64,000 bases of DNA from the NCBI GenBank assembly GCA_016432465.1, contig CP066690.1, positions 683,666 to 747,665 of the forward strand, written 5' to 3'. The stretch comes from Candidatus Sungiibacteriota bacterium. GTDB lineage: Bacteria > Patescibacteriota > Minisyncoccia > Sungbacterales > HO2-52-23. The number at the start of each line of letters is the position of its first letter. Positions within the stretch are counted from its first letter, which is position 1. Shown in pieces: positions 1 to 64,000 of this stretch. The notes below the pieces were generated by a model. That model searched no databases. It had not been told where the DNA came from and was given only the letters and a program-made list of their open reading frames with translations. Made by a program: the position numbers and the translations under genes.

Positions 1-24
1 ACAAAAAATAGCCGCAAGGGGTAG

Positions 25-53
25 TTGTCAAAATTATATTTTTTGCTTAAAAT
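25..53 (+). promoter_or_regulatory. sigma70-like promoter (TTGTCA-17-TAAAAT) upstream of the tRNA cluster
   Basis: TTGTCA at 25-30, 17-nt spacer, TAAAAT at 48-53. Read directly from sequence. Confidence 0.4.
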
Positions 54-114
54 TGTTTATACACGATCAGTCGCCTATTTAGGATTGTGTAGTTCAGCTT
101 GCCCCGCCACCTCT

Positions 115-409
115 GGGCGTATAGCTCAGTGGGCGAAAGACAATCCGTCTTTCGCGGGAAATTTAGTGAGCCTGCGAAGCAGTGCGAACGTAAAGAATTT
201 CCCGGGGTTTTGCCGAGAAGGTAAAACAGCGCGTCATCCCCCACTTATTTCGGACAGTATTTCGGGTGTGTAGCTCATTGGTAGAGCACTTCACTGATAA
301 TGAAGTGGTAGAAGGTCCGATTCCTTCCACACCCATTTTTAGTCCGCAATAAGTGGGGGACAAGCTGATAATGACGAGGTCCATGGTTCGATCCCATGTA
401 CGCCCACCA
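115..409 (+). ncRNA. split or interrupted tRNA-like gene. The 5' acceptor/D region GGGCGTATAGCTCAGTGGG is at 115-133. The 3' half is at 365-409: anticodon loop CTGATAA, T-arm CATGG-TTCGATC-CCATG, acceptor TACGCCC, discriminator A and an encoded CCA. About 230 nt of structured intervening sequence lies between, and it contains the tRNA-Ile gene
   Basis: GGGCGTA at 115-121 is complementary to TACGCCC at 399-405. The leader ccccgccacctc (102-113) is complementary to the trailer gaggtggcgggg (410-421). The intervening sequence carries group-I-like P and P7 candidates. The fold is unresolved. Confidence 0.35.
264..335 (+). tRNA. tRNA-Ile (anticodon GAT). The cloverleaf is complete, the T-loop is atypical (TCCGATT), and no CCA is encoded
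   Basis: Hand fold: acceptor GGGTGTG/CACACCC, D-arm GCTC-ATTGGTA-GAGC, anticodon arm CTTCA-CTGATAA-TGAAG, T-arm GAAGG-TCCGATT-CCTTC. Confidence 0.6.
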
Positions 410-417
410 GAGGTGGC

Positions 418-480
418 GGGGTGAAGTAGAACGCTATCCTGATAAGATAGAGGTCCCAGGTTCGATCCCTGGCACACCCA
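418..480 (+). pseudogene. degenerate tRNA-Ile(GAT) copy. The anticodon arm, T-arm and acceptor 3' strand (CACACCCA) are intact, but the D-arm is deleted and the 5' acceptor is imperfect
   Basis: CTATC-CTGATAA-GATAG, CCAGG-TTCGATC-CCTGG and CACACCCA are present. The 5' side reads GGGGTGAAG rather than GGGTGTG. Confidence 0.4.
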
Positions 481-523
481 TTAGAACCCAAGTTTTGGTA
501 CGGGGCACAGTAAGACAGAGGCC

Positions 524-548
524 GTAGGTTCGATTCCCACCACACCCA
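524..548 (+). pseudogene. tRNA 3'-end fragment consisting only of a T-arm and the acceptor CACACCCA
   Basis: GTAGG-TTCGATT-CCCAC-CACACCC-A. No anticodon arm lies upstream. Confidence 0.3.
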
Positions 549-613
549 GTTTTAGAAAAAGGCAAAGAATTTTAGGCGAAAAAAGGTCGATAAACGGATT
601 AAAACAAAAAATT

Positions 614-1174
614 ATGAACGAAGTACCACCAGAACAAACTCTTGAACAAGAGCAAATAAGCTCCGAATACGGTATAGAATTATCGCCAGGTTTTTACCTA
701 AAGGAGGAAGATGCCGATAATATAGAGGGCGGCGTATCTGTGCATATACATAGAAAAATTTTTACTTTATTTACAGCAGACAGTGCCCCTAAAGATTACC
801 ACGAAGAAGCACCGAGATATACAATAGGATACTATACAGCAAGCTATAAAAATGCCACGCCGGAATTCATTACTAATAAAATATTCAAAGACTCTTCACC
901 AATCAGGGTGGAATCGAATCCACCGTTTAGTCGCGCTTATTATCCGAGAAAAGGAGAATATAAATTTGTTACTGTTGGTATATTTAAAGGCACGTTCGGT
1001 ACCGGAGAGCAGTACTTAACCGGAGAGCGTGCCATAAGCGTAGGCAAATTCAAAGACACAATCGAGAAGGGAGAGAGAAAAGAGAAACTTATTGATTATA
1101 TTGAGGCAATGAGAAGAATTGAAATACAAGAACGTAAAATGTATGTGGAAGCGGCTGAAACTTTTAATGGATAG
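614..1174 (+). CDS. hypothetical protein (186 aa) in an AT-rich stretch
   Basis: Long ORF with no recognisable motif. Local GC is about 38%, below the surrounding sequence. Confidence 0.45.
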   Translation: MNEVPPEQTLEQEQISSEYGIELSPGFYLKEEDADNIEGGVSVHIHRKIFTLFTADSAPKDYHEEAPRYTIGYYTASYKNATPEFITNKIFKDSSPIRVESNPPFSRAYYPRKGEYKFVTVGIFKGTFGTGEQYLTGERAISVGKFKDTIEKGERKEKLIDYIEAMRRIEIQERKMYVEAAETFNG

Positions 1175-1399
1175 ATCTACCAAATACAAAGAAAGGTTAA
1201 TAATTAACCACACCACTAAGTGCCGCGTTTTCCGCCGCGCCCGAGCGTTCAGTTTCGGTTCTGTCGTCCCGCAAACGGCAAGAGCAATCAGTTAGTTTCG
1301 TTCAAAACCAGAGGCCATTTTATGGGCGGTTTGTCCTCCTTCGCTCAAGCTACGGAAGGCAAGCAGTGCCACCCATGAAATTCAAGCCCAATTCATCGT

Positions 1400-1675
1400 A
1401 TGACCTTGTTAGGGTTTCTAGGGTTTATCGGCATCATTTTGGTTACCAGTGCCTATATTCCCCAGATTGTTAAGATCTGGAAAACCAAAAATGCCGAAGG
1501 AATAAGCATTACAGCGTGGCTTACATGGCTTGTGGGTACTGTTTTCATACTTATTCACGCCTTTTCAACCAAAGACGGGGTTTTTATCGTATTTCAAACA
1601 CTTAGCTTTATTTTCGTGGCAACGATTACGCTGCTTGCGATAGTTTACAGAAAACGTCCAAGCCAATCACTGTGA
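1400..1675 (+). CDS. semiSWEET-type sugar transporter (PQ-loop/MtN3 family, 3 TM segments, 91 aa)
   Basis: Three hydrophobic helices with the PQ motif (YIPQIVKIW). The size is typical of bacterial semiSWEETs. Confidence 0.65.
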   Translation: MTLLGFLGFIGIILVTSAYIPQIVKIWKTKNAEGISITAWLTWLVGTVFILIHAFSTKDGVFIVFQTLSFIFVATITLLAIVYRKRPSQSL

Positions 1676-1679
1676 ATAA

Positions 1680-1779
1680 CCCCGTTAGAGATAAGGTTTC
1701 TACCCTGATAACAAAGATCACCAAAATTACAGGTGAGTATTATTCAAAGGCGCTGTGGATAACTAAATCTCTAACGGGG
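1680..1779 (+). repeat. MITE-like palindromic element with 13-bp terminal inverted repeats CCCCGTTAGAGAT / ATCTCTAACGGGG
   Basis: Arms at 1680-1692 and 1767-1779. The same ACCCCGTTAGA core recurs at 38357-38427 and 41398-41526. Confidence 0.55.
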
Positions 1780-1957
1780 CTTGCCTTTTCTCGTAAATTA
1801 AGCTAAAATAAGCTAAATCTAATGTAATGCCTTGTCCCAAGCTAAACTTCTTCGTGTTGAAGGCTTGGCTTGGGACAAGAGCAAAAGCAGGGCGCCAACT
1901 ATTTTATTGGTCGAGGCGGCTTGCAATATTGGCTTAGATATCAAAATTTATACAAAA

Positions 1958-2116
1958 ATGGCAACTGAAGCTTATTGTGTAAAGTGTCGCTCCAAGCGCA
2001 TGATGAAGGACGAGAAAGAGGTTTCTATGCCCGGAAAAGGGGGTCAGCGTCGGGCAATGACTGGATTTTGTACTGTCTGCGGCACAAAAATGTTCAGGAT
2101 ACTGGGGAAGAAATAG
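1958..2116 (+). CDS. small zinc-ribbon protein (about 52 aa, CxxC..CxxC). The ORF track's upstream extension from 1832 is unlikely
   Basis: The reading MATEAYCVKC...CTVCGTK has two CxxC pairs. Confidence 0.5.
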   Translation: MATEAYCVKCRSKRMMKDEKEVSMPGKGGQRRAMTGFCTVCGTKMFRILGKK

Positions 2117-2349
2117 AACTGCTTCTATTTCTTCGGGCATTTTAGGCCGAGCCTGTCCCGACCAGTCGGGACGTGTCGAGGCCGTAAAAATGCCCAGGGC
2201 CGCGCCGAGGAGGCGCGGGAAATAACTATTTCCCGGAGTATTTTGACTTAAAACGGTAAGAACCTCTCGTTGAGAGACGGGTTTTGTTTTAATAAGTTAG
2301 ACGTGTGCTAGACTAAGTCTGGTACAGCTGCAAAAAGGTAAAGCCCGCC

Positions 2350-3039
2350 TTACGAAGCGGGCTGGAATGGGTACGGCTGATCAAAGTCGCACTTCCTGTT
2401 TTTGCACTGGAAGCGTTTGGTTTTAGCAAAACACCGCTTTTCAGTCTGACATTTAGGACAGGCCACCATCCATGAATCAGTACCCTTGTGATCGGTCTTA
2501 CGATATGGACTGGTTACCACTGGCCCAACAGCAGCATCCATCACCTCTTGTAACCACTGCTTGTGTGTTTCGTTTGTTGGTACGGGGTTGCGACCATTTG
2601 TTTTGTCTTCCTCAATCCTCCTTAGCTCATGAGTAAAAAGTCGTTTGGCGAACTCTTTGGGGAAAATATCCAAAAGCTGCATAAGGAAAAGATCCTGCCA
2701 GTCCATACCTTTTAGGGGACCCTCGCGCACCGCCGTGTCCAGAATACTTTCGGTCGTAGCCAAACGAAGAGCAAACTCAAAGTGCGGGTCAGAAAACAGG
2801 GTGTCTTTATTCACACGGGATTGTAGCTCTGTAGTAAACAGGTCAGCCATCTCTGCGGATAAACCGTCTTTCTTCAGCGAGACTATTAACGATTTCTTTC
2901 CATGGGCTACGATTAGACTTAAACAGGCTAGAGCCTGCTCCGGGGTCATGTTGTGGATTTCTCTTTGTATCTGCATTGTGGCTCTACCTATTGTTAGGAT
3001 ACGAGCCATACCCCGATCAAACACATCTAGTTTCAGCAT
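2350..3039 (-). CDS. hypothetical protein with a C-terminal zinc-ribbon (CPKC...CKNRKC)
   Basis: 229-aa ORF. The opposite-strand ORF 2645-3064 is antisense noise. Confidence 0.5.
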   Translation of the reverse strand: MLKLDVFDRGMARILTIGRATMQIQREIHNMTPEQALACLSLIVAHGKKSLIVSLKKDGLSAEMADLFTTELQSRVNKDTLFSDPHFEFALRLATTESILDTAVREGPLKGMDWQDLFLMQLLDIFPKEFAKRLFTHELRRIEEDKTNGRNPVPTNETHKQWLQEVMDAAVGPVVTSPYRKTDHKGTDSWMVACPKCQTEKRCFAKTKRFQCKNRKCDFDQPYPFQPAS

Positions 3040-3164
3040 ATTATCCTCCCCCAGTTTAAATTAAGTATATCAAGTTTAATGTAAAAAGTCAATAACAGCC
3101 GTAAAAATTTGTAATTTCTATAAAAATGTCGTATAATTTAGATACAAACAGAAAGGATATAATT

Positions 3165-4253
3165 ATGCCCAAGAGTGGTTCTTCAAGAGTCATTCTAGGT
3201 CTTTCCGGCGGGGTTGATTCGGCGGTGGCCGCAGCCCTTTTAAAAGACGCCGGTTTTGAAGTGATTGCACGCTACATAAAGGGGTATGCTCTTCCCGGTA
3301 TAGAGTGTCCGGAGGAGCAGGATATGCGGGATGCGCGCCTGATTGCTTTGAAGCTCGGCATTGATTTTTCGGTCGTTAGCGAGGGATCGGAACTTTATCG
3401 GCGCAGTGTTTATGAGCCGTTTCTCGCCTCTTACTTTTCCGGCAAAACACCCAATCCTGATATTTGGTGCAACCAGTTTGTAAAGTTTCCTCTGCTTGGG
3501 CAGCTTAAAGAAGAATACGGCGCTGATTTTATTGCAACCGGACACTACATCCGGAGGATAGGAGATCGGTTTTACGCGGCATCGGACACAAACAAAGATC
3601 AGTCCTATTTTCTTTATGCAGTTCCCCGAGATATTCTTAAGACCTGCCTTTTCCCCATTGGTGAACTTGCAAAGAACCGCGTTAGAGAGATGGCCAGAAG
3701 TCTTGCTCTGCCTATTGCTGATAAGCGTGGAACACGGGGCGTTTGCATGGTAGGCCAGCTTCCTATTGACGAGGCGTTGGAGTGGGCAGCCGAGGAACGG
3801 AATGAGAAGTTTGGTCCCGCGCGAGCGATATTGATTGACAAGGGCCAGGAAGTTGAGCTTGGAACACTGCCCGCGTCTAAATTCTTTTCTGCGACCATTG
3901 GGCAGAGAAGTGGTTTGGGGATCAGTCATAGGTTCCCCATTTATGTAGTAGCCAAAGACCCTAAAGTCATGAATCTTTATTTCAAGATTTTGCCGGAGGG
4001 AGAGCGTAAGTTTTCTGTATCGGATGTCAATTGGGTTGTTCCCGAAGTTCCCAAACTTCCGCAGCGCGCGCTGGTTAAAATTCGCACTCCCGGTAAAATG
4101 CTGTCCTGTAAAGTTACAGAATCAGATAACCAGATGCTTGAAGTTATTCTTGATGACCCCGATACCGGTATTGCACCCGGACAGTCAGCAGTTTTTTATC
4201 AGCTTGCCAAGGGAGGTCTTATCGAACTATGGGGAGGAGGTGTAATACAGTAG
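3165..4253 (+). CDS. mnmA: tRNA-specific 2-thiouridylase MnmA
   Basis: PP-loop SGGVDS, conserved MnmA blocks (DQSYFL, catalytic Cys region) and a C-terminal beta-barrel. An RBS precedes the ATG at 3165. Confidence 0.9.
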   Translation: MPKSGSSRVILGLSGGVDSAVAAALLKDAGFEVIARYIKGYALPGIECPEEQDMRDARLIALKLGIDFSVVSEGSELYRRSVYEPFLASYFSGKTPNPDIWCNQFVKFPLLGQLKEEYGADFIATGHYIRRIGDRFYAASDTNKDQSYFLYAVPRDILKTCLFPIGELAKNRVREMARSLALPIADKRGTRGVCMVGQLPIDEALEWAAEERNEKFGPARAILIDKGQEVELGTLPASKFFSATIGQRSGLGISHRFPIYVVAKDPKVMNLYFKILPEGERKFSVSDVNWVVPEVPKLPQRALVKIRTPGKMLSCKVTESDNQMLEVILDDPDTGIAPGQSAVFYQLAKGGLIELWGGGVIQ

Positions 4254-4290
4254 CCCTGCGTAAACACGTGGGGCTACTTATTTCTGCTTG
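4252..4290 (+). terminator. rho-independent terminator after mnmA
   Basis: AGCCC...GGGCT hairpin followed by a T-rich tract. Confidence 0.45.
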
Positions 4291-4344
4291 AGTATCCCTA
4301 GTCGGTTGCGGCAAGCTTTAATAATTTTTTGAAGCGACCCCTTG

Positions 4345-4373
4345 AACTTTTTGCTGTTTTAGTTTAAAATGTT
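4345..4373 (+). promoter_or_regulatory. sigma70-like promoter (TTGAAC-17-TAAAAT) for rpoD
   Basis: Read directly. It is followed by two GGGAAGTCTGAC direct repeats at 4384-4414. Confidence 0.45.
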
Positions 4374-4435
4374 CTCAAAGTCCACGGGAAGTCTGACTTC
4401 TCAAGGGAAGTCTGACGTCCCAAGGAGGATAGACC

Positions 4436-5689
4436 GTGAACCTTGATAGCTATAATCAGGAAGAAACACGCAAAGAGTACTCTGACCCCAGAGATGATGT
4501 CGGCCGCTACCTAGATGAAATCGGACTAATACCGATGCTCAAGGGTCGGGAAGCAGAAAAGGAGTTGAGTGAGGAGATCGAAAAAGCCAGGCGCAGTATT
4601 TGGCGGCTGATTCGGCATATTCCCCTTATTACCGAAACAAAAAATAACGTAGGGGTTTCAACGGGTGACCTGCCGCGTCTTGTAAAGAAGTTACATCGGC
4701 GTCTCCAAAAGATGGAACGGCTGGTAGAAGAAAGCGCCTCTTTGTCTCCGGGCCAAAAACGCAGCGCTTTAAGGCGCGAGAAACAACGTCTCGAAAAAGA
4801 AGTCGGCATCTCTCATCGGAAGTTAAGAAGTATCTTTAAAAAAATTAATGCCTTTGAAGCTCAAGCCCTTTCGGCGAGGAACAGGTTGGTAGAGGCCAAC
4901 TTGCGGTTGGTGGTTTCTATTGCGCGTGGGTATAGGTCTCCCGGGCTTACTTTGGGTGACTTGATTCAAGAAGGCAACACCGGTCTTATGAGGGCTGCAG
5001 CCAAATTTGATGCCTCTATGGGGTTTAAATTTTCAACCTATGCCACGCCTTGGATAGAACAAGGCATCAGAAGGGGCATTGAAAATCAGGGACGGTTAAT
5101 CCGTCTTCCGGCTTACGTACAGAGCAACTTTACGCATTTACGGAAGCTTCAGCGTTCTTTGCTGGGTAAGTACGGACGCCTACCAGATGAAGAAAAGCTT
5201 CGTGCTTTTGTCCGGGCCTCCGATCGTGGGGTTAAAGACCGAAGTTTATCCGGTCTTATTCCTTCCTTCTTTATACACGAAAACAGTCTCTTATCGCTTG
5301 ATCGTGAGTTGGGGAAAGAGGGAGAAGAAAGAGTCACTAAGTTGTCTGATTTGTTTGAGGACGAATCGATCGCCTCTCCCGAAGATCAGGTTGCAGCCAA
5401 AGAATTTACGGCGAAAATGTTAACGCGGCTTGAAGGACGCGATGGTTTTTATGAACGTATGGCCGAAGTCATACGTTTGCGTTTTGGGGTTGATGGTGTG
5501 GAGCGTCCTCACACTCTTGATGAAGTTGGCAAGATTTTGGGTGTTTCCCGGGAGCGGGTAAGACAGATCGAGGAGAGGACGCTTCGTAAACTTAGCATAT
5601 ATGCCAAACAGCTTATGAGGATAAATCTTAGGCCGGCACAAAGTGGTGTAAACGGAAAAGTCTTTGGGTCCACAGCCCATAGAAATTAA
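4436..5689 (+). CDS. rpoD: RNA polymerase sigma factor, sigma-70 family (primary sigma, RpoD-like), GTG start
   Basis: Regions 1.2, 2.1-2.4 (DLIQEGNTGLMRAAAKFD, FSTYATPWI), 3 and 4.2 (TLDEVGKILGVSRERVRQIE). RBS AAGGAGGA at 4420-4427. Confidence 0.9.
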   Translation: MNLDSYNQEETRKEYSDPRDDVGRYLDEIGLIPMLKGREAEKELSEEIEKARRSIWRLIRHIPLITETKNNVGVSTGDLPRLVKKLHRRLQKMERLVEESASLSPGQKRSALRREKQRLEKEVGISHRKLRSIFKKINAFEAQALSARNRLVEANLRLVVSIARGYRSPGLTLGDLIQEGNTGLMRAAAKFDASMGFKFSTYATPWIEQGIRRGIENQGRLIRLPAYVQSNFTHLRKLQRSLLGKYGRLPDEEKLRAFVRASDRGVKDRSLSGLIPSFFIHENSLLSLDRELGKEGEERVTKLSDLFEDESIASPEDQVAAKEFTAKMLTRLEGRDGFYERMAEVIRLRFGVDGVERPHTLDEVGKILGVSRERVRQIEERTLRKLSIYAKQLMRINLRPAQSGVNGKVFGSTAHRN

Positions 5690-5712
5690 GACCGAGCAAT
5701 CGGTCTTTTTCC
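5690..5712 (+). terminator. rho-independent terminator after rpoD
   Basis: GACCGA-gcaa-TCGGTC followed by TTTTT. Confidence 0.6.
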
Positions 5713-5955
5713 ATTTTTGTCCAAATTTTCAAACCGAGGCGTAGAAAATTTGGAAACAAAAATGAGAACCCCGCACTAATTTTGATAATAGGTTTATGCT
5801 GGCAGGGACGGAGCCGTAGGCGACACCGCGAGATATACACCGCGAAAGAAGTAGTTTGAAGCGGATTTTAGTGCGGGTTAATTGACGAATAAATCATTTT
5901 ATGGTATCCTTACAGGGGTTAGTTGAAATTTTTCGTATAGAAAAAGGAGAAGAAA

Positions 5956-6333
5956 ATGCGTTTTACTCATGGGACACTACTTACTCTAGTAGTTTTGGCT
6001 TTGGGGGTTGTTGGATCTCTTCACGCTTTTAAATATTTCTATCCTCCAAAAACTATCTTGACTGTTGAGGTGGTTGGTTTTAGCAATATGATTGTTACTT
6101 TAGAGCGCGTCGGCGAGAACGGAAAAATGGCGCCGCCGATTTTTGCAACTACCGATGAGGGTGGCAAAACATATTTTATTGATTTACCAGTTCCTAGCAA
6201 ATGGCGGGTATCTCTGGTAAGTAGTCGCAGAAAAGTAATAAATGAAATGATATTTTCAATTCCGGAGGGGACGGTAAATTCCAAAATTACATTTTCCGGT
6301 TCTTCCTCCAGTTTTGAAGTTACAAAACCGTAA
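5956..6333 (+). CDS. hypothetical secreted or membrane-anchored protein (N-terminal signal/TM)
   Basis: Hydrophobic N-terminus. RBS AAAGGAGAAG. No recognisable motif. Confidence 0.5.
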   Translation: MRFTHGTLLTLVVLALGVVGSLHAFKYFYPPKTILTVEVVGFSNMIVTLERVGENGKMAPPIFATTDEGGKTYFIDLPVPSKWRVSLVSSRRKVINEMIFSIPEGTVNSKITFSGSSSSFEVTKP

Positions 6334-6492
6334 GGTATTTAAGCCTCGTTTTGCGGGGCTTTTGATTTTTAGGAAAATTTGCTTTAATAGCTTTATGGAG
6401 TCGCAGGAAATCAGGAGAAAGTTTTTAATATTTTTTTCCGCCTCCACCAAGGGCGGATCCGCCTCTGGCGGAGAAGACAACAAAGATAACCC

Positions 6493-8217
6493 ATGATCAC
6501 ATCAAAAGAAATAAGAGATAAATTTCTCAACTTCTTTAAACAAAGAGGACACGCCGTAGTACCTTCATCTTCGCTTATTCCCGGTGACCCGTCGGTTTTG
6601 CTTACCACCGCCGGCATGCAGCAGTTCAAGCCCTATTTTTTAGGTAAAGCAGACCCAGTGCATGATTTTGGTACAAGACGCACCGCCTCTATTCAAAAGT
6701 CATTCCGCACCTCCGACATAGACGAAGTGGGGGATGAGTCGCATCTTACTTTTTTTGAAATGCTGGGGCATTTCTCTTTCGGCGACTATTTTAAAAAAGA
6801 AACCATTGAGTGGACCTACGAGTTTCTCACGACGGTTTTAAAAATTTCTCCGGAACGTATTTGGGCATCAGTTTTTGAGGGTGATGATGCCATTCCTTTT
6901 GACCAAGAGTCTTATGATGCTTGGTTACGGTTTATCCCCGAGAAGCGCATTAAAAAAGGCGGGCGCGAAGGAAACGTGTGGGGTCCGCCCGGACCAGAAG
7001 GGCCTTGTGGGGCCGCCAACGAAGTTTATGTTGACGACTTGGAAGTCGCAACCCTTGTTTTTATGGAATACTACTGCGCCCAAGACGGCAGTTTGAGTCC
7101 GCTCGCAGATAAGGGGGTTGATGTTGGTTGGGGGTTGGAACGCGCGGCGAAGGTTATACAAAACGCGTCCACTGTTTTTGACACCGACCTTTTTCTGCCG
7201 TTTATGGAACTACTTCCGGCCGATCTAGAAATACGCATAAAACGTATCGTGACGGATCATCTGCGCGCCGTTGCTTTTTTACTTGCTGATGGTTTGCGTC
7301 CTTCCAACAAAGAAGCCGGATATATTTTGCGGCGTCTTCTGCGCAGAGCCCTTGTCTATGAACATATTTATAAAGTTCCACAGCACGTTTTTGACGCGGT
7401 TATTCACGACATAGTACATGAGTATGGGGAATTTTATCCGGAGCTTTTGCGGGAAAATGAGAATATACGGCAGGAATTTAACGCAGAGCGTCAGAAATTT
7501 GGGAGTACACTACAGCGCGGCCTAAAAGAATTAGAGAGAGTAAACACCATAGACGGCACGATTGCTTTTAATTTATATGAGACCTTCGGGCTGCCCTATG
7601 AAATTATCAAAGAGCTTGGCGGGGCGAGGGCCCAAACACTTTCGCATGAATCTTTTGACGGAGAATTTAGAAAACATCAGGAAATTTCCCGCGCCGGACA
7701 GGAAAAAAAATTCGGCGGGCATGGGTTACTGTTGGATACCGGAGAATTAAAAGCAGGCAACGAGGAGGAACTGAAAACCGTTACTCGTCTTCATACGGCC
7801 ACTCATCTCTTAAACGCCGCGCTCCATAAGGTGCTGGGAAATACGGTTGAGCAGCGCGGTTCGGATATTACTCCCGAGCGCACGCGTTTTGATTTTCTTT
7901 TTCCAAGAAAACTTACAGGCGAAGAGCTCAAAAAAATTGAAGAGCTGGTGAATTACGCTATTGCCAAAGATTTTCCGGTGAGCGCAAAAGAAATGTCTCT
8001 GGAAGAGGCTAAAAAATCCGGCGCGCTTTTTTTCTACGAAGGGCATTATCCGGAAAGGGTGAAAGTTTACACTATTGGGGACGATAAGGAAATTTTTTCG
8101 CAAGAACTTTGCGGCGGGCCGCATGTGACGCACACCGGAGAAATTGGTCATTTTAAAATAGTCAAAGAGGAATCCTCCAGTTTCGGCGTAAGACGCATCC
8201 GCGGCGTCATTGACTGA
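6493..8217 (+). CDS. alaS: alanine--tRNA ligase, short form (574 aa). It has the catalytic and editing domains but no C-Ala domain
   Basis: FEMLGHFSFGDYFK hallmark. Editing-domain motifs HTATHLL and CGGPHV. The length is about 300 aa short of canonical AlaRS. Confidence 0.85.
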   Translation: MITSKEIRDKFLNFFKQRGHAVVPSSSLIPGDPSVLLTTAGMQQFKPYFLGKADPVHDFGTRRTASIQKSFRTSDIDEVGDESHLTFFEMLGHFSFGDYFKKETIEWTYEFLTTVLKISPERIWASVFEGDDAIPFDQESYDAWLRFIPEKRIKKGGREGNVWGPPGPEGPCGAANEVYVDDLEVATLVFMEYYCAQDGSLSPLADKGVDVGWGLERAAKVIQNASTVFDTDLFLPFMELLPADLEIRIKRIVTDHLRAVAFLLADGLRPSNKEAGYILRRLLRRALVYEHIYKVPQHVFDAVIHDIVHEYGEFYPELLRENENIRQEFNAERQKFGSTLQRGLKELERVNTIDGTIAFNLYETFGLPYEIIKELGGARAQTLSHESFDGEFRKHQEISRAGQEKKFGGHGLLLDTGELKAGNEEELKTVTRLHTATHLLNAALHKVLGNTVEQRGSDITPERTRFDFLFPRKLTGEELKKIEELVNYAIAKDFPVSAKEMSLEEAKKSGALFFYEGHYPERVKVYTIGDDKEIFSQELCGGPHVTHTGEIGHFKIVKEESSSFGVRRIRGVID

Positions 8218-8261
8218 AACAACACTAAGTGTTATAATGGTTTTACGGGTTAAGAAGTCCC

Positions 8262-8921
8262 ATGTATCTAAATAGGAGGCCGCGGATAGTGGGTAGACCC
8301 GGACGAATCAAGCGTGAAGCGTGTAAGGAACGGGACGAGTTGATTGCCCGTCTTAAAGAGCAAGGTTTTGACAGGGTGATAATGATTAAGGGTCTAGCCA
8401 AGTGTAAAGAGTTTCGTGATGTTTCGAGTGATGCTATCAAGGGTTATGTAAAGCGGTATGAGGCAAGGGGCGGCAAGCTTCCGGAACTAAAAACACCTGC
8501 CCCCCCAAAAAAATTGTTTTCGGGCGTTATGGTGGCGGCGACGAACTTTCAACTTTCGATGCCCGCCAAATCATTTTTGGACGCTATATTGAATGAGATG
8601 CAACTTCGTCTTACGATTCCTGCCATGCGCGAGATAGATAGATTTCTGCGTCGTATCAGGCCGGAAGTGCGCCGGCTAGAAGCAGAGGCTTTAAGGGTTC
8701 AGGCTCTTTTAAGGGAAATAGAGGGTTTAAAAGAAAAATTAGCGGAATGGTCCAATCATTCTTGTCCAGAGGTTGACCTTGATATTCGTGATGCCAACGC
8801 GAAACTTCAGGAAAGAGTTAGTTATCTTGAAAAACGGGTTCAAGCCCTTTCCGAACTAGCGGGCCGTCACCGCCCCCTTGACGATCAACATCTGGCGGTC
8901 TCTTCAAGAGCAGGAGATTGA
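8262..8921 (+). CDS. hypothetical coiled-coil protein
   Basis: ORF with heptad-rich, Arg/Glu-rich C-terminal half. The start is uncertain. Confidence 0.4.
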   Translation: MYLNRRPRIVGRPGRIKREACKERDELIARLKEQGFDRVIMIKGLAKCKEFRDVSSDAIKGYVKRYEARGGKLPELKTPAPPKKLFSGVMVAATNFQLSMPAKSFLDAILNEMQLRLTIPAMREIDRFLRRIRPEVRRLEAEALRVQALLREIEGLKEKLAEWSNHSCPEVDLDIRDANAKLQERVSYLEKRVQALSELAGRHRPLDDQHLAVSSRAGD

Positions 8922-9070
8922 ATATAGTCCCGGGATGCAGCGATGCATCCTTTTATGTTAGGAAGCTCTAAGCAGTAGAGTCGTGCAAGAGTTATTGCGC
9001 GTCGCTCTTGGCCTCGGATGGAATTGCGCAATTTCGCGACGAAAAGTATTTTGAGACGGGCTCTAGAGTT

Positions 9071-9099
9071 TTGAACGCTTATAGGTAAACAGGTATAAT
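9071..9099 (+). promoter_or_regulatory. sigma70-like promoter (TTGAAC-17-TATAAT). The -10 element ends 6 nt before the ATG, so the mRNA is probably leaderless
   Basis: TTGAAC at 9071-9076, TATAAT at 9094-9099, ATG at 9106. Confidence 0.5.
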
Positions 9100-9105
9100 G
9101 AAGTC

Positions 9106-10248
9106 ATGGCTTTCTTAGGGCTGTCCCATACAACAAAAACACCCGCAAGGGCAGTTATTGATGTTGGTTCGGACAGCATAAAAGCGGTTATTTTTGCGGC
9201 TGGCAGTGGGGAAAAACCACCCCAGATTTTTAAAAAGATGGTTGCTAAGCTTCCGGTTGCGGTCAGTCAGGAAAGGACTATTACCAAATTGCGGGAGTTT
9301 TTGTTTGTAATGGTAAAGGAGCTTGGCAGGGTTCCTCAAAAGATTACAGTGGCCCTTGGGCCGCAGATAGCAGAACACAGGCTTCTTACTTGGAGCGTTC
9401 GCCCTGCAGAAAAAGGCCCGCTCTCACGCGAAATGCTTCGTCGTTATTTCCAAAATCTTATAGAGCAAAATCGTGAGGGCACGCGTCATTTCACAGCGCA
9501 CCCGGTAGCGCTTTTTGACAATGGTTATAAGGTGGACCCTTCGGATTTAGAATCAGCTAGTATCTACGATTTATGGTTTCGCACGCTTCTTCTTTATTTT
9601 CCCGGCGAGGTAGGTAGGGTGCTTGCTGATGCAAAAAAAATTCTGGGCGGCATGCCGATTGAGTTTATTCCCGCAGTTTTGGCCTACGAATATGCTATCG
9701 TACGGTCTTTAAATGTTGCCGAGGCCTTAACAGTGGTTGTGGATGGCGAGGAAACAACAATTCTGTACATTCAAGACGGTACAATCGTTGGTGTAGCAGT
9801 ATTCCCCATGGGCGCACGACACTTTTTGCGAAAAATATCCCAAGTGACCAACAGTTCTTTTTTGGAGGCAGAAGATGTTAAAAGACAGTATGCCAGCAGG
9901 ATGCTGGATGCGGGACGAAGTCAAAAACTTCAGGAACATCTGGGCGAGGAAGTTTCCCTGTGGAGGAAAATGTTTCTGGACGAGCTGGATGGTTTTTACC
10001 ACTTAGGTCCTATACCCGAACAGATTTTTCTGACGGGCAAGGGCGCATTGCTTCCGGAACTTCAGGCGGTTTTGAGAGATGCGGAGTGGATAAAGCAGTT
10101 TTCGTACAGCGTCTCACCCCGTGTTAAAATTTTTGAGGCGCAAGGTCTTTTTCAGGGAAACACCATGAATGGACTCTTACGGGGTGTTGAGGAATCGGGT
10201 TTGGCTTCACTTATTATATACTCTCTACACCATGAACCAATTTTTTAA
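9106..10248 (+). CDS. actin-like ATPase of the PilM/FtsA family
   Basis: N-terminal VIDVGSDSIKAV phosphate-1 motif. The size and second nucleotide-binding region fit PilM/FtsA. Confidence 0.55.
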   Translation: MAFLGLSHTTKTPARAVIDVGSDSIKAVIFAAGSGEKPPQIFKKMVAKLPVAVSQERTITKLREFLFVMVKELGRVPQKITVALGPQIAEHRLLTWSVRPAEKGPLSREMLRRYFQNLIEQNREGTRHFTAHPVALFDNGYKVDPSDLESASIYDLWFRTLLLYFPGEVGRVLADAKKILGGMPIEFIPAVLAYEYAIVRSLNVAEALTVVVDGEETTILYIQDGTIVGVAVFPMGARHFLRKISQVTNSSFLEAEDVKRQYASRMLDAGRSQKLQEHLGEEVSLWRKMFLDELDGFYHLGPIPEQIFLTGKGALLPELQAVLRDAEWIKQFSYSVSPRVKIFEAQGLFQGNTMNGLLRGVEESGLASLIIYSLHHEPIF

Positions 10249-11644
10249 CAAAGACCGGAAAATTACGGACGGCATAAGAAGGCGGATGGTGCATTCAGCC
10301 GGGTATCCCAAAAAAGAAATTTCGGTTTCGGCCGCACCAAAACCCCAAGCCGAAGAAATAAAGGTAAAAAGTAAAGAAGCTTTTGCAGGGACGGCCGAAG
10401 AGAACGGCATCGTTATTACAGAGCCGGCCGGAGGAGAGGAGGTAATCAGCGGCGACTACGATTATACGCCGGTTGCTGGTCGCAGGGCCGTTTCTTCGCG
10501 TTTACTTTGGCTGGGGCTTGGCGCCGGATTTTTAGCAGTTTTGGCAGGAGTTATTCTTCTCACAACCGTTTTTGCGCGCCTGACAGTTACGATAAACCCC
10601 CGTTTGGACCAGATCACTGTTGCGGATACAGTAATGGCTTTAGATACTTCTCTTTCTCGTCCCCTTATGCAGCAAAGGGTTGTGCCGGCGCAGTTTCTTG
10701 AGTTTTCCAGAAAAGAAACAGAAGAGTTTGAGGCAACAGGGAAAGAGTTTATAGAAGAACGGGCGCGGGGCAAGGTAAAAATTTATAATCGTTTCAGCTC
10801 TTCCCCGCAGACACTGGTAGCCTCAACCCGGTTTATGACCGACTCCGGTATTTTATTTCGTCTCGCTCGGAACATTGTGATTCCGGGTGCAAAAATAGAA
10901 GAAGGTAAAATAATACCAGAATCAATTGAGGCTGAGTTGATTGCGGATAAAGCCGGCGATGACTCCAATACCCCCTCCGAAGTCGTACTCAAAATTCCCG
11001 GCTTTAAGGGTACGGCCAAATACGACGGTTTTTACGCGTCAGCCCCTTCCGGATTTTCGGGAGGTTTTCGCGGAGAAGCGCGGGTGGTTTCGCAGGACGA
11101 TTTAAGGCTTGCCCAAGAAGCGGTTACCAAAAATCTGCATGAAGGATTACGCCAAGAAATAGCCCGCAAAATCCCGCCGGATTTTAAACTGATTGAAGGA
11201 CTTCGTGAAATCCAGATTACCAATTTAGATTCTCCGCGTCCCAAAACCCGGCGTGACCGTTTCTCCATAGAAGCAGAAGCAAGGGGGAGGGTTTTGGTGT
11301 TTCGTGAAAAAGACGTTGCCGCCGTTATTAAAGAACGATTTAAGCAGGAAGACGCGGGCCGTCTACCAATAGAAGAATCTGAAGAGTTGAACTATCAAGT
11401 TAGGGTAACCGACTTTGTTAAAAAAAGAGGTGAACTTATAGTGCGCGGAAGTTTTAAGGCAGTACCGATTATCCAACAGCAGGAACTGGCCGCTCTGATT
11501 AAAAGTAAAAAAGAGGGGTCCATCTTGGAAATCCTGAAAGGTAGAAAAGAGGTTGCGGATTTTGCAGTATCCTTCTTTCCACCGTGGCTTTTTAAGGCCC
11601 CGGGCGATACTGATAAAATTAAAGTGATTATAAAAGAACCATAA
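10232..11644 (+). CDS. bitopic membrane protein with a large extracytoplasmic domain. It may be the partner of the upstream PilM/FtsA-like ATPase
   Basis: Single TM segment (LLWLGLGAGFLAVLAGVILLTTVF). Its start overlaps the stop of the preceding gene. Confidence 0.45.
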   Translation: MNQFFNKDRKITDGIRRRMVHSAGYPKKEISVSAAPKPQAEEIKVKSKEAFAGTAEENGIVITEPAGGEEVISGDYDYTPVAGRRAVSSRLLWLGLGAGFLAVLAGVILLTTVFARLTVTINPRLDQITVADTVMALDTSLSRPLMQQRVVPAQFLEFSRKETEEFEATGKEFIEERARGKVKIYNRFSSSPQTLVASTRFMTDSGILFRLARNIVIPGAKIEEGKIIPESIEAELIADKAGDDSNTPSEVVLKIPGFKGTAKYDGFYASAPSGFSGGFRGEARVVSQDDLRLAQEAVTKNLHEGLRQEIARKIPPDFKLIEGLREIQITNLDSPRPKTRRDRFSIEAEARGRVLVFREKDVAAVIKERFKQEDAGRLPIEESEELNYQVRVTDFVKKRGELIVRGSFKAVPIIQQQELAALIKSKKEGSILEILKGRKEVADFAVSFFPPWLFKAPGDTDKIKVIIKEP

Positions 11645-11763
11645 GTTGTTCTATTGACTTTTAAAATAAATTATGCTATGATTAGAATAATTAGTCCCTA
11701 ACCCGGTCGATTTTTGGTGGGGGGGCTAAAGCTAACTATTAAGTAAAAATAAATAAAAACAAA

Positions 11764-12900
11764 ATGGACAAAAAAGTAATAATTGGAATTATTGTTTTAG
11801 TGATTTTGGTGGCCGGCTACTTTATATTAAAAAGTCCGGGCGAAGTCACCACCGGACCCGTTAAAATCGGGTTTATCGGACCCCTTACCGGGGATGCAGC
11901 TACTTATGGGGAGCCATTGAAAAATATGATTGGGTTGGCAGTTGGAGAGATTAATGATCAAGGCGGGATAAACGGCCGCAAACTAGAAGTAGTTTACGAA
12001 GACGGTAAATGCAGCGGTCCTTCTGCTGCATCGGCCATGCAAAAGTTGGTCAATGTAGACAAGGTGAAAATAGTTATTGGAGGTTTTTGCTCAAGTGAGT
12101 CGCTAGCCGCCCAACCCATTGCCGCACAAAATAAGGTTTTTCTGTTTTCTGCAGGATCAAGTAGCCCGGATCTAACCAACATTAGTAAGTTTTTTGTAAG
12201 AAACTATCCGAGCGACGCTACACAAGGAACCGTTCTTGCCGATGTTGCCTACAACCAAGAAGGATGGAGGAAAACCGCCTTTATACAAGAACAGCTTGAT
12301 TACCCCTTGGGTATTTATAAGACCTTTGCGGCTCAGTTTACAAAGCTGGGCGGAACTGTTGTTAAAGAAGAGTTTCCAACAGCTACAACTGATTTCCGTT
12401 CACACCTGACTAAACTGCGCGGTCAAAATCCAGATGCTTTGTTTATTGATACGCAAACTGCCGCTGCCGCTGATAGAATTATGAAGCAGGTACAGGAGTT
12501 GAAGTGGAAACCCCGTATACTTCTGTCGGATGCTGTAAGCGGTGACCCTTCAACTATAAGTAAATATGCTCAACTGTTGGAAGGAGCTCTGGCTGCAGAA
12601 TTTGGTGTTGATTCCTCAAATCCGAAGTTTAAAAGCATGATAGCATCGTATAGACAAGTTTATGGGGCAGAACCTCCTTATCAAAGCTATGCGCAAACAG
12701 AGTATGATGCTGTCTATATGATACGTGACGCTATTGCTGCGGTTGGCTATGACGGAAAAAAGGTTGCAGAGTGGACGCGCAGAGTTAAGAACTGGCCCGG
12801 TGCTTCTGGAATGGTTACTATTGGAGATAATGGTGATAGGGTTGGCGGACACGTGCCTAAAATTATTAGAAACGGAAAAGTGGAGATACGTACTAAGTAG
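11764..12900 (+). CDS. livK: branched-chain amino acid ABC transporter substrate-binding protein (LivK/LivJ family)
   Basis: Type 1 periplasmic binding fold with an N-terminal anchor. Promoter TTGACT-17-TATGAT at 11655-11683. Confidence 0.8.
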   Translation: MDKKVIIGIIVLVILVAGYFILKSPGEVTTGPVKIGFIGPLTGDAATYGEPLKNMIGLAVGEINDQGGINGRKLEVVYEDGKCSGPSAASAMQKLVNVDKVKIVIGGFCSSESLAAQPIAAQNKVFLFSAGSSSPDLTNISKFFVRNYPSDATQGTVLADVAYNQEGWRKTAFIQEQLDYPLGIYKTFAAQFTKLGGTVVKEEFPTATTDFRSHLTKLRGQNPDALFIDTQTAAAADRIMKQVQELKWKPRILLSDAVSGDPSTISKYAQLLEGALAAEFGVDSSNPKFKSMIASYRQVYGAEPPYQSYAQTEYDAVYMIRDAIAAVGYDGKKVAEWTRRVKNWPGASGMVTIGDNGDRVGGHVPKIIRNGKVEIRTK

Positions 12901-12923
12901 GCGAACACTAAATTTCAAAAACA

Positions 12924-12960
12924 AAAGAGCCCCGCTTGAAGCAGGGCTCTTTTGTTTTCT
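12924..12960 (+). terminator. rho-independent terminator or attenuator after livK
   Basis: AGAGCCCcGCTT..AGCaGGGCTCT hairpin followed by TTTTGTTTT. Confidence 0.55.
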
Positions 12961-12990
12961 TGGGAAAGAAATTACGCTATAATTCATTTT

Positions 12991-13857
12991 ATGAATATCC
13001 TTCCGCAACTCATCCTCAATAGTGTTATTGCCGGAGCAATTTATACCTTAGTTGCCTTAGGATTTAATTTAAGTTTTGGCGCCGCCAGATTTTTTAACCT
13101 TGCCCACGGTACGGTAGCTGTGGCCGGAGGATATGTGGTTCTTTTTTTAATGAAGTGGCTTCAGGTGGACCCTGTGCTAAGCGTTATTTCCGGCGTAGTC
13201 TCTGCCGGGTTTATTGGATACGGTCTTTTTCAGTTGGTTTATGCGCCGCTTCGCGAACACAAGGCCTCTAATCTCGTTTTGCTCGTTGCTTCTTTGGGCG
13301 CTTTTATTGCGCTTCAAGCGATACTGGCCATGCTTTTTTCCTCACAGTTTCAGACACTCTATCAGGGTTCTCTTGTCCCCACAACCTATGCAATTTTGGG
13401 AGGCGTTATCACTCAAGTTCAGCTTCTTACTTTGGGCTCGGCCTTTTTGATTACCTTGGGTCTGGCTCTTGTTTTAAACATGACGGTTTTTGGAAAAGCG
13501 GTCAGGGCAGTGAGCGACGATGAGGAGGTGGCCAAGATTGTTGGTATTAACACCCGTAAAATAATCGGCCGCGTATTTTTTATGGCTTCGGCCATCGCGG
13601 GGCTCGGCGGAATTTTAATTGGTTTTGATACGGGCCTTGAGCCCACCACCGGTCTTCCCCTGCTTCTTAAGGGGGTGATTGCATCCATTATTGGGGGTAT
13701 TGGCAACGTTTACGGCGGTGTGCTTGGCGCTTTTCTTTTGGGTTTTGTGGAAAATTTTGGCATCTGGAAAATTTCCGGAGAATGGAAAGACGCTATCGCT
13801 TTTACCCTTCTGATTATTTTTCTCATATTTAGGCCGAATGGAATAATCAGAAGGTGA
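12991..13857 (+). CDS. livH: branched-chain amino acid ABC transporter permease LivH
   Basis: Polytopic permease with the conserved LivH family signature region. Confidence 0.8.
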   Translation: MNILPQLILNSVIAGAIYTLVALGFNLSFGAARFFNLAHGTVAVAGGYVVLFLMKWLQVDPVLSVISGVVSAGFIGYGLFQLVYAPLREHKASNLVLLVASLGAFIALQAILAMLFSSQFQTLYQGSLVPTTYAILGGVITQVQLLTLGSAFLITLGLALVLNMTVFGKAVRAVSDDEEVAKIVGINTRKIIGRVFFMASAIAGLGGILIGFDTGLEPTTGLPLLLKGVIASIIGGIGNVYGGVLGAFLLGFVENFGIWKISGEWKDAIAFTLLIIFLIFRPNGIIRR

Positions 13858-13881
13858 ATTAGGATTTAAGAATTATGATTT

Positions 13882-14265
13882 ATGAATGAGAAAATCAGGG
13901 ATTTTAAGGATCTATACGCTTGGCAAGAGGCGCATAAACTTGTTGTCATGGTTTACAAAATAACGGAAAAGTTCCCGAAATCCGAGGTGTTTGGTTTGAC
14001 AAATCAAATGCGGAGGTCGGCTATTTCAGTAACTTCTAATATCGCCGAGGGGTTTGGAAGGCAAGGTTACAAAGAAAAAGTTCAGTTTTATTATCTTGCG
14101 CAGGGATCTCTTATTGAACTGAAAAACCAGCTTATCGCTGCGAAGGATGTAGGTTATTTGACTGACAAAGATTTTGCAGGACTGGTAGAACAGGCAAACC
14201 TTGCTCATAAAATACTACAGGGATTGATTACTAAATCTAAACACCTCTTAAACCATGATTCCTGA
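13882..14265 (+). CDS. four-helix-bundle protein of the 23S rRNA intervening-sequence protein family (TIGR02436-like)
   Basis: Conserved blocks YAWQEAHKL, RRSAISVTSNIAEGFGR and LAQGSLIEL. It is flanked by roughly 23-bp imperfect inverted repeats. Confidence 0.8.
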   Translation: MNEKIRDFKDLYAWQEAHKLVVMVYKITEKFPKSEVFGLTNQMRRSAISVTSNIAEGFGRQGYKEKVQFYYLAQGSLIELKNQLIAAKDVGYLTDKDFAGLVEQANLAHKILQGLITKSKHLLNHDS

Positions 14266-14323
14266 ATCATTCTTAATTCCTAAATCTTAAATCATAAATC
14301 TTAAGTCATAGATCATCTCTGTT

Positions 14324-15190
14324 ATGGAATATTTAATTCATCTGGCAATTTTATTCAGCATCTACGCGATGCTTGGTATCTCCTTGAACCTTGTGGTTGG
14401 ATTCACCGGCCTTTTATCGGTGGCCCAAGCCGCGTTTTTTGGCATTGGCGCCTATACCACCGCGATTTTGATGACCAGTTTGGGTGTTAATTTTTTTGTA
14501 TCGGTAGCGGCAGCAGTGTTTTTGACCGCGCTTATTAGTTTTCTTATAGGGTTTGTTTTGAGTAAATTTTCCGGAGATTATTATGCCTTGGCTTCTTTGG
14601 GTTTTAACGTTATTGCAGTGAGCGTGTTTCTTAACTGGCAAAGTCTAACTCGGGGTCCCTTGGGAATTCCCGGAATTTCACGGCCTGAATTTTTGGGCTT
14701 TCCTTTTTTTTCTAATACTGCCTTTTTGGTCTTGGCGCTGGCGGGTTTATTGATTGTTTATCTTGCCTCGCGTCTTATTGTGAACTCCTCTTTTGGCCGC
14801 GTGCTAAAAGCCATACGCGAGGATGAATCAGCCATCCAAATTTTTGGATACAAGACTCTTTATTATAAACTAACGATATTTGTTATCGGCGCAATTTTTG
14901 CGGCTCTGGGCGGTTCGCTTTTTGCTTCCTACATTACTTTTATTGACCCCTCCAGCTTTGTTCTATTTGAGTCCATATTTATAATGGCGATTATAATTTT
15001 GGGAGGACTTGCCAATTTGGAAGGTTCGGTACTAGGCGCTCTTTTTTTGATTTTGCTTCCAGAAATTTTACGCTTTGTAGGGTTCCCTATTGATATCGCA
15101 GCCCAGATGCGTCAACTCGTCTATGGATTGTTGTTAATTCTTTTGATGCTTTATCGGCCGCAGGGCTTACGCGGCGAATTTAAATTATGA
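14324..15190 (+). CDS. livM: branched-chain amino acid ABC transporter permease LivM
   Basis: Polytopic permease downstream of livH. Confidence 0.8.
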   Translation: MEYLIHLAILFSIYAMLGISLNLVVGFTGLLSVAQAAFFGIGAYTTAILMTSLGVNFFVSVAAAVFLTALISFLIGFVLSKFSGDYYALASLGFNVIAVSVFLNWQSLTRGPLGIPGISRPEFLGFPFFSNTAFLVLALAGLLIVYLASRLIVNSSFGRVLKAIREDESAIQIFGYKTLYYKLTIFVIGAIFAALGGSLFASYITFIDPSSFVLFESIFIMAIIILGGLANLEGSVLGALFLILLPEILRFVGFPIDIAAQMRQLVYGLLLILLMLYRPQGLRGEFKL

Positions 15191-15918
15191 TTCTTGAAAC
15201 TAAAAACTTAACCAAAAATTTTGGAGGCGTGCGGGCGGTTGCCGGTCTCTATCTTGGTTTTGAGCGTGGTAAAATAACAGGTCTTATTGGTCCCAACGGA
15301 TCAGGCAAAACAACTTTAGTTAATCTTCTTAGCGGTATGATACCGGCTGATAGGGGTCTGGTGGTTATCAGCGAAAAAGTAAAACTTAGCACCGTAAAGC
15401 CGTACGAGGTTCTGACCTATGGCCTTACCCGCACTTTTCAGGATGTGCGGCTGTTCAATCAAATGCCGGTTTTGGATAATATCCTTGTGGTGCTCACCGA
15501 GAGAAATGTTTTTGGTGCTCTTTTTGAAAAACACAGCGCATATCATTTTAAAAAAGCCGAAGAGGTTTTAAGGATGGTGGGACTTTGGGAGAAGCGGCAG
15601 GAGCTTGCGGCCAACCTATCGTATGGACAGAGAAAACTTCTTGAAATTGCGCGGGCTCTGGCTACAGATGCCGATATTCTTCTTTTAGATGAGCCATTTG
15701 CCGGTCTTTTCCCGGAAATGGTGAAGGTGGTGGTCTCGGTGGTCAAAGACCTAAGGGCTAAAGGAAAGACCGTTATCCTTATAGAGCATAATATGGAATT
15801 AATTAGGGAACTTTCCGATTTTATTGTAGTTTTGGATAGCGGTGAGTTGCTGGCCAAGGGGAAACCGGAGGACGTTTTATCACAGAAAAAAGTTATTGAG
15901 GCTTATTTGGGAGAATAA
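15187..15918 (+). CDS. livG: branched-chain amino acid ABC transporter ATP-binding protein LivG
   Basis: Walker A GPNGSGKTT, ABC signature LSYGQRK, Walker B LLLDEP. Confidence 0.85.
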   Translation: MILETKNLTKNFGGVRAVAGLYLGFERGKITGLIGPNGSGKTTLVNLLSGMIPADRGLVVISEKVKLSTVKPYEVLTYGLTRTFQDVRLFNQMPVLDNILVVLTERNVFGALFEKHSAYHFKKAEEVLRMVGLWEKRQELAANLSYGQRKLLEIARALATDADILLLDEPFAGLFPEMVKVVVSVVKDLRAKGKTVILIEHNMELIRELSDFIVVLDSGELLAKGKPEDVLSQKKVIEAYLGE

Positions 15919-15987
15919 AGTTTTAGTTATAATTGACAAGTAAACATTTTTAAATTATAATATATATTATTCTGCAAATATTTTATC

Positions 15988-17058
15988 ATGAAAAACCTAT
16001 ACAAACCAAATTTAAGAAAAATTATCCTAGGGTTAGTCATTCTTATAATCTTAGTTGGGGCTGCTTACCTAACTTTCATCGATAAACAATCATCGAACGC
16101 AATAACCGTCGGAGTGATCACAGATCTGACTGGACCAGCAGCTTATTGGGGTGAGTCAACACGCGAAGGTGCTCAGTTAGCGGTCAACCAACTTCAAGAG
16201 AGCGGCATTGGTGTTCAGGTCGTATTTGAAGACTATCAATTGGAGGCAGCAAGGGCGGTTGGTGCCGCCCAAAAGCTCGTTGCCGTTGACAAGGTTGATG
16301 CGGTTTATGCCGAATTTAATCCAGCGGCGATTTCAGTCGGGTCCTTTCTGAAGGACAAGAATATTTTATATGTTTACGACGCTGCAGTCGTATCACCACT
16401 TAGGGGTTTGCCCTATGCGTATAAGACTTATTTGGATTACAAGGGTGGGTGTAAGGCAATTGCCAAGAAGTTTAAGGAAACGGGAGTAAATAAAATAGGA
16501 GTCTTAAAAGTCAACCTTGAATTCGGTGAGCTTTGTCTAGAGGGAGTTAAAGAAATTTATGGGAACCCTGTAATTTCTGAGGGGTATAACTTAGGTGACA
16601 CTGATTTTCGAACCCAACTTCTTAAAATAAAAGGTAATGGTGCTAATGCAGTTATAAATGTTGGGTTTGAGGGGGATACTTACAATACTCTTAAGACTAT
16701 TCGGGATTTTCAATATAAAATGTTATATGGGACTGTTGATGATACCATCACCGATAAGGTTAAAAAGGATTTTACGTCTGAATTAAAAGGCGGGTTTACT
16801 TTCGGGTTTAGAGACGTTGATCCGGTCTTCAGGGCCAAGCTAAAAGCAAAACTCCAAGATAAAACGTTGGCAACCGAGTATGCGGCCGCCCTTGCTTATA
16901 CCCACATTAGGCAGATAACTGAAGCACTGCATCAATGCAACAAAGACCTTTCTTGCGTAATAAAGAAACTTGATGCGGCCAGGCCGGACCCAACTATTGG
17001 TTTTGAGAGATTTGATAAACACATCGGAGTTCTTGATATGTCCATCAGGAGTTATTGA
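15988..17058 (+). CDS. second Liv-type substrate-binding protein (type 1 periplasmic binding fold, N-terminal anchor)
   Basis: Own promoter TTGACA-17-TATAAT at 15935-15963. Confidence 0.7.
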   Translation: MKNLYKPNLRKIILGLVILIILVGAAYLTFIDKQSSNAITVGVITDLTGPAAYWGESTREGAQLAVNQLQESGIGVQVVFEDYQLEAARAVGAAQKLVAVDKVDAVYAEFNPAAISVGSFLKDKNILYVYDAAVVSPLRGLPYAYKTYLDYKGGCKAIAKKFKETGVNKIGVLKVNLEFGELCLEGVKEIYGNPVISEGYNLGDTDFRTQLLKIKGNGANAVINVGFEGDTYNTLKTIRDFQYKMLYGTVDDTITDKVKKDFTSELKGGFTFGFRDVDPVFRAKLKAKLQDKTLATEYAAALAYTHIRQITEALHQCNKDLSCVIKKLDAARPDPTIGFERFDKHIGVLDMSIRSY

Positions 17059-17789
17059 CAACAATGAAAAGAGAACTACTTTTGCAGTTAGTGGGCACAT
17101 CGGTTCATTACGGCGGCGTAAGGGCCCTGGATAGTGTGGATATTTTTATTGACGAAGGGGAGATTGTGGCTCTTATGGGGCCCAATGGCGCCGGCAAATC
17201 AACGGTGCTCAAAGCGATTTTTGGATTGGCCCCGATTCATTCCGGAAAAATCCTCTGGCACGAAAAAGAGTTGGCCCCGCGCTCGCACGAGGTTGTTAAA
17301 TTAGGTATCGCTTTTGTACCGCAGGGAAGAAGGGTTTTTAGTCATCTGACTGTGGAGGAAAATCTTGAAATGGGCGGATTTTTGATTAGAGAAAAAGAAA
17401 GATTAAGGGCCCGTATGCAAGAGGTCATGGAAACTTTTCCGGTGTTGGCTCAAAAATGGAGTATCAAATCAGGCGCTCTCTCCGGCGGCCAGCAACAGAT
17501 GCTGGCTCTAGGTCGGGGATTGATGACTGATCCCAAAGTCTTGCTTCTGGACGAGCCCTCTTTGGGCCTTGCGCCCAAAATTGTCAAAGAAGTTTTTGCT
17601 AAAATCAAAGAAATCAACGAAAAACACAAAACCGCCATTATGGTGGTGGAGCACAATATAAAATCGCTTCTTGAGATTGCAGACCGCGCTTATGTATTGG
17701 ATAAAGGGAAAATTGTAGCCAAAGACACATCGCAAAAACTTTTGGAAAGTGATGTTTTGGAGAAGGTATTTATGGGGGAAACAGCTTGA
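17055..17789 (+). CDS. livF: branched-chain amino acid ABC transporter ATP-binding protein LivF
   Basis: Walker A GPNGAGKST, signature LSGGQQQ, Walker B LLLDEP. Confidence 0.85.
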   Translation: MTTMKRELLLQLVGTSVHYGGVRALDSVDIFIDEGEIVALMGPNGAGKSTVLKAIFGLAPIHSGKILWHEKELAPRSHEVVKLGIAFVPQGRRVFSHLTVEENLEMGGFLIREKERLRARMQEVMETFPVLAQKWSIKSGALSGGQQQMLALGRGLMTDPKVLLLDEPSLGLAPKIVKEVFAKIKEINEKHKTAIMVVEHNIKSLLEIADRAYVLDKGKIVAKDTSQKLLESDVLEKVFMGETA

Positions 17790-17946
17790 TGCTGTTTTCA
17801 AAAACTGCCCACCTGGGCGTTTTTGATTATTGTTTCCTGGGGGTTTCTTACTTAATCTGCCTCTTCTGAACCAACCTTATTTGGAGATTAGCTCGGAAGA
17901 GGTGGGAGGGCGCATCCCGAAGGACGTACCCTCCTCCTTTTTTGGG

Positions 17947-18372
17947 TCAGCCGATGACCCCCTTCGTGTCAACCTTGCCGGCCTTGACCAGTATGGCAAG
18001 GATCTTCTTGGCGGTGAGCGGACGGTCCCCGCGCAGGTGAGCCAGCCGGAGTGCTCGGCCACCCGGCAAGATGATCGGATTTCCTTGGTTCTCGTACGGG
18101 TCATACCCGTCCGTAACCAAAGTATCGCGGTAGCCGCGAAGGCCATGCGCGGCAGCGGCCTTCCGGAACTTCTGCTCCTCTCTCACTGCCTCCGCGACGG
18201 AGAGCGGCTTTGAGAAGACTTTCTCGTAGCCGCAGAAGTGCAAGCGTCGGGTCCCGTAATCCCGGCCCGACCAACCGAGCGCGTTCACGCCTTCCTCCTT
18301 ACGATACCAGTCGGAAGGAGAGGAAGTTGGACGCGCGTGCTGGATAAAAAGTCCTTTCACCTTCACTTTCAT
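17947..18372 (-). CDS. hypothetical protein (141 aa) in a GC-rich (~60%) island. Resemblance to Arr-type ADP-ribosyltransferases is weak
   Basis: Strong RBS (AAGGAG 8 nt upstream of the ATG on the minus strand). The composition departs sharply from the flanks. Confidence 0.55.
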   Translation of the reverse strand: MKVKVKGLFIQHARPTSSPSDWYRKEEGVNALGWSGRDYGTRRLHFCGYEKVFSKPLSVAEAVREEQKFRKAAAAHGLRGYRDTLVTDGYDPYENQGNPIILPGGRALRLAHLRGDRPLTAKKILAILVKAGKVDTKGVIG

Positions 18373-18471
18373 CTTCCCGCTCCTTTCTCTCGGGCTTTCC
18401 CCGAGAATATAGTGATCTTCCCTATATCTACATTATACCACTATTTTGTTAAAAAGTCAATAATATTGAGT

Positions 18472-18500
18472 CATTGACCCGCACTGTCCTATTTGCTATG
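18472..18500 (+). promoter_or_regulatory. sigma70-like promoter (TTGACC-17-TATGAT) for infA. The inverted repeat GTCAAT..ATTGAC overlaps the -35 element
   Basis: Read directly from sequence. Confidence 0.45.
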
Positions 18501-18518
18501 ATTAAGAAGTAATTCTTT

Positions 18519-18734
18519 ATGAAGCAGGATAAGATATATATGGAAGGGATAGTGCTGGAAAATCTTCCGAGCACTCTTTTTAAGGTCAAAATGGACGACG
18601 GGCGGGAGATTTTGGCTCATCTATCGGGAAAAATGAGGCTTCATTTTATTAAGGTTCTGCCCGGAGATAGGGTGAGAGTGGAAATGACTCCGTACGATGA
18701 GACCAAGGGGAGAATTGTGCATAGATTAAAATAA
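18519..18734 (+). CDS. infA: translation initiation factor IF-1
   Basis: S1-like OB fold. Near-identical in length and conserved residues to IF-1. Confidence 0.95.
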
Positions 18735-18824
18735 TAGAAGCAAAATTAAACGCCACGCTCACGCAAAAGTAAACGCAATAGCGTATAGAGTTGCGTGATA
18801 GTTTGCGTTTAGACCTTGCTTCTA
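18735..18824 (+). repeat. palindromic intergenic repeat, copy 1. Ends TAGAAGCAAAATTAAACGC ... TTGCGTTTA..TGCTTCTA
   Basis: A second copy at 21467-21568 shares both ends. Nested inverted repeats. Confidence 0.6.
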
Positions 18825-18828
18825 CGGC

Positions 18829-18942
18829 ATGAAGGTTCGCGCTTCTGTTAAAAAAATTTGTGCAAGGTGCAAGCTCGTCCGGCGCAAAAGACGGCTTTTT
18901 GTTATTTGTACGAGCCCAAAGCATAAACAAAGACAAGGATGA
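18829..18942 (+). CDS. rpmJ: 50S ribosomal protein L36
   Basis: Hand translation [37 protein letters not shown]. Below the ORF-track length cutoff. Confidence 0.9.
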
Positions 18943-19325
18943 GAATCGTAGGAGTAAACATTCCTGATAATAAAAAAATAGAATACTCACTTCCATATAT
19001 ATATGGAATCGGTTTGCCGTCCGCAAGAAAGATAGTTCGTCAAGCCCAGGTAGATCCAAATAAATTGGCCAAAGATCTTACGCAGCAGGAGTCGGGCCGT
19101 ATCCGGGAGATAATAGAAAAAAGTTACAAAACAGAAGGAGACCTGCGAAGAGAGATCATGCTTAATGTTAAAAGATTAAAGGAGGTGCAAAGTTATCGCG
19201 GTATAAGGCATAGTCGTAGTCTTCCGGTTCGTGGACAGCGCACTAAAACCAACTCACGGACCAGACGCGGTAACGTACGAAGGACTATGGGCTCGGGTAG
19301 AAAACCAGCCGCAAGTCCGACTTAA
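18939..19325 (+). CDS. rpsM: 30S ribosomal protein S13
   Basis: Conserved S13 blocks (YIYGIG, EGDLRR, YRGIRH, PVRGQRT). Confidence 0.95.
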
Positions 19326-19349
19326 AATTAATTTGAGCGTAAGCGAAAG

Positions 19350-19787
19350 ATGGGCAAGAAACGTATAATTAAAAAAGGGGAGGAATCGGTAGAGAAAGAG
19401 ACTGCGGTTTCCAAACCGCAGTCAGTTAAGTCCCCCCAAAAGCTTACCAAGGGTATTGTGCACATTCAGGCAACTTATAACAATACCTTGATTTCTATAA
19501 CAGACGAGAAGGGTAACATGATTGCTTGGTCTTCGGCTGGCTCTTTGGGTTTTTCCGGAGCAAAAAAAGCGACTCCATTTGCGGCAGCGCGGGTTGCGGA
19601 AACCGTGGTGGAAAAAGTTAGAAAGACGGGACTGCAGGAAGTTGCGGTCAGGGTAAGCGGTGTAGGTTCCGGCAGGGATTCGGCCATCAGGGCCTTAGCC
19701 AACCAGGGTCTTAGCATTGCATATATAAAGGACGTAACCCCCCTTCCGCATAATGGTCCAAGGCCGCCCAAGTTAAGGAGGGTTTAA
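19350..19787 (+). CDS. rpsK: 30S ribosomal protein S11
   Basis: Conserved S11 core ([21 protein letters not shown]). Confidence 0.95.
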
Positions 19788-19824
19788 ATAACATGGTTAA
19801 CATTCATTCGTAATTATCATAATA

Positions 19825-20451
19825 ATGGTACACGTGCTTGAAAAAAAAGAACGCCGTCTTGGAGAAAAACTTCTGCTTAAAGGAGATCGTTGTTCCGGTC
19901 CCAAATGCGCCCTGATTAGGCGCGGATACCCACCCGGTATTCACGGCAAGAAAAAAGGAAGAAGGAGAGGATCTTCCGAGTACAAACAACTTCTTAATGA
20001 AAAACAAAAGATCCGATTCCTTTACGGCCTTGACGATAGGGATATGGAGCAGTATAGTAAGAAGGCTGCCTCGCGTTCCGGCATTTTTAGTTCCAATCTT
20101 ACCCGTCTGCTAGAGCGCAGGCTTGATAACACCGTGTTTAGGTTGGGTTTGGCGGTATCCAGACATAACGCACGGCAGTTAGTTGGCCACGGTCATGTGT
20201 TAGTAAATAGCAAGACAGTTAACATACCCTCATTTCAGGTAAAAAAAGATGACCTTATAAGTTTAAAGGAGTCTTCTTTGAAGTCCGATCTTTTTAGGGA
20301 TCTTGAGATGCGATTGAAAAAGTATGAGGCGCCGGCTTGGTTGAGTCTGGATAAAAATAAAAAGGTAGGGAAGGTCGTGGGTCTGCCGGAGAACGAAAAC
20401 GTGGGGGCAGTTGCCGATATTACAAAAATTAAAGAGTTCTATTCGCGTTAA
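19825..20451 (+). CDS. rpsD: 30S ribosomal protein S4
   Basis: S4 N-terminal Zn-ribbon-like region and S4 RNA-binding domain (RLDN.VFR.G...R..ARQLV.HG). Confidence 0.9.
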   Translation: MVHVLEKKERRLGEKLLLKGDRCSGPKCALIRRGYPPGIHGKKKGRRRGSSEYKQLLNEKQKIRFLYGLDDRDMEQYSKKAASRSGIFSSNLTRLLERRLDNTVFRLGLAVSRHNARQLVGHGHVLVNSKTVNIPSFQVKKDDLISLKESSLKSDLFRDLEMRLKKYEAPAWLSLDKNKKVGKVVGLPENENVGAVADITKIKEFYSR

Positions 20452-20497
20452 ACCTAGCGGTCAACAGAGATTATAATTATAATATCTATTACCAGTT

Positions 20498-21469
20498 ATG
20501 AACATTCCTTTACCAGCAGCCCCAAAAATCGTATTGGAGGAAGGCAAGCGCGCTGTTTTTGAAATTGAGGGGTTATATCCCGGTTATGGCCAAACCGTAG
20601 GAAACAGTCTACGCCGCATTCTCTTATCTTCTTTAGATGGGTCTGTTATTACTTCGGTAAAAATAGAAGGTGTAGGACACGAGTTTTCAACCATAGAGGG
20701 CGTTGCGGAGGACGTGGTGGATATAATTTTAAACCTAAAACAGTTAAGGTTTCGTCTACATACTGAAGAGCCGGCAGTGATTAATCTCTCGGTAAAAGGT
20801 GAGAAAGAAGTAGTAGGCAAGGATTTTAAAACTCCTTCCCAAGTAGAGCTAGTGACACCAGATGTTCATGTAGCTACCATCACCTCCAAAAAGACAAGTC
20901 TTAACATTGAAGCGGTGGTGGAGTCGGGGCGTGGTTATGTACCCGTAGAGGCGCGTACTAAAGAAAAAGTAGAGGTGGGCACTATTGCGCTTGATGCCTC
21001 TTTTTCGCCGGTGCGGCATGTTAACTATGAAGTGGAAAATATGCGGGTTGGAGATCGCACCGATTTTAATCGTGTACGATTTCATATAGAAACCGACGGT
21101 TCCATAACGCCGCAGGAAGCTTTTAAAAGCGCAGCCCGAATTTTGGTTGAACAGTTTAGCGCTTTAGCGGAAGGTTTTACAGAACAGGTAACCAAAAATA
21201 AGTACGACGAAGAAACAGAGGAAGAAAAAGTTAGGAAAGAAGAGGTTGAGGAAAAAACAGAAGACGAGCCTATTCTTAAAACAAAACTGGACGAGTTAAA
21301 ATTTTCTAACCGTACTCTCAATGCGTTACGTGAGGCGGGTATTAAAACCGTAGGGGGGCTGGCACGTAAAAAAGAAGAAACGTTGAGAGAGATTGAGGGT
21401 TTGGGAGATAAAGGAATACAGGAGATAAAAAAAGCCTTGGGAAATTTTGGGATTACTTTGAAACAATAG
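20498..21469 (+). CDS. rpoA: DNA-directed RNA polymerase subunit alpha
   Basis: N-terminal dimerisation domain, an acidic linker and the C-terminal domain. Confidence 0.9.
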   Translation: MNIPLPAAPKIVLEEGKRAVFEIEGLYPGYGQTVGNSLRRILLSSLDGSVITSVKIEGVGHEFSTIEGVAEDVVDIILNLKQLRFRLHTEEPAVINLSVKGEKEVVGKDFKTPSQVELVTPDVHVATITSKKTSLNIEAVVESGRGYVPVEARTKEKVEVGTIALDASFSPVRHVNYEVENMRVGDRTDFNRVRFHIETDGSITPQEAFKSAARILVEQFSALAEGFTEQVTKNKYDEETEEEKVRKEEVEEKTEDEPILKTKLDELKFSNRTLNALREAGIKTVGGLARKKEETLREIEGLGDKGIQEIKKALGNFGITLKQ

Positions 21470-21568
21470 AAGCAAAATTAAACGCTACGAAATACGCAAA
21501 ACTAGACGCAAGCTTTTGAAATAATAGCGTTTAGGTTGCGTAATAACTTGCGTTTATCACTGCTTCTA
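21467..21568 (+). repeat. palindromic intergenic repeat, copy 2
   Basis: Same terminal sequences as copy 1. It lies between the rpoA stop and the rplQ start. Confidence 0.6.
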
Positions 21569-21573
21569 CGGAT

Positions 21574-21921
21574 ATGAGACATTTAAAAAAAGGCAGAAAA
21601 TTTGGTCGTGAACGAAATCAACGGCGTGCTTTATTGAAGAGTCTAGCCTCTTCATTTTTTATGTTGGGGAGAATAAAAACCACCGAAGCTAAAGCTAAAG
21701 AGCTAAGGTCACACGCCGAACCCTTTATTACGCGTGCCAAAAATCCGACTTTGGTTAATCGGCGTTATCTTGCACGTTTTTTTGACGAACGCACCGCAAA
21801 GAAAGTTTTTGAACGGGCGAACGAGTTTAAGAATCGTCAAGGCGGCTATACCCGGATTATAAAATCTGGTCGGCGTACAAGTGATGGCGCGAGGATGGCT
21901 ATAATTGAGTTTGTTAAATAA
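21574..21921 (+). CDS. rplQ: 50S ribosomal protein L17
   Basis: MRHLKKGRK..GR start and the conserved L17 core. Confidence 0.95.
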   Translation: MRHLKKGRKFGRERNQRRALLKSLASSFFMLGRIKTTEAKAKELRSHAEPFITRAKNPTLVNRRYLARFFDERTAKKVFERANEFKNRQGGYTRIIKSGRRTSDGARMAIIEFVK

Positions 21922-22273
21922 TGAATCCCGATAGTGTTCCTAAATTTTACTATGTCTATGTATTACGCAGCCAAAGAAATAGCAGATGGTATGTCGGTTT
22001 TACGATGGATTTACGGAAGCGCTTTAAAGAACACAATGAGGGTAAATATAATTCTTGGACACTACGGCGTCCATTCATCCCCGCAGCAAGCTACGGGGTA
22101 CTCTGGGAAGGTGGGGGGATAAAGCCGATGCTCAGTCAAGAGAAAAACAGCTTAAATCAGGTCAAGGAAGGGCTTATCTTAAACAAAGAGTAAAGCGCTT
22201 CCTAACACTATCGGGATGGAGTACAAAATTGACGCAGCCAATAAAATATTGGGACGGCTCGCTACTGAAGTAG
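21921..22273 (+). pseudogene. small GIY-YIG nuclease-domain gene interrupted by a frameshift at the G6 run (22113-22118)
   Basis: The N-terminal part (YYVYVLRS..WYVGFT.DL.KRF.EHN) is in frame 1. The C-terminal REKQLKSGQGRAYLK continues in another frame after the poly-G run. Confidence 0.55.
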
Positions 22274-22569
22274 TGGTTCTTTTGCGCGGCAAAAATAGTC
22301 CGAGTTTTGATCCCGCGCGTATGAGCGGGAACAAAGTTATTGTTTTTAACACCGACAAGATACGCGTAAGCGGTAAGAAACTTGGCCAGAAACTATATCG
22401 TCGCCACTCCGGTTACCATGGGGGTTTAAAGGAAGAAAAATTGCGCGAGGTTCTCGCCCGAGATTCACGTCTTGTATTGCGGCGCGCGGTAATGGGTATG
22501 TTGCCCAAAAACAGACTTAGAAAAAAAATGATAAAAGATCTTATTTTGGTTAAAGAAGAAACTTCTTAA
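22216..22569 (+). CDS. rplM: 50S ribosomal protein L13
   Basis: GRLAT.V...LRGK, HSGY.GG blocks. Confidence 0.85.
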   Translation: MEYKIDAANKILGRLATEVVVLLRGKNSPSFDPARMSGNKVIVFNTDKIRVSGKKLGQKLYRRHSGYHGGLKEEKLREVLARDSRLVLRRAVMGMLPKNRLRKKMIKDLILVKEETS

Positions 22570-22571
22570 AA

Positions 22572-23126
22572 ATGCCTGCCAAAAAGAAAACAGTTAAAAA
22601 AAAGATAAGTCTTAAGCCCCAAAAGATTAAAGAAGAGAAAAAGGCAGCGCTTAAAGCGCCGACCCCGGAGATTATAGCAGAAGTAAAACCAGATTTGACC
22701 GGGCAGGAGGAATTTTTAAAAGAAACCGCCAAAAAACCCGAACGGTATTTTGAGGCTGTGGGACGGCGTAAAACCGCTGTGGCGCGGGTACGCCTTTTTA
22801 CGCGCGCCGGAGACTTTTCAGTAAATGGCAAAATTTATAGTGAGTATTTCCCCACTTTTGATTTGCAAAAAATTGCGGAAGAGGCGCTTCAAAAAATGAA
22901 GCTTTTGGGGCGATTCAGGGTTTCCGTAAAAATTTATGGAGGTGGAATCCATGCCCAAGCCGAAGCAATACGTCACGGCTTGGCGCGTTGTCTTGAAAAG
23001 TTCAACCCCGATTTTAGAAAACGTCTCAAACGCGCCGGATTTCTGCGTCGTGATCCCCGCATGAAAGAGCGTAAAAAATTCGGACTCAAGAAGGCAAGAA
23101 GGGCCCCGCAATGGGCGAAGAGATAG
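22572..23126 (+). CDS. rpsI: 30S ribosomal protein S9 with a roughly 50-aa Lys-rich N-terminal extension
   Basis: GRRKTAVARV core and C-terminal ...KKARRAPQWAKR. Confidence 0.9.
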   Translation: MPAKKKTVKKKISLKPQKIKEEKKAALKAPTPEIIAEVKPDLTGQEEFLKETAKKPERYFEAVGRRKTAVARVRLFTRAGDFSVNGKIYSEYFPTFDLQKIAEEALQKMKLLGRFRVSVKIYGGGIHAQAEAIRHGLARCLEKFNPDFRKRLKRAGFLRRDPRMKERKKFGLKKARRAPQWAKR

Positions 23127-23261
23127 GCCTTGGCAAGAAGTCGGGAATCTCTTCTGAGACTGTCATGCGTCAGCCCGACGCAGTCCCGAACTCAATGCGA
23201 AGCATTGTAGTGTCGGGACAAGGAGGGCACCACAGTGGGCGAAGAGATAACTTAATTTTCA

Positions 23262-23300
23262 AATCAAAATCCCGGCAGTTACCGGGATTTTGATTGATTT
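23262..23300. terminator. bidirectional rho-independent terminator between converging rpsI and the PEGA gene
   Basis: AAAATCCCGG-cagtta-CCGGGATTTT. Confidence 0.6.
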
Positions 23301-24385
23301 TATATTTCAATCTTGTACCAAGTTTTGCCGCGTTTGAAAAAAATGGCGTTGGGAAGTTCATATGCGGTTAAAACCTCGTCAGTTCTTCCGGAAAGGATTT
23401 TTAGTGTATTTTTTCCTCCCCGGCCGTCAACCTCGGTAAAAAAAATTCCTTCACCTGTTTTAAACGCCACATGCGCACCGTCTTCGTAAAACCAGGCAGC
23501 GTTTTGTACCTCGTCTGTATTCTCAAGTATTATTTCCACTGTTCCTTTTTTTTGGAAAGGTTGATAAGTATTGTCAGCAAGCCATAAAATTTCAAGACCC
23601 CGTTCTTTTATAAGAAGTAACTTCTCCCCCTTTTGGTCAAAGACGACTTTTTTAAGACCACCTTTTATGGGCGTTATTTTATTATTTGAGGCGTCAAGTA
23701 TAAATAATCCGCCTGAAGGGTCCAGAATTGCTACATCTCCTTTTACCGACTCAACAAAGATAAGCGGTCGTTCGTCAAGGAAAAACCCCGGACGCTCAAT
23801 AGTTTCAGTGATTTTTGTGCCGGGATCAAAACGCGCCAAAAATCCGTTTTTGTCCACAAAAAGCACTCCTGATCCGACTAGGGCAAAAGAGTTCACATTT
23901 TTGGCGAGAACAGCCTTAGTTTTAGTTTCCACCAAAGACCCCTTTTTGTTTTTTTGTAGAGAAAGCGTTGGTTTGGGGGCGGGCAAAAACAATTTTTGTT
24001 CCGCCGCAGTTGAGGTTGCCGCTATAATATTCAGCGGGACTAAATAAATATTTCGCAGCTCCGTCACGATTTCCGGTTTAACCTCCACTTTTTTGGACCA
24101 GGGGTGGAATCCTGTTTTTTCAAGACGCACAAAATGGTTTGCGGGTTTAAGGTCAATCAACAGAGCCCCCCCAGAAATAAGGGAGTTTTCTTTAGCAAAA
24201 TTTCCGTCAAGAAAAAGGGCAAGCCCCCTTGTTTTTGATTTAATAAAAATGCCGCCGGTCTTTTGGACGGCGCCCTTAATTAAGTCAAACTTGTAGCCCA
24301 GAGAGTATACAATCAGGACCGGAGAGGCTGCGAGAAAAATAGACACCAAGAAGTAAAATAAAAAGCGCCTCGTTCTTTTTTGCAT
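23300..24385 (-). CDS. membrane-anchored PEGA-domain protein
   Basis: N-terminal TM segment and a PEGA-like beta-sandwich region. Confidence 0.55.
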   Translation of the reverse strand: MQKRTRRFLFYFLVSIFLAASPVLIVYSLGYKFDLIKGAVQKTGGIFIKSKTRGLALFLDGNFAKENSLISGGALLIDLKPANHFVRLEKTGFHPWSKKVEVKPEIVTELRNIYLVPLNIIAATSTAAEQKLFLPAPKPTLSLQKNKKGSLVETKTKAVLAKNVNSFALVGSGVLFVDKNGFLARFDPGTKITETIERPGFFLDERPLIFVESVKGDVAILDPSGGLFILDASNNKITPIKGGLKKVVFDQKGEKLLLIKERGLEILWLADNTYQPFQKKGTVEIILENTDEVQNAAWFYEDGAHVAFKTGEGIFFTEVDGRGGKNTLKILSGRTDEVLTAYELPNAIFFKRGKTWYKIEI

Positions 24386-24441
24386 GCGTTTAATTTAGCA
24401 CTCTTTTTACATCTTGTAAATTTGTTCGGGGCGGGCATAAG

Positions 24442-25746
24442 ATGGAAACAATGGAAAGGTTAGTTATAAAGGGCGGACGCCCCTTGGTGGGCGAAGTTGA
24501 AGTACGGGGCTCAAAGAATGCCGCGTCAAAGTTGATAGTGGCCTCGCTTCTTACTAAGGAGCCGTGCGTTATAGAAAACGTCCCTCTCTCTGCCGAGATT
24601 GATATCACGCGGGAACTTTGCGAGTACGTAGGAAGTGACATACACGTTGAGGGCCGTAAGATGACAATTCAGACGAGGGCGATTAAAAATTTTTCCGTAT
24701 CAGAACTTTCCCGCAAAAATCGTATTCCAATTTTGGCTATAGGCCCGCTGTTGCATCGCAGTGGCAGGGCCGAAGTTCCTGTTTTGGGTGGGTGTCCTAT
24801 AGGCCACCGCCCGGTTAATTTTCACATTGAGGCCTTAAATAAATTGGGGGCAAGAATTGAACGAAGGGAGCGTTCTTACTTTGCTCAAGCTTCAGAACTT
24901 CAGGGAGCAGAAATTTATTTTCCTTACCCATCGGTGGGAGCCACGGAAAATGTTTTATTAAGTGCCGTTCTCGCCCAAGGTAAAACGATTGTTGTCAATG
25001 CTGCGATAGAGCCGGAAATTATGAATTTGGTGGACATGCTTGTTAAGATGGGTGCGCGGATAAGTGTTGATGAAATGTCTCGTCGGGTGGAAATTGAGGG
25101 TGTGAGTAGGCTCGGCGGTGTTGCCATAAGCGTAATGCCTGACCGCAATGAGGCTGTTTCTTTTGTTACGGCCGCGCTAGCCACCGACGGCGACATTTTT
25201 ATAAAAAATATAGAAACCCGGTACCTGCATTCTTTTATGGAAAAGGTAGCGGCCTTGGGCGCCTATTATGAAGTTCAGGAAGGGGGCATAAGATTTTTTG
25301 GAGAAAAACCATATCGTGCGGTTTCCTTGGATACAGCACCTCACCCCGCATTTATGACCGATTGGCAGCAGCCCTTTTTGGTGCTATTGACGCAGGCGCG
25401 CGGTAAGTCAATAATACACGAGACAGTATATGAGGATCGGTTCGGGTATACGAAAGATTTACAGAGGATGGGTGCAGATATTATGGTTTCTGACGAGTGT
25501 CCGGAGGGGAGCAAATGCAGATTTTATGGCCAGACATTTAACCACGTCGCTCATGTCTTTGGACCTACAAAGTTGCGCGGCGGAGAAATTACCATGACAG
25601 ATATACGCGCAGGAATGGCGCATATTGTAGCGGCGCTGGCGGCCGAAGGGGAATCTGTTATCTCCGGCGTAGAACATGTGGATAGGGGATACGAGAGGAT
25701 TGATGAGAGGTTGAGGGAATTGGGAGCGGACATAAAAAGAGTTTAG
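24442..25746 (+). CDS. murA: UDP-N-acetylglucosamine 1-carboxyvinyltransferase
   Basis: EPSP-synthase-fold signature: N-terminal GG.PL.GEV...GSKNA and the active-site Cys region. Confidence 0.9.
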   Translation: METMERLVIKGGRPLVGEVEVRGSKNAASKLIVASLLTKEPCVIENVPLSAEIDITRELCEYVGSDIHVEGRKMTIQTRAIKNFSVSELSRKNRIPILAIGPLLHRSGRAEVPVLGGCPIGHRPVNFHIEALNKLGARIERRERSYFAQASELQGAEIYFPYPSVGATENVLLSAVLAQGKTIVVNAAIEPEIMNLVDMLVKMGARISVDEMSRRVEIEGVSRLGGVAISVMPDRNEAVSFVTAALATDGDIFIKNIETRYLHSFMEKVAALGAYYEVQEGGIRFFGEKPYRAVSLDTAPHPAFMTDWQQPFLVLLTQARGKSIIHETVYEDRFGYTKDLQRMGADIMVSDECPEGSKCRFYGQTFNHVAHVFGPTKLRGGEITMTDIRAGMAHIVAALAAEGESVISGVEHVDRGYERIDERLRELGADIKRV

Positions 25747-25894
25747 GCGGTTCCCTCGGCAATATGTTTTCTCGACACGACTCGCTCGTTCCAGCGACTC
25801 GCTCGCTAATGGTCGTCGCGATTTGTCCGACCTCGGTCGAACACCAAGCAAATCGCTCCTCCCATTGTCTCAAAAACATATTGCCTCGACCGCC
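25747..25894. repeat. roughly 150-bp element with imperfect terminal inverted repeats (GGCGGT..GGCAATATGTTTT) and an internal direct repeat CGACTCGCTCG x2. MITE-like
   Basis: Left arm 25747-25777. Right arm 25867-25894, reverse-complement match with a 13-nt exact core. Confidence 0.45.
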
Positions 25895-25930
25895 CATCCC
25901 TCAACCACTAAAGGGAGGTTGGTGAGGGGA

Positions 25931-26950
25931 ATGTATACTATGTTCATAAGAAAAATAGGAATTGATCTCGGTACCGCCAACACCCTTGTTTTTGTTCCCA
26001 AAAAAGGGGTGGTGGTAAATGAGCCTTCGGTGGTTGCGGTCTCGCGTGACGAGAACCGGGTTTTAGCTGTGGGAAATGAAGCTCGGAACATGATCGGGCG
26101 CACGCCCGAAACTATTGTTGCTTATCGTCCGCTTCGGGATGGAGTTATTGCCGACTATCGGGTCACGGAGGCTATGCTGCGTTATTTTATAAATAAAGCC
26201 GGCGGCCGCGTACGCCTCTTTCGTCCCGAAGTTATGGTTTCAGTTCCGGCTGGCGTAACTTCTACAGAACGAAGAGCGGTGATTGAAGCCACCGTAAATG
26301 CTGGGGCAAAAGCTGCTTATGTGGTAAAAGAGCCGGTGCTCGCCGCCATCGGCGCTGGTATTCCTATAAATGAGCCGGCAGGACACATGGTGGTTGATAT
26401 TGGCGGCGGGACTACGGATATTGCCGTAATTTCTCTGGGCGGAATTGTGGCTTCAACCTCGGTAAAAGTTGCCGGCAACAAACTGGATCAGGCAATTTCG
26501 GACTATATAAAAAAACATTACAATCTCGCGATTGGGGATCGTACTGCCGAAGATATAAAAATCAAAATTGGTTCGGCGGTCCCGGTTGATGACGAAAAGT
26601 TAAAAATGGAAATTAAGGGACGCGATTTAATGTCAGGACTCCCGAAAACTATTGAAATTCATTCTCCGGAAGTTACGGATGCTATTTCGGATGAGCTGGA
26701 CGAAATTATCCGTGCCGTAAAAGCAGTAATGCATGATACGCCGCCGGAGCTTGCGGCGGATATCATGGATAAAGGGATTGTGATGACCGGCGGAGGAGCG
26801 TTACTGCGGAATATTGATGAACTTGTGTTTCAGGAGACCGGCGTTCCTGCGCATATTGCCGAGGACGCGCTTTTGTGTGTAGCGAAAGGCACGGGGATTG
26901 CGCTGGAACATTTGGATGTATATAAACGCTCAATTATGAGTAAGCGATAG
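25931..26950 (+). CDS. mreB: rod shape-determining protein MreB, paralog 1, stand-alone
   Basis: IGIDLGTANT and actin-fold motifs. RBS AGGGAGG upstream of the ATG at 25931. Confidence 0.9.
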   Translation: MYTMFIRKIGIDLGTANTLVFVPKKGVVVNEPSVVAVSRDENRVLAVGNEARNMIGRTPETIVAYRPLRDGVIADYRVTEAMLRYFINKAGGRVRLFRPEVMVSVPAGVTSTERRAVIEATVNAGAKAAYVVKEPVLAAIGAGIPINEPAGHMVVDIGGGTTDIAVISLGGIVASTSVKVAGNKLDQAISDYIKKHYNLAIGDRTAEDIKIKIGSAVPVDDEKLKMEIKGRDLMSGLPKTIEIHSPEVTDAISDELDEIIRAVKAVMHDTPPELAADIMDKGIVMTGGGALLRNIDELVFQETGVPAHIAEDALLCVAKGTGIALEHLDVYKRSIMSKR

Positions 26951-26957
26951 TTTATTT

Positions 26958-27662
26958 ATGCCGCGATACGAATACCAACCGTATATAGGTAAACCCAAAG
27001 AGGAGAGGCGCGAGATGGCTAGCGCCAGCGGCTGGGTTGAGCGTAAACGATTCCTTTTCTCTTCTCATCCGGAACTTAAAGAACGCCTGGCCGGCCTTCA
27101 GGAGATCGTACGCGACTTTCAGAAACAATATCCGGAGCTTATTTCACTATCCATCTACGGATCACTTATCAAAGGATACGCTACGCCGGAATCAGACATA
27201 GACGGAGTTATTATCTTGGACGAGGAGGTTCAAAGAGAGCTGCAAAAGAAAAATCCACAATACAGTCCTTTTTCAATGAGCAATTTCTATAAAGCGCTTA
27301 AAGAAAAGTTATCGCTCACCTACGCACAAATGAGCATTCAATTGTCACTAATAGACAAAAAGGATCTTTTATTATTTGTACAGCGTGGTGACATTCCTCG
27401 CGAACTTTTTTTCTTATCTATAGGAGGACGGAAAATAAGTCAATACCGTAAAGTTATTCTTGACCAACTGGAAGCTATGGGTGAACAAGGGGAGGAAACA
27501 TGGAGGAACTTTGGTCTTAGTCTTTTAAAGTGGGAATGGGGATCATATAACTGGGGGTCGGGTGGAAATCGGGAAATGGGTGAAAAACGAAAGAAACTTT
27601 ATCCTTGGACAATTGCCGAAGCCAAGAAGTATTTTTTACATGGAGGCGATGATCTCCATTAA
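26958..27662 (+). CDS. nucleotidyltransferase-domain protein (Pol beta superfamily GS..DxD motif; two-domain, KNTase/LinB-like size)
   Basis: The motif reads IYGSLIKGYATPESDIDGVII. Confidence 0.55.
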   Translation: MPRYEYQPYIGKPKEERREMASASGWVERKRFLFSSHPELKERLAGLQEIVRDFQKQYPELISLSIYGSLIKGYATPESDIDGVIILDEEVQRELQKKNPQYSPFSMSNFYKALKEKLSLTYAQMSIQLSLIDKKDLLLFVQRGDIPRELFFLSIGGRKISQYRKVILDQLEAMGEQGEETWRNFGLSLLKWEWGSYNWGSGGNREMGEKRKKLYPWTIAEAKKYFLHGGDDLH

Positions 27663-27689
27663 GGTTTGGTTTGATAAATTTCTTGAGAT

Positions 27690-28589
27690 ATGGTTCTCGG
27701 ACATGAGCGACAAATTGATTATTTAAATAAAGTATTAAAACGTGGGCGTATGGCGCACGCCTATTTATTTTCCGGGCCGGAGGGTATAGGGAAATTTGAA
27801 GTGGCCAAGGCGATCGCTAAATCTTTTTATTGCGAAGGAGCAAAAAAGTCGCTCCACGATGTTTGCGGCGAATGTGTCCAATGCCGGCTTATTGACTCCG
27901 CTGCCCATCCGCACGTCGTAATACTGGATCCGAAACACACGTTAGTTTCTAAAAAAGTTCCTAGATCCGACCACGGTCGGACCGGGATGGCGGTCTCTAG
28001 GCCAGAAGGCCGTGATGGCCTAGCCACTGAAAGCCTAGCCAAAAAACGAAAAGAAATTCCTATACAAGACGTCCGCGAGCTAAAACGGGTTTTTTCTTTA
28101 GCCCCACAGGGTAACAACTGGAGGATTGCAATTATTAATAATGCTGATAAAATGAGTCAAGAAGCGGCTAACTCTTTCTTGAAGCTTTTGGAAGAGCCTG
28201 GTCAGCAAACCTTGATTATACTCCTTAGTGCCTATCCGGAGATGTTGCCTCAAACCGTTGTCTCACGCACCCAAGTGATTAAATTTTTTGGAGGGCGTGC
28301 GGGTTTCTCCCAAGAGGATAAAGAACTTAGACAGGAATTGGCTTTACTGGTTAGACAGCGGGATTTACCCCGTGCCTTTAAATTTTTTGAGAAAGCAGTC
28401 GACAATGACGAGCTTCGCAAAAAAACTATTTTTTTACTTTTGGCCACGGCGCGTAATAAGTTGCTCGCCACGCCCCAAAGAGAAAGCGTGATGACTATCA
28501 AGGAGATGCTGCGTATCGCCGAAATTATGGAAACCACAAATGTTAATTCACGCCTAGCGTTGGACGTTTTATTTTTAAAACTGGTTTGA
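27690..28589 (+). CDS. holB: DNA polymerase III subunit delta'
   Basis: AAA+ clamp-loader fold, degenerate P-loop (GPEGIGK), Zn module CGECVQC. Confidence 0.8.
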   Translation: MVLGHERQIDYLNKVLKRGRMAHAYLFSGPEGIGKFEVAKAIAKSFYCEGAKKSLHDVCGECVQCRLIDSAAHPHVVILDPKHTLVSKKVPRSDHGRTGMAVSRPEGRDGLATESLAKKRKEIPIQDVRELKRVFSLAPQGNNWRIAIINNADKMSQEAANSFLKLLEEPGQQTLIILLSAYPEMLPQTVVSRTQVIKFFGGRAGFSQEDKELRQELALLVRQRDLPRAFKFFEKAVDNDELRKKTIFLLLATARNKLLATPQRESVMTIKEMLRIAEIMETTNVNSRLALDVLFLKLV

Positions 28590-28590
28590 G

Positions 28591-29739
28591 ATGGTCTCCC
28601 GACTGCTTATTTTAATTCTTGTTCTGTTTCTGGGGGCCGTAGTGATTATCCCCTTTGTTTTGAATATCGCCGGTGTTACCAGTTTTCAGTTTGGTTCCCT
28701 AAGCGGCGGTCCGCAAGCCGGCAGTGGTATACTTCTGCGTTCTGGTGACGGAGGAATGGGCTGGGAAAATACGGTATTTTCCGGTGCAAGACGTATCCGT
28801 GCTCCTGATAAAATTTTGGATATCGCATTCCATCCGCAAAATGCTGATATTGTTTTTGCAGGAACCAAGTCATCAGGACTCTGGAAGAGCGATGATGGTG
28901 GAAAATCATGGGGGAAAATTACTGATCAGTCACGAGCCCTTGAATCTAATGCCGACGTATACAGGATTGAAGTGAGCAGGAGCAATCCCCAAATAATTTA
29001 TCTTGCAGTTTTTCAAAACAGTCGCGGTCGGGTATTTAAAAGCGAAAACAGTGGTCTGTCTTTCCGCGAAATATATTTTGTGACCGCCAATCGTTTTGGC
29101 GTTTTTGACTTATACGTCAATCCCCAAGATTCCAACCACGTCATTGTTGTTACGGGTCAGGGCGGGATCCTTGAATCCAGAAATGGCGGCAAAACCTGGC
29201 ACGTTATTAAATGGTTCAGCGAGGCCCTGACAAGAATTTTAGTAAACCCGGCTTTTTACGGAGAGATTTTTGTAGTTATTTCATCGGGCAAACTTTTTAA
29301 AACATTTGATGGCGGAGAAAATTGGGCCGATTTGCAGGAACCCGGCATTAAGACGGGGACCTTTCCTCCACCCAACGCAACCCTAAACCCTTTTGTCGGT
29401 CTTACATCAAAACGTTCTATTGAAGCGCTGGTGGCCGATCCCAATAATTTTACAACCCTTTTCATCGGCTCCAAAGAGGGCCTTGTACGCTCTACCGATG
29501 GCGGTTTTTCGTGGGATCGGGTGAACTTGTTGATCCCGCCGGAAGATTTACCGGTAAGCGCTGTTGCCGTTTCTTACTCCGATTCCAATAAAATTTTTGC
29601 AACAGCATCAACCCAGTTTCATAAGACGACGGATGGGGGAGAAAATTGGACGGTAAGTGCGCTTCCGACTAGATTTAGAACTAATAAGATTTTGGTTCAT
29701 CCCCTGCGTTCAGATACAATGTTTGCGGTGCTTAAATAG
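28591..29739 (+). CDS. membrane-anchored BNR/Asp-box repeat beta-propeller protein (Ycf48-like)
   Basis: Five SxDGGxxW-type repeats (SDDGGKSW, SRNGGKTW, TFDGGENW, STDGGFSW, TTDGGENW). Confidence 0.7.
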   Translation: MVSRLLILILVLFLGAVVIIPFVLNIAGVTSFQFGSLSGGPQAGSGILLRSGDGGMGWENTVFSGARRIRAPDKILDIAFHPQNADIVFAGTKSSGLWKSDDGGKSWGKITDQSRALESNADVYRIEVSRSNPQIIYLAVFQNSRGRVFKSENSGLSFREIYFVTANRFGVFDLYVNPQDSNHVIVVTGQGGILESRNGGKTWHVIKWFSEALTRILVNPAFYGEIFVVISSGKLFKTFDGGENWADLQEPGIKTGTFPPPNATLNPFVGLTSKRSIEALVADPNNFTTLFIGSKEGLVRSTDGGFSWDRVNLLIPPEDLPVSAVAVSYSDSNKIFATASTQFHKTTDGGENWTVSALPTRFRTNKILVHPLRSDTMFAVLK

Positions 29740-29745
29740 ATTTTT

Positions 29746-30288
29746 ATGGAGGAATTTAAGCAAAAACTGGAGAAGATTTTAAAGAGATTTAAAAACGAAC
29801 TCTTATCTCTTCGTACCGGTCGTGCCACGCCGGCCCTGGTTGAAGATTTAGAAGTTGATTATTACGGTTCTAAAACTCCGCTTAAAGCCGTTGCTTCTAT
29901 CTCCAGTCCCGGGCCGCGTGAGCTTCTTATTCAGCCTTGGGATAAAAATGTGATTCCGGCAGTTGAAAAGGCCCTACAGGGTTCTTCTCTGGGATTAAAT
30001 CCGATTACGGATCGTGATGCTATACGTCTTACTATCCCCGCGCTTACGGAGGAACGAAGAAAGGAGTTGGTAAAAATGCTGGGGCGCTACAGTGAAGATG
30101 CGCGGATTCAGGTGCGTAGAGAACGCGAAGAGGTGTTGAAAGAGGTGGAGAGGAAAGAAAAAAACGGGGAGGTATCTGAAGACGAAAAATTCCGGCAGAA
30201 AAACGAAGTACAAAAAATTATTGACGAGACTAATAAAAAAATTGAAGAGACAGGTCTGACAAAAGAAAAAGAAATTATGACTATATGA
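29746..30288 (+). CDS. frr: ribosome recycling factor
   Basis: Conserved RRF blocks across the full length. Confidence 0.9.
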   Translation: MEEFKQKLEKILKRFKNELLSLRTGRATPALVEDLEVDYYGSKTPLKAVASISSPGPRELLIQPWDKNVIPAVEKALQGSSLGLNPITDRDAIRLTIPALTEERRKELVKMLGRYSEDARIQVRREREEVLKEVERKEKNGEVSEDEKFRQKNEVQKIIDETNKKIEETGLTKEKEIMTI

Positions 30289-31010
30289 GCAAGCGGCGGC
30301 TGGATGAAGCAATTATTCGGTTGGGTTTATCTAAAGATAAACAGGAAGCTTTTATCACAGTCACAGAAGGACGAGTATTGGTTGACGGTCAAAAAGCAGT
30401 CTCACCGGCGCAGCTTGTAAGCCCGCAAGCAAAGATAGAGATTCGCGAAGAGCCGCTTTACGTAGGCAGGGGGGCGTATAAACTTGAAGCCGCTCTTAAA
30501 AAATTTGGAATAAACGTAAAAGATAAAATTTGTGCAGATATCGGCGCGGCTACGGGCGGATTTACACAGGTTCTGCTTTTGTACGGCGCCAAAAGAGTTT
30601 ATGCGATTGATACTGCCCGTGGAAAAATCGCCTTGAAAATTCGTAGGGAGCCCCACGTGGTAGTTATGGAAAGCGTTGATGCGCGGGACATTAAAAAATT
30701 ACCGGAGAGCGTGGATATTGTTACTATGGACGTCTCACTTATACCGCTTCGTGAGTTATTGCCCCATACGAGGCGTTTTTTAAAACCCAAAGGCGAAGTT
30801 ATCGCGCTTTTCAAACCCCAGTACGAAACGCGGGACCCAAAAATTTTGAGACATGGTGTAGTGCAAGACGACGTAGCGCGCGGAAAATTGCTCCAAGATT
30901 TTATTGACTGGACTGAAAAGAGCGGATGGCGGATAATGGACCAGATGGAGTCACCAATTAAAGGAGATAAGGGAAACATAGAGTATATGCTATGGTTACA
31001 CTTGTCTTAG
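30285..31010 (+). CDS. tlyA: TlyA-family rRNA 2'-O-methyltransferase (S4 domain plus FtsJ-like MTase)
   Basis: S4 RNA-binding N-terminus and SAM motif DIGAATGGFT. Confidence 0.8.
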   Translation: MSKRRLDEAIIRLGLSKDKQEAFITVTEGRVLVDGQKAVSPAQLVSPQAKIEIREEPLYVGRGAYKLEAALKKFGINVKDKICADIGAATGGFTQVLLLYGAKRVYAIDTARGKIALKIRREPHVVVMESVDARDIKKLPESVDIVTMDVSLIPLRELLPHTRRFLKPKGEVIALFKPQYETRDPKILRHGVVQDDVARGKLLQDFIDWTEKSGWRIMDQMESPIKGDKGNIEYMLWLHLS

Positions 31011-32059
31011 TTTTAGTTGTTATTAGTCTTTTGATCCTCGTTCACGAATGGGGACATTTTTATTCGGCAAGAAAACTGGGTGTAAAGGTTGAAGAATTTG
31101 GGTTTGGTTTTCCGCCCAAAGTTTATTCGCGCATCAAAAACGGAGTGAGGTATTCTTTTAACTTGCTGCCTTTTGGGGGGTTTGTAAAAATTTTTGGGGA
31201 ACACGGAGAAGGCGAAGGAGATAAACAAAGTTTTATTTCGCGTCCCCCGTGGCAGCGATTTACCATACTGGTTGCCGGAGTTGCTATGAATTTTATCCTT
31301 GCTTGGGTTTTTTTCAGCGTTGGCTCCGCAATTGGCGTACCGCAGATGCTGGATGAAAAACGGGATGGAATTCCTGTCTCAATAATTTCCGTGCTTCCCG
31401 GATCTCCGGCGGAACAGGCCGGTCTTAAATTTGGCGATCAGATCTTGGAAATGCGTTCTCCCGATGTTTCTTTGAGAATTGAAACGGAAAAAGATGTACG
31501 CGACTTTGTGGATGCTTATCGCGGGGAAGAAATAACATTAGTTGTTAAACGCAGCAAAGATGTTATTGAAGTTAAAGCAACGCCACGCGCTCATATAGCC
31601 GAGGGTGAGGGACCTTTGGGTATCGGTCTTGCGCGAATTATAGTTAAACGCGCCCCTTGGTATCTTGCTCCGTTGGAGGGAGCAAAGACGCTTGTAAGAA
31701 GCGTATCTGCGATTATTTTGGGCCTTTACACAGTTGTGAGGGAACTCTTGGTTAGGGGTGGGGCCCCGATTGCAGTTTCTGGTCCAGTGGGAATATTCTT
31801 TTTTGCACAAGATACTCGTGCGTTGGGCATCTCATATTTCTTGCAGTTTGTGGGTCTCCTGTCCGTAAATCTGGCTATACTTAATTTTCTGCCCATTCCT
31901 GCGTTAGACGGCGGACGCGCCCTTTTTCTTATCATTGAAAAAATTAGGGGACGACGCATTAACGTAAATATTGAAAATTTTATTCATACCCTTGGTTTTG
32001 CTTTTCTTATTTTAATTATGGTGCTCGTGACCTATCGGGATATTGTGAGGATTTTGTAG
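30992..32059 (+). CDS. rseP: RIP site-2 metalloprotease RseP family
   Basis: HEWGHF zinc motif, a PDZ domain and the LDG motif. Confidence 0.85.
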   Translation: MVTLVLVLVVISLLILVHEWGHFYSARKLGVKVEEFGFGFPPKVYSRIKNGVRYSFNLLPFGGFVKIFGEHGEGEGDKQSFISRPPWQRFTILVAGVAMNFILAWVFFSVGSAIGVPQMLDEKRDGIPVSIISVLPGSPAEQAGLKFGDQILEMRSPDVSLRIETEKDVRDFVDAYRGEEITLVVKRSKDVIEVKATPRAHIAEGEGPLGIGLARIIVKRAPWYLAPLEGAKTLVRSVSAIILGLYTVVRELLVRGGAPIAVSGPVGIFFFAQDTRALGISYFLQFVGLLSVNLAILNFLPIPALDGGRALFLIIEKIRGRRINVNIENFIHTLGFAFLILIMVLVTYRDIVRIL

Positions 32060-32121
32060 CTGTTGATAACTATGTTTGACTCTTAAGATTTGTTTGGTTA
32101 GAATCTTAACGGCACACTTTT

Positions 32122-32553
32122 TTGAGGCGGATCATGAAGCATCCCCTTCAAGCGTTACTCATCGCACCTATTCGTAAAATGCGAGAAGATGTTCTTGCCG
32201 GAAGCAAACAAATTACGATTCGGGATGGACACAGAGATTATAGACTCGGGGGAGTTATGCTTTGCTGTCCTGATAAGCCATGGTGTGTTGCCGCTGACAT
32301 TACGGTCGTACGTCACACCACCTACGGTGAGATTGTTGAGGAAGAATACAAAGCTGATGGATTTTTGAGTCCTCAGGAGATGATTGAGGGGATGCGGAGG
32401 TTCTATCCCTATGCCGATTTTGACAAGCCGGCAACAGTGATTAGGTGGAATAACGTTCACGGCAAACTCGTGGATCAATATCATAAGAGGCAGGCTAAGA
32501 AATTAAGTAAGCATCAAAAAGCCTGCTGTGGTAAAGGTCCTTATAAAGGTTGA
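32122..32553 (+). CDS. hypothetical protein, possibly ASCH-domain
   Basis: Weak beta-barrel ASCH-like pattern (GSKQITIRDG). Confidence 0.4.
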   Translation: MRRIMKHPLQALLIAPIRKMREDVLAGSKQITIRDGHRDYRLGGVMLCCPDKPWCVAADITVVRHTTYGEIVEEEYKADGFLSPQEMIEGMRRFYPYADFDKPATVIRWNNVHGKLVDQYHKRQAKKLSKHQKACCGKGPYKG

Positions 32554-32686
32554 TGTAGTCCGTCAACCTTTTAAGTTGTTGTTTGCATTATTTTCTCCGG
32601 CATGCTATACTGTATATATAGCTTAGTATTAAAACATATTTAGGTCTTAGATATCTACTTTTCGTTGATGTTGAAAGGCCATTCAT

Positions 32687-32743
32687 CCCACACATAACTT
32701 GCACAGGGCATTTGTGCAAAGCACGGTGCAAGTTATGTGTGGG
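32687..32743. repeat. perfect 18-bp inverted repeat (CCCACACATAACTTGCAC ... GTGCAAGTTATGTGTGGG) with a 21-nt centre, flanked by ATTCAT direct repeats. MITE-like palindromic element or hairpin
   Basis: Read directly from sequence. It sits in a 490-nt intergenic region. Confidence 0.55.
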
Positions 32744-33046
32744 ATTCATCCTCCCAACTTTTTGCATCGATAGTTTCGGCTTATTTGCAAGCGGGCGAGT
32801 GAAAAGCAAACTTGTTTGCTTTTCCGAGCGAGTGCTGCAAATATAGGAGAAATTACCCTATATTTTTAAGATAAGACGCCAGAGGTATACGAAATCCTAC
32901 GGCACGTAGATACTTCGCTGCAAAAAGTTGGGAGGACAAGGTTTTAAGAAGAGCAAGGTCGTTACATAATTAGCTTTTAGCTTACAGCTTATAGCTTTCA
33001 GGATAATCCTAGAAGCTAATTCCTAAAAGCTAGAAGCTCGTCGAAA

Positions 33047-33244
33047 GTGGCTTTTCAAGATCAAAGAGGTGGATTTCAGGATGATCGTCCTAAGTACGAC
33101 ATCACCTGTTCCAAGTGCGGAGCAGCCTCTACAGTACCCTTCCCGCCAACTGCGGGACGCGATGTCTACTGTAAGGACTGTTTCCGTGAGATGAGACCGC
33201 CCCGTCGTGACTTTCACGGCGGTGGAGGATTCCGACCTCGATAA
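33047..33244 (+). CDS. small zinc-ribbon protein (CxxC-x17-CxxC)
   Basis: CSKC...CKDC. Confidence 0.5.
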   Translation: MAFQDQRGGFQDDRPKYDITCSKCGAASTVPFPPTAGRDVYCKDCFREMRPPRRDFHGGGGFRPR

Positions 33245-33247
33245 ATT

Positions 33248-33289
33248 AAACCAAAATCCCCTGAACAATGTTCAGGGGATTTTGGTTTA
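33248..33289. terminator. rho-independent terminator (perfect 17-bp stem)
   Basis: AAACCAAAATCCCCTGAACA-atg-TTCAGGGGATTTTGGTTT. Confidence 0.7.
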
Positions 33290-33315
33290 ATATACGGACG
33301 TAGTATAATTTCCGC

Positions 33316-33585
33316 ATGGTAAATTCACTTGTAAGCTGCAAAAAATGCGGCCATACTCTCTATACAAATCGGGAAAAAGAGCAAGGCCTTTGTGAAAACT
33401 GTTCACGTCAGACTGCGGGAAAATGTGTGAGGTGCGGCGTACCGTTAGTAACAACCGGCAGGTCTGGAGGAGAATTTTGTAGTCGTTGTCGGACTCTAGA
33501 AGCAAACTGTATGAAATGCGGTTTAAGGTTATATACTCCGCAGGAGCGAAAAAGCGGAGTATGTGTACGTTGCAGCAGAAAATAA
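33316..33585 (+). CDS. double zinc-ribbon protein (four CxxC pairs)
   Basis: CKKC, CENC, CVRC, CSRC, CMKC, CVRC. Confidence 0.5.
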   Translation: MVNSLVSCKKCGHTLYTNREKEQGLCENCSRQTAGKCVRCGVPLVTTGRSGGEFCSRCRTLEANCMKCGLRLYTPQERKSGVCVRCSRK

Positions 33586-33587
33586 AT

Positions 33588-34811
33588 ATGCAAAAATATG
33601 ACTATTTAATTATTGGTGGCGGGATTGCGGGTGTGACTGCTGCAGAGACTATCCGGGAACGCGCGCCTGATTCTTCCATCGGACTGATTTGCGATGAGTC
33701 GTATCCTTTGTATTCACGAGTAATGCTCCCGGGGTATCTCAAAAAAAAGATCTCGCGCGAGCAGCTTTTTTTGCGGCAGGTGGACGATTTTACTTCCAAG
33801 CGCATTGACCTTCGTCTTAAAGAAGAAGCAGCCTATGTTGATGTAAAAAGAAAGGAGGTGGGTCTGGCTAATCGTATAGTTCTTAGCTACGAGAAACTGC
33901 TTATTGCGAGCGGCGGCAATACACTGGACTGGGGAAGGCCGGAAGAACAAGGGTTTATTTATCGTCTGCAGACCCTGGATGATGCGGATAAACTATTTCA
34001 AAAACTTGAGACTATCCGTCAGCCAATAGTGATAGGAGCCTCGTTTATCAGTTTGGAATTTCTTGAAATTTTTGTAACCAACAGTATCCAGCCCCTGCTT
34101 CTTGTACGTACCCCACACTTTTTTTCGCGTATTTTTGATTATACCGGAGGAGAAATACTGCATGACAATTTTGAACGCCACGGCATAAAAATACAATTTA
34201 ATGACGAGATTGCGGAAATAACAAAACACAACACCGCGTTTTCGGTTCAAACCAAGGGTCTACGCATATTGGAGAGCGACGCCCTAGCGCTTGGATTAGG
34301 AATTAAACGCAATATGGAGTTTATCCGTGGCTCCGGAGTGGAGCTAGGAGAGCAGGGGGTACGCACCAATGAGTATTTGGAGACAAGTATAACTGATGTT
34401 TGGGCAGCAGGAGATGTAGCCGAATTTTACGATGTTATTTTAGGGGAGCACCACGCTATGGGTAATTGGACTAACGCTTTTTTGCAGGGGCAAAGAGTGG
34501 GACTCAATATGACTGGAGAGCGTGAGCCTTTTAAAAAAGTTTCCAGTTATTCCATAACCAATTTGGGATTTCAGATAACGGCATTAGGCAATTGCAACGA
34601 TGGCCGCGATACTATTGTGCGTGTGGATAAAATTAAAAATCAATATGAAAGGTTTTTCCTGCGTGACGGCATTTTGGTTGGGGCGGCGCTTATTAATCGT
34701 TTTCAGGACAAATCTCACCTGGCTAAATTCATTGAGGCCAAAGTATCTATGGAGTCGTATCGCGATAAGCTGACCGATTTTGGATTTGACATAACGGCAA
34801 TACCAGCCTAA
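33588..34811 (+). CDS. FAD/NAD(P)-dependent pyridine nucleotide-disulfide-family oxidoreductase
   Basis: GxGxxG (IIGGGIAG), a second Rossmann motif and GD motif (AAGDVAE). The start is taken at the internal Met (MQKYDYLIIGGG). Confidence 0.7.
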   Translation: MQKYDYLIIGGGIAGVTAAETIRERAPDSSIGLICDESYPLYSRVMLPGYLKKKISREQLFLRQVDDFTSKRIDLRLKEEAAYVDVKRKEVGLANRIVLSYEKLLIASGGNTLDWGRPEEQGFIYRLQTLDDADKLFQKLETIRQPIVIGASFISLEFLEIFVTNSIQPLLLVRTPHFFSRIFDYTGGEILHDNFERHGIKIQFNDEIAEITKHNTAFSVQTKGLRILESDALALGLGIKRNMEFIRGSGVELGEQGVRTNEYLETSITDVWAAGDVAEFYDVILGEHHAMGNWTNAFLQGQRVGLNMTGEREPFKKVSSYSITNLGFQITALGNCNDGRDTIVRVDKIKNQYERFFLRDGILVGAALINRFQDKSHLAKFIEAKVSMESYRDKLTDFGFDITAIPA

Positions 34812-34821
34812 TATAGTCTTT

Positions 34822-35574
34822 ATGGAGGAAGATACTAAAATAGAAACCGAGGATATCAAAAACGCCGGAGCGCATTCGGCACCAAATCCATATCTAGTTC
34901 CTGCCGCGATCGTCATTGCCGGACTTTTAATAGCCGGAGCAGTATTTTACACCAACTCTCCAAAAACTCCGGCAGCCAATCGTCAAACAGCAGCAGCGGG
35001 GGAGCCGGCCATATCAGCGACCGGAGATCTAGCGGATGACGATCCGGTATTAGGCAACCCGGAAGCTTTGGTTACCGTGATAGAATTTAGTGACTTTCAA
35101 TGCCCTTTTTGTCGGCGTTTTTTCCGCGATACTTTATCCCAGCTTAAGGACAAATACATAAAAACCGGCAAAGTGCGTTTTGTTTATAGGGACTTTCCTC
35201 TTACGGGGATTCACGACATGGCCCAAAAATACGCGGAAGCGGCAGAGTGCGCGGATGAACAGGGGAAATTCTGGCAGATGCATGACAAAATTTTTGAGGA
35301 GCAGGATAAACGCGGGGTGGCAACGGTGTTTGATATTACCGTGGCTGACATTAAGCAGTGGGCTCGTGGGGTCGGTCTTAACGGCGCGGCGTTTGATGGT
35401 TGTCTTGACTCGGATAAATATTTTGAAGAAGTGCAAAAAGATTTTCGCGATGGTCAGGCGAATGGCGTAAACGGCACTCCGGGCACATTTGTCAACGGCC
35501 GCCTGATTCAGGGCGCAGTGCCTTTTGAGCAGTTTGCATCCGTGATTGAACAGGAACTTGGGCGGGCAAAATAG
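34822..35574 (+). CDS. DsbA-like thiol:disulfide oxidoreductase, membrane-anchored
   Basis: N-terminal TM segment. CPFC active site within a thioredoxin fold. Confidence 0.7.
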   Translation: MEEDTKIETEDIKNAGAHSAPNPYLVPAAIVIAGLLIAGAVFYTNSPKTPAANRQTAAAGEPAISATGDLADDDPVLGNPEALVTVIEFSDFQCPFCRRFFRDTLSQLKDKYIKTGKVRFVYRDFPLTGIHDMAQKYAEAAECADEQGKFWQMHDKIFEEQDKRGVATVFDITVADIKQWARGVGLNGAAFDGCLDSDKYFEEVQKDFRDGQANGVNGTPGTFVNGRLIQGAVPFEQFASVIEQELGRAK

Positions 35575-35645
35575 TATTTAGCTGTGGAAAAGCGGCTCTT
35601 GACAAGCCGTTTTCTCGGGAGTATACTTATTATTATTGAACAACT

Positions 35646-35951
35646 ATGACAACAAAAGAAGTTAAAGTAACCGATTTGTCAAGAAGACTGGCTCTTTTTA
35701 GCGATCCGGTCAGGTTACGGCTTTTCTTGTTCTTGTTTTCCTCTGGCGAGAAGGATCTTTGCGTCTCGGATATTGCGGCCTACCTTAAGAGTTCGCTTTC
35801 CAATACCTCGCACCAGCTAAGAAAACTGGAACTGGCCGGTTTTGCAAGACCAGTGCGCCATGGCCGTATGATATGCTATCAGTCCATCAAGACGGATACC
35901 AATAAATTATTATATACTTATCTTACACGTTTAATGAGGCGCGGATTGTAG
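35646..35951 (+). CDS. ArsR/SmtB-family metalloregulatory transcriptional repressor
   Basis: Winged HTH with the LCVSDIAAYL metal-site region. Confidence 0.7.
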   Translation: MTTKEVKVTDLSRRLALFSDPVRLRLFLFLFSSGEKDLCVSDIAAYLKSSLSNTSHQLRKLELAGFARPVRHGRMICYQSIKTDTNKLLYTYLTRLMRRGL

Positions 35952-35989
35952 CGGATAGAGGAACAACCCTGTTAGTCTATTCGTTTACT

Positions 35990-36238
35990 ATGCGTGCGTT
36001 ATCTATGGCCCAAGTAAAAATATACACAACTCCCACTTGCGTTTATTGCAAGATGACCAAGGAGTTTTTTAAGCAAAACAATATACAGTATGAGGAGAAA
36101 AACGTAGCTACTGACGCTGTGGCTCGCGATGAGATGATTCAAAAATCCGGCCAGATGGGAGTGCCGGTGGTTGAAATTGATGGAAAAATTATCATTGGTT
36201 TTGACCAGCCGCATCTTAAAGAGGCCCTTGGTATTTAA
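35990..36238 (+). CDS. glutaredoxin/NrdH-like redoxin
   Basis: CVYC active site and Grx fold (GVPVVEIDGK). Confidence 0.7.
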   Translation: MRALSMAQVKIYTTPTCVYCKMTKEFFKQNNIQYEEKNVATDAVARDEMIQKSGQMGVPVVEIDGKIIIGFDQPHLKEALGI

Positions 36239-37257
36239 TGAACAAGGTCACGTTTATTGCTATATTTTTGGCCGCATTGTTGGTGGGATTTTTAGGATAT
36301 CAATTATTTTTTAGACCACAGGTTAAATTACCCAAAGGGGAGCCGCGTGAAGAAAAAATTATGATCGAAGAAGGCAAGGAACAAAACATTTTAGTTACCG
36401 ACGGAGTTAAGCATTCTATTCCGCTAAACGAAATTATTTCTGGCGGCCCGCCCAAAGACGGCATCCCTTCCGTTGATAACCCCAAGTTTATGGCCGTTTC
36501 AGAAGCCAATGGCTGGCTTAAAGATGCAGAACCCGGTCTTGCTTTTTCGCGCGGTAACACGCACCGGTTCTATCCGTATCAAATTTTGGTGTGGCATGAG
36601 ATTGTTAACGATTCAATCGAAGGTGAACGTATTTTGGTGACATACTGCCCCCTTTGTCTAAGCGGATTTGTCTTTGACCCGGTAGTGAAGGGCGAGCGGG
36701 TTGAGTTTGGAACTTCGGGCAAACTCTGGAAATCTAACCTCGTTATGTACGACAGGAAAACCGATTCGCTTTGGTCGCAAATTTTGGGCGAAGCAATTGT
36801 GGGCGAGATGACCGGCATCAAGCTAAAACTGCTTGAGTCCGATTTACTGCGCTATGGGGATTGGAAAAAGAAATTTCCCCAAGGACAGGTGATGTCGCGC
36901 GATACCGGCGCCACAAGATTTTACGGGTCCAGTCCTTATGGCGACTATTTTTCCCCGGTTGATTTTGCTATCGGCCTTACCGGTTCCCGCGATGCCCGTC
37001 TCTCACCCGAAGCATTTATCTTTGGGATTGTGATAAATGAAAAAGCAAAGGCCTATCTGGTTGATGCCGTTAAAAGTAAAGGCGAGGTTGAGGACGATTT
37101 TCAGGGGGTAAAAATTATTTTACGCCACGATAAAGAGTTAGACGTGGTACGAATGTTTAAAAAAACACCAGACGGCCGGGAAGAGCGTATAAATCCTTTC
37201 AGCGCTTTCTGGTTTTCCTGGTCAGCCGTCCACCCGGCGACTGACTTATATAAATAA
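36238..37257 (+). CDS. DUF3179-family protein, membrane-anchored
   Basis: YCPLC and YDRKTDSLWSQ..GEA..G blocks. Confidence 0.6.
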   Translation: MNKVTFIAIFLAALLVGFLGYQLFFRPQVKLPKGEPREEKIMIEEGKEQNILVTDGVKHSIPLNEIISGGPPKDGIPSVDNPKFMAVSEANGWLKDAEPGLAFSRGNTHRFYPYQILVWHEIVNDSIEGERILVTYCPLCLSGFVFDPVVKGERVEFGTSGKLWKSNLVMYDRKTDSLWSQILGEAIVGEMTGIKLKLLESDLLRYGDWKKKFPQGQVMSRDTGATRFYGSSPYGDYFSPVDFAIGLTGSRDARLSPEAFIFGIVINEKAKAYLVDAVKSKGEVEDDFQGVKIILRHDKELDVVRMFKKTPDGREERINPFSAFWFSWSAVHPATDLYK

Positions 37258-37297
37258 GGGTTGGTCGTTATTATTAAAATAAATTTATATTACAATT

Positions 37298-37474
37298 ATG
37301 GATGATCACCATCAAAATAAATGTATGGCTTGTTCTTGTCCTTGCGACATGCATAAAGAGCATACCCACCACGAAGAGGATCACAATATGGACCACGAAG
37401 AAGGCCACGAGAAAGGAGGGTGTATGGCTTGTTCTTGTCCTTGCGACGAGCACAAAGAGCATAACCACGAATAG
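37298..37474 (+). CDS. Cys/His-rich metal-binding peptide (58 aa) with a duplicated CMACSCPCD motif. Metallothionein-like
   Basis: Hand translation MDDHHQNKCMACSCPCDMHKEHTHHEEDHNMDHEEGHEKGGCMACSCPCDEHKEHNHE. Below the ORF-track cutoff. Confidence 0.55.
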   Translation: MDDHHQNKCMACSCPCDMHKEHTHHEEDHNMDHEEGHEKGGCMACSCPCDEHKEHNHE

Positions 37475-37497
37475 TTCGTGGTTATGCTTGCCCGAAC

Positions 37498-38025
37498 ATG
37501 AGCACTAAAAACATTATTTTTCTGGTAGTTGTTATTTTGGCGGCTGCGGGACTCGCGGGTTTATTTCTGGTACAGCGGGGCGTAATCAATCCGCCCTCTC
37601 CGCAAACCAATAAGGCCGCCCCTGAATTTAGTTTTAACGATTACAACGGAAAGGAAGTAAAGCTTTCCGATTTTCGCGGAAAGCCGATATTGGTAAATGC
37701 TTGGGCCGCTTGGTGCCCGTTTTGTCGCGAGGAGCTGTCTGATTTTGCCAAAGTTAAAGAAGAGTTTGGCGGTAAATTTGAAGTTATTGCTATTGACCGC
37801 GCCGAACCGCTTGAGGTTGCCAAACGCTACTCGGACCAGCTCGGAGTTACGGAAAAGTTCGTTTTTCTTCTTGATCCGGCGGACTCCTTTTATCAGTCCA
37901 TAGGCGGTTTTTCTATGCCCGAGACGATTTTTGTGGATAAAGACGGCAAAACTGTTTTTCACAAGCGGGGTCCTATGAAGCAAGAAGAAATACGACGCAG
38001 AATACAGGAAAATTTTAATTTATAG
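37498..38025 (+). CDS. TlpA/ResA-like thioredoxin-fold thiol:disulfide oxidoreductase, membrane-anchored
   Basis: WCPFC active site. Confidence 0.7.
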   Translation: MSTKNIIFLVVVILAAAGLAGLFLVQRGVINPPSPQTNKAAPEFSFNDYNGKEVKLSDFRGKPILVNAWAAWCPFCREELSDFAKVKEEFGGKFEVIAIDRAEPLEVAKRYSDQLGVTEKFVFLLDPADSFYQSIGGFSMPETIFVDKDGKTVFHKRGPMKQEEIRRRIQENFNL

Positions 38026-38033
38026 TTATATTT

Positions 38034-38867
38034 ATGGATTTATCTCTCGTTATTCCGGCATTTATTGCTGGTATCCTGACATTTTTAGCTCCCTGCACCT
38101 TGCCTTTGGTGCCGGGTTATTTGGGCTTTATCAGCGGGGCCTCGCTGGAGGACTTAAAAGACCCGATGAAGGCGTCCACGGCCCGTCGTAAAATTTTTCG
38201 GAACGGTTTATTTTTTATTCTTGGATTTAGCGCCGTCTTTATTATTATGGGTACGTTAGTTGGATTTGTCGGAGCCTCTCTGCTTGCCCCTTACAGATTT
38301 TGGTTATCAAGAATTGGCGGCGTATTTGTTATTCTTTTCGGTCTTTTTATGCTTCACCCCGTTAGAAATCCGCCCCGCTTCTTAAGCGCGGCGGCAGCCG
38401 TCTTGGGGCGGCTTATTTCTAACGGGGTGAATGTTTTAAAAATTTCGTTTCTTGTTCGGGAAAAACAACTTAAGGCGCCGGGCGCATTGGAAAGAGGAAA
38501 GTCGCTAACTTCTTTTATATTAGGTTCGGCTTTTGCTTTTGGTTGGACTCCTTGCGTGGGGCCCATTCTTGGGTCCATTCTTCTTCTTGCTTCAACTTCA
38601 ACCACTGCGTTTCAGGGGTCTTTGCTTTTGGCTGTTTTTTCCGCAGGTCTTGCGGTTCCGTTTCTTCTGGTGGCACTGGGTATTGGTTCGGCCGCGAAAT
38701 TCATTTCCAAAATTTCTAAGTTTTTGAGCGTGGTATCTGTTATCGGCGGCCTTCTGCTTATTTTCTTGGGTATATTATTGCTTACGGGCAATATGGCCCT
38801 TCTGATTTCTTGGGGCTACCGTCTATTTCAATTCATCAACTATGAAAGGTTATTGGATTACTTATGA
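38034..38867 (+). CDS. ccdA: cytochrome c-type biogenesis/disulfide transporter CcdA (DsbD family)
   Basis: TM Cys pair (LAPCTLPLVP..., WTPCVGPILGSIL). A 71-nt palindromic insertion lies at 38357-38427. Confidence 0.75.
   Translation: MDLSLVIPAFIAGILTFLAPCTLPLVPGYLGFISGASLEDLKDPMKASTARRKIFRNGLFFILGFSAVFIIMGTLVGFVGASLLAPYRFWLSRIGGVFVILFGLFMLHPVRNPPRFLSAAAAVLGRLISNGVNVLKISFLVREKQLKAPGALERGKSLTSFILGSAFAFGWTPCVGPILGSILLLASTSTTAFQGSLLLAVFSAGLAVPFLLVALGIGSAAKFISKISKFLSVVSVIGGLLLIFLGILLLTGNMALLISWGYRLFQFINYERLLDYL
38357..38427 (+). repeat. CCCCGTTAGAAAT / ATTTCTAACGGGG palindromic element inserted within the ccdA coding sequence
   Basis: Arms at 38357-38369 and 38415-38427, with a nested CCGCCCC/GGGGCGG pair inside. 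Confidence 0.5.
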
Positions 38868-38927
38868 TAAAACCTTAGCCGTATAATCTTACGAGGCGAC
38901 GCCTCATAAGATCTCCGGATAAATTTT

Positions 38928-39518
38928 ATGGCAAAAAGATACGGACAATCGGTGAGCAATAAGACCTTGATTATAGGAGCGGTGATCATTTTCGCCGGAC
39001 TTATGATTTTTGTTGGTTTTTATAACAGGAATTCCCCTGCGGCTTCCGGAGGAGGCGTTCGTGGCAGTCAAAGTTCGCCCGGAAGTTATCAGGCGGCCGC
39101 GAGCGGCGGTGTTACATCAAAAAATCTTGCCCCCGATTTCACTTTATCAAAACTTGACGGGGGAACGATAAGTCTTGCCGAATTTCGCGGGAAAAAGCCG
39201 GTAGTTGTTGATTTTTGGGCTTCGTGGTGCCCCAATTGCCGCCGCGATATGTCAAATCTCAACCGCTTTTATGAAAACTATAAAGACCGGCTGGAGGTTA
39301 TCGCCGTAAATTTGCAGGAGTCTGAAGGAACGGTAAGGAATTTTATTGAGTCGCGCGGGTTTTCCTTTCCCGTAGCGCTTGACCCCTACGGCGGAGCTGG
39401 TCAGGCCTTTGGCATCCGCTACACCAATACCCACTTTCTTATTGATAAAAACGGGAAAATAGTTCGCGAAATACCGGGCGACATACGCGAAGCGGACTTT
39501 TTGTCGCTCCTGCAGTAA
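38928..39518 (+). CDS. TlpA-like thioredoxin-fold oxidoreductase 2, membrane-anchored
   Basis: WCPNC active site. Confidence 0.7.
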   Translation: MAKRYGQSVSNKTLIIGAVIIFAGLMIFVGFYNRNSPAASGGGVRGSQSSPGSYQAAASGGVTSKNLAPDFTLSKLDGGTISLAEFRGKKPVVVDFWASWCPNCRRDMSNLNRFYENYKDRLEVIAVNLQESEGTVRNFIESRGFSFPVALDPYGGAGQAFGIRYTNTHFLIDKNGKIVREIPGDIREADFLSLLQ

Positions 39519-39534
39519 CTTTTTAAATTCTTAT

Positions 39535-39924
39535 ATGAATCAAGTCGCCAAAAATATACTGACAAGATTAACCCCGGTCTTGGGGGCTGGTGCGGTCGGT
39601 GCGTGCCCGCTCTGTTGGATTGGTTCCGCGTCCCTCCTTACCTATCTTGGACTGGGCGCGCTAATTTCGGTGTGGCGATTGATGGCTTTTGTTTTACTTG
39701 GTATGAGCCTCATTGGTTTTATGTTTGATTATCGCTCCCATAAAAATCTGTCTCCCCTGCTATTTCTTGTGGTAGGCGGCATATTACTTTATCTCGGTCG
39801 GTACGTTTTTGGCGGAGCAGGCTTTGGCGGCTGGCAGATTTGGGGTCCGGGAGCAGTCCTTGTGCTTGCCGCGGTTATTTATAACAGACAACAATTTTAT
39901 AAAAAAAGGACACGAATATTATGA
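39535..39924 (+). CDS. small 4-TM membrane protein with an intramembrane CPLC motif (MerT/MerF-like thiol transporter?)
   Basis: GACPLCW in TM1. It lies immediately upstream of the MerA-like gene. Confidence 0.35.
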   Translation: MNQVAKNILTRLTPVLGAGAVGACPLCWIGSASLLTYLGLGALISVWRLMAFVLLGMSLIGFMFDYRSHKNLSPLLFLVVGGILLYLGRYVFGGAGFGGWQIWGPGAVLVLAAVIYNRQQFYKKRTRIL

Positions 39925-41390
39925 ACAAGTTTGATTACCAATTCATTATCATCGGAGGCGGCGCGGCTGGTTTTGCGGCAGCCATTAAGGCAGATTCTCT
40001 GAAGATTAAAACTTTAATGATATCGGGCGGCAAAGTGCCCTTGGGCGGCACCTGTATTAATGTCGGCTGTATGCCGTCAAAACGATTGCTTACCGCCGCA
40101 GAAGCCTATTGGAATGCCAAAAACAGCAAATTTGATGGAGTAAAAAGCGCCGCGCCGGAATTAAGTTTTGAAGAAGTCATAAAGTCAAAAGACGCTCTTA
40201 TCAACAAACTTCAGAGCAAGGCATATGCCGGCACTCTCAAATTTTTGGTTTATGTCACTCTCAAAGAGGGAGACCCCGAAGGAGTCGCTCCGCGACCCTA
40301 CGGGGCAGGCGCGAAATTTATTGATGAACACACAATCGAAGTAAATGGCGAGAAAATAACCGGAGAAAAGTTCCTTATCTCAACTGGTTCTTCCACATTC
40401 ATCCCGCCGATTTCTGGATTAATTAATGTAGATTATTTAACCAACATAGAAGCCTTGAGCTTAAAAGAATTGCCTAAATCAATGGTTATTTTAGGCGGCG
40501 GTCCTTTGGGGCTTGAATTCTCCCAGATTTACAATCGTTTCGGCACAAAAGTGACCGTTTTGCAGTCAGCGGACAGAATCGCTGATCGCGAAGAGCCGGA
40601 GTTATCAAACTTTCTGCAAAAGAAATTAGAAGAGGAGGGAATTACAATTCACACTTCCGCCCAAACAAAAAGCGTTAGTCGGCATGACGGTCTTATCGAG
40701 GTTCAAGCAGATGTGCGCGGTAAAGAAGTAATAATCAAGGCGGAAAAAATATTGGTAGCAACCGGAGTAAGAGCTAATACCCAACCTTTGAACCTCGAAA
40801 GCATCGGCGTCGGCATCGGTAAAAAAGGAGGAGTAGTAACCAACGAATTTTTGCAGACAGACCTTCCCCACGTATTCGCGGCCGGTGATGTTGTAGATCA
40901 GTATGGGGACGAAATTAATCCCAAATTAGAGACAACTGCCGGAAGAGAGGGTTTTGTTGCCGCGTCCAACCTTCTTGAAAATAAGGGTCTCAAAATGGAT
41001 TTTCGCTCAACTCCGCATGCTATTTTCACTGACCCGCCGCTCGTCAGCGTCGGCCTTACCGATGCCCAAGTCGTCAAGCAAAGCGGGCTTACCTGCAGCT
41101 GCCGCACCCTGAGCCTGGAGCTTGTTCCAAAAGCGCACATTTTGGAAGCGGCAGACGGCTTAATTAAAATGGCAATAGACGCCAAAACAGAGGAAGTTGT
41201 CGGTATTCACATGGCGGGAGCAAGAGCGGAAGAAGTTATTTCAATGGCAAGTTTTATCATCAAAAACAGAATGAAGCTGGACGATATTATTGAGAATACT
41301 TTTATTTTCCCGACTATGGCCGAATCAATTAAATGGGTCGCCCAATCCTTCAGGAAAGATGTCAGCAAGCTTTCCTGCTGTACGGAATAA
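39921..41390 (+). CDS. merA: mercuric reductase-like pyridine nucleotide-disulfide oxidoreductase (MerA core without the NmerA domain)
   Basis: GGTCINVGCMPSK redox-active disulfide and the C-terminal Cys pair (..KLSCCTE) typical of MerA. Confidence 0.6.
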   Translation: MNKFDYQFIIIGGGAAGFAAAIKADSLKIKTLMISGGKVPLGGTCINVGCMPSKRLLTAAEAYWNAKNSKFDGVKSAAPELSFEEVIKSKDALINKLQSKAYAGTLKFLVYVTLKEGDPEGVAPRPYGAGAKFIDEHTIEVNGEKITGEKFLISTGSSTFIPPISGLINVDYLTNIEALSLKELPKSMVILGGGPLGLEFSQIYNRFGTKVTVLQSADRIADREEPELSNFLQKKLEEEGITIHTSAQTKSVSRHDGLIEVQADVRGKEVIIKAEKILVATGVRANTQPLNLESIGVGIGKKGGVVTNEFLQTDLPHVFAAGDVVDQYGDEINPKLETTAGREGFVAASNLLENKGLKMDFRSTPHAIFTDPPLVSVGLTDAQVVKQSGLTCSCRTLSLELVPKAHILEAADGLIKMAIDAKTEEVVGIHMAGARAEEVISMASFIIKNRMKLDDIIENTFIFPTMAESIKWVAQSFRKDVSKLSCCTE

Positions 41391-41397
41391 ATATGAA

Positions 41398-41526
41398 CCC
41401 CGTTAGAAGTCTTGGGCAGAAAAATTTTATGAAAATTTTTCTGCGTGTATATCGCGGGAATTATCAAAATAACCATGAAAAACAACAACATAACACAAAG
41501 TGAGGACGCTCCGACTTCTAACGGGG
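41398..41526 (+). repeat. CCCCGTTAGAAGTC / GACTTCTAACGGGG palindromic element spanning the 5' end of the downstream redoxin gene
   Basis: Arms at 41398-41411 and 41513-41526. Confidence 0.5.
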
Positions 41527-41954
41527 TGAAAGCCCCGGAATTTATAACCGAAAATGAACAATGGCTCAATTCAGAGCCGCCGAAGATCGCTGATTTAAAA
41601 GGCAAGGTGGTTTTAATTAAATTTTGGACTTTTATGTGCTCTTGGTGCCAGCAGGATTTGCCGGGCATTATGGAGATTGAAAAGAAATACAAAGACAAGG
41701 GGTTGGTGGTAATCGGCATCCATTCCCCGGAAACAACTTTTGAGCGCGACGTAGAAGCATTAAAGAAACAAATGAAAGTTTTGAAAGTGGACTTTCCGGT
41801 TCTTACCGATAACGCAAGACAAAATTGGAAAGCATACAAAGTAGAAAACTGGCCGGCGTATTATTTAATTGACCGTGAAGGAAACATTGCTTTTAGCATT
41901 CTTGGTCCGGGAGTCGAGGACCAATTAGAAAATAAAATTAAAAATTTAATATAA
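41475..41954 (+). CDS. thioredoxin-fold redoxin (AhpC/TSA/TlpA-like)
   Basis: CSWC active site. The start is uncertain (41445 or 41475). Confidence 0.6.
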   Translation: MKNNNITQSEDAPTSNGVKAPEFITENEQWLNSEPPKIADLKGKVVLIKFWTFMCSWCQQDLPGIMEIEKKYKDKGLVVIGIHSPETTFERDVEALKKQMKVLKVDFPVLTDNARQNWKAYKVENWPAYYLIDREGNIAFSILGPGVEDQLENKIKNLI

Positions 41955-41958
41955 ATTT

Positions 41959-42207
41959 ATGGAACAAACGAATCACAAAATAACAATTTACGGTACATCC
42001 ACTTGTCAGTCATGCGCTCTCGCGAAAGAATATCTTCATTCTAAGAATTTTGAGTATGAATTTAAAAATGTCGGCGAGGACGCCGTGGCGCGGGAGGAGA
42101 TGATCGCCAAAAACGGCGGCATGCTTAGCACGCCAACAATTGAAATAGACGACAAAATTATTGTTGGTTTTGACAAGGGAAAAATAGACGCTCTTTTGGG
42201 AAATTAA
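41959..42207 (+). CDS. glutaredoxin/NrdH-like redoxin 2
   Basis: CQSC active site. Paralog of the protein at 35990-36238. Confidence 0.7.
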   Translation: MEQTNHKITIYGTSTCQSCALAKEYLHSKNFEYEFKNVGEDAVAREEMIAKNGGMLSTPTIEIDDKIIVGFDKGKIDALLGN

Positions 42208-42253
42208 TTCTCCAAAGTCGAACTATAGAGTAAAAAGCTGCTGTTAATTTACA

Positions 42254-42868
42254 ATGCCCAAAATCAATATTTTACAAATTGGAAAAGAGGTTCTAAAAAA
42301 CGAAGCAGACGCAATCCAAACCGTTGGAAAAAATCTTGACTCGTCTTTTATTAAAACAATTGAATTGTTGTACCACGCGAAAGGAAAAATCGTTCTTGCG
42401 GGAATCGGTAAATCCGGAATAGTGGCGCGGAAAATTGCCGCGACGCTTTCCAGCACCGGCACTTTCAGTCTATTTGTCCATCCGGTGGAAGCACTGCATG
42501 GAGATTTTGGTATGGTCCAGAAGGATGACGTCATTATAGTTATCTCTCACAGCGGGGAGACGCCGGAGGTAGTAAATTTTATAAATATTCTAAAGAGTCA
42601 CGGAAATAAAATTATCGCTATTACCGCGAATAAAACATCAACCATAGCTAAGCTCTCCGATATAATTCTTTTAACCCATGTAAAAGAAGAGGCTTGTAAA
42701 ATTTGTACCACTTTTAACTTAGCCCCAACGACAAGCGCGTTGGCGGAGTTGGCCTTGGGTGATGCAATGTCAAGCGCGCTTCAGGAGATGAAAGGGTTTA
42801 AACGAGAACATTTTATGAAATTTCACCCCGGAGGTACGCTTGGAAAATCAAAGATATTTAAAAAATAG
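42254..42868 (+). CDS. SIS-domain sugar-phosphate isomerase (KpsF/GutQ-like, no CBS domains)
   Basis: GIGKSG and SHSGET blocks. Confidence 0.7.
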   Translation: MPKINILQIGKEVLKNEADAIQTVGKNLDSSFIKTIELLYHAKGKIVLAGIGKSGIVARKIAATLSSTGTFSLFVHPVEALHGDFGMVQKDDVIIVISHSGETPEVVNFINILKSHGNKIIAITANKTSTIAKLSDIILLTHVKEEACKICTTFNLAPTTSALAELALGDAMSSALQEMKGFKREHFMKFHPGGTLGKSKIFKK

Positions 42869-42949
42869 ATTAAAATCCTTTTTCGTATTATGATTTCTAA
42901 CGGGTCAAGTTGTTGCGAAACACCACAATTTAATAAAGGGGGTGAGGAT

Positions 42950-44431
42950 ATGGAAGAGAATAAAACTGAAACACATGAAAAATCCGTGATCGCGCGGGAG
43001 CTTTGGTTTCAAGAAAACGAAAAAGAATTTATCGCAGAACACAGTATTGGCGCAACCATAAGAGCCGGCGACCGAACAGCGGAAACGACCGACCCCAAGG
43101 GCGGATATCGAGAAGGAGGATTTGTTACCTTGAAAATTCAAAAAGCTGACGGTAGCTTTGATCCCTTGGAGACAACGGTAGTGGTATACTCAGCTAAAAA
43201 AAAGGTGTTGGGAGAAATTAAGCCGGAAGATTTAGAAGGAACGCCATTGTCCCAGAAAACCAAAACAGCGCTCATTGAAAAATTAACGCGTCTTTACGGG
43301 AGAGATTTTACCGACAACGACACTGTTACGATTGTGCGGTTTGAATACGCAGATGATCTAAAGGAAGCTGGTAAGAAGATACTTGCATCTCTTCAGACCT
43401 TTGCTCAAAATGATTTACTCGAATTAAAAAACGGGCCTTTTCGTTTGGCCCCTGAATACAAGCCATCTGGTCTTACCCCTGAAAATATCAAAGGCCGGCC
43501 ACTTTCATTTATTATCGGTGAACAGCCCTCCGAGTATGCCGTCAGCCCCCTGATGTGGAATGCAGAATTCAAAATGAGGGGTTCAAATGGACTTTTTTTG
43601 CCCGTTGATATCGCCCCGGATAAAAAGGGTAATCTGAAAGAGTTTATTGATAAAATCGTTGAGATCGGAAATTTGGTTTTTCGTGTTTTGACTATTACCA
43701 ACCCCTACAAAATCGATGCCTTGCAGTACTTCAAAAATCTGCAAGAGAGATATCCTGATCGAGTGGATTTGAGCGAGGATGCTTTGCGTATTGGCGCTAC
43801 CAATCAAATACTAATCGGGCCTGATAACAAGTTTTACGTTATTAACTCCGATGGTCGCGGCATGGCAAATAGTATTGAGGAATTTCTTAGTGGTAAAAAC
43901 CGGGGAAATTTGGAGGCAAAACACGTTGGTCTGGTCGGCGCCGGCGGCGCTGCTCGGGGTATCGCTTATGAGGTTGCCAAGCGAATGGGTCCTCATGGTT
44001 TGCTGACAATATTTAACCGAACGCAGGAAAAGGCCGTAGCTCTGAAAGCGGAACTATCTAGCTATTTACCACAAACACCGATAGAAGCCCGGGGCCTCAA
44101 TGAACTGCCCGGTCAGGCGAAAGAACAGGAAATAATTATTTCGTCCATTACTGAGGGTGACCCTCTTTCCGATTCTGGTGTATATAAAACCCTTCCCCGG
44201 GGAATTTTGATTGTCGATGCTAATTATGGTCCTAAATCTATTATTGAACAAAAGGCGCATGAGGCAGGACGTGACGATCTTGACATTCATGATGGTGCCG
44301 GTATGGTCGTTGAGGGCTATATTATTGCATCACAAGAACTTTCGCGATTGTGGAAATATGAAGTTTCCAGGGAAGTGTATCGGGAGATCGGATTTGTGTT
44401 TGGTTATAGGAAGCGGGCTGCGAGTTCGTAA
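42950..44431 (+). CDS. shikimate dehydrogenase-like (AroE-family) domain fused to a roughly 195-aa N-terminal domain of unknown function
   Basis: SPLMWNA, TNPYK, NSDGRG and VGAGGAARGIAYEV Rossmann motif. Strong RBS GGGGGTGAGG before the ATG at 42950. Confidence 0.55.
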   Translation: MEENKTETHEKSVIARELWFQENEKEFIAEHSIGATIRAGDRTAETTDPKGGYREGGFVTLKIQKADGSFDPLETTVVVYSAKKKVLGEIKPEDLEGTPLSQKTKTALIEKLTRLYGRDFTDNDTVTIVRFEYADDLKEAGKKILASLQTFAQNDLLELKNGPFRLAPEYKPSGLTPENIKGRPLSFIIGEQPSEYAVSPLMWNAEFKMRGSNGLFLPVDIAPDKKGNLKEFIDKIVEIGNLVFRVLTITNPYKIDALQYFKNLQERYPDRVDLSEDALRIGATNQILIGPDNKFYVINSDGRGMANSIEEFLSGKNRGNLEAKHVGLVGAGGAARGIAYEVAKRMGPHGLLTIFNRTQEKAVALKAELSSYLPQTPIEARGLNELPGQAKEQEIIISSITEGDPLSDSGVYKTLPRGILIVDANYGPKSIIEQKAHEAGRDDLDIHDGAGMVVEGYIIASQELSRLWKYEVSREVYREIGFVFGYRKRAASS

Positions 44432-44531
44432 GTTTAAGAGCACTCTTTTTCAGTGCTCTTTTTAACTTGCTAATTCCGCAGCAGCTCTGCTGCGCGGTTA
44501 TTATGTAGGTATGGTATGATTAAGCAAACAT

Positions 44532-45503
44532 ATGATGTATGAGACAATAAAAAATTTATATTCCCAGTTTGAGTTTGAGCCGGTGGTTGAAAACCAAGAC
44601 CGGTTGAAGAAGTTTGATAAATTTATTGTAGTTGGTATGGGCGGCTCGCACTTGGCGGCGGATTTGATTAAAACTTGGAGGCCGTCTACGGCAATGATAA
44701 CCCATGAAGATTACGGCTTGCCGGGTATGGCAGAAAACGTTTTTCAAAACGCTTTGGTTATTCTTAGTTCTTATTCCGGCAATACGGAAGAGGTGCTGGC
44801 GTCTTACGAGATGGCTGGTGAAAGAGGATTTGCGCGCGCCGCGATTTCCATAGGCGGCAAGCTGCTTAAGCGAGCAAAAGAAGACGGAGTGCCGTATGTG
44901 CAGATTCCCGATACCGGGATTCAGCCGCGTTCTGCTCTCGGCTTTATGTTTAAGGGTCTGCTGAAGTTAATGGGTGAAGAAGAAGCGGTGCGGGAAGTAG
45001 GGGAACTTCATAAATCGTTTCATCCCGAAGAGTACGAGGAAAAAGGGAAGAAACTGGCTGAGAAAATTAAAGGGTATGTTCCTTTGATTTACGCATCTAC
45101 TAAAAATGAAGGTATTGCCAAAAATTGGCGAGTACGATTTCATGAGACCGCAAAAATACCTTCCTACTATGATGTGTTCCCGGAACTTAACCATAACGAG
45201 ATGACCAGTTTTGATGTGGTTGATTCAACGCGCCTCTTGGCTGAAAAATTTCATTTTATATTTCTCAAGGATTTAGAGGATCAGCCGCAGACTTTAAAAC
45301 GTATGGAAATTACGGAAAAATTGTACCGCGAGCGCGGTTTGCCGGTAGAAATTGTTGAGCTTGGCGGTCAAAGCGAGCTTCACAAAATTTTCGGGGCGAT
45401 TTCGCTGGCCGACTGGACTGCATATTATCTTGCCAAACATTACGGCACTGACCCCGAAGAGGTTCCGATGGTGGAGGAATTCAAGGGCTTGGTCCAAAAA
45501 TGA
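44532..45503 (+). CDS. SIS-domain phosphoglucose/phosphomannose isomerase-like protein
   Basis: FIVVGMGGSHLAADL and a second SIS half. Confidence 0.6.
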   Translation: MMYETIKNLYSQFEFEPVVENQDRLKKFDKFIVVGMGGSHLAADLIKTWRPSTAMITHEDYGLPGMAENVFQNALVILSSYSGNTEEVLASYEMAGERGFARAAISIGGKLLKRAKEDGVPYVQIPDTGIQPRSALGFMFKGLLKLMGEEEAVREVGELHKSFHPEEYEEKGKKLAEKIKGYVPLIYASTKNEGIAKNWRVRFHETAKIPSYYDVFPELNHNEMTSFDVVDSTRLLAEKFHFIFLKDLEDQPQTLKRMEITEKLYRERGLPVEIVELGGQSELHKIFGAISLADWTAYYLAKHYGTDPEEVPMVEEFKGLVQK

Positions 45504-45820
45504 AAATACAAATCCTACATAATAAATCATGTAATTTTTGGTTGATTGCCAAAAAAGAACTCGAAGAAATCCTCAAAGAAAAAGGAATTAGCGTTCCGAT
45601 TGAAGAGGTTTTAATATCTAATGATGAAGAAGCGGTCCAGTATCACTTTGCCGGCTCGCCGCAGATTATGATTAACGGAAAAGATATTGATCCTATGGCC
45701 GAGAAAATTACCAATTTTCACGAATCCGGCTGTCGTTTTTATCTTTGGAAAGATAAAGCGTACGAATATCCTCCGCGGGAGATGGTGGAGGAAGCAATAA
45801 AAACATCCCAACATACTTGA
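45500..45820 (+). CDS. hypothetical small protein, possibly thioredoxin-like fold
   Basis: ORF only, with weak resemblance. Confidence 0.3.
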   Translation: MKIQILHNKSCNFWLIAKKELEEILKEKGISVPIEEVLISNDEEAVQYHFAGSPQIMINGKDIDPMAEKITNFHESGCRFYLWKDKAYEYPPREMVEEAIKTSQHT

Positions 45821-46367
45821 GAATGTCAGGGTGTTGTGTGGAAGAAATATAAGAGATGTCACGGGAAGTGATATCTCGCAATCCCGTACCGTGTCGCCGA
45901 AGGCGACTCTGGTACCGGGATAAAAGGTGTCATGGGGGGTGGTTGCAAAGAAAAAGGCCCGTGTGACAGGCCTTGCGCGTTAGGAGGATTTAGGTTTCCA
46001 GAGAGGACAGCGAGTTACGGCGAGAGCCACGTTGTCTTCAACACAGACTTGGTAGAGCGCTTGAGCGATGCGACAGTTGTCTGGTTGGCCAGGCTTCAAA
46101 TTACCGCAGTTTAAGCAGAGACATTCGGATCGACGCAGTGATTCAGTGGTCGGGTTTATCCAAACATCATGACCATAGTGCGTTTCCTGCCTCGGCTGTT
46201 CTTTCATTGGAAACCTCCCTGTAGATCGGTTTTGGTTTAAAGATAACAGAGGGGGTATTGAATTGCAAGGCCCGCATGACATTTTCTATAATCCGACTAG
46301 CTTGAAAGGCTTATAACTGAAAATGTGGCTTAAAATATAGAAAATCCGTGCGTGACAGTATTTAAAA

Positions 46368-46431
46368 AGTAAAGGTGTCACATGACGCAGACCAGATACT
46401 CTTCTCTAATTCGCGCGAATAAGCGAATAGT
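46368..46431 (+). repeat. exact 64-bp direct repeat, copy 1 (agtaaaggtgtcacatgacgcagaccagatactcttctctaattcgcgcgaataagcgaatag)
   Basis: Identical to 46970-47033. Confidence 0.8.
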
Positions 46432-46456
46432 GTAAAAGAAATATAAAAGAGATGTC

Positions 46457-46960
46457 ATGGGGCATGAGGATATGAAATACTTAACTGGACAACAAGAAAA
46501 AGAAGCGATTCGATGGATGAATAAAGCGGCAGAAGTTGCCAAAAAGGCTTTATGCCTGAAGGCAAAATGTGGAAGCGTAATTGTAAATGACGGAGAAATT
46601 ATCGGAGAAGGTTATAACGCACCGCCATTAGATAGGGAAGAAAATCGGATGTGCGATAAAGAAGTTGGTGTGGGTAAGGATAAATATGATCGAACATGCT
46701 GTATGCATGCTGAATGGCGAGCGATAATGGATGCGTTGAAAAGAAGCCCAGAAAAGTTGGAAAGATCAAAGTTGTATTTCACGAGAGTAGATGAAAACGG
46801 TCAGATTAAGAAATCAGGGAAGCCATATTGTACGACATGTAGTCGAATGGCGCTTGATTCAGAAATAGAGAAATTTGTTTTATGGCACGAAGATGGCATC
46901 TGCGAATATCCGACTGACGAATACGATAGATTATCTTATCAATATAATCCCGTGGGTTAG
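46457..46960 (+). CDS. cytidine/deoxycytidylate deaminase-family protein (dCMP deaminase/ComEB-like)
   Basis: CMHAE zinc motif, PYCTTC (PCxxC) and GYNAPP. AT-richer than the flanks. Confidence 0.7.
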   Translation: MGHEDMKYLTGQQEKEAIRWMNKAAEVAKKALCLKAKCGSVIVNDGEIIGEGYNAPPLDREENRMCDKEVGVGKDKYDRTCCMHAEWRAIMDALKRSPEKLERSKLYFTRVDENGQIKKSGKPYCTTCSRMALDSEIEKFVLWHEDGICEYPTDEYDRLSYQYNPVG

Positions 46961-46969
46961 GTAATAAGC

Positions 46970-47033
46970 AGTAAAGGTGTCACATGACGCAGACCAGATA
47001 CTCTTCTCTAATTCGCGCGAATAAGCGAATAGG
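46970..47033 (+). repeat. exact 64-bp direct repeat, copy 2
   Basis: Identical to 46368-46431. Confidence 0.8.
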
Positions 47034-47072
47034 GAATAGGCGAATAGTGGGAAAAATGTATAAAAAGAGGGT

Positions 47073-47552
47073 ATGTCCAATAAAAATCAGATCTCCAAAG
47101 AAAAACTTCGTTATTCCAAAATTACGCCCTATATTTATATTGGGACGAATATGCTGCAGTATTCCCATTTTGAGCGTCTGAAAAAACTTGGTATTTCGGT
47201 GGATATTGACTTGGAGGCGGGACATATAGAAAAAATCCCCATGCGGGGTTTGGATACATTTTTATGGCTTCCCACCAAAGACGGTCATGCGCCAACGCAT
47301 AATCAAATGGCCGCAGGTGTTGCCTTTTTAGACCAGATGGTAAAACACAAGAAAAAGGTATATGTTCACTGCAAAAACGGCCATGGACGCGCGCCAACAT
47401 TGGTGATTGCTTATCTTGCGGCACGGGGTATGATGTCAAAGGCCGCGTACGAATTTGTCAAAAAAAGACGGCCCGTGGTACATTTGAATAAAGAACAAAT
47501 GTCTGCAGTTGAGAAATTTGCGCGTTTATACAAAAATCACGATTCAAAATGA
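47073..47552 (+). CDS. dual-specificity protein phosphatase (CX5R family)
   Basis: VHCKNGHGRAP catalytic loop. Confidence 0.7.
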   Translation: MSNKNQISKEKLRYSKITPYIYIGTNMLQYSHFERLKKLGISVDIDLEAGHIEKIPMRGLDTFLWLPTKDGHAPTHNQMAAGVAFLDQMVKHKKKVYVHCKNGHGRAPTLVIAYLAARGMMSKAAYEFVKKRRPVVHLNKEQMSAVEKFARLYKNHDSK

Positions 47553-48133
47553 ACGGTTCAAGTCAAGAACAATTTTCCAGGGCCGACTTAAAAAGAGTGA
47601 GAGTGGACGAGGCATTAAAACGAAAAAATAAAAGGCGTCTCTTGTGGACGATTTTGGTTTTGGCCGTACTTATTGTTTTGGTGGGTGGCGGAATACTATT
47701 AAGCAGGTCTCGTTCTAAAAATCTTCCCGGTGTTTTTGTTTCCGATGAGGGACGCGAGCATGTTTCGCCCGGACACCCGCATACCTATAATTCCAACCCG
47801 CCAACTTCCGGGCCGCATTTTGCCCAGCCGGCTGAATGGGGCATTTATAAGGAAGAGCTTCCGGACGAGAACCTGATTCATAACCTGGAACACGGCGGAG
47901 TCTGGATTTCTTATAAACCCGGAATCTCTGAAGAAATTCGCAAAAAACTTGAGGGGTTTTTTGAGAAATACGGACGCAAAATAATTGTAGAGCCGCGTTC
48001 TAAAAATGATTTGGATATCGCGCTTGTTGCTTGGAACCGTCTGGACAAATTTAACGCCAGTGATTTTTCTGAAGAACGGGTGGATAGATTTATAAAGGCG
48101 TTTAGAAATAAGGGACCGGAATTTGTGCCTTGA
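47549..48133 (+). CDS. DUF3105-family membrane-anchored protein
   Basis: N-terminal TM segment. PPTSGPH..HNLEHG conserved blocks. Confidence 0.55.
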   Translation: MNGSSQEQFSRADLKRVRVDEALKRKNKRRLLWTILVLAVLIVLVGGGILLSRSRSKNLPGVFVSDEGREHVSPGHPHTYNSNPPTSGPHFAQPAEWGIYKEELPDENLIHNLEHGGVWISYKPGISEEIRKKLEGFFEKYGRKIIVEPRSKNDLDIALVAWNRLDKFNASDFSEERVDRFIKAFRNKGPEFVP

Positions 48134-48165
48134 TTGTCCAAATTTAGGAGCCTTTTTTTATTCTT

Positions 48166-49140
48166 ATGCTCTACGACATTGTTGTTATAGGCGGTGGACC
48201 GGCTGGTACGGCTGCTGCGGTCTATGCCGCCCGCAAAAAATTAAAAACCCTTCTTATTACCGAGTCTTTTGGAGGGCAGTCTATAGTTTCGGACGACATT
48301 CAAAACTGGATCGGAGAAAAACATATCTCCGGTTTTGATTTGGCTAAAAAACTTGAAGAACATGTACGCGCTTATCCCGACATGGTGGACGTAAAAGTGC
48401 CGGAGAAAGTGCTGGAGGTTAAAACTTCCCGGTGTATAAACGGAACTAGGGTTTGTGATTTTTCAATAAAAACGGAACAAGGAAACGTGTACGAGGGAAA
48501 GACTGTAATTCTTGCGGCAGGCGCGCGTAGAAGGAAATTGGGTGTTCCGGGGGAGGAGAAATTAAACGGCAAAGGCGTGGCCTATTGCAGCACCTGCGAT
48601 GCGCCATTATTCAGCGGCAAAAAAGTCGCAGTTATTGGCGGAGGTAACGCGGGGCTTGAAGCCGCGCAGGACCTTTTCTCTTACGCGAGTGAGGTTTATT
48701 TGTTCCACCGGGGCGAGGCCCTGAAGGGTGACCCCGTGGAACAGGAGGAAATAAAAAAGAACCCGAAACTTAGGGAGATTATTTTAAATGCTGAAACTCT
48801 TGAGATTTTAGGAGATAAATTTGTGACCGGACTTAAATATAAAAATCTTAAGACCGGCGAGGAGAAAACGCTTGAAGTGGACGGTGTGTTTGTAGAAATA
48901 GGTTCGGTGCCTAACTCCGAAATAGTAAAAGATTTGGTGGAACTTGACCAGTGGGGGCAGGTGAAAATTGATGCCAAACACGCTTCCACATCACAGCCCG
49001 GAATTTTTGCTGCCGGAGACATTACGGACGATCCTTATAAACAAAATAATATCTCGGCCGGGGACGCAGTAAAAGCGGCTTTGGCGGCGTATGCGTATTT
49101 GCAGAAAAGAGAAAAGCAATCACCGGCTGCAGAGAATTAA
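48166..49140 (+). CDS. trxB: thioredoxin-disulfide reductase
   Basis: GGGPAG FAD motif, CSTCD redox centre and GGGNAG NADPH motif. Confidence 0.85.
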   Translation: MLYDIVVIGGGPAGTAAAVYAARKKLKTLLITESFGGQSIVSDDIQNWIGEKHISGFDLAKKLEEHVRAYPDMVDVKVPEKVLEVKTSRCINGTRVCDFSIKTEQGNVYEGKTVILAAGARRRKLGVPGEEKLNGKGVAYCSTCDAPLFSGKKVAVIGGGNAGLEAAQDLFSYASEVYLFHRGEALKGDPVEQEEIKKNPKLREIILNAETLEILGDKFVTGLKYKNLKTGEEKTLEVDGVFVEIGSVPNSEIVKDLVELDQWGQVKIDAKHASTSQPGIFAAGDITDDPYKQNNISAGDAVKAALAAYAYLQKREKQSPAAEN

Positions 49141-49177
49141 AATTGCCGTGGGTGGAAACCACACGGCTGCTAAAAGT

Positions 49178-49384
49178 TTATCTAGACTCGGGTTTCTGTT
49201 TAGCCATGTTTTGCGTAATACGGAATTTGGCCGTCTCAAGGATGACGGGTGTTACAATATCCTCAATATGCTCTTCTTCCATAGGGTTGAGCTCGCCTTT
49301 TAAAAAAGCTTCTGCGACTTTTAGTGGGGTCCCGTATTTAGTCAATAGTCCCCACGCACCGATACTCATTCTCGTCTTTCTCAT
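49178..49384 (-). CDS. small hypothetical protein (68 aa)
   Basis: Strong RBS (GGAGG 7 nt upstream of the ATG on the minus strand). Confidence 0.45.
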   Translation of the reverse strand: MRKTRMSIGAWGLLTKYGTPLKVAEAFLKGELNPMEEEHIEDIVTPVILETAKFRITQNMAKQKPESR

Positions 49385-49559
49385 CTGATGCCTCCTGCAC
49401 TCGGATTCCCGAAGTGCAAATAGTATAATAACAAACTACTAAAAAAGTGTCAACCTTCTTCGAAAACACTCAAAAACTTGTTGAAGAAGTCTCTAGGCTT
49501 TTAGCCGGGATCCCGGCCCCGACGTTATGTCAGGGCTTAGGGGCCCCAAAATTATTCAT

Positions 49560-50807
49560 ATGTCAACTTTTTTTGAGAATACTTCTAAGATAGTCAACAA
49601 GGCAGCTGGTGTCGCCCATATTTCGGACGATATTTTGGCGCGTCTGCAAAAACCGGACAAGATTTTAGAATTTGAAATTCCGGTAAAGATGGATGACGGT
49701 TCCGAGAAAAAATTTCAAGCTTGGCGCGTACAGCATAATAACGCCCTTGGCCCGTACAAAGGCGGTATTCGCTATCATCCCGAGTCAAACCTTGATGAGG
49801 TGAGGGCTCTGGCTTCTTTAATGACTTGGAAAACCTCACTTATGGGTTTGCCTTATGGCGGAGCAAAGGGCGTGGTAAAAGTAGATTCACGAGCATTAAG
49901 TTTGAGGGAGCTTGAGGAGCTTTCCCGAGGATATGTCCGCGCTATTTGGAAAGAAATTGGTCCGCAAAAAGATGTTCCTGCGCCGGACGTAGGCACCAAC
50001 CCGCAAATAATGGATTGGATGACTGATGAGTATTCAAAACTTGTTGGCCAGTGGAGCCCAGCCGCTTTCACTGGAAAGTCGGTTGAAAAAGGTGGCTCGT
50101 ATGGACGAGAAATTGCGACAGGATTTGGGGGATATGTGGTCTTGCGTGAATTTTTAAATCTTTCAGGCCCCAAAATCGGAACAAGCGTGGCCATTCAGGG
50201 GTTTGGTAACGTCGGCTCCAATATCGCCAAACTTCTTGCGCAAAACAATTTTAAAATTATTGCCATTTCCGATTCTAAGGGTGGGCTTTATGAGGAAGCA
50301 GGCATTGATATTAAAAAAGTTGCTGATACTAAAGAACGAACCGGCACTATTGATAGAAAAACCTGCTATGCTCTGGAGCCGCATGGAGAGGCGTGTCGGG
50401 AATTAACCAATGAAGAGCTGCTTACTTTGCCTGTTGATATTTTGATTCCCGCTGCTTTGGAAAATCAAATCACGGCCGACAACGCAGCACATATAAAAGC
50501 CCACGCTATTTTAGAAATGGCCAACGGGCCAACAACTCCGGAAGCGGAGGCAATCATGACAGAACGCGGGATTGAAATTATACCCGATATTTTAGCTAAC
50601 GGAGGAGGGGTTGTCGGCTCATATTTTGAATGGGTGCAGTCACTTGATAAAAAATATTGGACCGAAAAGGAGGTTTTGGATAAAATTGACGAGAAGATGA
50701 AAGAGGCGTTCGGTGCAGTTGTAGAAATGAAAAATAAATATAACACCACATGGCGTCTGGCCTCATATTTGCGAGCCATTACGCGAGTTGCGGAAGCTTT
50801 AAAATAA
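49560..50807 (+). CDS. gdhA: NAD(P)-specific glutamate dehydrogenase
   Basis: GGIRYHP, GGAKGV and Rossmann GFGNVG motifs. Confidence 0.9.
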   Translation: MSTFFENTSKIVNKAAGVAHISDDILARLQKPDKILEFEIPVKMDDGSEKKFQAWRVQHNNALGPYKGGIRYHPESNLDEVRALASLMTWKTSLMGLPYGGAKGVVKVDSRALSLRELEELSRGYVRAIWKEIGPQKDVPAPDVGTNPQIMDWMTDEYSKLVGQWSPAAFTGKSVEKGGSYGREIATGFGGYVVLREFLNLSGPKIGTSVAIQGFGNVGSNIAKLLAQNNFKIIAISDSKGGLYEEAGIDIKKVADTKERTGTIDRKTCYALEPHGEACRELTNEELLTLPVDILIPAALENQITADNAAHIKAHAILEMANGPTTPEAEAIMTERGIEIIPDILANGGGVVGSYFEWVQSLDKKYWTEKEVLDKIDEKMKEAFGAVVEMKNKYNTTWRLASYLRAITRVAEALK

Positions 50808-50822
50808 ACTTATTATTAAACT

Positions 50823-51833
50823 ATGGCATTGGCTAAAATAGCTATAAATGGTTTTGGCAGGATAGGCCGCTCCTTTTTCCGGGGAGCTTTTGGCTTGCCT
50901 GAATTTGATATCGTTGCGGTTAACGATCTGACCGATGCTAAAACCCTTGCCTATCTTCTTAAATACGATTCGGTTTATGGCCGTTACCCCAAGATCGTGG
51001 AGGGGGCGGATAGTTATTTAAAAGTGGACGGCGAAAAAATACAGGTATTGGCAGAAAAAGACCCCGCTCAACTTCCCTGGAAGGATTTAAAAATAGATAT
51101 TGTTATTGAGTCAACCGGCTTTTTTGCCTCTGGGGAAAAAGCTAAACCGCATATTGATGCCGGAGCCAAGCGTGTGGTAATCACTGCTCCCGCTTCCGAC
51201 GGCGTAACAACAGCGCTGATTGGCGTAAATGATGATCGGTTTGCAAAAGCAGGGCCTATTACCTGCAATGCTTCCTGCACTACCAATTCGGTTGCGCCGA
51301 TTATGGCCATAATGCTTGAGAATTTCGGCATACAAAAAGCCGTGATGGTTACTGTGCACGGCTACACCGCCACCCAGAAACTTGTTGACGGGCCGGACGC
51401 AAAAGATCCTCGCAGGGGTAGGGCAGCGGCAGTAAATATTGTGCCTTCCACCACCGGCGCGGCAGGGGCAGTGATTCAAGCCATACCAGAACTGCAGGGC
51501 AAGTTTGACGCCGTATCAATGCGAGTCCCCACCATTAGCGGATCGTTGAGCGCAAACACCGTGCTCACCGCTAAACCTGTTACGCGTGAAAGTATAAATG
51601 ATATTTTCAAAAAAGCTGCCGCAGAAACCCGCTGGTCAAAAATTTTAAAAGTAACCGAGGATCCGATTGTATCAAGCGACATTCTGGGCGAGCCATACGG
51701 CGCTATTGTTGATTTATCCCTCACCAAAGTAATTGACGGTAATCTTGCTACTGTATATTCGTGGTATGACAACGAGGCGGGGTATACGGCGACACTCATA
51801 GAACACGTCCGCAGAATTACTGAGAATCTTTAG
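50823..51833 (+). CDS. gap: glyceraldehyde-3-phosphate dehydrogenase
   Basis: INGFGRIGR, ASCTTN (catalytic Cys) and WYDNE. Confidence 0.95.
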   Translation: MALAKIAINGFGRIGRSFFRGAFGLPEFDIVAVNDLTDAKTLAYLLKYDSVYGRYPKIVEGADSYLKVDGEKIQVLAEKDPAQLPWKDLKIDIVIESTGFFASGEKAKPHIDAGAKRVVITAPASDGVTTALIGVNDDRFAKAGPITCNASCTTNSVAPIMAIMLENFGIQKAVMVTVHGYTATQKLVDGPDAKDPRRGRAAAVNIVPSTTGAAGAVIQAIPELQGKFDAVSMRVPTISGSLSANTVLTAKPVTRESINDIFKKAAAETRWSKILKVTEDPIVSSDILGEPYGAIVDLSLTKVIDGNLATVYSWYDNEAGYTATLIEHVRRITENL

Positions 51834-51910
51834 TTGTAAAAACACTTAATATCAAAACGGCCTTAGGCCGTTTTGACTTTTAAGGGGACTCAGCTACAAT
51901 CTAAAGTATT

Positions 51911-53167
51911 ATGCGTCAATCACAACTTTTCGGGAAAACCCTGCGTGAGGCGCCCAAAGATGAAGTATCGGCCAATGCAAAGCTTCTGGAACGGGGCGGT
52001 TTTATTTATAAAACCATGGCCGGAGTTTATGACTACTTGCCTCTTGGGTATAGGGTACTGGGGAAAATAAATCAGGTGGTAAGAGAAGAAATGGATACTA
52101 TTGGCGGGCAGGAGATTTTGCTGTCGGCCCTGCAGCCCAAGGAGCGTTGGCAAAAAACCGGACGCTGGGAGGGCATGAAAGATATAATGTATCAATTTAA
52201 AGATCACTCCGGGCGCGAGATGGGGTTGGCAACAACCCACGAGGAGGCGTTGGCCGAAATTGCGCTCCGAACCGTTCACTCCTATAAAGACCTTCCGCTT
52301 TTTGTTTATCAAATTCAGACTAAATTCCGCGATGAGCCGCGCGCAAAATCGGGCCTTATCCGCGGCCGTGAATTTTTAATGAAAGATTTCTATAGTTTCC
52401 ACCGCGATTATGACGACCTTGGGAGATTTTATGAAATTGCCGATACTGCATACCGCAAACTTTTTAAAAGACTTAATCTTGATTTTTATGTGACCGAGGC
52501 ATCGGGCGGAACTTTTACTAAAGAATTTACACACGAATATCAGGTGCTGTCGGAGGCGGGCGAGGACTGGATTTTGTACTGCAGCAGATGTCGTTTTGCG
52601 CAAAATAAAGAAGTTAGTCAGATGAGAGACGGCGGGAAGTGTATTAAATGCAACGGAGCGGTAAAACTTGGCAGAAGTATAGAGGTAGGCAACATATTTA
52701 AGTTAGGCACTAAGTTCTCTGAAGCCTTTGGGCTCTATTATTCGGACGAGAAAGGCGCTAAAAAGCCCGTGGTAATGGGAAGTTACGGCATTGGGCCGGG
52801 GCGTTTGCTTGCGACCATCGTTGAGGTGCACCACGATGAGCAGGGAATTATCTGGCCGGATACAGTAGCGCCCTTTCGCGTGCATCTTATTGAAATAATT
52901 CCAAAATCTAAGAATTTAAAAGTTAAAAAAGCCGCAGGACGGTTTTATAAAGACCTCCTTGCCAAAGGGATAGAAGTCTTGTACGATGATCGCGATGATA
53001 AAACCGCAGGAGAGAAATTTGCAGATGCGGATTTGATTGGGATACCGTGGAGAGTGGTGGTGAGCGAGAAAACGCTCCAAAAGAAGGGAGCGATAGAAAT
53101 AAAAAGAAGGTCAGAAAAAAAAGAAATGGTCGTAGACAAAAAAGAACTTTTCAAGAGATTAAAATAA
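51911..53167 (+). CDS. proS: proline--tRNA ligase (short form lacking the insertion editing domain)
   Basis: Class II motifs and ProRS-specific blocks (QPKERW, FRDE.R...GL.R.REF.MKD.YSFH). Confidence 0.85.
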   Translation: MRQSQLFGKTLREAPKDEVSANAKLLERGGFIYKTMAGVYDYLPLGYRVLGKINQVVREEMDTIGGQEILLSALQPKERWQKTGRWEGMKDIMYQFKDHSGREMGLATTHEEALAEIALRTVHSYKDLPLFVYQIQTKFRDEPRAKSGLIRGREFLMKDFYSFHRDYDDLGRFYEIADTAYRKLFKRLNLDFYVTEASGGTFTKEFTHEYQVLSEAGEDWILYCSRCRFAQNKEVSQMRDGGKCIKCNGAVKLGRSIEVGNIFKLGTKFSEAFGLYYSDEKGAKKPVVMGSYGIGPGRLLATIVEVHHDEQGIIWPDTVAPFRVHLIEIIPKSKNLKVKKAAGRFYKDLLAKGIEVLYDDRDDKTAGEKFADADLIGIPWRVVVSEKTLQKKGAIEIKRRSEKKEMVVDKKELFKRLK

Positions 53168-53178
53168 GCCTACTCGCT

Positions 53179-53511
53179 TTAAGCTTTCGGCTCGTACTCT
53201 ACGCGTCTTGTGAAGACACCGTGTTTTTCCCTAAATGTTGCAGGTGATCCATAACCACGGTTCTCTTGCCATTCCTTTGTATTGGTAACAAAGAACTGGT
53301 CTGTAATCGACAAAATCCTCGCGCCTCCTTTTATAGAACCGATAAAATCGTTGATTTTTTCATCCAATCTATGAAACGCATCATGGATACCACCACTAGC
53401 AACAAAGGTTTTTACCATCTCTTCCTCCAAAGAACCGATCCAGTTTAGTCTATAATAATTCAATATTTTTGTCAATACATGCTCAACAAACTCTTCGGAC
53501 ACTTTTCGCAT
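53179..53511 (-). CDS. hypothetical protein (about 110 aa). The longer ORF-track version overlaps mreB
   Basis: It fills the 310-nt gap between proS and mreB. No clear RBS. Confidence 0.3.
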   Translation of the reverse strand: MRKVSEEFVEHVLTKILNYYRLNWIGSLEEEMVKTFVASGGIHDAFHRLDEKINDFIGSIKGGARILSITDQFFVTNTKEWQENRGYGSPATFREKHGVFTRRVEYEPKA

Positions 53512-54531
53512 GATATAGGAATTGATTTGGGTACGGCCAATACCCTTGTTTATGTTCGGGGGCGGGGAATTGTGATAAATGAGCCGTCGGTGGTGGCGGT
53601 AAATCAAAAAACCGGACAGATTGTGGCGATTGGCTCCGAAGCCAAACGAATGGTCGGGCGGACACCGGCCTATATTACTGCTTCGCGTCCGCTGGTTGCG
53701 GGCGTGGTTTCTGATTTTGAAGTTACTGAGGAGATGCTTAAGTTTTTTATCCGCAAGGTTCACGAAGAGGCTTTTTCTTTTTTTGCGCGGCCGCGAGTTG
53801 TCATCGGAATTCCCTCCGGCGTAACAGAGGTTGAAAAACGCGCCGTGGAGGATGCGGCCAAAAATGCCGGAGCACGCGAGGTTTATCTGGTGGAAGAACC
53901 AATGGCGGCAGCCATAGGAGTGCGGATGCCGGTGCAGGAGGCAGTTGGTTCCATGGTAGTAGACATTGGCGGCGGCACTGCAGATATTGCCATGATTTCT
54001 TTGGGCGGCATTGTGGTTTCTAAGGCCCTGCGCATTGCCGGAGACAAATTAAATGAAGATATTATACGTTTTGCCCGGGACGAGTTTAAACTTCTGCTGG
54101 GTGAGCGTACAGCAGAAGATATTAAGATCGCGATTGGTTCGGCTTACGAACTATCAGAGCCGCTTGAGGCCACCATGCGAGGACGCGATTTGGTGACCGG
54201 GCTGCCCAAGGAACTCGTAGTGGACGATGCTGATATTCGCCGCGCCATGCGACATTCCATAAATACTTTAGTAAACGCCATTAAAGCTACGGTGGAGGCA
54301 ACCCCGCCGGAATTAGTGGCAGACATTATGCACCGCGGAATTGTAATGGTTGGTGGAGGATCGCTCCTGCGGGGACTGGACCGTTTAATTCAAGAGGAGA
54401 CAAAAATTCCGGTAAAAGTGGCCGAAGATCCTCTGACTGCCGTGGTGCGGGGCACAGGAATTATTTTGGAAGACATTGACTCTTTACGGGATGTTCTGGT
54501 GAGCACGGGTTATGAGAAAGTCCCAACCTAA
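53479..54531 (+). CDS. mreB: rod shape-determining protein MreB, paralog 2, in an mreBCD-mrdA operon
   Basis: IGIDLGTANT and actin-fold motifs. Confidence 0.9.
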   Translation: MLNKLFGHFSHDIGIDLGTANTLVYVRGRGIVINEPSVVAVNQKTGQIVAIGSEAKRMVGRTPAYITASRPLVAGVVSDFEVTEEMLKFFIRKVHEEAFSFFARPRVVIGIPSGVTEVEKRAVEDAAKNAGAREVYLVEEPMAAAIGVRMPVQEAVGSMVVDIGGGTADIAMISLGGIVVSKALRIAGDKLNEDIIRFARDEFKLLLGERTAEDIKIAIGSAYELSEPLEATMRGRDLVTGLPKELVVDDADIRRAMRHSINTLVNAIKATVEATPPELVADIMHRGIVMVGGGSLLRGLDRLIQEETKIPVKVAEDPLTAVVRGTGIILEDIDSLRDVLVSTGYEKVPT

Positions 54532-55291
54532 CATGATGCGACGTGGTCAAATAATTAAGGTGGTAGCGGCAGTGATTCTTCTCGGGCTGCTTATTTTTTT
54601 TAGTAACGCCGGTTTTGCCAAAAGTATACGCATGGGAATAGTTTTGATTTTCCGGCCCCTGATGAAGATTTCACAAGCTGTCCGAGGAACCTCACTAAAA
54701 TTGTCAGATAAAGAGGTTTTGGATCTTGTCAAAGAAAACCAGCGCCTTAAAGCGTCTCTTTTTGATGCGGAAAAATTAAAACTTGAAAATGAATCCCTGA
54801 AAAAAGCCCTCGGGTTTAAAGAAACTGTCGCGCCGCGCCTTCGGGGTGCAAGAGTTTTGCTTCATGCCCGGGAACTCGGCAAAGAACTTTTAGTGGTTGA
54901 TCATGGTGAAAACTCCGGAATCAAAAAGGGCATGTTGGTTACAGATTCTAACCGGATGTTGGTTGGAAGGGTGTTTGAAGCAGGACCGAACATCGCCAAG
55001 ATTTCTGTTGCCTCCAATCCGGAGGAGGCTTTTGAAGCAGATATCATACCGCTACGCGTCAGAACTTTAATCAAAGGTATCGGCGGCAAGACCTTTTCGC
55101 TGGAGTTAATTTCAGCCGATGCCGCACTGCGTCAGGGGGATTTTGTTATGCTTTCCGGTAAAATGCCCCTTTTGGCGGGCGAGATAACATCCATCGGGCA
55201 AACTTCCGGCAGCGCTTTTAAAGAAGTGCGGGCCTCATTGCTTTCTCGTCCGGAAACGCTTCAGGAGGTATTTATTATTTCTTCGCCTTAG
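54512..55291 (+). CDS. mreC: rod shape-determining protein MreC
   Basis: N-terminal TM segment, a coiled coil (LKLENESLKKAL) and the C-terminal beta domain. Confidence 0.75.
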   Translation: MRKSQPNMMRRGQIIKVVAAVILLGLLIFFSNAGFAKSIRMGIVLIFRPLMKISQAVRGTSLKLSDKEVLDLVKENQRLKASLFDAEKLKLENESLKKALGFKETVAPRLRGARVLLHARELGKELLVVDHGENSGIKKGMLVTDSNRMLVGRVFEAGPNIAKISVASNPEEAFEADIIPLRVRTLIKGIGGKTFSLELISADAALRQGDFVMLSGKMPLLAGEITSIGQTSGSAFKEVRASLLSRPETLQEVFIISSP

Positions 55292-55504
55292 GACCTCTTA
55301 CACAATAACAATTCTACTGCAACTCCAGAATTTTGGCTGCAAATCGTTCAGGCTTCGTCGTCTTATATGCACCATATAGGCCTCCTCATCCTTCACGATT
55401 TTCGCTCAAAATTCTGGAATTTCGGAGACGGGGCGATTTCGCTGCTGTGAAATGCGCCTCGCGTCTTGACACGAATGCTTATTGTGTAAAAGGTCTTTAG
55501 AATT

Positions 55505-55795
55505 ATGCGCAATCTTGTTGTCGTGGTAACATTGCTATTTGTGTTTTTTTTGGAGTTGACGTGGGGATCGCGTATTAGCTTTTTTGGTATTCAGTTGCCG
55601 CTGACACTGCTAACTATATTTTTTTGGTTCTGGACCACGCATTTATATTCTCGTCTTTGGATGGCGGCGTTCGGCGGACTTATTTTGGGCAGTTTTTCGC
55701 TCTACCCCCCTGCTCTTTACGTTGGTATTTTAGCATTTGCCTCTTTTTTAGTTGAGTTTTTGCGCGAGTTCTTCCTCCTTAAACTAAAGGCCTAA
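55505..55795 (+). CDS. mreD: small polytopic membrane protein, MreD candidate by position
   Basis: Three hydrophobic segments. It lies between mreC and mrdA. Confidence 0.45.
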   Translation: MRNLVVVVTLLFVFFLELTWGSRISFFGIQLPLTLLTIFFWFWTTHLYSRLWMAAFGGLILGSFSLYPPALYVGILAFASFLVEFLREFFLLKLKA

Positions 55796-57742
55796 ATGTC
55801 CACTTTCCGCTTTTTTAAAAAAAATAGTCATGGAATACAACTTGATCCGGATGAGGTGCTGGCGGATTCGGCCAGCGCCTTACGGCCCTTTACCGTAACT
55901 GAAGGTAAAATGGAGCGTCCTATTGGCCGGGTTGCGGCTGTCTTTTTTTTACTGGTAGCTGTTGGCGGCATGCTTTATCTTTCCGGCCGCGCGTTGTCGC
56001 TCCAGATAAAATCAGGGTCATCTTTTTTCGCAAAATCCCAGGAAAACAGGTTTTTGGAGAGACCCATTTTACCGCCGCGCGGCGTACTTTATGATCGTTT
56101 CAAAGAGCCTCTGGTTGAAAATGTGCCCTTACTCGGACTTTTATTTGACCGAAGAATGTTTTTTAAGGAGAAAGGCGCGCTTTCGCTCTTGAGAGAACGT
56201 CTGCAGGAACGGTTGGGGTTTTCAAACGAGTTTTTGTTGTCTTTTGGATTTCCAGAGGAAGACGATCCGTCAAAACTACCGCCCAAAATAATTCTTTCGG
56301 ATGAGTTATCGCTTGAGAGATTGGTAAAGATCGCGCCCCATCTTGATGAATTGCCCGGAGTCCAGATCTTTGAGAGTTACCGTCGTGTCTACCAAGACCC
56401 CATGGCCAATGCTCATCTTTTGGGATTTGTCGGCAAGGTGTCGGAAGAAGACTTGGCGCGCGAGCCGCAGCTTGAACTGGAAGCAGTGGTTGGAAAAAGT
56501 GGCTTGGAGGCATTTTACGATTCAGAAGTTCGCGGCAGGAGCGGCAGGAAAATCGTGGAAGTTGACTCAAGCGGACGCGAAACCAGATTTCGTATGACGC
56601 AGGAGTCGGCTCCGGGATCAGGACTTATTCTTACGGTTGAAGGGGGCCTGCAAAAAATCGCCTATGAGGTATTAACGCGTTATATCGGAGGAAAGAAGGG
56701 GGCAAGCGTTATAGCGGTTGATCCCAGGGACGGTGCTGTGCGTGCGCTGCTAAGTTCCCCCTCTTTTAATATCACTAATTTTGGGCAAGCTCTTTCTCCA
56801 AAAGAATTTGAGGCGCGGCTGAAAGATCCGCTCAAGCCCTTTTTTAATCGTGCGATTTCGGGAGAGTTTCCTTCGGGATCAACCATAAAGCCGATTTTAG
56901 CCGCCGCTATACTTGAGGAGAGTTTGATTGATCCGGACAAAAAAATTTATACCGAGGGGTTTATTGAAATCCCTAATCCGTACAAACCGGGTGAAAAATC
57001 AGTTTTTTTGGACTGGAAGAATCATGGTTGGGTAAATTTTTATGATGCGATTGCCCAGTCAGTAAACGTTTATTTCTATACTTTGGGCGGCGGATACAAA
57101 GGGCAAAAGGGTCTCGGAATTGAAAAAATTAAAAAATATGCCCTTGCTTTTGGTTTTGGTTCAAAACTTGGTATTGATCTTCCGGGAGAAAGGACCGGTT
57201 TTTTACCTGACCCGGAAACTAAAAAAATCACCGAGCCCGATAACCCTGTCTGGCGGGTCGGCGATACTTACAATGTTTCCATTGGTCAGGGCGGGGTAAA
57301 AGTAACGCCGCTTCAGATGACTATGGCCACAGCCGCAATTGCCAACGGCGGCAAAATTTGGCAGCCGCATATTATGGACGCGGTGCTGGATGAGGGCGGC
57401 AACATTAAGGAGCGTTACCAGCCGCGTCTTATCCGGGAAAATTTTGTAAGCAAAGAAAATTTATCACGTGTTGTTCGGGGAATGCGTCAGACTGTGACTT
57501 CAGGCACGGCGCGTCTATTGGCTGGTCTTCCCGTGTCTGCGGCCGCCAAGACCGGTACGGCGCAGGCGGGGTCCGGCCTGCCCCACGCTTGGGTAACTGT
57601 GTTTGCGCCGGTGGAAAAGCCGGAGATTGCCATAACCGTGATGGTGGAGCACGCCGGAGAGGGAGCCACAGTGGCTGTGCCCATAACCCGCGATATTCTT
57701 CAGTGGTATTTCCAGAGCCGTAAGTTATCAACAGTTGACTAA
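55796..57742 (+). CDS. mrdA: penicillin-binding protein 2 (peptidoglycan D,D-transpeptidase)
   Basis: SxxK (STIKP), SxN and KTGTA motifs. N-terminal anchor. Confidence 0.85.
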   Translation: MSTFRFFKKNSHGIQLDPDEVLADSASALRPFTVTEGKMERPIGRVAAVFFLLVAVGGMLYLSGRALSLQIKSGSSFFAKSQENRFLERPILPPRGVLYDRFKEPLVENVPLLGLLFDRRMFFKEKGALSLLRERLQERLGFSNEFLLSFGFPEEDDPSKLPPKIILSDELSLERLVKIAPHLDELPGVQIFESYRRVYQDPMANAHLLGFVGKVSEEDLAREPQLELEAVVGKSGLEAFYDSEVRGRSGRKIVEVDSSGRETRFRMTQESAPGSGLILTVEGGLQKIAYEVLTRYIGGKKGASVIAVDPRDGAVRALLSSPSFNITNFGQALSPKEFEARLKDPLKPFFNRAISGEFPSGSTIKPILAAAILEESLIDPDKKIYTEGFIEIPNPYKPGEKSVFLDWKNHGWVNFYDAIAQSVNVYFYTLGGGYKGQKGLGIEKIKKYALAFGFGSKLGIDLPGERTGFLPDPETKKITEPDNPVWRVGDTYNVSIGQGGVKVTPLQMTMATAAIANGGKIWQPHIMDAVLDEGGNIKERYQPRLIRENFVSKENLSRVVRGMRQTVTSGTARLLAGLPVSAAAKTGTAQAGSGLPHAWVTVFAPVEKPEIAITVMVEHAGEGATVAVPITRDILQWYFQSRKLSTVD

Positions 57743-57776
57743 TTTTATTAATTTTAATAAAGTAGGTATCACTTTT

Positions 57777-58229
57777 ATGGAATATGTATCTCAAGAAGGT
57801 TTAGAAAAACTCAAGCAGGAACTTGAGCATTTAAAGACTACCAGACGAAAAGAAATTGCAGCTCGCCTGGAACACGCCAAAACCTTAGGCGATCTTTCCG
57901 AAAACGCCGAATATCAGGAGGCCAAGGAGGAACAATCGTTGATAGAGTCGCAGATTACCGAGCTTGAGGAGACAATCCGTAATGCCGTTCTGATAAAAAA
58001 GGATCGTATCAGCGATACGGTTGACGTTGGTTCAACCATTCGTGTTCGGTCAGGGGAAGGCGAAGAAACATATACTATTGTGGGTTCGGAGGAAGCCAGT
58101 CCCGCACAGGGCAAGATTTCCAACGAGTCTCCCTTGGGAAAGGCGTTTTTAGGCCATCGTGCGGGGGATACGGTTGAGGTAAAAACTCCCGGAGGCATGA
58201 CGACTTACGAAATTCTTGGAATACAATAG
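57777..58229 (+). CDS. greA: transcription elongation factor GreA
   Basis: N-terminal coiled-coil with acidic tip (DLSENAEY) and an FKBP-like C-terminal domain. Confidence 0.9.
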   Translation: MEYVSQEGLEKLKQELEHLKTTRRKEIAARLEHAKTLGDLSENAEYQEAKEEQSLIESQITELEETIRNAVLIKKDRISDTVDVGSTIRVRSGEGEETYTIVGSEEASPAQGKISNESPLGKAFLGHRAGDTVEVKTPGGMTTYEILGIQ

Positions 58230-58298
58230 GGTTCTGTTGATGATGTAGATGTTAAAGCAGGGGTTGATGTCCCTGTTTTTTCTTTTTATACTGGGCTT

Positions 58299-59822
58299 AT
58301 GGCTTTAGAAGATATTCGTAAGGAACGGCTCAAAAAATTAGAAAAGCTGCAAAGTACTGGTAGTGACCCCTATCCGGCCGAGTCGGGCCGGACGCATTTG
58401 ATTGGGGAAGTTTTAAAGAAATTCTCGGCATTGGCTAAGTCCAAAAAAGCGGTGGCCGTGGCGGGGCGCATAATGGCTAAGCGCGAGCATGGGGGATCAA
58501 CATTTATTGATATTCAAGACGCAGGCGGTCCGCCCCTTCGGGGTGAGGCTCGCCCAGCTTCGCTGGGCGGCAAAATTCAAGCCTATTTCAAGAATAACGT
58601 GTTGGGGGAGAAGTACGGGATGTTTATGGAGACCGTTGATATTGGCGATTTTCTCGGTATAGAGGGGAAGCTTTTTAAAACCAAAAAAGGCGAGGAGACG
58701 ATTGAGGTTTCTGGCTGGCAGATGCTGGCAAAATCGCTCCGGCCCCTGCCCGAGAAATGGCATGGTTTGCAGGATGTGGAGGAGCGTTTCCGAAAACGAT
58801 ACTTGGATATTTTGATGAACCCGGAAGTTCGCGAGCGATTTGAGACGCGCTCCAAAATCATCAGGGTCCTGCGCGATTTTTTTGAGAAAAACGGCTTTTT
58901 AGAAGTAGAAACACCCATGCTTCATCCAATTCCCGGAGGGGCGCTCGCCAAGCCCTTTGTAACGCATCATAATGCTTTGGATATTGATTTATATTTGCGG
59001 ATTGCGCCCGAACTTTATTTGAAGCGTTTACTCATAGCCGGCTGGGAGAAGATATTTGAAATTGGCAAAAGTTTCCGTAACGAGGGAATTGACGCATCGC
59101 ATAATCCTGAATTCACAGAACCCGAATGCTACGCTGCTTACTGGGATGAAGAAGATATGATGAAGTTTGTTGAAGATTTATTTTTATCGCTATTGAGGTC
59201 GGACCTCGATAGAAGCTATCGAGGTCCGACCTCCAGACATCAAGTTGAATTTGAAGGTAAAAAAATTATTTTCAAAAAACCATTTCCGCGGATCGCTTTT
59301 AAAGAGCTTCTCAAGCGCTACGCCTTAGTTATTGACTACGACAGTGAGTCGCGGGATTCTTTGGCTACCCGTGCGCGGCAATTTGGAATTGAAGTAGGTC
59401 GGCATGAAACAAAAGGGAAAATTGCGGATGAGATTTATAAAAAAATCTGCCGGCCGCACTTGGTACAGCCGACGTTTGTGGTAAATCACCCGTTGGATAT
59501 ATCGCCTTTGGCCAAAAGGGCAAAGCATGCAGGAGAAGTTAGGCGTTTCCAGCTTGTCGCAGGCGGTATGGAGCTCACCAACGGTTTTGCGGAACTAAAT
59601 GACCCCTTGGATCAGCGAAAACGATTTGAAGAACAAGAAAATCTTCGCGGCGGAGGTGAAGAAGAGGCGCATCGGATTGACGAAGATTATATGGAAGCCA
59701 TGGAATACGGAATGCCCCCTGCTGCCGGTCTTGGAATCGGTCTTGATAGAGTGGTGATGCTATTTACCAATACCAAAAACATTCGTGAGGTAGTATTGTT
59801 CCCCACAATGAGGCAGAAATAA
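58299..59822 (+). CDS. lysS: lysine--tRNA ligase (class II)
   Basis: OB anticodon-binding N-terminus and class II motifs 1-3 (FRNEG, GGAG.GIDR). Confidence 0.9.
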   Translation: MALEDIRKERLKKLEKLQSTGSDPYPAESGRTHLIGEVLKKFSALAKSKKAVAVAGRIMAKREHGGSTFIDIQDAGGPPLRGEARPASLGGKIQAYFKNNVLGEKYGMFMETVDIGDFLGIEGKLFKTKKGEETIEVSGWQMLAKSLRPLPEKWHGLQDVEERFRKRYLDILMNPEVRERFETRSKIIRVLRDFFEKNGFLEVETPMLHPIPGGALAKPFVTHHNALDIDLYLRIAPELYLKRLLIAGWEKIFEIGKSFRNEGIDASHNPEFTEPECYAAYWDEEDMMKFVEDLFLSLLRSDLDRSYRGPTSRHQVEFEGKKIIFKKPFPRIAFKELLKRYALVIDYDSESRDSLATRARQFGIEVGRHETKGKIADEIYKKICRPHLVQPTFVVNHPLDISPLAKRAKHAGEVRRFQLVAGGMELTNGFAELNDPLDQRKRFEEQENLRGGGEEEAHRIDEDYMEAMEYGMPPAAGLGIGLDRVVMLFTNTKNIREVVLFPTMRQK

Positions 59823-59837
59823 CTAAGGTATTATTTT

Positions 59838-61154
59838 ATGCTTGATATCAAGTGGGTTCGTGAAAACTCTAAAGAGCTTAAAAAATCCCTCAAAAATAGG
59901 GGAGTGGAGTTTGGTGTGGAGCATTTACTTGAGGTGGACGAAAAACACCGGGCAAAAATTAAAGAGGTGGACGACTTGCGCGCCGAGCAGAATAAACTAT
60001 CGGAGGAAATTGCGCGTTCCAAAGACCAAGCCAAAATTGAATCGTCCAAAGAACTAAAAAGACGGCTGGGCGATATTGAGTTTGAGTTGAAGAGTTTGGA
60101 AAAAGAATTTACTGATTTAATGTATAAAATTCCCAATATACCAGACCCGGATGTGCCGGTGGGAAAAGATGAAAGCGATAATAAAGTCCTGCGAGAAGTT
60201 GGTGAGAAGCCAAAGTTTAAATTTAAGCCGCGAGATTATATTGAACTTGGCACTAAACTTGATCTTATAGATACGGAACGCGCGGCCAAAGTTTCCGGCA
60301 CGCGTTTTGGATATTTAAAACACGAGGCCCCGCTTCTTGAATTCGCGTTGATTCAGTACGTGATGGATTTTCTGCGCCAGGAAGAAAATATCGCCCAAGT
60401 TATAAAAGAAGAAAACCTTAATCTTCTCCTCAAGTCTTTTATCCCCGTTATTCCGCCTGTTTTAATAAAACCCGAAGCCATGCGGGCCATGGGTTATATG
60501 GAGCGCGGCGGAGACGAGATTTATCATCTGGAAAAAGACAACCTTTATTTGGTAGGGACAGCGGAACAATCAGTGGGCCCGATGCATACGGATGAAGTAT
60601 TTGGGGAAGAAAAACTTCCTCATCGCCACATTGCTTTCTCAACTTGTTTTCGGAGGGAAGCCGGCTCCTACGGCAAAGATACGCGAGGAATTTTGAGGGT
60701 ACATCAGTTTGATAAAACAGAGATGTTTATTTTTGCAACACCGGAAACATCACATGATGAGCATAAATTATTGCTGGCGCTTGAGGAACGTTTTTGGCGG
60801 GCGCTGAAGATTCCTTACCGTGTGGTTCAAATTTCCACAGGAGATCTGGGTGACCCAGCAGCCGCAACATACGACCTTGAGGCCTGGCTTCCCGGACAAA
60901 ATGAAGGAAGGGGTGAGTATCGTGAAGTTACTTCTGCTTCTAACACTACTGATTTTCAGGCGCGGCGCCTTAATATTAAAGTCCGCCGCAAAGACGGTTC
61001 GCTTGAATTTGTCCATATGTTAAATGGTACGGCGTTTGTCATCGGCCGCACCTTGATTGCGATTTTAGAAAATTATCAGCAGGAGGATGGGTCGGTTTTG
61101 ATCCCAGAAGTTTTGCGTCAGTACATGGGCGGAATTGGTGTGATTAAACGCTAA
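59838..61154 (+). CDS. serS: serine--tRNA ligase
   Basis: N-terminal coiled-coil arm and class II core (FRRE, GLDR-like). Confidence 0.9.
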   Translation: MLDIKWVRENSKELKKSLKNRGVEFGVEHLLEVDEKHRAKIKEVDDLRAEQNKLSEEIARSKDQAKIESSKELKRRLGDIEFELKSLEKEFTDLMYKIPNIPDPDVPVGKDESDNKVLREVGEKPKFKFKPRDYIELGTKLDLIDTERAAKVSGTRFGYLKHEAPLLEFALIQYVMDFLRQEENIAQVIKEENLNLLLKSFIPVIPPVLIKPEAMRAMGYMERGGDEIYHLEKDNLYLVGTAEQSVGPMHTDEVFGEEKLPHRHIAFSTCFRREAGSYGKDTRGILRVHQFDKTEMFIFATPETSHDEHKLLLALEERFWRALKIPYRVVQISTGDLGDPAAATYDLEAWLPGQNEGRGEYREVTSASNTTDFQARRLNIKVRRKDGSLEFVHMLNGTAFVIGRTLIAILENYQQEDGSVLIPEVLRQYMGGIGVIKR

Positions 61155-61157
61155 TTT

Positions 61158-62351
61158 ATGACAAGAGATGTAAGAACATGGATTGAGATAAATCAAAGAT
61201 CGCTCCACCACAATGTGGAGCAATTTTTGAAGTTGATCCCAAAGAAGACTTGTCTTATGGCGGTAGTAAAATCTAACGCTTATGGTCACGGTCTCGTACA
61301 AGTTGCAAAATCTTTGCTTGCCCTCCGTAGCTTTAGCGAAGGAGGGTGGTTCGGAGTGGATTCCATTGTTGAGGGTCTGCGGCTTCGCAAAGAAGGCGTT
61401 AAAAATCCAATTTTTGTTCTGGGCGCCACACTTCCCTCACGCCTTGAGGAAGCAGCCAAAGAAAACATAATCATTACTGTTTCCAATTTTGAGATTCTAA
61501 AAGAGTTAAACAGAATAAAAAAACCTCCGGTCTTTCACGTAAAAATGGACACCGGCATGCATCGTCAGGGCTTTTTATCTACTGATATTCCCAAGGTTTT
61601 AAAATTATTGAAATCGTATCGTTTAAGGCCTCAAGGTATTTACACCCATTTTGCCGCAGCCAAAGATGCTGCCTATCCAACTTATACGTTGGAACAACTT
61701 AAAAAGTTTAATAGAGTGGTTTCCGATTTTAGAAAGGCCGGATTTTCCGCCAAAGGCGGATCCCCGTCTTCGCCCGGCTACGGACGGGCAGGCGCCTCGG
61801 GCGGAAAGAATTTAATACGGCATGCCGCGGCCAGCGGCGGTGCTCTTCTTTTCCCGGAGGCACATTTAGATATGGTGCGGATCGGCATGGGTTTGTACGG
61901 CTATTGGCCGTCGCCAGAAGCACAAATTGCAAAGCGCAATGCGCCGATCACCCTAAGGCCGGTATTGACGTGGAAAACAGTTGTGAGCGAGACCAAGGAG
62001 ATACCGCGGGACTCGTTTGTGGGCTATGATCTTACAGAACGAGTACCTCAAGATACAAAAATTGCCGTCCTACCGGTTGGGTATTGGCACGGTTACGATA
62101 GAGGCCTTTCGGGCCTAAGTGATGTATTGGTACGCGGCAGGAGGGTTAGGGTGCTTGGTCGTGTCAGTATGGATATGATAGTGGTTGACGTGACAAAAGT
62201 TTCTAAAGTTAAGGCGGGCGACGAGGTTACGCTTGTTGGACGAAGCGGTAAAGAGGTAATCTGGGCGGACGAACTTGCACTTAAAATCGGCACAAGTCAG
62301 TATGAATTTTTAACTCGTATTAACCCCTTGATTAAAAGATTTATAGTATGA
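61158..62351 (+). CDS. alr: alanine racemase with a low-complexity Gly/Ser/Ala insertion
   Basis: PLP-Lys motif AVVKSNAYGHG and the C-terminal beta domain. Confidence 0.85.
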   Translation: MTRDVRTWIEINQRSLHHNVEQFLKLIPKKTCLMAVVKSNAYGHGLVQVAKSLLALRSFSEGGWFGVDSIVEGLRLRKEGVKNPIFVLGATLPSRLEEAAKENIIITVSNFEILKELNRIKKPPVFHVKMDTGMHRQGFLSTDIPKVLKLLKSYRLRPQGIYTHFAAAKDAAYPTYTLEQLKKFNRVVSDFRKAGFSAKGGSPSSPGYGRAGASGGKNLIRHAAASGGALLFPEAHLDMVRIGMGLYGYWPSPEAQIAKRNAPITLRPVLTWKTVVSETKEIPRDSFVGYDLTERVPQDTKIAVLPVGYWHGYDRGLSGLSDVLVRGRRVRVLGRVSMDMIVVDVTKVSKVKAGDEVTLVGRSGKEVIWADELALKIGTSQYEFLTRINPLIKRFIV

Positions 62352-63181
62352 ACACCAGCCGTATTGTTTATACATCCAAAGAGACTAAGGGCCCGGGGAT
62401 TTTATCAAAAAAAGCGCCGAAGATAGCTGGAGTCTCTGTGCTTTTTATACTGCTGGTCAGCAGTCTTTTTTATTTAGCGCGGTTGCCCAATTGGCAGGTT
62501 GCTAACTTTAGTTTCTCCGGCCTGAAAACGCTTGATCAAAATATGCTGCAGAAAAAGGTTATGAAAATACTTGAGGGTAACTATGCGCTTATTATTCCAA
62601 AAAGATCTTTCTTTTTCGTTAATTCTGATAAATTATCTAAGGCAGTTTTAAATGATTTCCCCAACATTCAGTCCGTTTCCGTCACTAAAAAATTTCCAGA
62701 TTCCGTTAAAATTGCGGTTGAGGAACGTGAGCTTTGGGGGATTTTTTGCGCTAAAGCGGTCAAAAAAGACGTTGCGGCGCAATGCGTTTACGTTGACAAA
62801 ACCGGTTTTGCCTACGAGCAGGCGCCGGATTCTGCAGGATTTCTTATAACCAGAATAAACACTGAAGGATTTTCTCCGGAAGTGCCGTCCCAAATTCTTG
62901 AGCCGCCCCTTACAGAACGGATGCTGTTTTTAGCCGAAGAACTTAGGAAAAACTTGGGCTTGGAAGTTATAGGATATGAACTTTCTAAAAAAGTACCGCG
63001 CGAAATTTGGGTTGTGACCAGCGAAGGTTTTAAAATTTACTTTAATAAAGATGATGATTGGGTTAATGCTTTTAGGGTCTTAAAAACAGTTTTGGATGAA
63101 GAAATAAAAGATAAACGGCCGCAACTGGATTATATTGATCTTAGGTTTGGAAATAAAGTGTTTTACAAGCTACTGCCATAA
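62348..63181 (+). CDS. ftsQ: cell division protein FtsQ/DivIB (POTRA domain)
   Basis: N-terminal TM segment. POTRA and FtsQ beta-domain pattern. Confidence 0.6.
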   Translation: MNTSRIVYTSKETKGPGILSKKAPKIAGVSVLFILLVSSLFYLARLPNWQVANFSFSGLKTLDQNMLQKKVMKILEGNYALIIPKRSFFFVNSDKLSKAVLNDFPNIQSVSVTKKFPDSVKIAVEERELWGIFCAKAVKKDVAAQCVYVDKTGFAYEQAPDSAGFLITRINTEGFSPEVPSQILEPPLTERMLFLAEELRKNLGLEVIGYELSKKVPREIWVVTSEGFKIYFNKDDDWVNAFRVLKTVLDEEIKDKRPQLDYIDLRFGNKVFYKLLP

Positions 63182-63227
63182 AACTTAACTCTTGGTGGAA
63201 GATAAACATGGTGTATAAAAATGTTTA

Positions 63228-63254
63228 GGGTTCCCATTGCTGGGAACCCTTTGG
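63228..63254 (+). terminator. rho-independent terminator after ftsQ
   Basis: GGGTTCCCA-ttgc-TGGGAACCC followed by TTTGG. Confidence 0.5.
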
Positions 63255-64000
63255 TACTGTGATGACCCATCCCTAACGGACGGGAGCTTACCTTACACGA
63301 AGCCGGACACTCCTTCTACTCCTTTCTGCCCGTTTTATGTACGGGCGGGCCGTATGGAGTGGGCGCCGTTAGACATATGGGGCGGGGAGGTGCCAGCAGT
63401 AGCCCCGGCCTGGATCACGAACAAACGTATGGCTCGAGGACTCCTTACTGGGCCTTGCCCGCCCCCCCAGGAGTGGTGTTGCCCGCCCCCAAAATAGTGT
63501 GGCAGGCCACCCTCCCCCAACGGAGCGGCGGTACGGCGGGCTCAAACTGCCATTCCCCGCCGTTATACCGCTGCCCCTCCCGCAAGGTTCCCACGCGGTC
63601 GCCAGTTAAGAGCGATTTTCAGCCTTGTGCTGGGTGGCCTCTCGTAAGGTAGGCCCACTGCCCAGCGGCCTAGCGCGGGGGAACCTTGTTAAAGGAATTA
63701 TGTTAAATGGGCTTTCCCTGACTACTACTACCCCGTCGGGCAGCAGCTCAAGGAGGACGCGCCGTCATGGCCGCTTTAGCCCCCATACCCCGAAGAGACG
63801 GTTACCTCGGCCGAGGTCCTCTCCTGCTGCCCCATAGATCGGGGGCTCGGGATACTTCGAACCCGGCCAACCACTGAACTGGCGCCAGCTCAATGGTTGG
63901 GCTTGCAAACGCCAGTTCTGGTGAAGAAAGCTGGCGTACCGAGCCTGGTTCCCGCCCTGCATGCAATCAGAGGCAGGGAAGGGACTCGGGTAGGTTGAGC
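63255..64000. ncRNA. large GC-rich (~62%) structured non-coding region of unknown class. It continues beyond the window end
   Basis: No credible ORF in six frames. Many GC-rich helices, UUCG and GNRA-type capped hairpins, long-range complementarity (CAAGGTTCCCACGCG / CGCGGGGGAACCTTG) and a 34-nt palindrome. Confidence 0.45.

Follow-up and report, generated by a model that had tools for sequence, protein, structure and literature searches.

A conserved Cys/His-rich mini-protein with putative metal-binding modules in a thiol-redox gene island of Patescibacteria

The metallothionein SmtA of Synechococcus and its ArsR-family partner SmtB are the precedent for a small protein paired with such a regulator. 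Histidine-rich nickel storage is known from Hpn and Hpn-2 of Helicobacter pylori, and in mer operons NmerA hands over Hg(II) to MerA, where a Cys pair at the C-terminus receives it. Mac1/Ace1, Cup1, and MymT are transcription-factor domains or eukaryotic and actinobacterial metallothioneins. The window analysed here, a 64,000-nt stretch of DNA from Candidatus Sungiibacteriota bacterium, encodes a 58-aa Cys/His-rich protein (Table 1) that shares some features with each of these systems.

Like SmtA and BmtA, which have about 55 aa, the peptide is predicted to be cytoplasmic, combines Cys and His as potential ligands, has a regulator of the ArsR/SmtB family in its locus, and presumably buffers thiophilic metals. 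The two are, however, unrelated in sequence: PF02069, which comprises BmtA and SmtA, matches neither the peptide (E <= 0.01) nor any of 65 family members (E <= 1). SmtA consists of one domain, whose zinc-finger-like fold contains aromatic residues and whose metal cluster is Zn4Cys9His2, whereas the peptide is built from a 16-aa C4H3 module that occurs one to three times family-wide, reaches 21% His, and has no aromatics. Moreover, smtB-smtA is a divergent pair, whereas the peptide is encoded within a thiol-redox operon of several genes. With Hpn and Hpn-2 the peptide has in common its tiny size, its presumed cytoplasmic location, a very high His content alongside few Cys, and acidic 'HHEE'-type stretches. 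In Hpn, however, His occurs in runs and Cys in CC pairs only, a conserved module is missing, the context is nickel, urease, and hydrogenase, and homology to the peptide is undetectable. NmerA and MerP are likewise small, soluble, Cys-containing products of loci that also specify a Mer transporter and MerA, but they are HMA domains of about 70 aa with a ferredoxin-like fold and a single CxxC in the motif GMTCxxC, whereas the peptide has 8 Cys and 12 His and lacks the beta-alpha-beta-beta-alpha-beta fold; the HMA model PF00403 (MerP, NmerA, CopZ) matches neither the peptide nor the 65 members, and the structural model of the peptide has no defined fold. The Cu(I)-thiolate motifs of fungal Mac1/Ace1, like the Cu-metallothioneins Cup1 and MymT, are also densely packed with CxC and CxxC and include a His ligand, and they are small or unstructured until metal binds, as is presumed for the peptide. 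The motifs are duplicated there too (REP-I and REP-II in Mac1), but the spacing differs (CxCx4CxCx2Cx2H in Mac1, Cx2CxCxCx2Hx2HxH in the peptide) and homology was not detected.

The open reading frame on the forward strand begins with ATG at 37298, ends with a TAG stop at 37472-37474, and translates into MDDHHQNKCMACSCPCDMHKEHTHHEEDHNMDHEEGHEKGGCMACSCPCDEHKEHNHE. Frame and translation, including the 12 His residues, agree with the original prediction, which had been made from the sequence by hand. Cys makes up 14% (8/58) and His 21% of the peptide, which contains no F, W, or Y and no I, L, or V. Two C4H3 modules flank a linker rich in His, Glu, and Asp. The absence of a signal peptide and of a transmembrane segment points to a cytoplasmic location. 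The gene had been thought unannotated, but an identical GenBank entry exists ('hypothetical protein HYW89_03975 [Candidatus Sungiibacteriota bacterium]'). Its position between a DUF3179 gene and a TlpA-like redoxin gene was predicted correctly.

The 58 codons constitute a genuine gene, on which purifying selection is strong. In a comparison of 39 module copies drawn from 30 loci, frame +1 retains 83% amino-acid identity at 74% nucleotide identity, compared with 39-65% amino-acid identity in the remaining five frames. Variability at codon positions 1, 2, and 3 is 0.07, 0.10, and 0.44, respectively, and is concentrated at third positions, while Nei-Gojobori counts yield a pN of 0.08 versus a saturated pS of about 1.0. 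Synonymous changes thus dominate substitution in homologous loci (pN/pS about 0.08). Loss of the frame in such loci had been named beforehand as the observation that would speak against a gene; the frame is conserved there, and the prediction therefore stands on this point. The antisense frame -3 is also free of stops in 25 of the 30 loci, yet with 39% identity it shows no protein conservation, and its openness is a by-product of codon composition.

Table 1. Features of the peptide gene and its surroundings (positions in the window).
Feature	Position	Strand	Basis or remarks
Island head: rubredoxin-reductase-like flavoprotein and membrane-anchored DsbA-like oxidoreductase (34822-35574, CPFC)	33486..35574	+	
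Sigma-70-like promoter TTGACA-17-TATACT, 5' of the ArsR-family gene	35599..35627	+	11/12 matches
ArsR/SmtB-family regulator	35646..35951	+	HTH_5; NF033788 50.9 bits vs cutoff 55
Glutaredoxin-like protein, CVYC	35990..36238	+	5' of the peptide in 16/29 loci
DUF3179 protein, N-terminal membrane anchor, CPLC	36238..37257	+	E = 6e-80
AAGGGTTGGTCG, the window's diverged form of the 'AAAGGTCGA' motif	37256..37267	+	upstream-region alignment
58-aa Cys/His-rich mini-protein CDS	37298..37474	+	translation; homologues; purifying selection confined to reading frame +1
Module copy 1, CMACSCPCDMHKEHTH, residues 9-24	37322..37369	+	direct repeat; family-wide residue frequencies
Module copy 2, CMACSCPCDEHKEHNH, residues 42-57	37421..37468	+	direct repeat; 4/48 nt differ from copy 1
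Perfect 14-bp RNA hairpin, TAG stop in loop	37458..37488	+	inverted repeat; fold energy vs shuffles
Membrane-anchored TlpA/ResA-like thiol-disulfide oxidoreductase, CPFC	37498..38025	+	constant downstream neighbour
CcdA/DsbD-type transmembrane electron transporter (DsbD_TM)	38034..38867	+	in 21/29 loci
Second membrane-anchored redoxin, AhpC-TSA/Redoxin family, CPNC	38928..39518	+	
MerC-like 3-TM membrane protein, CPLC in TM1	39535..39924	+	PF03203 20.5 bits, under gathering score 27.6
Mercuric reductase MerA, core only, without NmerA	39921..41390	+	TIGR02053 488.5 bits vs cutoff 454.45
Island tail: third redoxin (CSWC) and second glutaredoxin-like protein (CQSC)	41445..42207	+	

The duplicated CMACSCPCD motif noticed in the original prediction belongs to a longer repeat, CMACSCPCDxHKEHxH, whose two 48-nt copies have 92% identity and a start-to-start distance of 99 nt. 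The pS between these copies is 0.14, whereas it reaches 0.9-1.3 within L001, L002, L003, L006, and L007. Because intragenic copies elsewhere are synonymously saturated, the window lineage must have undergone a recent intragenic conversion or re-duplication. Family-wide, the Cys4His3 module follows the consensus C-[MLV]-A-C-[SEK]-C-P-C-[DE]-x-H-K-E-H-[TN]-H. Residues C9, A11, C12, C14, P15, C16, H19, and H22 never vary in an alignment of 65 members, and H24 hardly does. Fixation extends to non-ligand residues (P in 122, K in 116, and E in 117 of 123 copies), which is more suggestive of a distinct structure, or of an interface with a partner, than of a loosely chelating peptide. The core module occurs once, twice, or three times per protein and is shuffled with CxxCG...CxCGC, CxxCG...CC, and C2H2 modules, separated by variable charged linkers.

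The homologue search that had been proposed for the motif recovered 13 relatives with the single sequence and about 105 protein clusters with a profile. Family members are 42-88 aa long (median 58) and contain on average 14% Cys, 9.5% His, and 0.7% aromatic residues (106 members). Every cluster with a named taxon belongs to the CPR/Patescibacteria, and carriers account for 23 of 185,579 species-representative genomes. An exhaustive HMMER search of 1.84 billion representative proteins produced 22 matches, all of them small proteins; it retrieved no relatives outside the CPR family and no fusions to larger domains that might reveal a function. The lone large match, P0107 (445 aa), is a repetitive unrelated protein and was discarded. 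The peptide thus represents an undescribed family of tiny Cys/His-rich proteins limited to Patescibacteria. The family is absent from the literature retrieved on DUF3179, CSCPC, cysteine-rich small proteins of the CPR, and metallothioneins of bacteria and Patescibacteria.

Database comparisons place the core module outside described domains. Pfam and NCBIfam scans of the peptide returned nothing significant (Pfam E <= 0.01), an Rfam scan around its gene gave no match, and the Pfam scan of the 65 members at E <= 1 found only scattered sub-threshold zinc-finger and Fe-S matches, located in accessory modules. PDB sequence searches with the profile and with two members of other architectures left the core module unmatched; the likeness was limited to a 'K-x-[FY]-V-C-x-x-C-G' knuckle of an accessory module, a generic CxxCG resemblance to PRDM9 fingers. 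The AlphaFold2 model, based on a 16-sequence alignment, has no stable fold (pLDDT 60, pTM 0.35), as would be expected where folding depends on metal.

The setting of the gene in a metal and redox island, also part of the original prediction, is borne out by an ArsR-family regulator, several thiol oxidoreductases, and merC-like and merA genes (Table 1). The operon that contains the peptide gene likely starts at the sigma-70-like promoter. Upstream of it, the flavoprotein at the island head (Pyr_redox_2 and Rubredoxin_C; true start probably at the ATG near 33588) has the same position in L002, L008, and L009. The conserved order over 29 other loci is ArsR, glutaredoxin, DUF3179, peptide, TlpA-like redoxin, (PTP), CcdA. 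DUF3179 is the most constant upstream neighbour (present in 22 of the 29 loci, upstream in 20), the TlpA-like gene occurs in 21 and is downstream every time, and PTP is found in 19. DUF3179 appears in passages of two reviews on prokaryotic selenoproteins (PMC9312934, PMC13188914). This arrangement resembles the suppressor of copper sensitivity system ScsABCD of Salmonella, Proteus, and Caulobacter, where a DsbD/CcdA-type membrane reductase together with TlpA-like and DsbA-like extracytoplasmic proteins of the thioredoxin fold is linked to thiophilic-metal tolerance. Scs systems lack a cytoplasmic Cys/His mini-protein, however, with ScsA being a membrane protein. Additional members of the CPR island are ArsR, glutaredoxins, DUF3179, and a PTP-like protein, joined in some genomes by merC-like and merA genes.

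The mercury-related genes lie about 2-2.4 kb 3' of the peptide gene, and the stop codon of the MerC-like gene overlaps the merA start (ATGA). MerC-like genes were found in six loci. In the five other than the window they are downstream of the peptide, directly so in at least L004, L023, and L027, and the L004 homologue scores 25.2 bits against PF03203. MerA in CPR has already been documented (PMC8261052). In the MerA of the window the active site reads CINVGC and a CC pair lies at the C-terminus. The KLSCC tail of this enzyme recurs in the MerA near the peptide in L001, L025, and L014; the L002 homologue has a similar identity (42%), with a C-terminus that lies beyond the contig edge. MerA-like flavoproteins occur in nine of the 29 loci, four of them without the Hg-binding CC tail. 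Most of the 29 loci have neither MerA nor a MerC-like gene within 6 kb, and in the window no metal efflux ATPase or HMA chaperone adjoins the peptide. The flavoprotein next to the peptide in Daviesbacteria was considered as a further MerA and rejected because it has no C-terminal CC pair.

Judging from sequence and gene context, we consider with moderate confidence that the peptide acts in the cytoplasm as a metallothionein-like protein or as a metallochaperone for thiophilic metals. This was also the original reading, which is still the best one, although the peptide stands outside all described metallothionein and HMA families. Consistent with it are the lack of aromatics, the CxxC, CxC, and HxxHxH motifs, the variable number of modules and their fusion to zinc-knuckle-like and C2H2-like modules, the lack of a stable fold in the structural model, and the presence of an ArsR-family regulator and merC-like/merA genes in one island. 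Low molecular weight and scarcity of aromatics are features of metallothioneins that the peptide shares; CxxC and CxCxC are found in each module, but the Cys content is below that of classical metallothioneins, which counts against such an assignment. Also at odds with a metal role, the strongest gene links are those to the thiol-disulfide oxidoreductases (DUF3179, TlpA, CcdA, and PTP). The regulator, whose two conserved Cys lie in LCV[ST]D of helix alpha-3 and GxM[IV]CY of the wing (17-homologue alignment), could equally sense oxidants or persulfides instead of metals.

As a metal-binding protein, the peptide would be small and acidic, with two 16-residue Cys4His3 modules in a cytoplasmic apo-protein that is mostly unfolded. 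Each module would wrap around at least one metal ion of thiophilic or borderline character, with thiolates and imidazoles as ligands; candidate ions are Zn(II), Cu(I), Cd(II), and Hg(II). Expressed within an operon controlled by the ArsR-family protein, the peptide might buffer or sequester cytoplasmic metal or hand it to a partner, for example the NmerA-less MerA encoded 2.4 kb 3'; both the metal identity and the control by the regulator we infer. CcdA, TlpA, and the other redoxins of the operon would keep extracytoplasmic thiols reduced, and the import and reduction of Hg(II) would, in this genome, fall to the MerC-like protein and MerA. Since the MerA of the window has no NmerA, the function of an NmerA-type protein is vacant. 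A more elaborate scheme, which as a whole appears rather unlikely, would make the C4H3 module a hitherto undescribed, Patescibacteria-specific metal-binding domain that replaces NmerA/HMA in a mer-like/Scs-like island and accepts Hg(II) or Cu(I) on a route from the MerC-like importer via the peptide to the core-only MerA, with expression of TlpA/CcdA coupled through the stop-codon hairpin.

CPR bacteria have tiny genomes in which a large share of genes has no assigned function, and few multi-gene islands for thiol-redox or toxic-metal defence are known from them. A strongly conserved part of such an island is a protein of 58 aa, a size that is easily missed under ORF-size cut-offs. If it binds metal, the family would add a new sequence type to the few bacterial metallothionein-like proteins, with a natural module in one to three copies, and would hint at how Hg(II) reaches MerA enzymes that have no NmerA. 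A peptide of this length can be synthesized, which makes the hypothesis directly testable although the organisms are uncultured.

The close linkage to oxidoreductases, together with the conservation of the non-ligand P, K, and E, would also be compatible with a redox or adaptor role. A redox-active thiol protein, although unlikely, would account for the CxxC in every module and for the thiol-disulfide oxidoreductase surroundings in nearly all loci. It could be a cytoplasmic dithiol/disulfide carrier or thiol buffer that is reduced by a neighbouring NAD(P)H flavoprotein disulfide reductase or glutaredoxin and maybe feeds CcdA/TlpA, or else a zinc-centred redox switch. In this respect, the Daviesbacteria loci L010 and L012 encode a class-I flavoprotein disulfide reductase that lacks a MerA CC tail and whose start overlaps the peptide stop, an arrangement suggestive of translational coupling with a non-mercury reductase. 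Thiol chemistry alone would not explain why the His triad is invariant or why C2H2-like and zinc-knuckle-like modules are fused to the core, however; neither a thioredoxin fold nor any other fold is predicted, and the two glutaredoxin-like proteins of the island already supply cytoplasmic dithiol carriers.

Metal might also serve as a structural cofactor only, in a zinc-finger micro-protein that acts as adaptor or regulator by binding an island partner protein or nucleic acid. The CPxCG micro-proteins of archaea and bacteria offer a parallel, as they have 40-90 aa, are dominated by CxxC knuckles, and are mostly annotated as 'hypothetical'. Such a role would fit the highly conserved non-ligand residues of the module, and also the accessory modules, some of which look like zinc knuckles or zinc ribbons and one like a C2H2 finger; in P0046 the accessory C-terminal module matches zf-C2H2_4 (PF13894, E = 2.4e-5). 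None of the zinc-finger and zinc-ribbon Pfam models covers the core module, though. In CPxCG proteins a single zinc ribbon, with a hydrophobic mini-core, arises from two well-separated knuckles, whereas the peptide essentially lacks hydrophobic residues and places four Cys within 8 residues beside the HxxHxH triad, which is atypical of a single tetrahedral structural site. The modules are repeated in one to three copies and freely shuffled, and the His/Glu/Asp-rich linkers vary in length. A purely structural role is thus quite unlikely.

At the RNA level, the 3' end of the gene forms a perfect hairpin. Its 5' arm coincides with the last codons, (E)HNHE, and its 3' arm ends 9 nt ahead of the tlpA-like ATG; the folding energy is -25.3 kcal/mol (z -4.76), which was equalled by none of 200 shuffles. 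Analogous hairpins exist in nine of the 14 loci whose gene ends in a core module (own-versus-other-arm permutation, p = 0.015), and in L002 and L003 another strong hairpin buries the tlpA start codon, with compensatory changes between both loci. A Shine-Dalgarno sequence is missing ahead of the peptide ATG in the window, where even a 4-mer of this kind precedes just 9 of 50 long forward-strand ORFs, while the Daviesbacteria homologues have GGAGGTG 8-12 nt 5' of the start. In such an SD-poor genome, access to start codons may therefore depend on local RNA structure, and the stop-codon hairpin may couple or limit the expression of the downstream tlpA. These observations could be taken to mean that the peptide is a regulatory uORF whose translation controls tlpA-ccdA by coupling or by attenuation that senses the supply of Cys/His or metal. 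As the main function this is improbable: the amino-acid sequence itself is conserved, beyond its codon content, the downstream gene varies by locus (tlpA, merC-like, DUF3105, flavoprotein, glutaredoxin, or ccdA), and many loci lack the hairpin. Alternative terminator/antiterminator pairing was not found at the hairpin either, and as no U-tract follows on the forward strand it is unfit as an intrinsic terminator. A regulatory role could nevertheless exist alongside the protein function.

It is very improbable that the peptide carries electrons for an island flavoprotein as an Fe-S or rubredoxin-like protein. The rubredoxin-reductase-like enzyme at the island head, the Cys-rich motifs, and weak matches of three members to an Fe-S binding domain (E = 0.011) point in this direction, but the flavoprotein has its own adjacent small zinc-ribbon/rubredoxin-like ORF (33316-33585 in the window; 889-1041 in L002) and accompanies the peptide in only three of the 29 other loci, and the peptide lacks rubredoxin or ferredoxin motif spacing, an aromatic core, and a Pfam match. 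A RiPP precursor with repeated core peptides is hardly credible in spite of the small size, the Cys-rich repeated conserved core, and a very weak match to the putative sactipeptide family TIGR04067 (E = 0.35; 11 bits, far under the cutoff of 45), since with just 8-10 residues ahead of the first module (8 in the window) there is no leader peptide, and the 13 island genes and conserved neighbours include no radical-SAM, YcaO, lanthipeptide, MNIO (DUF692), peptidase, or ABC exporter gene.

On the 5' side of the peptide gene, the motif 'AAAGGTCGA' recurs about 35-45 nt ahead of the ATG in most Parcubacteria-type loci, irrespective of the upstream gene, and is a candidate promoter or operator element. 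AAGGTCG has six matches in the window versus 7.6 expected; as it is not enriched there, it is specific to the upstream region of the peptide gene across loci.

The 58-aa Cys/His-rich peptide is the product of a real gene under selection. Its hand translation in the original prediction matches the DNA exactly and contains 8 Cys, 12 His, 15 Asp/Glu, and 4 Lys/Arg, but no aromatic residue and no Ile, Leu, or Val. The predicted duplicated motif also recurs at the DNA level (two 48-nt copies, 92% identical), and the neighbors had been named correctly (see table). Only the term "unannotated" must be dropped: an identical protein from a Candidatus Sungiibacteriota MAG is in GenBank as "hypothetical protein HYW89_03975," and the gene is thus annotated yet uncharacterized. 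The proposed motif search in related genomes was productive, as a single-sequence search retrieved 12 further homologs and a profile search 105 clusters with lengths of 42-88 aa. When 1.84 billion representative proteins were searched exhaustively with HMMER, 22 representatives came back, all small proteins except one spurious repetitive match, and a one-genome-per-species scan (185,579 species) found 23 peptide loci. The family is restricted to Patescibacteria, which include the Sungiibacteriota as a phylum of the Parcubacteria group. The names on the 23 loci are mostly those of Patescibacteria lineages, with some Saccharibacteria (also a lineage of this radiation) and two Gammaproteobacteria; the latter label may be a binning or labeling error.

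Features of the thiol-redox/mer island and its surroundings (all island genes lie on the + strand; positions in the window)
Feature	Positions	Strand	Remarks
65-aa ORF	33047-33244	+	CxxC...CxxC zinc-ribbon motif, Gly/Arg-rich tail (…CSKCGAAS…YCKDCF…GGGGFRPR)
Small multi-CxxC zinc-ribbon ORF	33316-33585	+	89 aa, repeated CxxC pairs
Rubredoxin-reductase-like flavoprotein	33486/33588-34811	+	
DsbA-like oxidoreductase	34822-35574	+	
Sigma-70-like promoter	35599-35627	+	
ArsR-family regulator	35646-35951	+	
Glutaredoxin-like protein	35990-36238	+	
DUF3179	36238-37257	+	
AAAGGTCGA motif (diverged version)	37256-37267		
Peptide	37298-37474	+	ATG to TAG
Module copy 1, DNA repeat	37322-37369	+	48 nt
Module copy 2, DNA repeat	37421-37468	+	48 nt
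Stop-codon hairpin	37458-37488		
TlpA-like redoxin	37498-38025	+	membrane-anchored, TlpA/ResA-like
CcdA (DsbD_TM)	38034-38867	+	
Second redoxin	38928-39518	+	
MerC-like membrane protein	39535-39924	+	3-TM, CPLC in TM1; under Pfam gathering score
MerA	39921-41390	+	TIGR02053
Third redoxin	41445-41954	+	
Second glutaredoxin-like protein	41959-42207	+	

Substitutions are predominantly synonymous, as predicted for a conserved reading frame (pN = 0.08 vs. saturated pS ~1.0; Nei-Gojobori, 13 module copies from seven loci). In a comparison of 39 module copies (30 loci) with a nucleotide identity of 74%, amino-acid identity is 83% in frame +1 and 39-65% in the five other frames, and variability at codon positions 1, 2, and 3 is 0.07, 0.10, and 0.44. 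The antisense frame is often stop-free, but its translation is not conserved. No Shine-Dalgarno sequence precedes the peptide ATG in the window. This is no argument against the gene, because even a Shine-Dalgarno 4-mer is found at only 9 of the window's 50 long + strand ORFs, and the Daviesbacteria homologs carry GGAGGTG at the proper distance before the start. Of the window's 54 ORFs with 150 aa or more, 50 lie on the + strand, and the GC skew of the window is positive throughout.

The family is modular. Its core is a 16-residue unit with the consensus C-[MLV]-A-C-[SEK]-C-P-C-[DE]-x-H-K-E-H-[TN]-H, represented in the window by CMACSCPCD(M/E)HKEH(T/N)H. In a 65-member alignment C9, A11, C12, C14, P15, C16, H19, and H22 are invariant and K20, E21, and H24 nearly so; P, K, and E are retained in 122, 116, and 117, respectively, of 123 module copies. 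Ninety members have one core module, 15 have two (the window type), and one has three. The two copies in the window differ at only 4 nt (pS 0.14), whereas synonymous sites of within-gene copy pairs at other loci are saturated; the window lineage has therefore undergone recent homogenization or re-duplication. The core can be combined with C-terminal "KxCxxCGHEHKxDGxCDCGCK," N-terminal "FVCKSCGSESxGxxGTCCGAEREEKKE," the Cys/His module "MSCGSCGTDAPHG," or the C2H2 zinc-finger-like "CSKCGLKAKSxxEMEEHGKAHQ" (PF13894, E = 2.4e-5 in the family member P0046); a C2H2-like module forms the C-terminus in Daviesbacteria. Family linkers are short, charged, and variable; the window peptide stands out by a long, His-rich linker. 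Signal peptides, transmembrane segments, and fusions to larger domains are absent from all members, and the core module matches no entry in Pfam, NCBIfam, or PDB.

The genomic context is conserved as well. At the 29 loci besides the window, the neighbors are co-directional with the peptide gene except for one match each to a dual-specificity-phosphatase-like protein (PTP) and a flavoprotein. DUF3179 occurs at 22 loci (upstream in 20), the TlpA-like redoxin at 21 (always downstream), DsbD_TM at 21 and PTP at 19 (both mostly downstream), glutaredoxin at 16, ArsR at 13-16, and DoxX at eight (all upstream), a class-I flavoprotein disulfide reductase at nine (mostly downstream), and a MerC-like protein at six (downstream in five). 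The MerA tail "KLSCC" is present in three of the nine flavoproteins (L001, L025, L014). The L002 flavoprotein is a homolog of similar identity whose C-terminus lies off the contig end, and in the Daviesbacteria and L017 proteins the tail is missing or not scorable. By its sequence, the predicted MerA of the window is solidly identified (TIGR02053, 488.5 bits vs. a cutoff of 454.45; CINVGC site and C-terminal CC pair); it lacks the N-terminal HMA domain NmerA. Its gene and the MerC-like ORF, which overlap by ATGA, make up a compact mer module of this Sungiibacteriota genome. MerA in CPR (Patescibacteria) lineages has been reported before (PMC8261052).

Farther upstream, the 89-aa zinc-ribbon ORF implies that the adjacent flavoprotein starts near 33588 (MQKYDYLIIGGG) and not at the TTG at 33486; in L002 a small Cys-rich ORF (889-1041), a 50-aa zinc ribbon, also directly precedes such a flavoprotein. 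The DsbA-like protein best matches NF041057 (Rcas_1661 family, thioredoxin-like (seleno)lipoproteins; 146.9 bits vs. a cutoff of 190), and DUF3179 is mentioned in two reviews of prokaryotic selenoproteins (PMC9312934, PMC13188914). If both families have selenoprotein members, this would point to redox-active sites. In the ArsR-family regulator and its homologs, CVS or CVT replaces the classical CVC in helix alpha-3. The homologs share an invariant Cys pair (LCV[ST]D and GxM[IV]CY, the latter Cys in the wing strand), which suggests a thiol-based sensor; the regulator reached no cutoff of the NCBIfam equivalog models.

Read most economically, these sequences describe a metallothionein- or metallochaperone-like mini-protein that would bind metal in the cytoplasm. 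In favor of this reading, the Cys and His residues, the presumed metal ligands, are densely packed and invariant; the peptide has no hydrophobic core, and in the absence of metal no fold is predicted for it (AlphaFold2: pLDDT 60, no fold). Charged linkers carry variable numbers of ligand-rich modules, and the modules fused to the core are of recognizable zinc-binding type. The putative operon also encodes an ArsR-family regulator and, in several genomes, proteins for importing and reducing Hg(II). We infer metal binding, cytoplasmic location, ArsR control, and any hand-off to MerA from these features. As to the bound metal, the CxC/CxxC arrays and mer genes would favor Hg(II) or Cu(I); Zn(II) or Ni(II) would fit the HxxHxH triad and the zinc-finger-type partner modules. 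Small Cys/His-rich metal-binding proteins under an ArsR-family regulator are a known kind, with SmtB-SmtA as the classical precedent, and the CcdA-TlpA-DsbA-type proteins of the island resemble the Scs copper-tolerance system. In its working the peptide would be closest to bacterial metallothioneins (SmtA/BmtA, MymT) and the His/Cys-rich storage protein Hpn, and within the mer context it may act like NmerA or MerP. Profile and fold comparisons assign it to none of these families. Family libraries and the searchable literature contain no description of the sequence family, its C4H3 module, its restriction to Patescibacteria, or its fixed thiol-redox/mer place.

Alternatively, the peptide may be a redox-active thiol carrier or zinc-redox switch. 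Its gene associations are strongest with thiol-disulfide oxidoreductases, and in two Daviesbacteria loci the peptide stop shares 4 nt with the beginning of a class-I flavoprotein disulfide reductase gene, which starts with GTG (L010, 6192; L012, 1983). This reductase has a CLNRGC site without the C-terminal CC and is hence not MerA. This function would, however, leave the invariant His residues unexplained. A structural zinc-finger adaptor would account for the fixed non-ligand residues but not for the variable copy number or the absent core. Against a RiPP precursor, the peptide has no leader, and neither a maturase nor an exporter is encoded in the island or among the conserved neighbors. 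An Fe-S or rubredoxin-like carrier is unlikely, since the rubredoxin-reductase-like flavoprotein has its own adjacent zinc-ribbon ORF. Finally, the hairpin before tlpA could suggest a regulatory uORF, but this cannot be the main function because selection acts on the protein sequence. L010 also contains an unrelated second Cys/His-rich small ORF (4618-4776, 52 aa; MSHGPHHNCLMCS…DCDCEAH…) upstream of thioredoxin and other small redox proteins, which the peptide gene follows.

The hairpin is a perfect 14-bp stem with the TAG as loop (dG -25.3 kcal/mol, z -4.76). Its 5' arm consists of the terminal codons for (E)HNHE, and its 3' arm of the 14 nt past the stop. The 3' arm stops 9 nt short of the tlpA ATG and is not followed by a U-tract; an Rfam scan around the peptide gene gave no match. 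Including the window, 9 of the 14 loci whose gene ends with a core module have an equivalent hairpin (L001, L006, L011, L016, L017, L018, L020, and L029). Synonymous and terminal-residue choices in each 5' arm are mirrored by the non-coding 3' arm of the same hairpin (window, CATAACCACGAA/TTCGTGGTTATG; L020, GAGCACACCCAC/GTGGGTGTGCTC; own-vs.-other permutation test, p = 0.015). L002 (4990-5035) and L003 (2395-2440) have a different, longer GC-rich hairpin between the peptide and tlpA-like genes, with the tlpA-like ATG buried in the 3' arm and inner stems that differ by compensatory changes. The stop-codon hairpin might serve for processing or stability, act as a terminator without U-tract, or tie tlpA translation to ribosomes completing the peptide ORF. 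At homologous loci the motif "AAAGGTCGA" is found ~35-45 nt ahead of the peptide's start codon, directly after the stop of whichever gene precedes (DUF3179, DoxX, or another) and before an A/T-rich spacer of ~30 nt. The rest of the window shows no enrichment of this motif, which may act as a promoter or operator dedicated to the peptide gene.

Follow-up and report, generated by a model that had tools for sequence, protein, structure and literature searches.

The window analysed here, a 64,000-nucleotide stretch of the genome of a Candidatus Sungiibacteriota member, a tiny bacterium of groundwater, carries a ccdA gene whose reading frame contains a near-perfect palindrome at 38357-38427. The gene, the segment of it that is absent from orthologs and the parts of the palindrome are laid out as follows.

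38034..38867, plus strand: ccdA (cytochrome c biogenesis / DsbD-type thiol-disulfide transporter), 277 aa, assigned by ORF, Pfam and PDB match.
38355..38429, plus strand: ortholog-absent segment CAC...GTG, 75 nt, codons 108-132, encoding HPVRNPPRFLSAAAAVLGRLISNGV, delimited by protein alignment, codon-level extraction and empty sites.
38353..38356, plus strand: left flank TTCA, where a target-site duplication would lie; it gives the CA of a His codon.
38357..38369, plus strand: left arm CCCCGTTAGAAAT, 5' side of the basal stem, identical in 5/5 ccdA alleles bearing this type of element (F1, see below).
38370..38376, plus strand: 5' side of the second stem, CCGCCCC, pairing with 38405-38411.
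38377..38387, plus strand: small hairpin A, GCTT-CTT-AAGC, taken from the fold; its sequence differs among copies.
38389..38400, plus strand: small hairpin B, CGGC-GGCA-GCCG, kept in the ccdA-type subfamily.
38405..38411, plus strand: 3' side of the second stem, GGGGCGG, followed by a 3-nt bulge, CTT (38412-38414).
38415..38427, plus strand: right arm ATTTCTAACGGGG, 3' side of the basal stem.
38428..38431, plus strand: right flank TGAA, the reverse complement of the left flank, which lengthens the stem.

The ccdA product matched the Pfam family DsbD_TM (PF02683, E = 7.7e-15) in two separate stretches, and Thermus CcdA (PDB 5VKV, E = 6e-28) in an alignment that breaks at query residues 108/153. 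Both transmembrane cysteines are intact, in the motifs APCTLP and WTPCVGP; C21 and C174 are invariant in the alignment of CcdA orthologs, with one cysteine each in TM1 and TM4 as DsbD_TM leads one to expect. The product shares 100% identity with P0001 (Candidatus Sungiibacteriota), and the neighbours of its gene make up a redox cluster that consists of DUF3179, three redoxins, a MerC-like protein and a pyridine-nucleotide disulfide oxidoreductase.

Read from end to end, the element at 38357-38427 has the order CCCCGTTAGAAAT-CCGCCCC-GCTTCTTAAGC-G-CGGCGGCAGCCG-TCTT-GGGGCGG-CTT-ATTTCTAACGGGG, in which perfect 13-bp arms (CCCCGTTAGAAAT/ATTTCTAACGGGG) enclose the nested CCGCCCC/GGGGCGG pair and two small hairpins. 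With the flanks included, a repeat search returned 22-nt arms (38353-38374 / 38410-38431, 91% complementary) as well as a nested 10-nt pair. For 38345-38440, RNA folding predicts a three-way junction at -53.1 kcal/mol, compared with -28.5 +/- 3.2 kcal/mol for 200 shuffles (z = -7.7), none of which was as stable. The initial annotation had placed a palindrome with a nested CCGCCCC/GGGGCGG pair wholly within the ccdA frame, and the sequence, the repeat search, the fold and the ORF at 38034..38867, open throughout its 277 aa, all bear this out. The fold suggests that the element may form a hairpin in the ccdA mRNA in vivo; in the best-supported reading given below, this predicted hairpin would be a by-product. 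A chance palindrome or an assembly artefact, for which nothing speaks beyond the metagenome-assembled origin of the genome, is hardly credible in view of the z score, of the identical protein found on 8 contigs, one of them of 923 kb, and of related inserts in independent assemblies from other samples.

The window frame reads ...GLFML HPVRNPPRFLSAAAAVLGRLISNGV NVLKIS..., and alignment with the best 120 CcdA orthologs (66-81% identity, mostly 252 aa) revealed that most of them are without exactly HPVRNPPRFLSAAAAVLGRLISNGV, the 25 palindrome-encoded residues, between GLFML and N(V/I)LKIP. Empty ccdA sites read ATGCTT|AACGTG, ATGCTT|AATATT and ATGTTG|AATGTT at the DNA level (in L007, L136 and L137). 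About 23 extra residues had been proposed at the outset, a figure that the ortholog alignment and codon extraction correct to 25 (75 nt, 38355-38429), with a net charge of +3. All orthologs with extra residues at this place carry a palindromic element there, and the loop was not encountered without the repeat. Of the insertion first proposed, the element-derived extra residues relative to orthologs and the preserved frame thus stand as observed, while its translation and its tolerance by CcdA are read from the sequence: peptides such as NPPRFLSAAAAVLGR would be expected from translation through the element.

Because the alignment with the solved Thermus CcdA breaks at 108/153, the insert can be placed between the end of TM3 and the TM3-TM4 linker. 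Loops rich in lysine and arginine are cytoplasmic according to the positive-inside rule, and the K/R-rich loops 1-2 and 3-4 probably put the insert on the cytoplasmic side. An AlphaFold2 model built from a 20-sequence alignment (mean pLDDT 53.6, below 50 at residues 108-172) was too poor to describe the fold of the insert. Promoter-like or terminator-like signals within the ccdA element did not rise above chance.

The arms of the element recur elsewhere in the window, where the arm 13-mer was found 8 times with up to 2 mismatches against 2.4 expected, a count reached by 0/100 shuffles. Three full copies with different interiors are present, and besides the one in ccdA the following were located.

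41398..41526, plus strand: second full F1 copy, arms GAAGT/ACTTC, with a TGAA duplication at 41394-41397 and 41527-41530, lying on a redoxin start codon.
1680..1779, plus strand: third full F1 copy, arms GAGAT/ATCTC, intergenic, without a flanking duplication.
42893..42905, plus strand: lone right arm ATTTCTAACGGGT; the ORF at 42890..44431 opens with it (first codons MISNGS).

The arm variants of the window copies are compensated on both sides (GAGAT/ATCTC and GAAGT/ACTTC). The ccdA element belongs to the same repeat family, F1, the arms of which are CCCCGTTAGARRT/AYYTCTAACGGGG. Searching one genome per GTDB species for the pattern CCCCGTTAGARRT-N42-72-AYYTCTAACGGGG returned at least 120 loci, and public genomes hold more than 120 F1 loci spread over about 12 phyla. 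Among the at least 120 loci listed, 56 belong to Patescibacteria by their record titles, 25 to Deltaproteobacteria / Desulfobacterota, 15 to Planctomycetota, 4 each to Omnitrophota and Gammaproteobacteria, 2 to Elusimicrobia and 1 each to KSB1, Ratteibacteria, Stahlbacteria, Edwardsbacteria, Nitrospiraceae and Clostridia, with 8 unclassified. Copies range in size from 28 to 141 nt and in interior from nothing (hairpins of 28-32 nt) to about 115 nt, and they fall into several subfamilies; the three-way junction of the ccdA type also occurs in Elusimicrobia, Parcubacteria and Saccharibacteria loci.

An exact direct repeat abuts the arms in 73 of the 127 non-redundant copies (57%) and is almost always exactly 4 nt long, compared with 8% showing a 4-nt direct repeat in a control that paired the flanks of different copies. 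The duplication has the consensus T-N-W-A (TTTA 16, TAAA 16, TTCA 11, TCAA 8, TGAA 7, TTGA 5), and these six commonest forms are one-base variants of TTAA, which itself was seen in 1/73. One 29-nt copy is nested inside another copy with a TAAG duplication (L079). The 4-bp duplications, the nesting and the many unrelated sites are marks of transposition, and the family shows several of the traits by which MITEs are recognised: terminal inverted repeats, a duplication of fixed length at the family level, small size, no transposase and many unrelated sites. The searchable literature yielded no description of the F1 arms, the arm string appearing only in unrelated papers, and nothing relevant on either MITEs or in-frame palindromes of candidate phyla; F1 is apparently a previously undescribed repeat family.

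Several known classes of element were tried and set aside. A viral vector was rejected, only 2 IMG/VR contigs carrying F1 copies. Integron attC sites have the order RYYYAAC ... GTTRRRY, their AAC/GTT ends turned towards the inside, which the ccdA element reverses (GTTAGAA ... TTCTAAC), and no cassette array was present. Regarding Rfam families, introns and ribozymes, only two tRNA matches in the window exceeded the gathering thresholds; a permissive Rfam search with the ccdA element gave miRNA hairpin models as its best matches (E = 0.1), and a deltaproteobacterial copy likewise fell into no family.

The F1 copies fit the genes that they enter. The length plus 4 nt is divisible by 3 in 73/128 copies overall and in 17/18 of those inside long ORFs, and the in-frame hosts include GlyRS, Tex, DnaE (DNA polymerase III alpha), a Mur ligase, RluD, IF-2 (a 32-nt copy adding 12 aa), HypD, indolepyruvate oxidoreductase, an FKBP and radical-SAM enzymes. 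Nearly all in-frame copies translate as xPVR(N/S)...(I/T)SNG(V/A). In ccdA, the frame is kept in 8/8 inserted alleles, with inserts of 72, 75, 78 or 102 nt, and one of these alleles (L131) was recovered by a DNA scan independent of ORF calling. In the third frame, the TAG within the left arm ends 14 upstream ORFs.

Copies at gene starts and promoters were also seen. An A directly precedes TGAA, giving ATGAA, in 15 of the 18 TGAA-flanked copies and on one side only, and many of these ATGAA copies have a new in-frame ATG inside the element. In the window copy at 41398-41526, the sequence aatATGAA|element|TGAAAGCCCCGGAATTT yields MKNNNITQSEDAPTSNGV-KAPEF, and redoxin orthologs begin MKAPEF. Copies with a TTGA duplication continue as TTGACA with a -10 box 17 nt downstream, one such case being the promoter of a tRNA gene.

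These data bear on whether the insert is present in the CcdA protein at all, given that it could be lost by removal from the mRNA, as an intron would be, or skipped by ribosomal bypass of the kind described for T4 gene 60 and the mitochondrial 'byp' elements. The insert is short and mobile, and bypass elements are characterised by a very stable hairpin in coding sequence. Frame and stop-freedom would need no conservation if the segment were removed or bypassed, yet the 8/8 ccdA alleles and the 17/18 intragenic copies are multiples of three and stop-free in one frame. Matched take-off and landing codons are lacking as well (CTT / AAT), and Rfam returned no intron or ribozyme match. We therefore regard removal or bypass as very improbable.

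The explanation that we favour, and hold with good confidence, is that a non-autonomous, MITE-like hairpin transposon of the F1 family was inserted in ccdA, is read through and is tolerated at a permissive helix end. F1 would have integrated at a TTAA spanning the Leu107/Asn codons of ccdA (CTT|AAT), and element plus duplicated or flank bases would have amounted to 75 nt, so that the ccdA frame was retained; the frame entered would have been the one that is open through both arms (CAC CCC GTT AGA AAT ... ATT TCT AAC GGG GTG). Given the 75 nt and the open frame, the gene would remain intact and ribosomes would read through. Between the cytoplasmic end of TM3 and the TM3-TM4 linker, CcdA would thereby gain 25 residues, which it would tolerate there, and the element would contribute nothing necessary to CcdA. 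It would persist because it is selectively near-neutral there, like its in-frame sister copies in other housekeeping genes. For ccdA alone the result is modest, namely that a TM3/linker junction would accept a 25-residue insert from a mobile hairpin.

Several observations sit uneasily with this explanation, among them the failure to find a transposase in the loci searched (see below). The ccdA copy has no clean target duplication, its flanks TTCA and TGAA not being identical, and the right flank is TAAA or TTAA in other ccdA alleles (all of them giving synonymous Val codons, GTN). In addition, the conservation of the arms exceeds the expectation for a neutral passenger, and the carriers are polyphyletic on a neighbour-joining (NJ) tree. 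Three aspects had not featured in the initial annotation: the insertion is common to some orthologs, other orthologs have a second family at this site, and the arms are over-conserved for a dead passenger.

The enzyme that mobilises F1 was sought in the DNA around the copies. Transposases or autonomous elements with F1 arms were not found in the at least 120 loci of up to 8 kb, in which arm pairs 0.4-4 kb apart enclosed ordinary genes and no transposase-like ORF. All-against-all clustering of the 866 ORFs of these loci produced housekeeping families only, with no recurrent ORF family near the copies. A phmmer search with the ISEcp1 transposase, a single distant query, against 2958 six-frame ORFs from the window and all of the (small) loci gave no match.

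The ends of the family resemble those of piggyBac, which excises seamlessly, its excised ends keeping 4 nt of donor flank, and which has the end TTAA|CCCTAGAAAGATAG (PMC7351741). The IS1380 family comprises the bacterial relatives of piggyBac (PMC10813416); ISEcp1 and IS1247 belong to it, and the ISEcp1 end CCTAGATTCTACG, from an element annotated as IS1380-like, was confirmed. In all three cases the ends start with CCC followed by TAGAAA (piggyBac CCCTAGAAAGATAG, ISEcp1 CCTAGATTCTACG, F1 CCCCGTTAGAAAT); compared with the TTAA|CCC-TAGAAAG of piggyBac, F1 ends read TNNA|CCCC-GT-TAGAAA, with CCCC/GGGG termini. F1 further shares with piggyBac a 4-bp duplication of the TTAA type, here T-N-W-A, and the patchy presence and absence at the ccdA site, without a footprint, is the pattern to be expected of seamless excision. 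In contrast, IS1380 members usually have 4-5-bp repeats and measure 1.5-2 kb, whereas F1 copies measure 28-141 nt, and unlike in piggyBac and IS1380 elements no transposase gene was found adjoining or between the F1 arms and TTAA is rare (1/73). On resemblance, the most promising candidate for the mobiliser of F1 is a DDE/DDD enzyme of piggyBac/IS1380 type; as no transposase was found in the searched DNA, this link is put forward as a lead and not as membership.

Seven of the 120 closest CcdA orthologs bear an insert, five of them F1 and two (P0002 and P0004) a different palindrome, F2, with arms CCCCCACACCAAT, a length of 102 nt and the same flanks as F1. The two F2 copies in ccdA have identical arms and interiors that are about 36% identical, and a minimal F2 copy elsewhere measures 28 nt (L019). 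Carriers are scattered on the NJ tree, which rests on 252 columns and is weak evidence: the window allele P0001 (F1) is sister to P0002 (F2), P0004 (F2) to the empty P0053 (89%) and P0012 (F1) to the empty P0107. This scatter fits either repeated seamless loss or repeated gain. A metagenome scan for the junction GGNCTNTTTATGCTTCACCCC gave 5 matches; 4 were due to chance, and the fifth came from a genuine ccdA carrier of the same type as L005.

Such a pattern would also be produced if the TTAA/TGAA in ccdA were a hot spot that F1 and F2 enter recurrently and leave by seamless, piggyBac-like loss, the present copy being young and not ancestral. The polyphyletic pairings P0001/P0002, P0004/P0053 and P0012/P0107, the perfect arms in every allele, the T-N-W-A duplications near TTAA and the piggyBac-like ends all speak for this history. 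The TTCA...TAAA flank pair is seen again at copies of independent origin, namely those in GlyRS, Tex and two further loci, and the 4-nt donor flank retained by excised piggyBac ends could explain mixed flanks of this sort at independent sites. Against it, the odd left flank TTCA, which differs from the empty-site sequence, is common to all inserted ccdA alleles, F1 and F2 alike, suggesting one origin; the family is otherwise promiscuous in its targets, the search with the ISEcp1 transposase among the 2958 ORFs matched nothing, and the tree with its 252 columns carries little weight. We consider recurrent insertion less likely than not, and put it forward tentatively.

Conservation of the stems was examined in nine aligned ccdA-type copies, in which 96% of cells are paired and both partners differ in 7 of the pairs, a number reached by 0/500 shuffles; sliding the partners by 1-3 columns lowers the pairing to 36-51%. 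The second stem covaries among copies (CCCC/GGGG, CTCC/GGAG, CTTC/GAAG), and 3/4 pairs of small hairpin A are altered on both sides. U-G wobbles occur solely on the strand that is sense in ccdA, a bias that is compatible with, and no proof of, a constraint on a single strand (RNA or ssDNA). Among the five F1-bearing ccdA alleles, third-position synonymous identity of the host gene is 0.43-0.49, except for the close pair L001/L004 (0.77), which brings the host synonymous sites near saturation, while 9-10/10 third positions of the arm codons are identical, the sole variable one being the flank-derived GTN codon. The invariance of the arms against such diverged host genes means that the arms are either constrained as nucleotides or younger than the genes. 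Over the 20 codons on each side of the insert, carriers are no more similar to one another than to a non-carrier, and a recent shared recombination tract around the insert is thus not evident.

This conservation raises the question of whether the element has been exapted, with selection for ccdA function keeping either the hairpin (as an mRNA pause, a stability element or an RNase III site) or the peptide. Several results point that way: synonymous positions do not vary in the arms and second stem, whereas those of the host, one close pair excepted, have diverged; there are the 7 double-sided stem changes and the sense-strand wobbles; hairpin elements of two families sit at one site in 7-8 alleles of 66-87% identity; and no recent shared recombination tract is evident in the flanking 20 codons. 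Yet about 94% of the 120 close orthologs do without the element, the sister alleles P0053 and P0107 are empty, the interiors vary freely, as in the two F2 alleles, and neither a terminator-like nor a promoter-like signal is conspicuous in ccdA. The same arms are moreover found at many unrelated sites (more than 120 loci), and their conservation may reflect the needs of transposition or young, independent insertions. Arm conservation keeps a host-level function of the hairpin in consideration, and we judge exaptation to be unlikely.

A tolerated, mobile hairpin of the kind that we favour has a precedent in the Rickettsia palindromic elements (RPE), which are in-frame insertions in Rickettsia genes (Ogata et al. 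2000, summarised in PMC10969869). Like RPE, F1 is palindromic and non-autonomous, lies in-frame in many unrelated housekeeping genes of a small-genome bacterium, adds a family-specific peptide without destroying the gene and has intergenic copies too. Unlike RPE, to which its sequence is probably unrelated, F1 conserves arms of ~13 nt, compared with an RPE consensus of ~100-150 bp; its copies go down to 28-32 nt, have a clear 4-bp duplication and occur in about 12 phyla instead of one genus. In behaviour, F1 matches RPE, as a presumably different element in another organism, the host being a Patescibacterium; it is accordingly classed as RPE-like and not as a member.

The ERIC, Correia/NEMIS and BOX elements are similarly short and transposase-free with inverted-repeat ends, and some copies fall within ORFs or change the ends, promoters or terminators of genes. 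Methanocaldococcus palindromic repeats, which are likewise MITE-like, have coding potential. These MITEs have a full-length consensus and a narrow host range, whereas the interior of F1 is essentially free and its host range very wide. REP/REPIN sequences share with F1 the form of short hairpin repeats with conserved, covarying stems; they are otherwise extragenic, with a 5' GTAG, no target duplication and a RAYT gene alongside, none of which is true of F1, and assignment to REP/REPIN was rejected in view of the many intragenic copies and the 4-bp duplication.

In a wider reading, F1 and F2 would belong to a superfamily, as yet undescribed, whose members are minimal hairpin transposons (CCCC-N9 ... 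N9-GGGG), present in many phyla, moved by a piggyBac/IS1380-like seamless mobiliser and equipped with gene-compatible arms; we offer this as a conjecture that is more doubtful than secure. Under this reading, one frame would be open through both arms, giving xPVRN...ISNGV, and a second would use the arm TAG as a stop; the last G of the arm together with a TGAA duplication would recreate a GTG start, and a TTGA duplication would recreate a -35 box (TTGACA). If true, it would explain both the invariant arms and the colonisation of genomes with almost no spare DNA.

The wider value of the finding lies in the family, the arms of which occur in Patescibacteria, Planctomycetota, Desulfobacterota, Omnitrophota, Elusimicrobia, Gammaproteobacteria and others, with copies in-frame in essential genes (DnaE, IF-2 and GlyRS), on start codons and on -35 boxes. 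Its minimal arms and free interior, its occurrence in about 12 phyla, the TTAA-like form of its duplication and its position on start codons and -35 boxes are the features by which F1 could exceed the RPE-like precedent. If confirmed, the family would give rise to annotation artefacts, for instance false N-termini or the unexplained 'ISNGV/PVRN' inserts of proteins from candidate phyla (CPR); it would serve as a marker of horizontal exchange among groundwater bacteria, and it may open a way to a seamless, piggyBac-related transposase of bacteria.

A redoxin gene in the window has the second copy of F1, a family of MITE-like palindromic hairpins with conserved 13-nt arms, precisely at its start codon. 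The F1 copies and remnant discussed here are as follows.

Further F1 sequences in the window
41393-41530, flanks included: second F1 copy, 129 nt, with a TGAA duplication
1680-1779: third full F1 copy, 100 nt, arms GAGAT/ATCTC, fold of -39.6 kcal/mol
42890-42905: lone right arm, ATTTCTAACGGGT, with which an ORF of 513 aa begins (MISNGS)

The original redoxin start, aatATGAA, is still present to the left of the 129-nt copy, and the start is now predicted at an ATG within the element, at position 41475. The protein thereby gains MKNNNITQSEDAPTSNGV ahead of KAPEF at its N-terminus, whereas redoxin orthologs begin with MKAPEF. The site ATGAA, on one side only, was shared by 15 of the 18 copies with a TGAA duplication among loci L010-L126, which span several phyla (for example L029, L039, L074, L032, L041, L076 and L078). 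At TGAA-flanked copies on ATGAA, a GTG is re-formed at the former start position from the final G of the arm and TG. Many TGAA-flanked copies also contain a new in-frame ATG, giving predicted N-termini of the form M-x(2-10)-(I/T)SNGV.

Copies with a TTGA duplication are directly followed by a TTGACA-like -35 box and, 17 nt downstream, by a -10 box; the -35 box is regenerated by the duplication.

TTGA-duplication copies beside -35 boxes
L034, 5049-5200
L071, 5301-5450; the adjacent -35/-10 pair is a tRNA gene promoter
L092
L095
L119
L122

The third full copy in the window is intergenic and lacks a flanking duplication. As for the lone arm, the start that it provides is followed, about 60 nt further on, by an ATG with a stronger Shine-Dalgarno sequence (GGGGGTGAGGATATG); the upstream start of the 513-aa ORF may therefore be spurious, left behind by a decayed element.

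Three other features of the window were recorded. A small His/Cys-rich ORF (37298-37474), flanked by the DUF3179 gene and the first of the redoxins, carries the internal repeat CMACSCPCD...HKEH twice, and its product resembles a metal-binding peptide. The segment 63182-64000, which follows the last ORF with a length of 110 aa or more (ending at 63181), is higher in G+C than the remaining window and extends past the window's end; Rfam gave no match to it (best E = 0.06), and it could represent either a structured RNA or an element in decay. Rfam also called a second tRNA at 417-480 (36 bits, barely over the gathering score), where ARAGORN reported no tRNA.

Two ccdA orthologs carry, at the site occupied by F1 in other alleles, a 102-nt copy of a second hairpin family, F2 (arms CCCCCACACCAAT...ATTGGTGTGGGGG). 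The arms of these two copies are identical and their interiors about 36% identical.

F2 copies
L002, 1313-1414
L003, 3322-3423
L019, 6156-6183: form outside ccdA, a 28-nt perfect palindrome
L084, ~1971-2000: variant copy

Besides its F1 insert, the ccdA allele of ortholog P0012 (L005 74-943 / L131) has an extra 13-aa insertion, TFSIFERAAHIGR, in the TM3-TM4 linker, which appears to have arisen by local duplication of SLIFERGRP.

A non-identical flank pair, TTCA...TAAA (or TGAA/TTAA), was repeated at independent copies, and an intact TTAA duplication was almost never seen (1 of 73).

Loci with non-identical flanks
ccdA alleles: window 38353-38431; L001, L004-L006
L042, 4373-4446
L115, 4779-4846
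L010
L030

By analogy with piggyBac, such mixed flanks might arise from 4 nt of the donor flank being carried over with the element.

Follow-up and report, generated by a model that had tools for sequence, protein, structure and literature searches.

A direct repeat around a deaminase gene of a Candidatus Sungiibacteriota genome carries a site conserved across the Patescibacteria and is probably a duplicated operator module

Patescibacteria (CPR) have tiny genomes and few regulators and, to our knowledge, very little is known about their transcriptional regulation. In a 64-kb stretch of a Candidatus Sungiibacteriota genome, hereafter the window (the whole of the DNA that was analysed), a single deaminase gene lies between two identical, co-oriented copies of a long sequence, each of which ends shortly before a start codon. 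The question raised by this locus is whether the repeat is the trace of a mobile or excisable cassette or a regulatory sequence that has come to stand before two genes.

The repeat and the genes around it

The features of the locus are given below by position in the window and by strand. Two comparison genomes are referred to by handle: L011, the closest relative found (deaminase 86 % identical), and L213, from the same sample series (phosphatase 81 % identical).

45821..47072, no strand: 1252-nt block that is absent in L213 between the DUF2703 gene and the phosphatase gene
45980..46207, minus strand: gene for a small Cys-rich protein of 75 aa, with the ribosome-binding site GGGAGG and a terminator-like hairpin after the stop codon; divergent from the deaminase gene
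46263..46292, plus strand: sigma-70-like promoter match, TTGCAA-18-TATAAT, 10/12, upstream of repeat copy 1
46368..46430, plus strand: repeat copy 1 (68 nt at 97 % from 46363), upstream of the deaminase gene
46399..46430, plus strand: 32-nt near-palindromic site CTCTTCTCTAATTCGCGCGAATAAGCGAATAG, copy 1; putative ArsR-family operator with one mismatch to the family consensus
46442..46447, plus strand: −10-like TATAAA box, 11 nt after site 1 and 9 nt before the ATG at 46457; conserved with L011
46457..46960, plus strand: gene for a CDA-fold zinc deaminase of 167 aa (162 aa from the ATG at 46472), PF00383, of a Patescibacteria-wide family
46970..47032, plus strand: repeat copy 2 (68 nt at 97 % from 46965), 10 nt past the deaminase stop codon and upstream of the phosphatase gene
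47001..47032, plus strand: second copy of the 32-nt near-palindromic site
47033..47047, plus strand: additional arm unit GGAATAGGCGAATAG, in copy 2 only, which sets GCGAATAG 11 nt before TATAAA, the spacing seen in copy 1
47059..47064, plus strand: −10-like TATAAA box, 8 nt before the phosphatase ATG at 47073
47073..47552, plus strand: gene for a dual-specificity (Cys-based) phosphatase, the first of a run of phosphatase, DUF3105 and TrxR-like genes

The repeat is an exact direct repeat of 63 nt, AGTAAAGGTGTCACATGACGCAGACCAGATACTCTTCTCTAATTCGCGCGAATAAGCGAATAG, with both copies on the plus strand and 0 mismatches (repeat finder and mismatch-tolerant search). It is the longest exact repeat of the window, no third copy was found in the 64 kb at ≤3 mismatches, and the number of matches expected by chance is 0 (100 shuffles). 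The original prediction had described identical 64-mers; the exact direct repeat is confirmed but is one base shorter, position 64 being T in copy 1 (46431) and G in copy 2 (47033). With 2 mismatches, the repeat covers 68 nt at 97 % identity (46363-46430 and 46965-47032). The copies end 26 nt before the ATG of the deaminase gene and 40 nt before that of the dual-specificity phosphatase gene, so that each does lie immediately 5' of a gene start, as had been claimed, and each is followed by a −10-like TATAAA box. The additional 15-nt unit of copy 2 directly follows the exact part, and the layout common to both copies is GCGAATAG, 11 nt, TATAAA, 8-9 nt and ATG. This auxiliary unit was also found downstream of a site in another genome (L087).

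The repeat is bipartite. Its 5' 31 nt are lineage-specific, a 26-mer taken from this part having 0 matches in 185,579 species-representative genomes, and its 3' 32 nt are a member of a family of near-palindromes. This division bears on the age of the arrangement, which had been called recent on the strength of the perfect identity. That argument holds for the 5' 31 nt only, where it is weak evidence, because the 32-nt site is kept identical by constraint across class-level lineages in any case.

Shine-Dalgarno motifs are rare in this genome (4 of 58 genes) and a TATAAT-like box is often found just before the ATG, so leaderless or short-leader transcripts are likely; a start of this kind may be used at the TATAAA box in front of the deaminase gene (46442..46447). 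If the sigma-70-like promoter at 46263-46292 is used, copy 1 would sit in a 5' UTR of ~160 nt. No Rfam match was obtained at the repeats, either for the whole window at gathering thresholds or for 45780-47120 at E≤10, and no tRNA or tmRNA was found there. The predicted RNA folds of the 63-mer and of the two upstream regions were not distinctive (z = −0.7 to −2.2).

The gene between the copies encodes, as predicted, a CDA-fold deaminase with the zinc/catalytic motifs CMHAE and PYCTTC. Its translation matches PF00383 (44.7 bits, cut-off 25, E=1.3e-11), and residues H79, A80, E81, P118, C120 and C123 are invariant in 32 homologs. An AlphaFold (AF2) model has a pLDDT of 80.7, with a low-confidence insert at residues 63-77, and the top 64 matches listed at E≤1e-3 in a comparison with the PDB are almost all CDA-fold deaminases. 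The best structural matches are dCMP deaminases (cyanophage S-TIM5, 4p9c; S. mutans, 2hvw; T4, 1vq2; and human), but these are weak, with TM of ~0.5-0.56 and 22-26 % identity. The window deaminase has the CDA fold and the HAE and PCxxC zinc motifs in common with 4p9c, 2hvw and 1vq2, but differs from them in its low identity, in the insert and in equivalog scores that are far too low (21.7 against 219 bits for ComEB, TIGR02571; 21 against 150 bits for TadA, NF008113); a PDB search by sequence returned phage and bacterial dCMP deaminases at E~1e-4 only. The modelled fold is thus best described as dCMP-deaminase-like, with dCMP as only a candidate substrate. The suggestion that the gene might derive from a phage dCMP deaminase is ruled out by its distribution. 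Homologs number in the hundreds, have ~162 aa and share 70-86 % identity, and all named ones come from Patescibacteria/Paceibacterota MAGs, which makes the deaminase a conserved Patescibacteria gene and not a recent phage import. Its reported AT-richness proved mild, with a GC content of 40.3 % (GC3 0.35) against 45.2 % for the window. The exact protein, at either 167 or 162 aa, had no record in the assembly index.

Copy 2 is followed by the dual-specificity phosphatase gene that had been predicted there (DSPc, PF00782: 65.1 bits, cut-off 33.5, 7e-18), with HCKNGHGR as the HCx5R catalytic loop. In the window it is followed by DUF3105 and then the thioredoxin-reductase-like gene; an identical phosphatase is annotated in a Candidatus Sungiibacteriota MAG. 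On the other side of the deaminase gene, the small Cys-rich protein is one of a conserved family, for which there are 486 cluster representatives at E≤1e-3, and has no Pfam match; a 100-aa version of this ORF has no exact-protein record.

A family of near-palindromic sites in the Patescibacteria

The 3' part of the repeat recurs in many other genomes. A 27-mer, CTCTAATTCGCGCGAATAAGCGAATAG, had 108 exact matches in metagenome contigs and a 22-mer, ATTCGCGCGAATAAGCGAATAG, had 87 in species-representative genomes. Nearly all records bearing the site are labelled as Patescibacteria (Paceibacteria, Lipton-, Kaiser-, Wolfe-, Nomura-, Zambryski-, Uhr-, Doudna-, Brenner-, Sungii- and Peribacteria, and others), with one 22-mer contig labelled Gammaproteobacteria. 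The unit is 32 nt long, with the consensus CTATTCTCTAATTCGCGCGAATAAGCGAATAG and an invariant 12-nt core, ATTCGCGCGAAT, which is a perfect palindrome; the arms pair at 8 of 10 positions around this core and the flanks diverge at the borders. A fully palindromic 32-nt variant exists, CTATTCGCTTATTCGCGCGAATAAGCGAATAG. Two stem mismatches are retained, in the asymmetric form of the arms, at ~75 % of sites, and this speaks against selection for a hairpin. The window copies are one position off the family consensus and are the only two in the 64 kb, with no weaker copies even at ≤8 mismatches. On this density a DNA uptake sequence, which would be expected roughly once per kb on both strands, was rejected.

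Sites with an exact 22-27-mer core were found in 167 distinct, unrelated contexts, in which genes were called crudely as longest ORFs. Although the genomes are mostly coding, 110 of the 167 contexts are intergenic. Genes next to a site share its direction in 44 contexts versus 12 (binomial p=2e-5) and, at loci with multiple sites, successive genes each have a site 25-70 nt before the start codon; imperfect copies, with 1-4 mismatches, are clustered at the same loci. The genes downstream of sites are diverse, including ArsR, HAD phosphatases, tRNA synthetases, MsrA, PGK and others. A −10-like TCTAAT inside the site, paired with ATGACG as −35, was considered as a promoter and not adopted, since it is without the conserved A at position 2.

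The dominant neighbour of the site is a gene for an ArsR-family protein of ~86 aa (PF01022), which is ~30-fold enriched and lies within 2.5 kb of the site in 31 of the 167 contexts. In 12 of these 31 the ArsR ATG lies 6-89 nt downstream of the site, and in 10 the site overlaps the ArsR stop codon, where it comes to lie upstream of the next gene. Site and gene have the same orientation in 30 of 31 pairs with a non-palindromic site, and the ArsR gene is often itself placed between two sites. The association was also seen in reverse: two ArsR homologs, P0490 and P0503, were picked from a protein search regardless of the site, and each of them (2/2) is flanked by core-containing sites, one directly upstream and one downstream. 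Mean identity among the regulators is 54 %, with a near-invariant LSFKATSKHL segment at the location of the ArsR recognition helix. The regulator sequences seen contain no cysteine and no evident metal-site motif; lack of cysteine makes a classical thiolate metal site unlikely. Together, the sequences point to an ArsR-family regulator as the putative binder of the 32-nt site. The 64-kb window itself contains no ArsR homolog.

ArsR/SmtB-family repressors (SmtB, CzrA, ArsR) have imperfect inverted-repeat operators. The present family is similar in that a small winged-helix regulator gene adjoins its putative site in other genomes, which would imply autoregulation, and in the build of the site, whose GAA/TTC-type half-sites form an inverted repeat of ~30 bp around the 12-nt palindrome core. 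The window copies stand beside a −10-like TATAAA box, as would befit such an operator; across contexts, no peak for a fixed offset between site and −10-like box was found. The family is unlike ArsR/SmtB systems in its Cys-free regulator, in the presence of sites before many unrelated genes as well as inside ORFs, and in the identity of 22-27 nt across class-level lineages. In the CIRCE/HrcA system, the operator is a 27-bp inverted repeat conserved across bacterial phyla. The two have in common a long inverted repeat that is near-unchanged over very large phylogenetic distances and stands between promoter and start codon, but they differ in sequence and in regulator family, and the genes downstream of the present site are not chaperones. 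Literature on the motif, Patescibacteria repeats, ArsR and uptake sequences yielded no description of this palindrome family or of such a regulon; TIGR-Tas systems, which surfaced there, are unrelated in architecture. The family appears to be new and, by analogy, may work like an autoregulated ArsR/SmtB operator and recall CIRCE/HrcA in its conservation across lineages. Its putative role as an ArsR operator is supported by the architecture and by the gene association elsewhere.

About a third of the site contexts (57) fall inside crude ORFs, many of which are real genes: MiaA (~10 contexts, at the same position), NifS (3), a wHTH protein (5), UvrC, Tgt, a Mur-ligase-like protein and HsdS. An intra-ORF site is always read in one of three stop-free frames, giving YSLIRANKRI, LFAYSRELEN or IRLFARIR. 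Compared with homologs without the site, an equal length of sequence is replaced in MiaA and NifS; the site adds ~10 residues in UvrC and ~8 in Tgt, and HsdS also has extra residues relative to its homologs. For the MiaA set, DNA identity of the flanks is 46-54 % around a 22-mer that is identical by selection of the set, and the same qualification applies to the MiaA and ArsR-stop sets taken together, with flanks at 27-54 %. The pattern of the MiaA set indicates DNA-level constraint or repeated conversion. A simple operator model leaves the ORF-internal sites unexplained, since most of them have no gene start nearby.

History of the locus

The position of the deaminase gene varies among Patescibacteria. 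In other members of the group it is usually found directly 3' of secA, with a gap of 3-12 nt; secA is absent from the 64-kb window. In L011 it stands alone, after a hicA gene, and a promoter-like motif, GGGA(G/A)AAAATATAAAAAGTGC, is directly repeated on either side of it (28 nt, 89 % identity). The downstream copy of this motif has its positional homolog in the 5' part of the window 63-mer.

In L213 the DUF2703 stop codon and the phosphatase ATG are 4 nt apart, and in another genome, L214, a ROK gene is followed after 6 nt by the phosphatase gene; in both, the phosphatase gene is tightly coupled to the preceding gene and the site is absent. The 1252 nt at 45821-47072 are therefore a block specific to this lineage, by which an older operon was split. 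Within it lie both repeat copies with the deaminase gene between them, the small Cys-rich gene and the intergenic region, and its borders are gene ends, not repeats. The original prediction had the deaminase inserted into, or duplicated with, a promoter module. The copies do have the look of a promoter or regulatory module, but they are not the borders of what was inserted. Exact identity over 31 nt to the left of the site exceeds that of most site pairs in other genomes, which share 25-36 nt in total, and this argues for a local duplication or for a conversion tract seeded on the site. Local duplication as such is an ordinary kind of event. Excision of the deaminase gene by recombination between the repeats, which had also been proposed, is plausible.

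An operator module and its alternatives

With a probability of roughly 60 %, the repeat is a duplicated operator/promoter module that places the deaminase gene and the phosphatase operon under one regulator, and is not the scar of a mobile element. Each copy of the module would consist of the 31-nt lineage-specific part and the 32-bp near-palindromic DNA site, and the latter would be bound by a small, Cys-free winged-helix regulator of the ArsR/SmtB family. The inverted core ATTCGCGCGAAT and the repeated GCGAAT(A/G)R arms would permit binding by a dimer or a dimer of dimers. As the centre of site 1 is ~40 nt upstream of the presumed transcription start, the bound regulator would cover the −35 region and might either repress or activate in a class II manner. 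The deaminase would in this way be co-regulated with the phosphatase-DUF3105-thioredoxin-reductase-like genes. The two copies may be the product of a local duplication, or of gene conversion that started from the 32-bp site, within the 1.25-kb lineage-specific block that split the older DUF2703-phosphatase operon, and copy 2 would then serve as a separate regulated promoter for the phosphatase genes, which had been severed from that operon. Conservation of a 64-bit site across class-level lineages is unusual for an ordinary operator and counts against an operator model.

One alternative is that the 32-nt palindrome is a recombination or mobility site (attC-, pdif- or REP/MITE-like), that the deaminase is an excisable or movable cassette, and that sites have spread by insertion, including in-frame within genes. 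Single genes between two co-oriented sites, as in integron attC cassettes and Acinetobacter pdif modules, which sometimes form arrays, are found in the window and in L201, L021, L215 and L217, but there is no enrichment of integrase or Xer genes, the 32-nt site stands upstream of −10-like boxes, the genes have their own promoters and no sign of excision was seen. An attC site is moreover 57-141 nt long, with an R''-L''/L'-R' organization and extrahelical bases, and the conserved unit of the present site is 27-32 nt. Recombinases and transposases are missing both from the neighbour families ranked by context count, where ArsR and HAD dominate, and, for recombinases, from the Pfam families listed for downstream genes. 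The neighbourhood of the deaminase gene differs among close relatives and the window has a 1.25-kb block relative to L213, as movement would predict, but the borders of that block are at gene ends and not at sites. The additional residues in UvrC, Tgt and HsdS likewise suggest insertion, against which stand the equal-length substitutions in MiaA and NifS and the lack of a target-site duplication (k=2-6) at any left boundary tested. Identical 22-27-mers amid unrelated flanks are compatible with spread, yet the 22-mer had 0 matches in viral contigs and the window holds 2 copies in 64 kb without degenerate ones. REP/BIME and Rickettsia palindromic elements are also short dispersed palindromes, some translated in-frame in conserved genes; the present site differs in its low copy number and in having no RAYT-type gene among its enriched neighbours, and its sequence is common to many class-level lineages, whereas REP-type repeats are species-specific. 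A REP/MITE-type dispersed repeat was rejected on the missing target-site duplication and on copy number at ≤8 mismatches. A mobility site is on this evidence unlikely. A more far-reaching form of the idea is that the site family is a recombinogenic or self-propagating module, which is copied to new positions, in-frame ones in UvrC, Tgt, NifS and MiaA among them, and which moves or rewires single-gene units such as this deaminase across the Patescibacteria, with the ArsR-like protein as partner in a minimal mobile 'regulator plus site' system; this we regard as distinctly unlikely.

It is improbable that the site acts as RNA, folding into a hairpin in a 5' UTR or at the 3' terminus of the upstream transcript (a terminator, stabiliser or processing signal), of which the repeat represents two copies. 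The palindromic site is often exactly at the preceding stop codon, its internal TAA serving as the stop codon in 12 contexts, and its orientation is biased with transcription, but no T-tract beyond TT follows it and the majority form conserves two stem mismatches. Use of the sigma-70-like promoter would place copy 1 in a 5' UTR, where an RNA element might act; against this, the window copies fold unremarkably and without an Rfam match, and the site is strongly associated with the gene of a DNA-binding regulator. An assembly artefact, in which the deaminase segment was threaded in through k-mers common in the community, is very improbable, despite the behaviour of Logan contigs at the locus. 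These are 100 % identical to the window (one 99.97 %), and neither copy is spanned by a short-read contig: all four independent contigs with the phosphatase gene (4/4) begin at 47009, inside copy 2, and upstream contigs end at 45869-45915, before copy 1. Contig breaks are expected anyway at a repeat longer than k=31. The 32-mer is common to many co-occurring Patescibacteria genomes and the assembly index lacks the exact deaminase protein, as an artefact would have it, but exact identity runs 31 nt past the ubiquitous site into sequence with 0 matches elsewhere, so the deaminase segment must be truly joined to lineage-specific sequence on both sides. The intervening gene is also intact, and its proximal promoter and downstream motif are homologous to those of L011.

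The wider significance lies in a 32-bp site that is identical across many class-level lineages, marks gene starts and travels with one small ArsR-family regulator. Its conservation at the DNA level inside essential genes is an odd property of the family that deserves follow-up. The local duplication in this Sungiibacteriota genome may exemplify the way in which a gene that an insertion has separated from its operon comes under regulation again. If the pairing of regulator and site is real, it may be the most widely conserved regulon of the Patescibacteria and would offer a testable protein-DNA pair.

Repeats and gene content along the window

Several repeated elements were found in the window in addition to the 63-nt exact direct repeat that precedes both the deaminase and the phosphatase genes.

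Repeats, motifs and small ORFs (coordinates within the window unless a locus is named)
6443-6472 and 61746-61765; 1354-1373 in L011: palindromic motif GCGGATCCGCCTCTGGCGGA
1335-1365 and 61315-61345: inverted pair, 31 nt, 94 %
37322-37369 and 37421-37468: direct repeat, 48 nt, 92 % identity, spacing 99 nt, intergenic, upstream of ORF 37498
45836-45875 and 45921-45940: GAAATATAAGAGATGTCACGGG and ATAAAAGGTGTCATGGGG, additional occurrences of the promoter-like motif, in the convergent gap 3' of DUF2703
46382-46435 (repeat copy 1) and 46984-47181 (repeat copy 2): small ORF starting at an ATG inside the repeat, predicted by translation of the sequence

The GCGGATCCGCCTCTGGCGGA palindrome was common to the window and L011, the closest relative by deaminase sequence, and was not found in the 225 other loci examined, so that it looks like a lineage-specific repeat; the 31-nt inverted pair may be related to it. 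Metagenome (Logan) contigs from three runs ended at 45869-45871, within the first of the extra copies of the promoter-like motif, which is the motif that brackets the deaminase in L011. A further repeat at a different place in the genome, or strain variation, could account for these ends.

Thiol-redox genes were abundant (AhpC/TSA in 3, thioredoxin-like in 3 and pyridine nucleotide-disulphide oxidoreductase in 2), and glutaredoxin-like and DUF2703 genes adjoin the repeat/deaminase locus. At the start of the window, a repeat search detected three tRNA-like 3' halves at a spacing of ~72 nt (264-485). Within this region ARAGORN called only a tRNA-Ile at 264-335 and Rfam added 417-480 at 36 bits; the middle unit (~340-411) was called by neither. 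GC content rose from ~0.45 to 0.547 at 63001-64000, a segment for which Rfam reported no rRNA or other family.

The 32-nt site in other genomes

In one genome group the 32-nt site, the near-palindrome forming the 3' half of the repeat, is enclosed in a longer repeated unit, with TATACCCCCGCCCCGGGTTTGTCCAAAYAGGGGATTCCGCTATT before the site and a stretch beginning with TTGTCCAAAAGACGAACGGCC after it, followed by a hairpin. The longer unit was present at L019 (three sites), L033, L036, L054, L090, L096, L102, L105, L109 and L116, and resembles a small transcribed unit. Candidate PD-(D/E)XK-like genes, labelled by eye from a sequence motif without a database match, often lie near these loci.

One contig carrying the 22-mer core of the site, L152 (CAZQSS010000006.1), belongs by its label to an uncultured Gammaproteobacteria MAG and may be mis-binned; all other contigs with the 22-mer are from Patescibacteria.

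The small ORF and gene starts

The predicted small ORF crosses the palindrome in the stop-free frame of the latter, and its product would be MTQTRYSSLIRANKRIV* from copy 1 and 65 aa long from copy 2. An AGTAAA box lies 8 nt upstream of its ATG. Among all gene starts in the window, a Shine-Dalgarno-like motif was detected in only 4 of 58 long ORFs, and a TAnn(A/T)(A/T) box 6-10 nt upstream of the start codon in 15 of 58 (e.g. 9106, 46457 and 47073). These two counts suggest that leaderless or short-leader mRNAs are frequent among the genes of the window.
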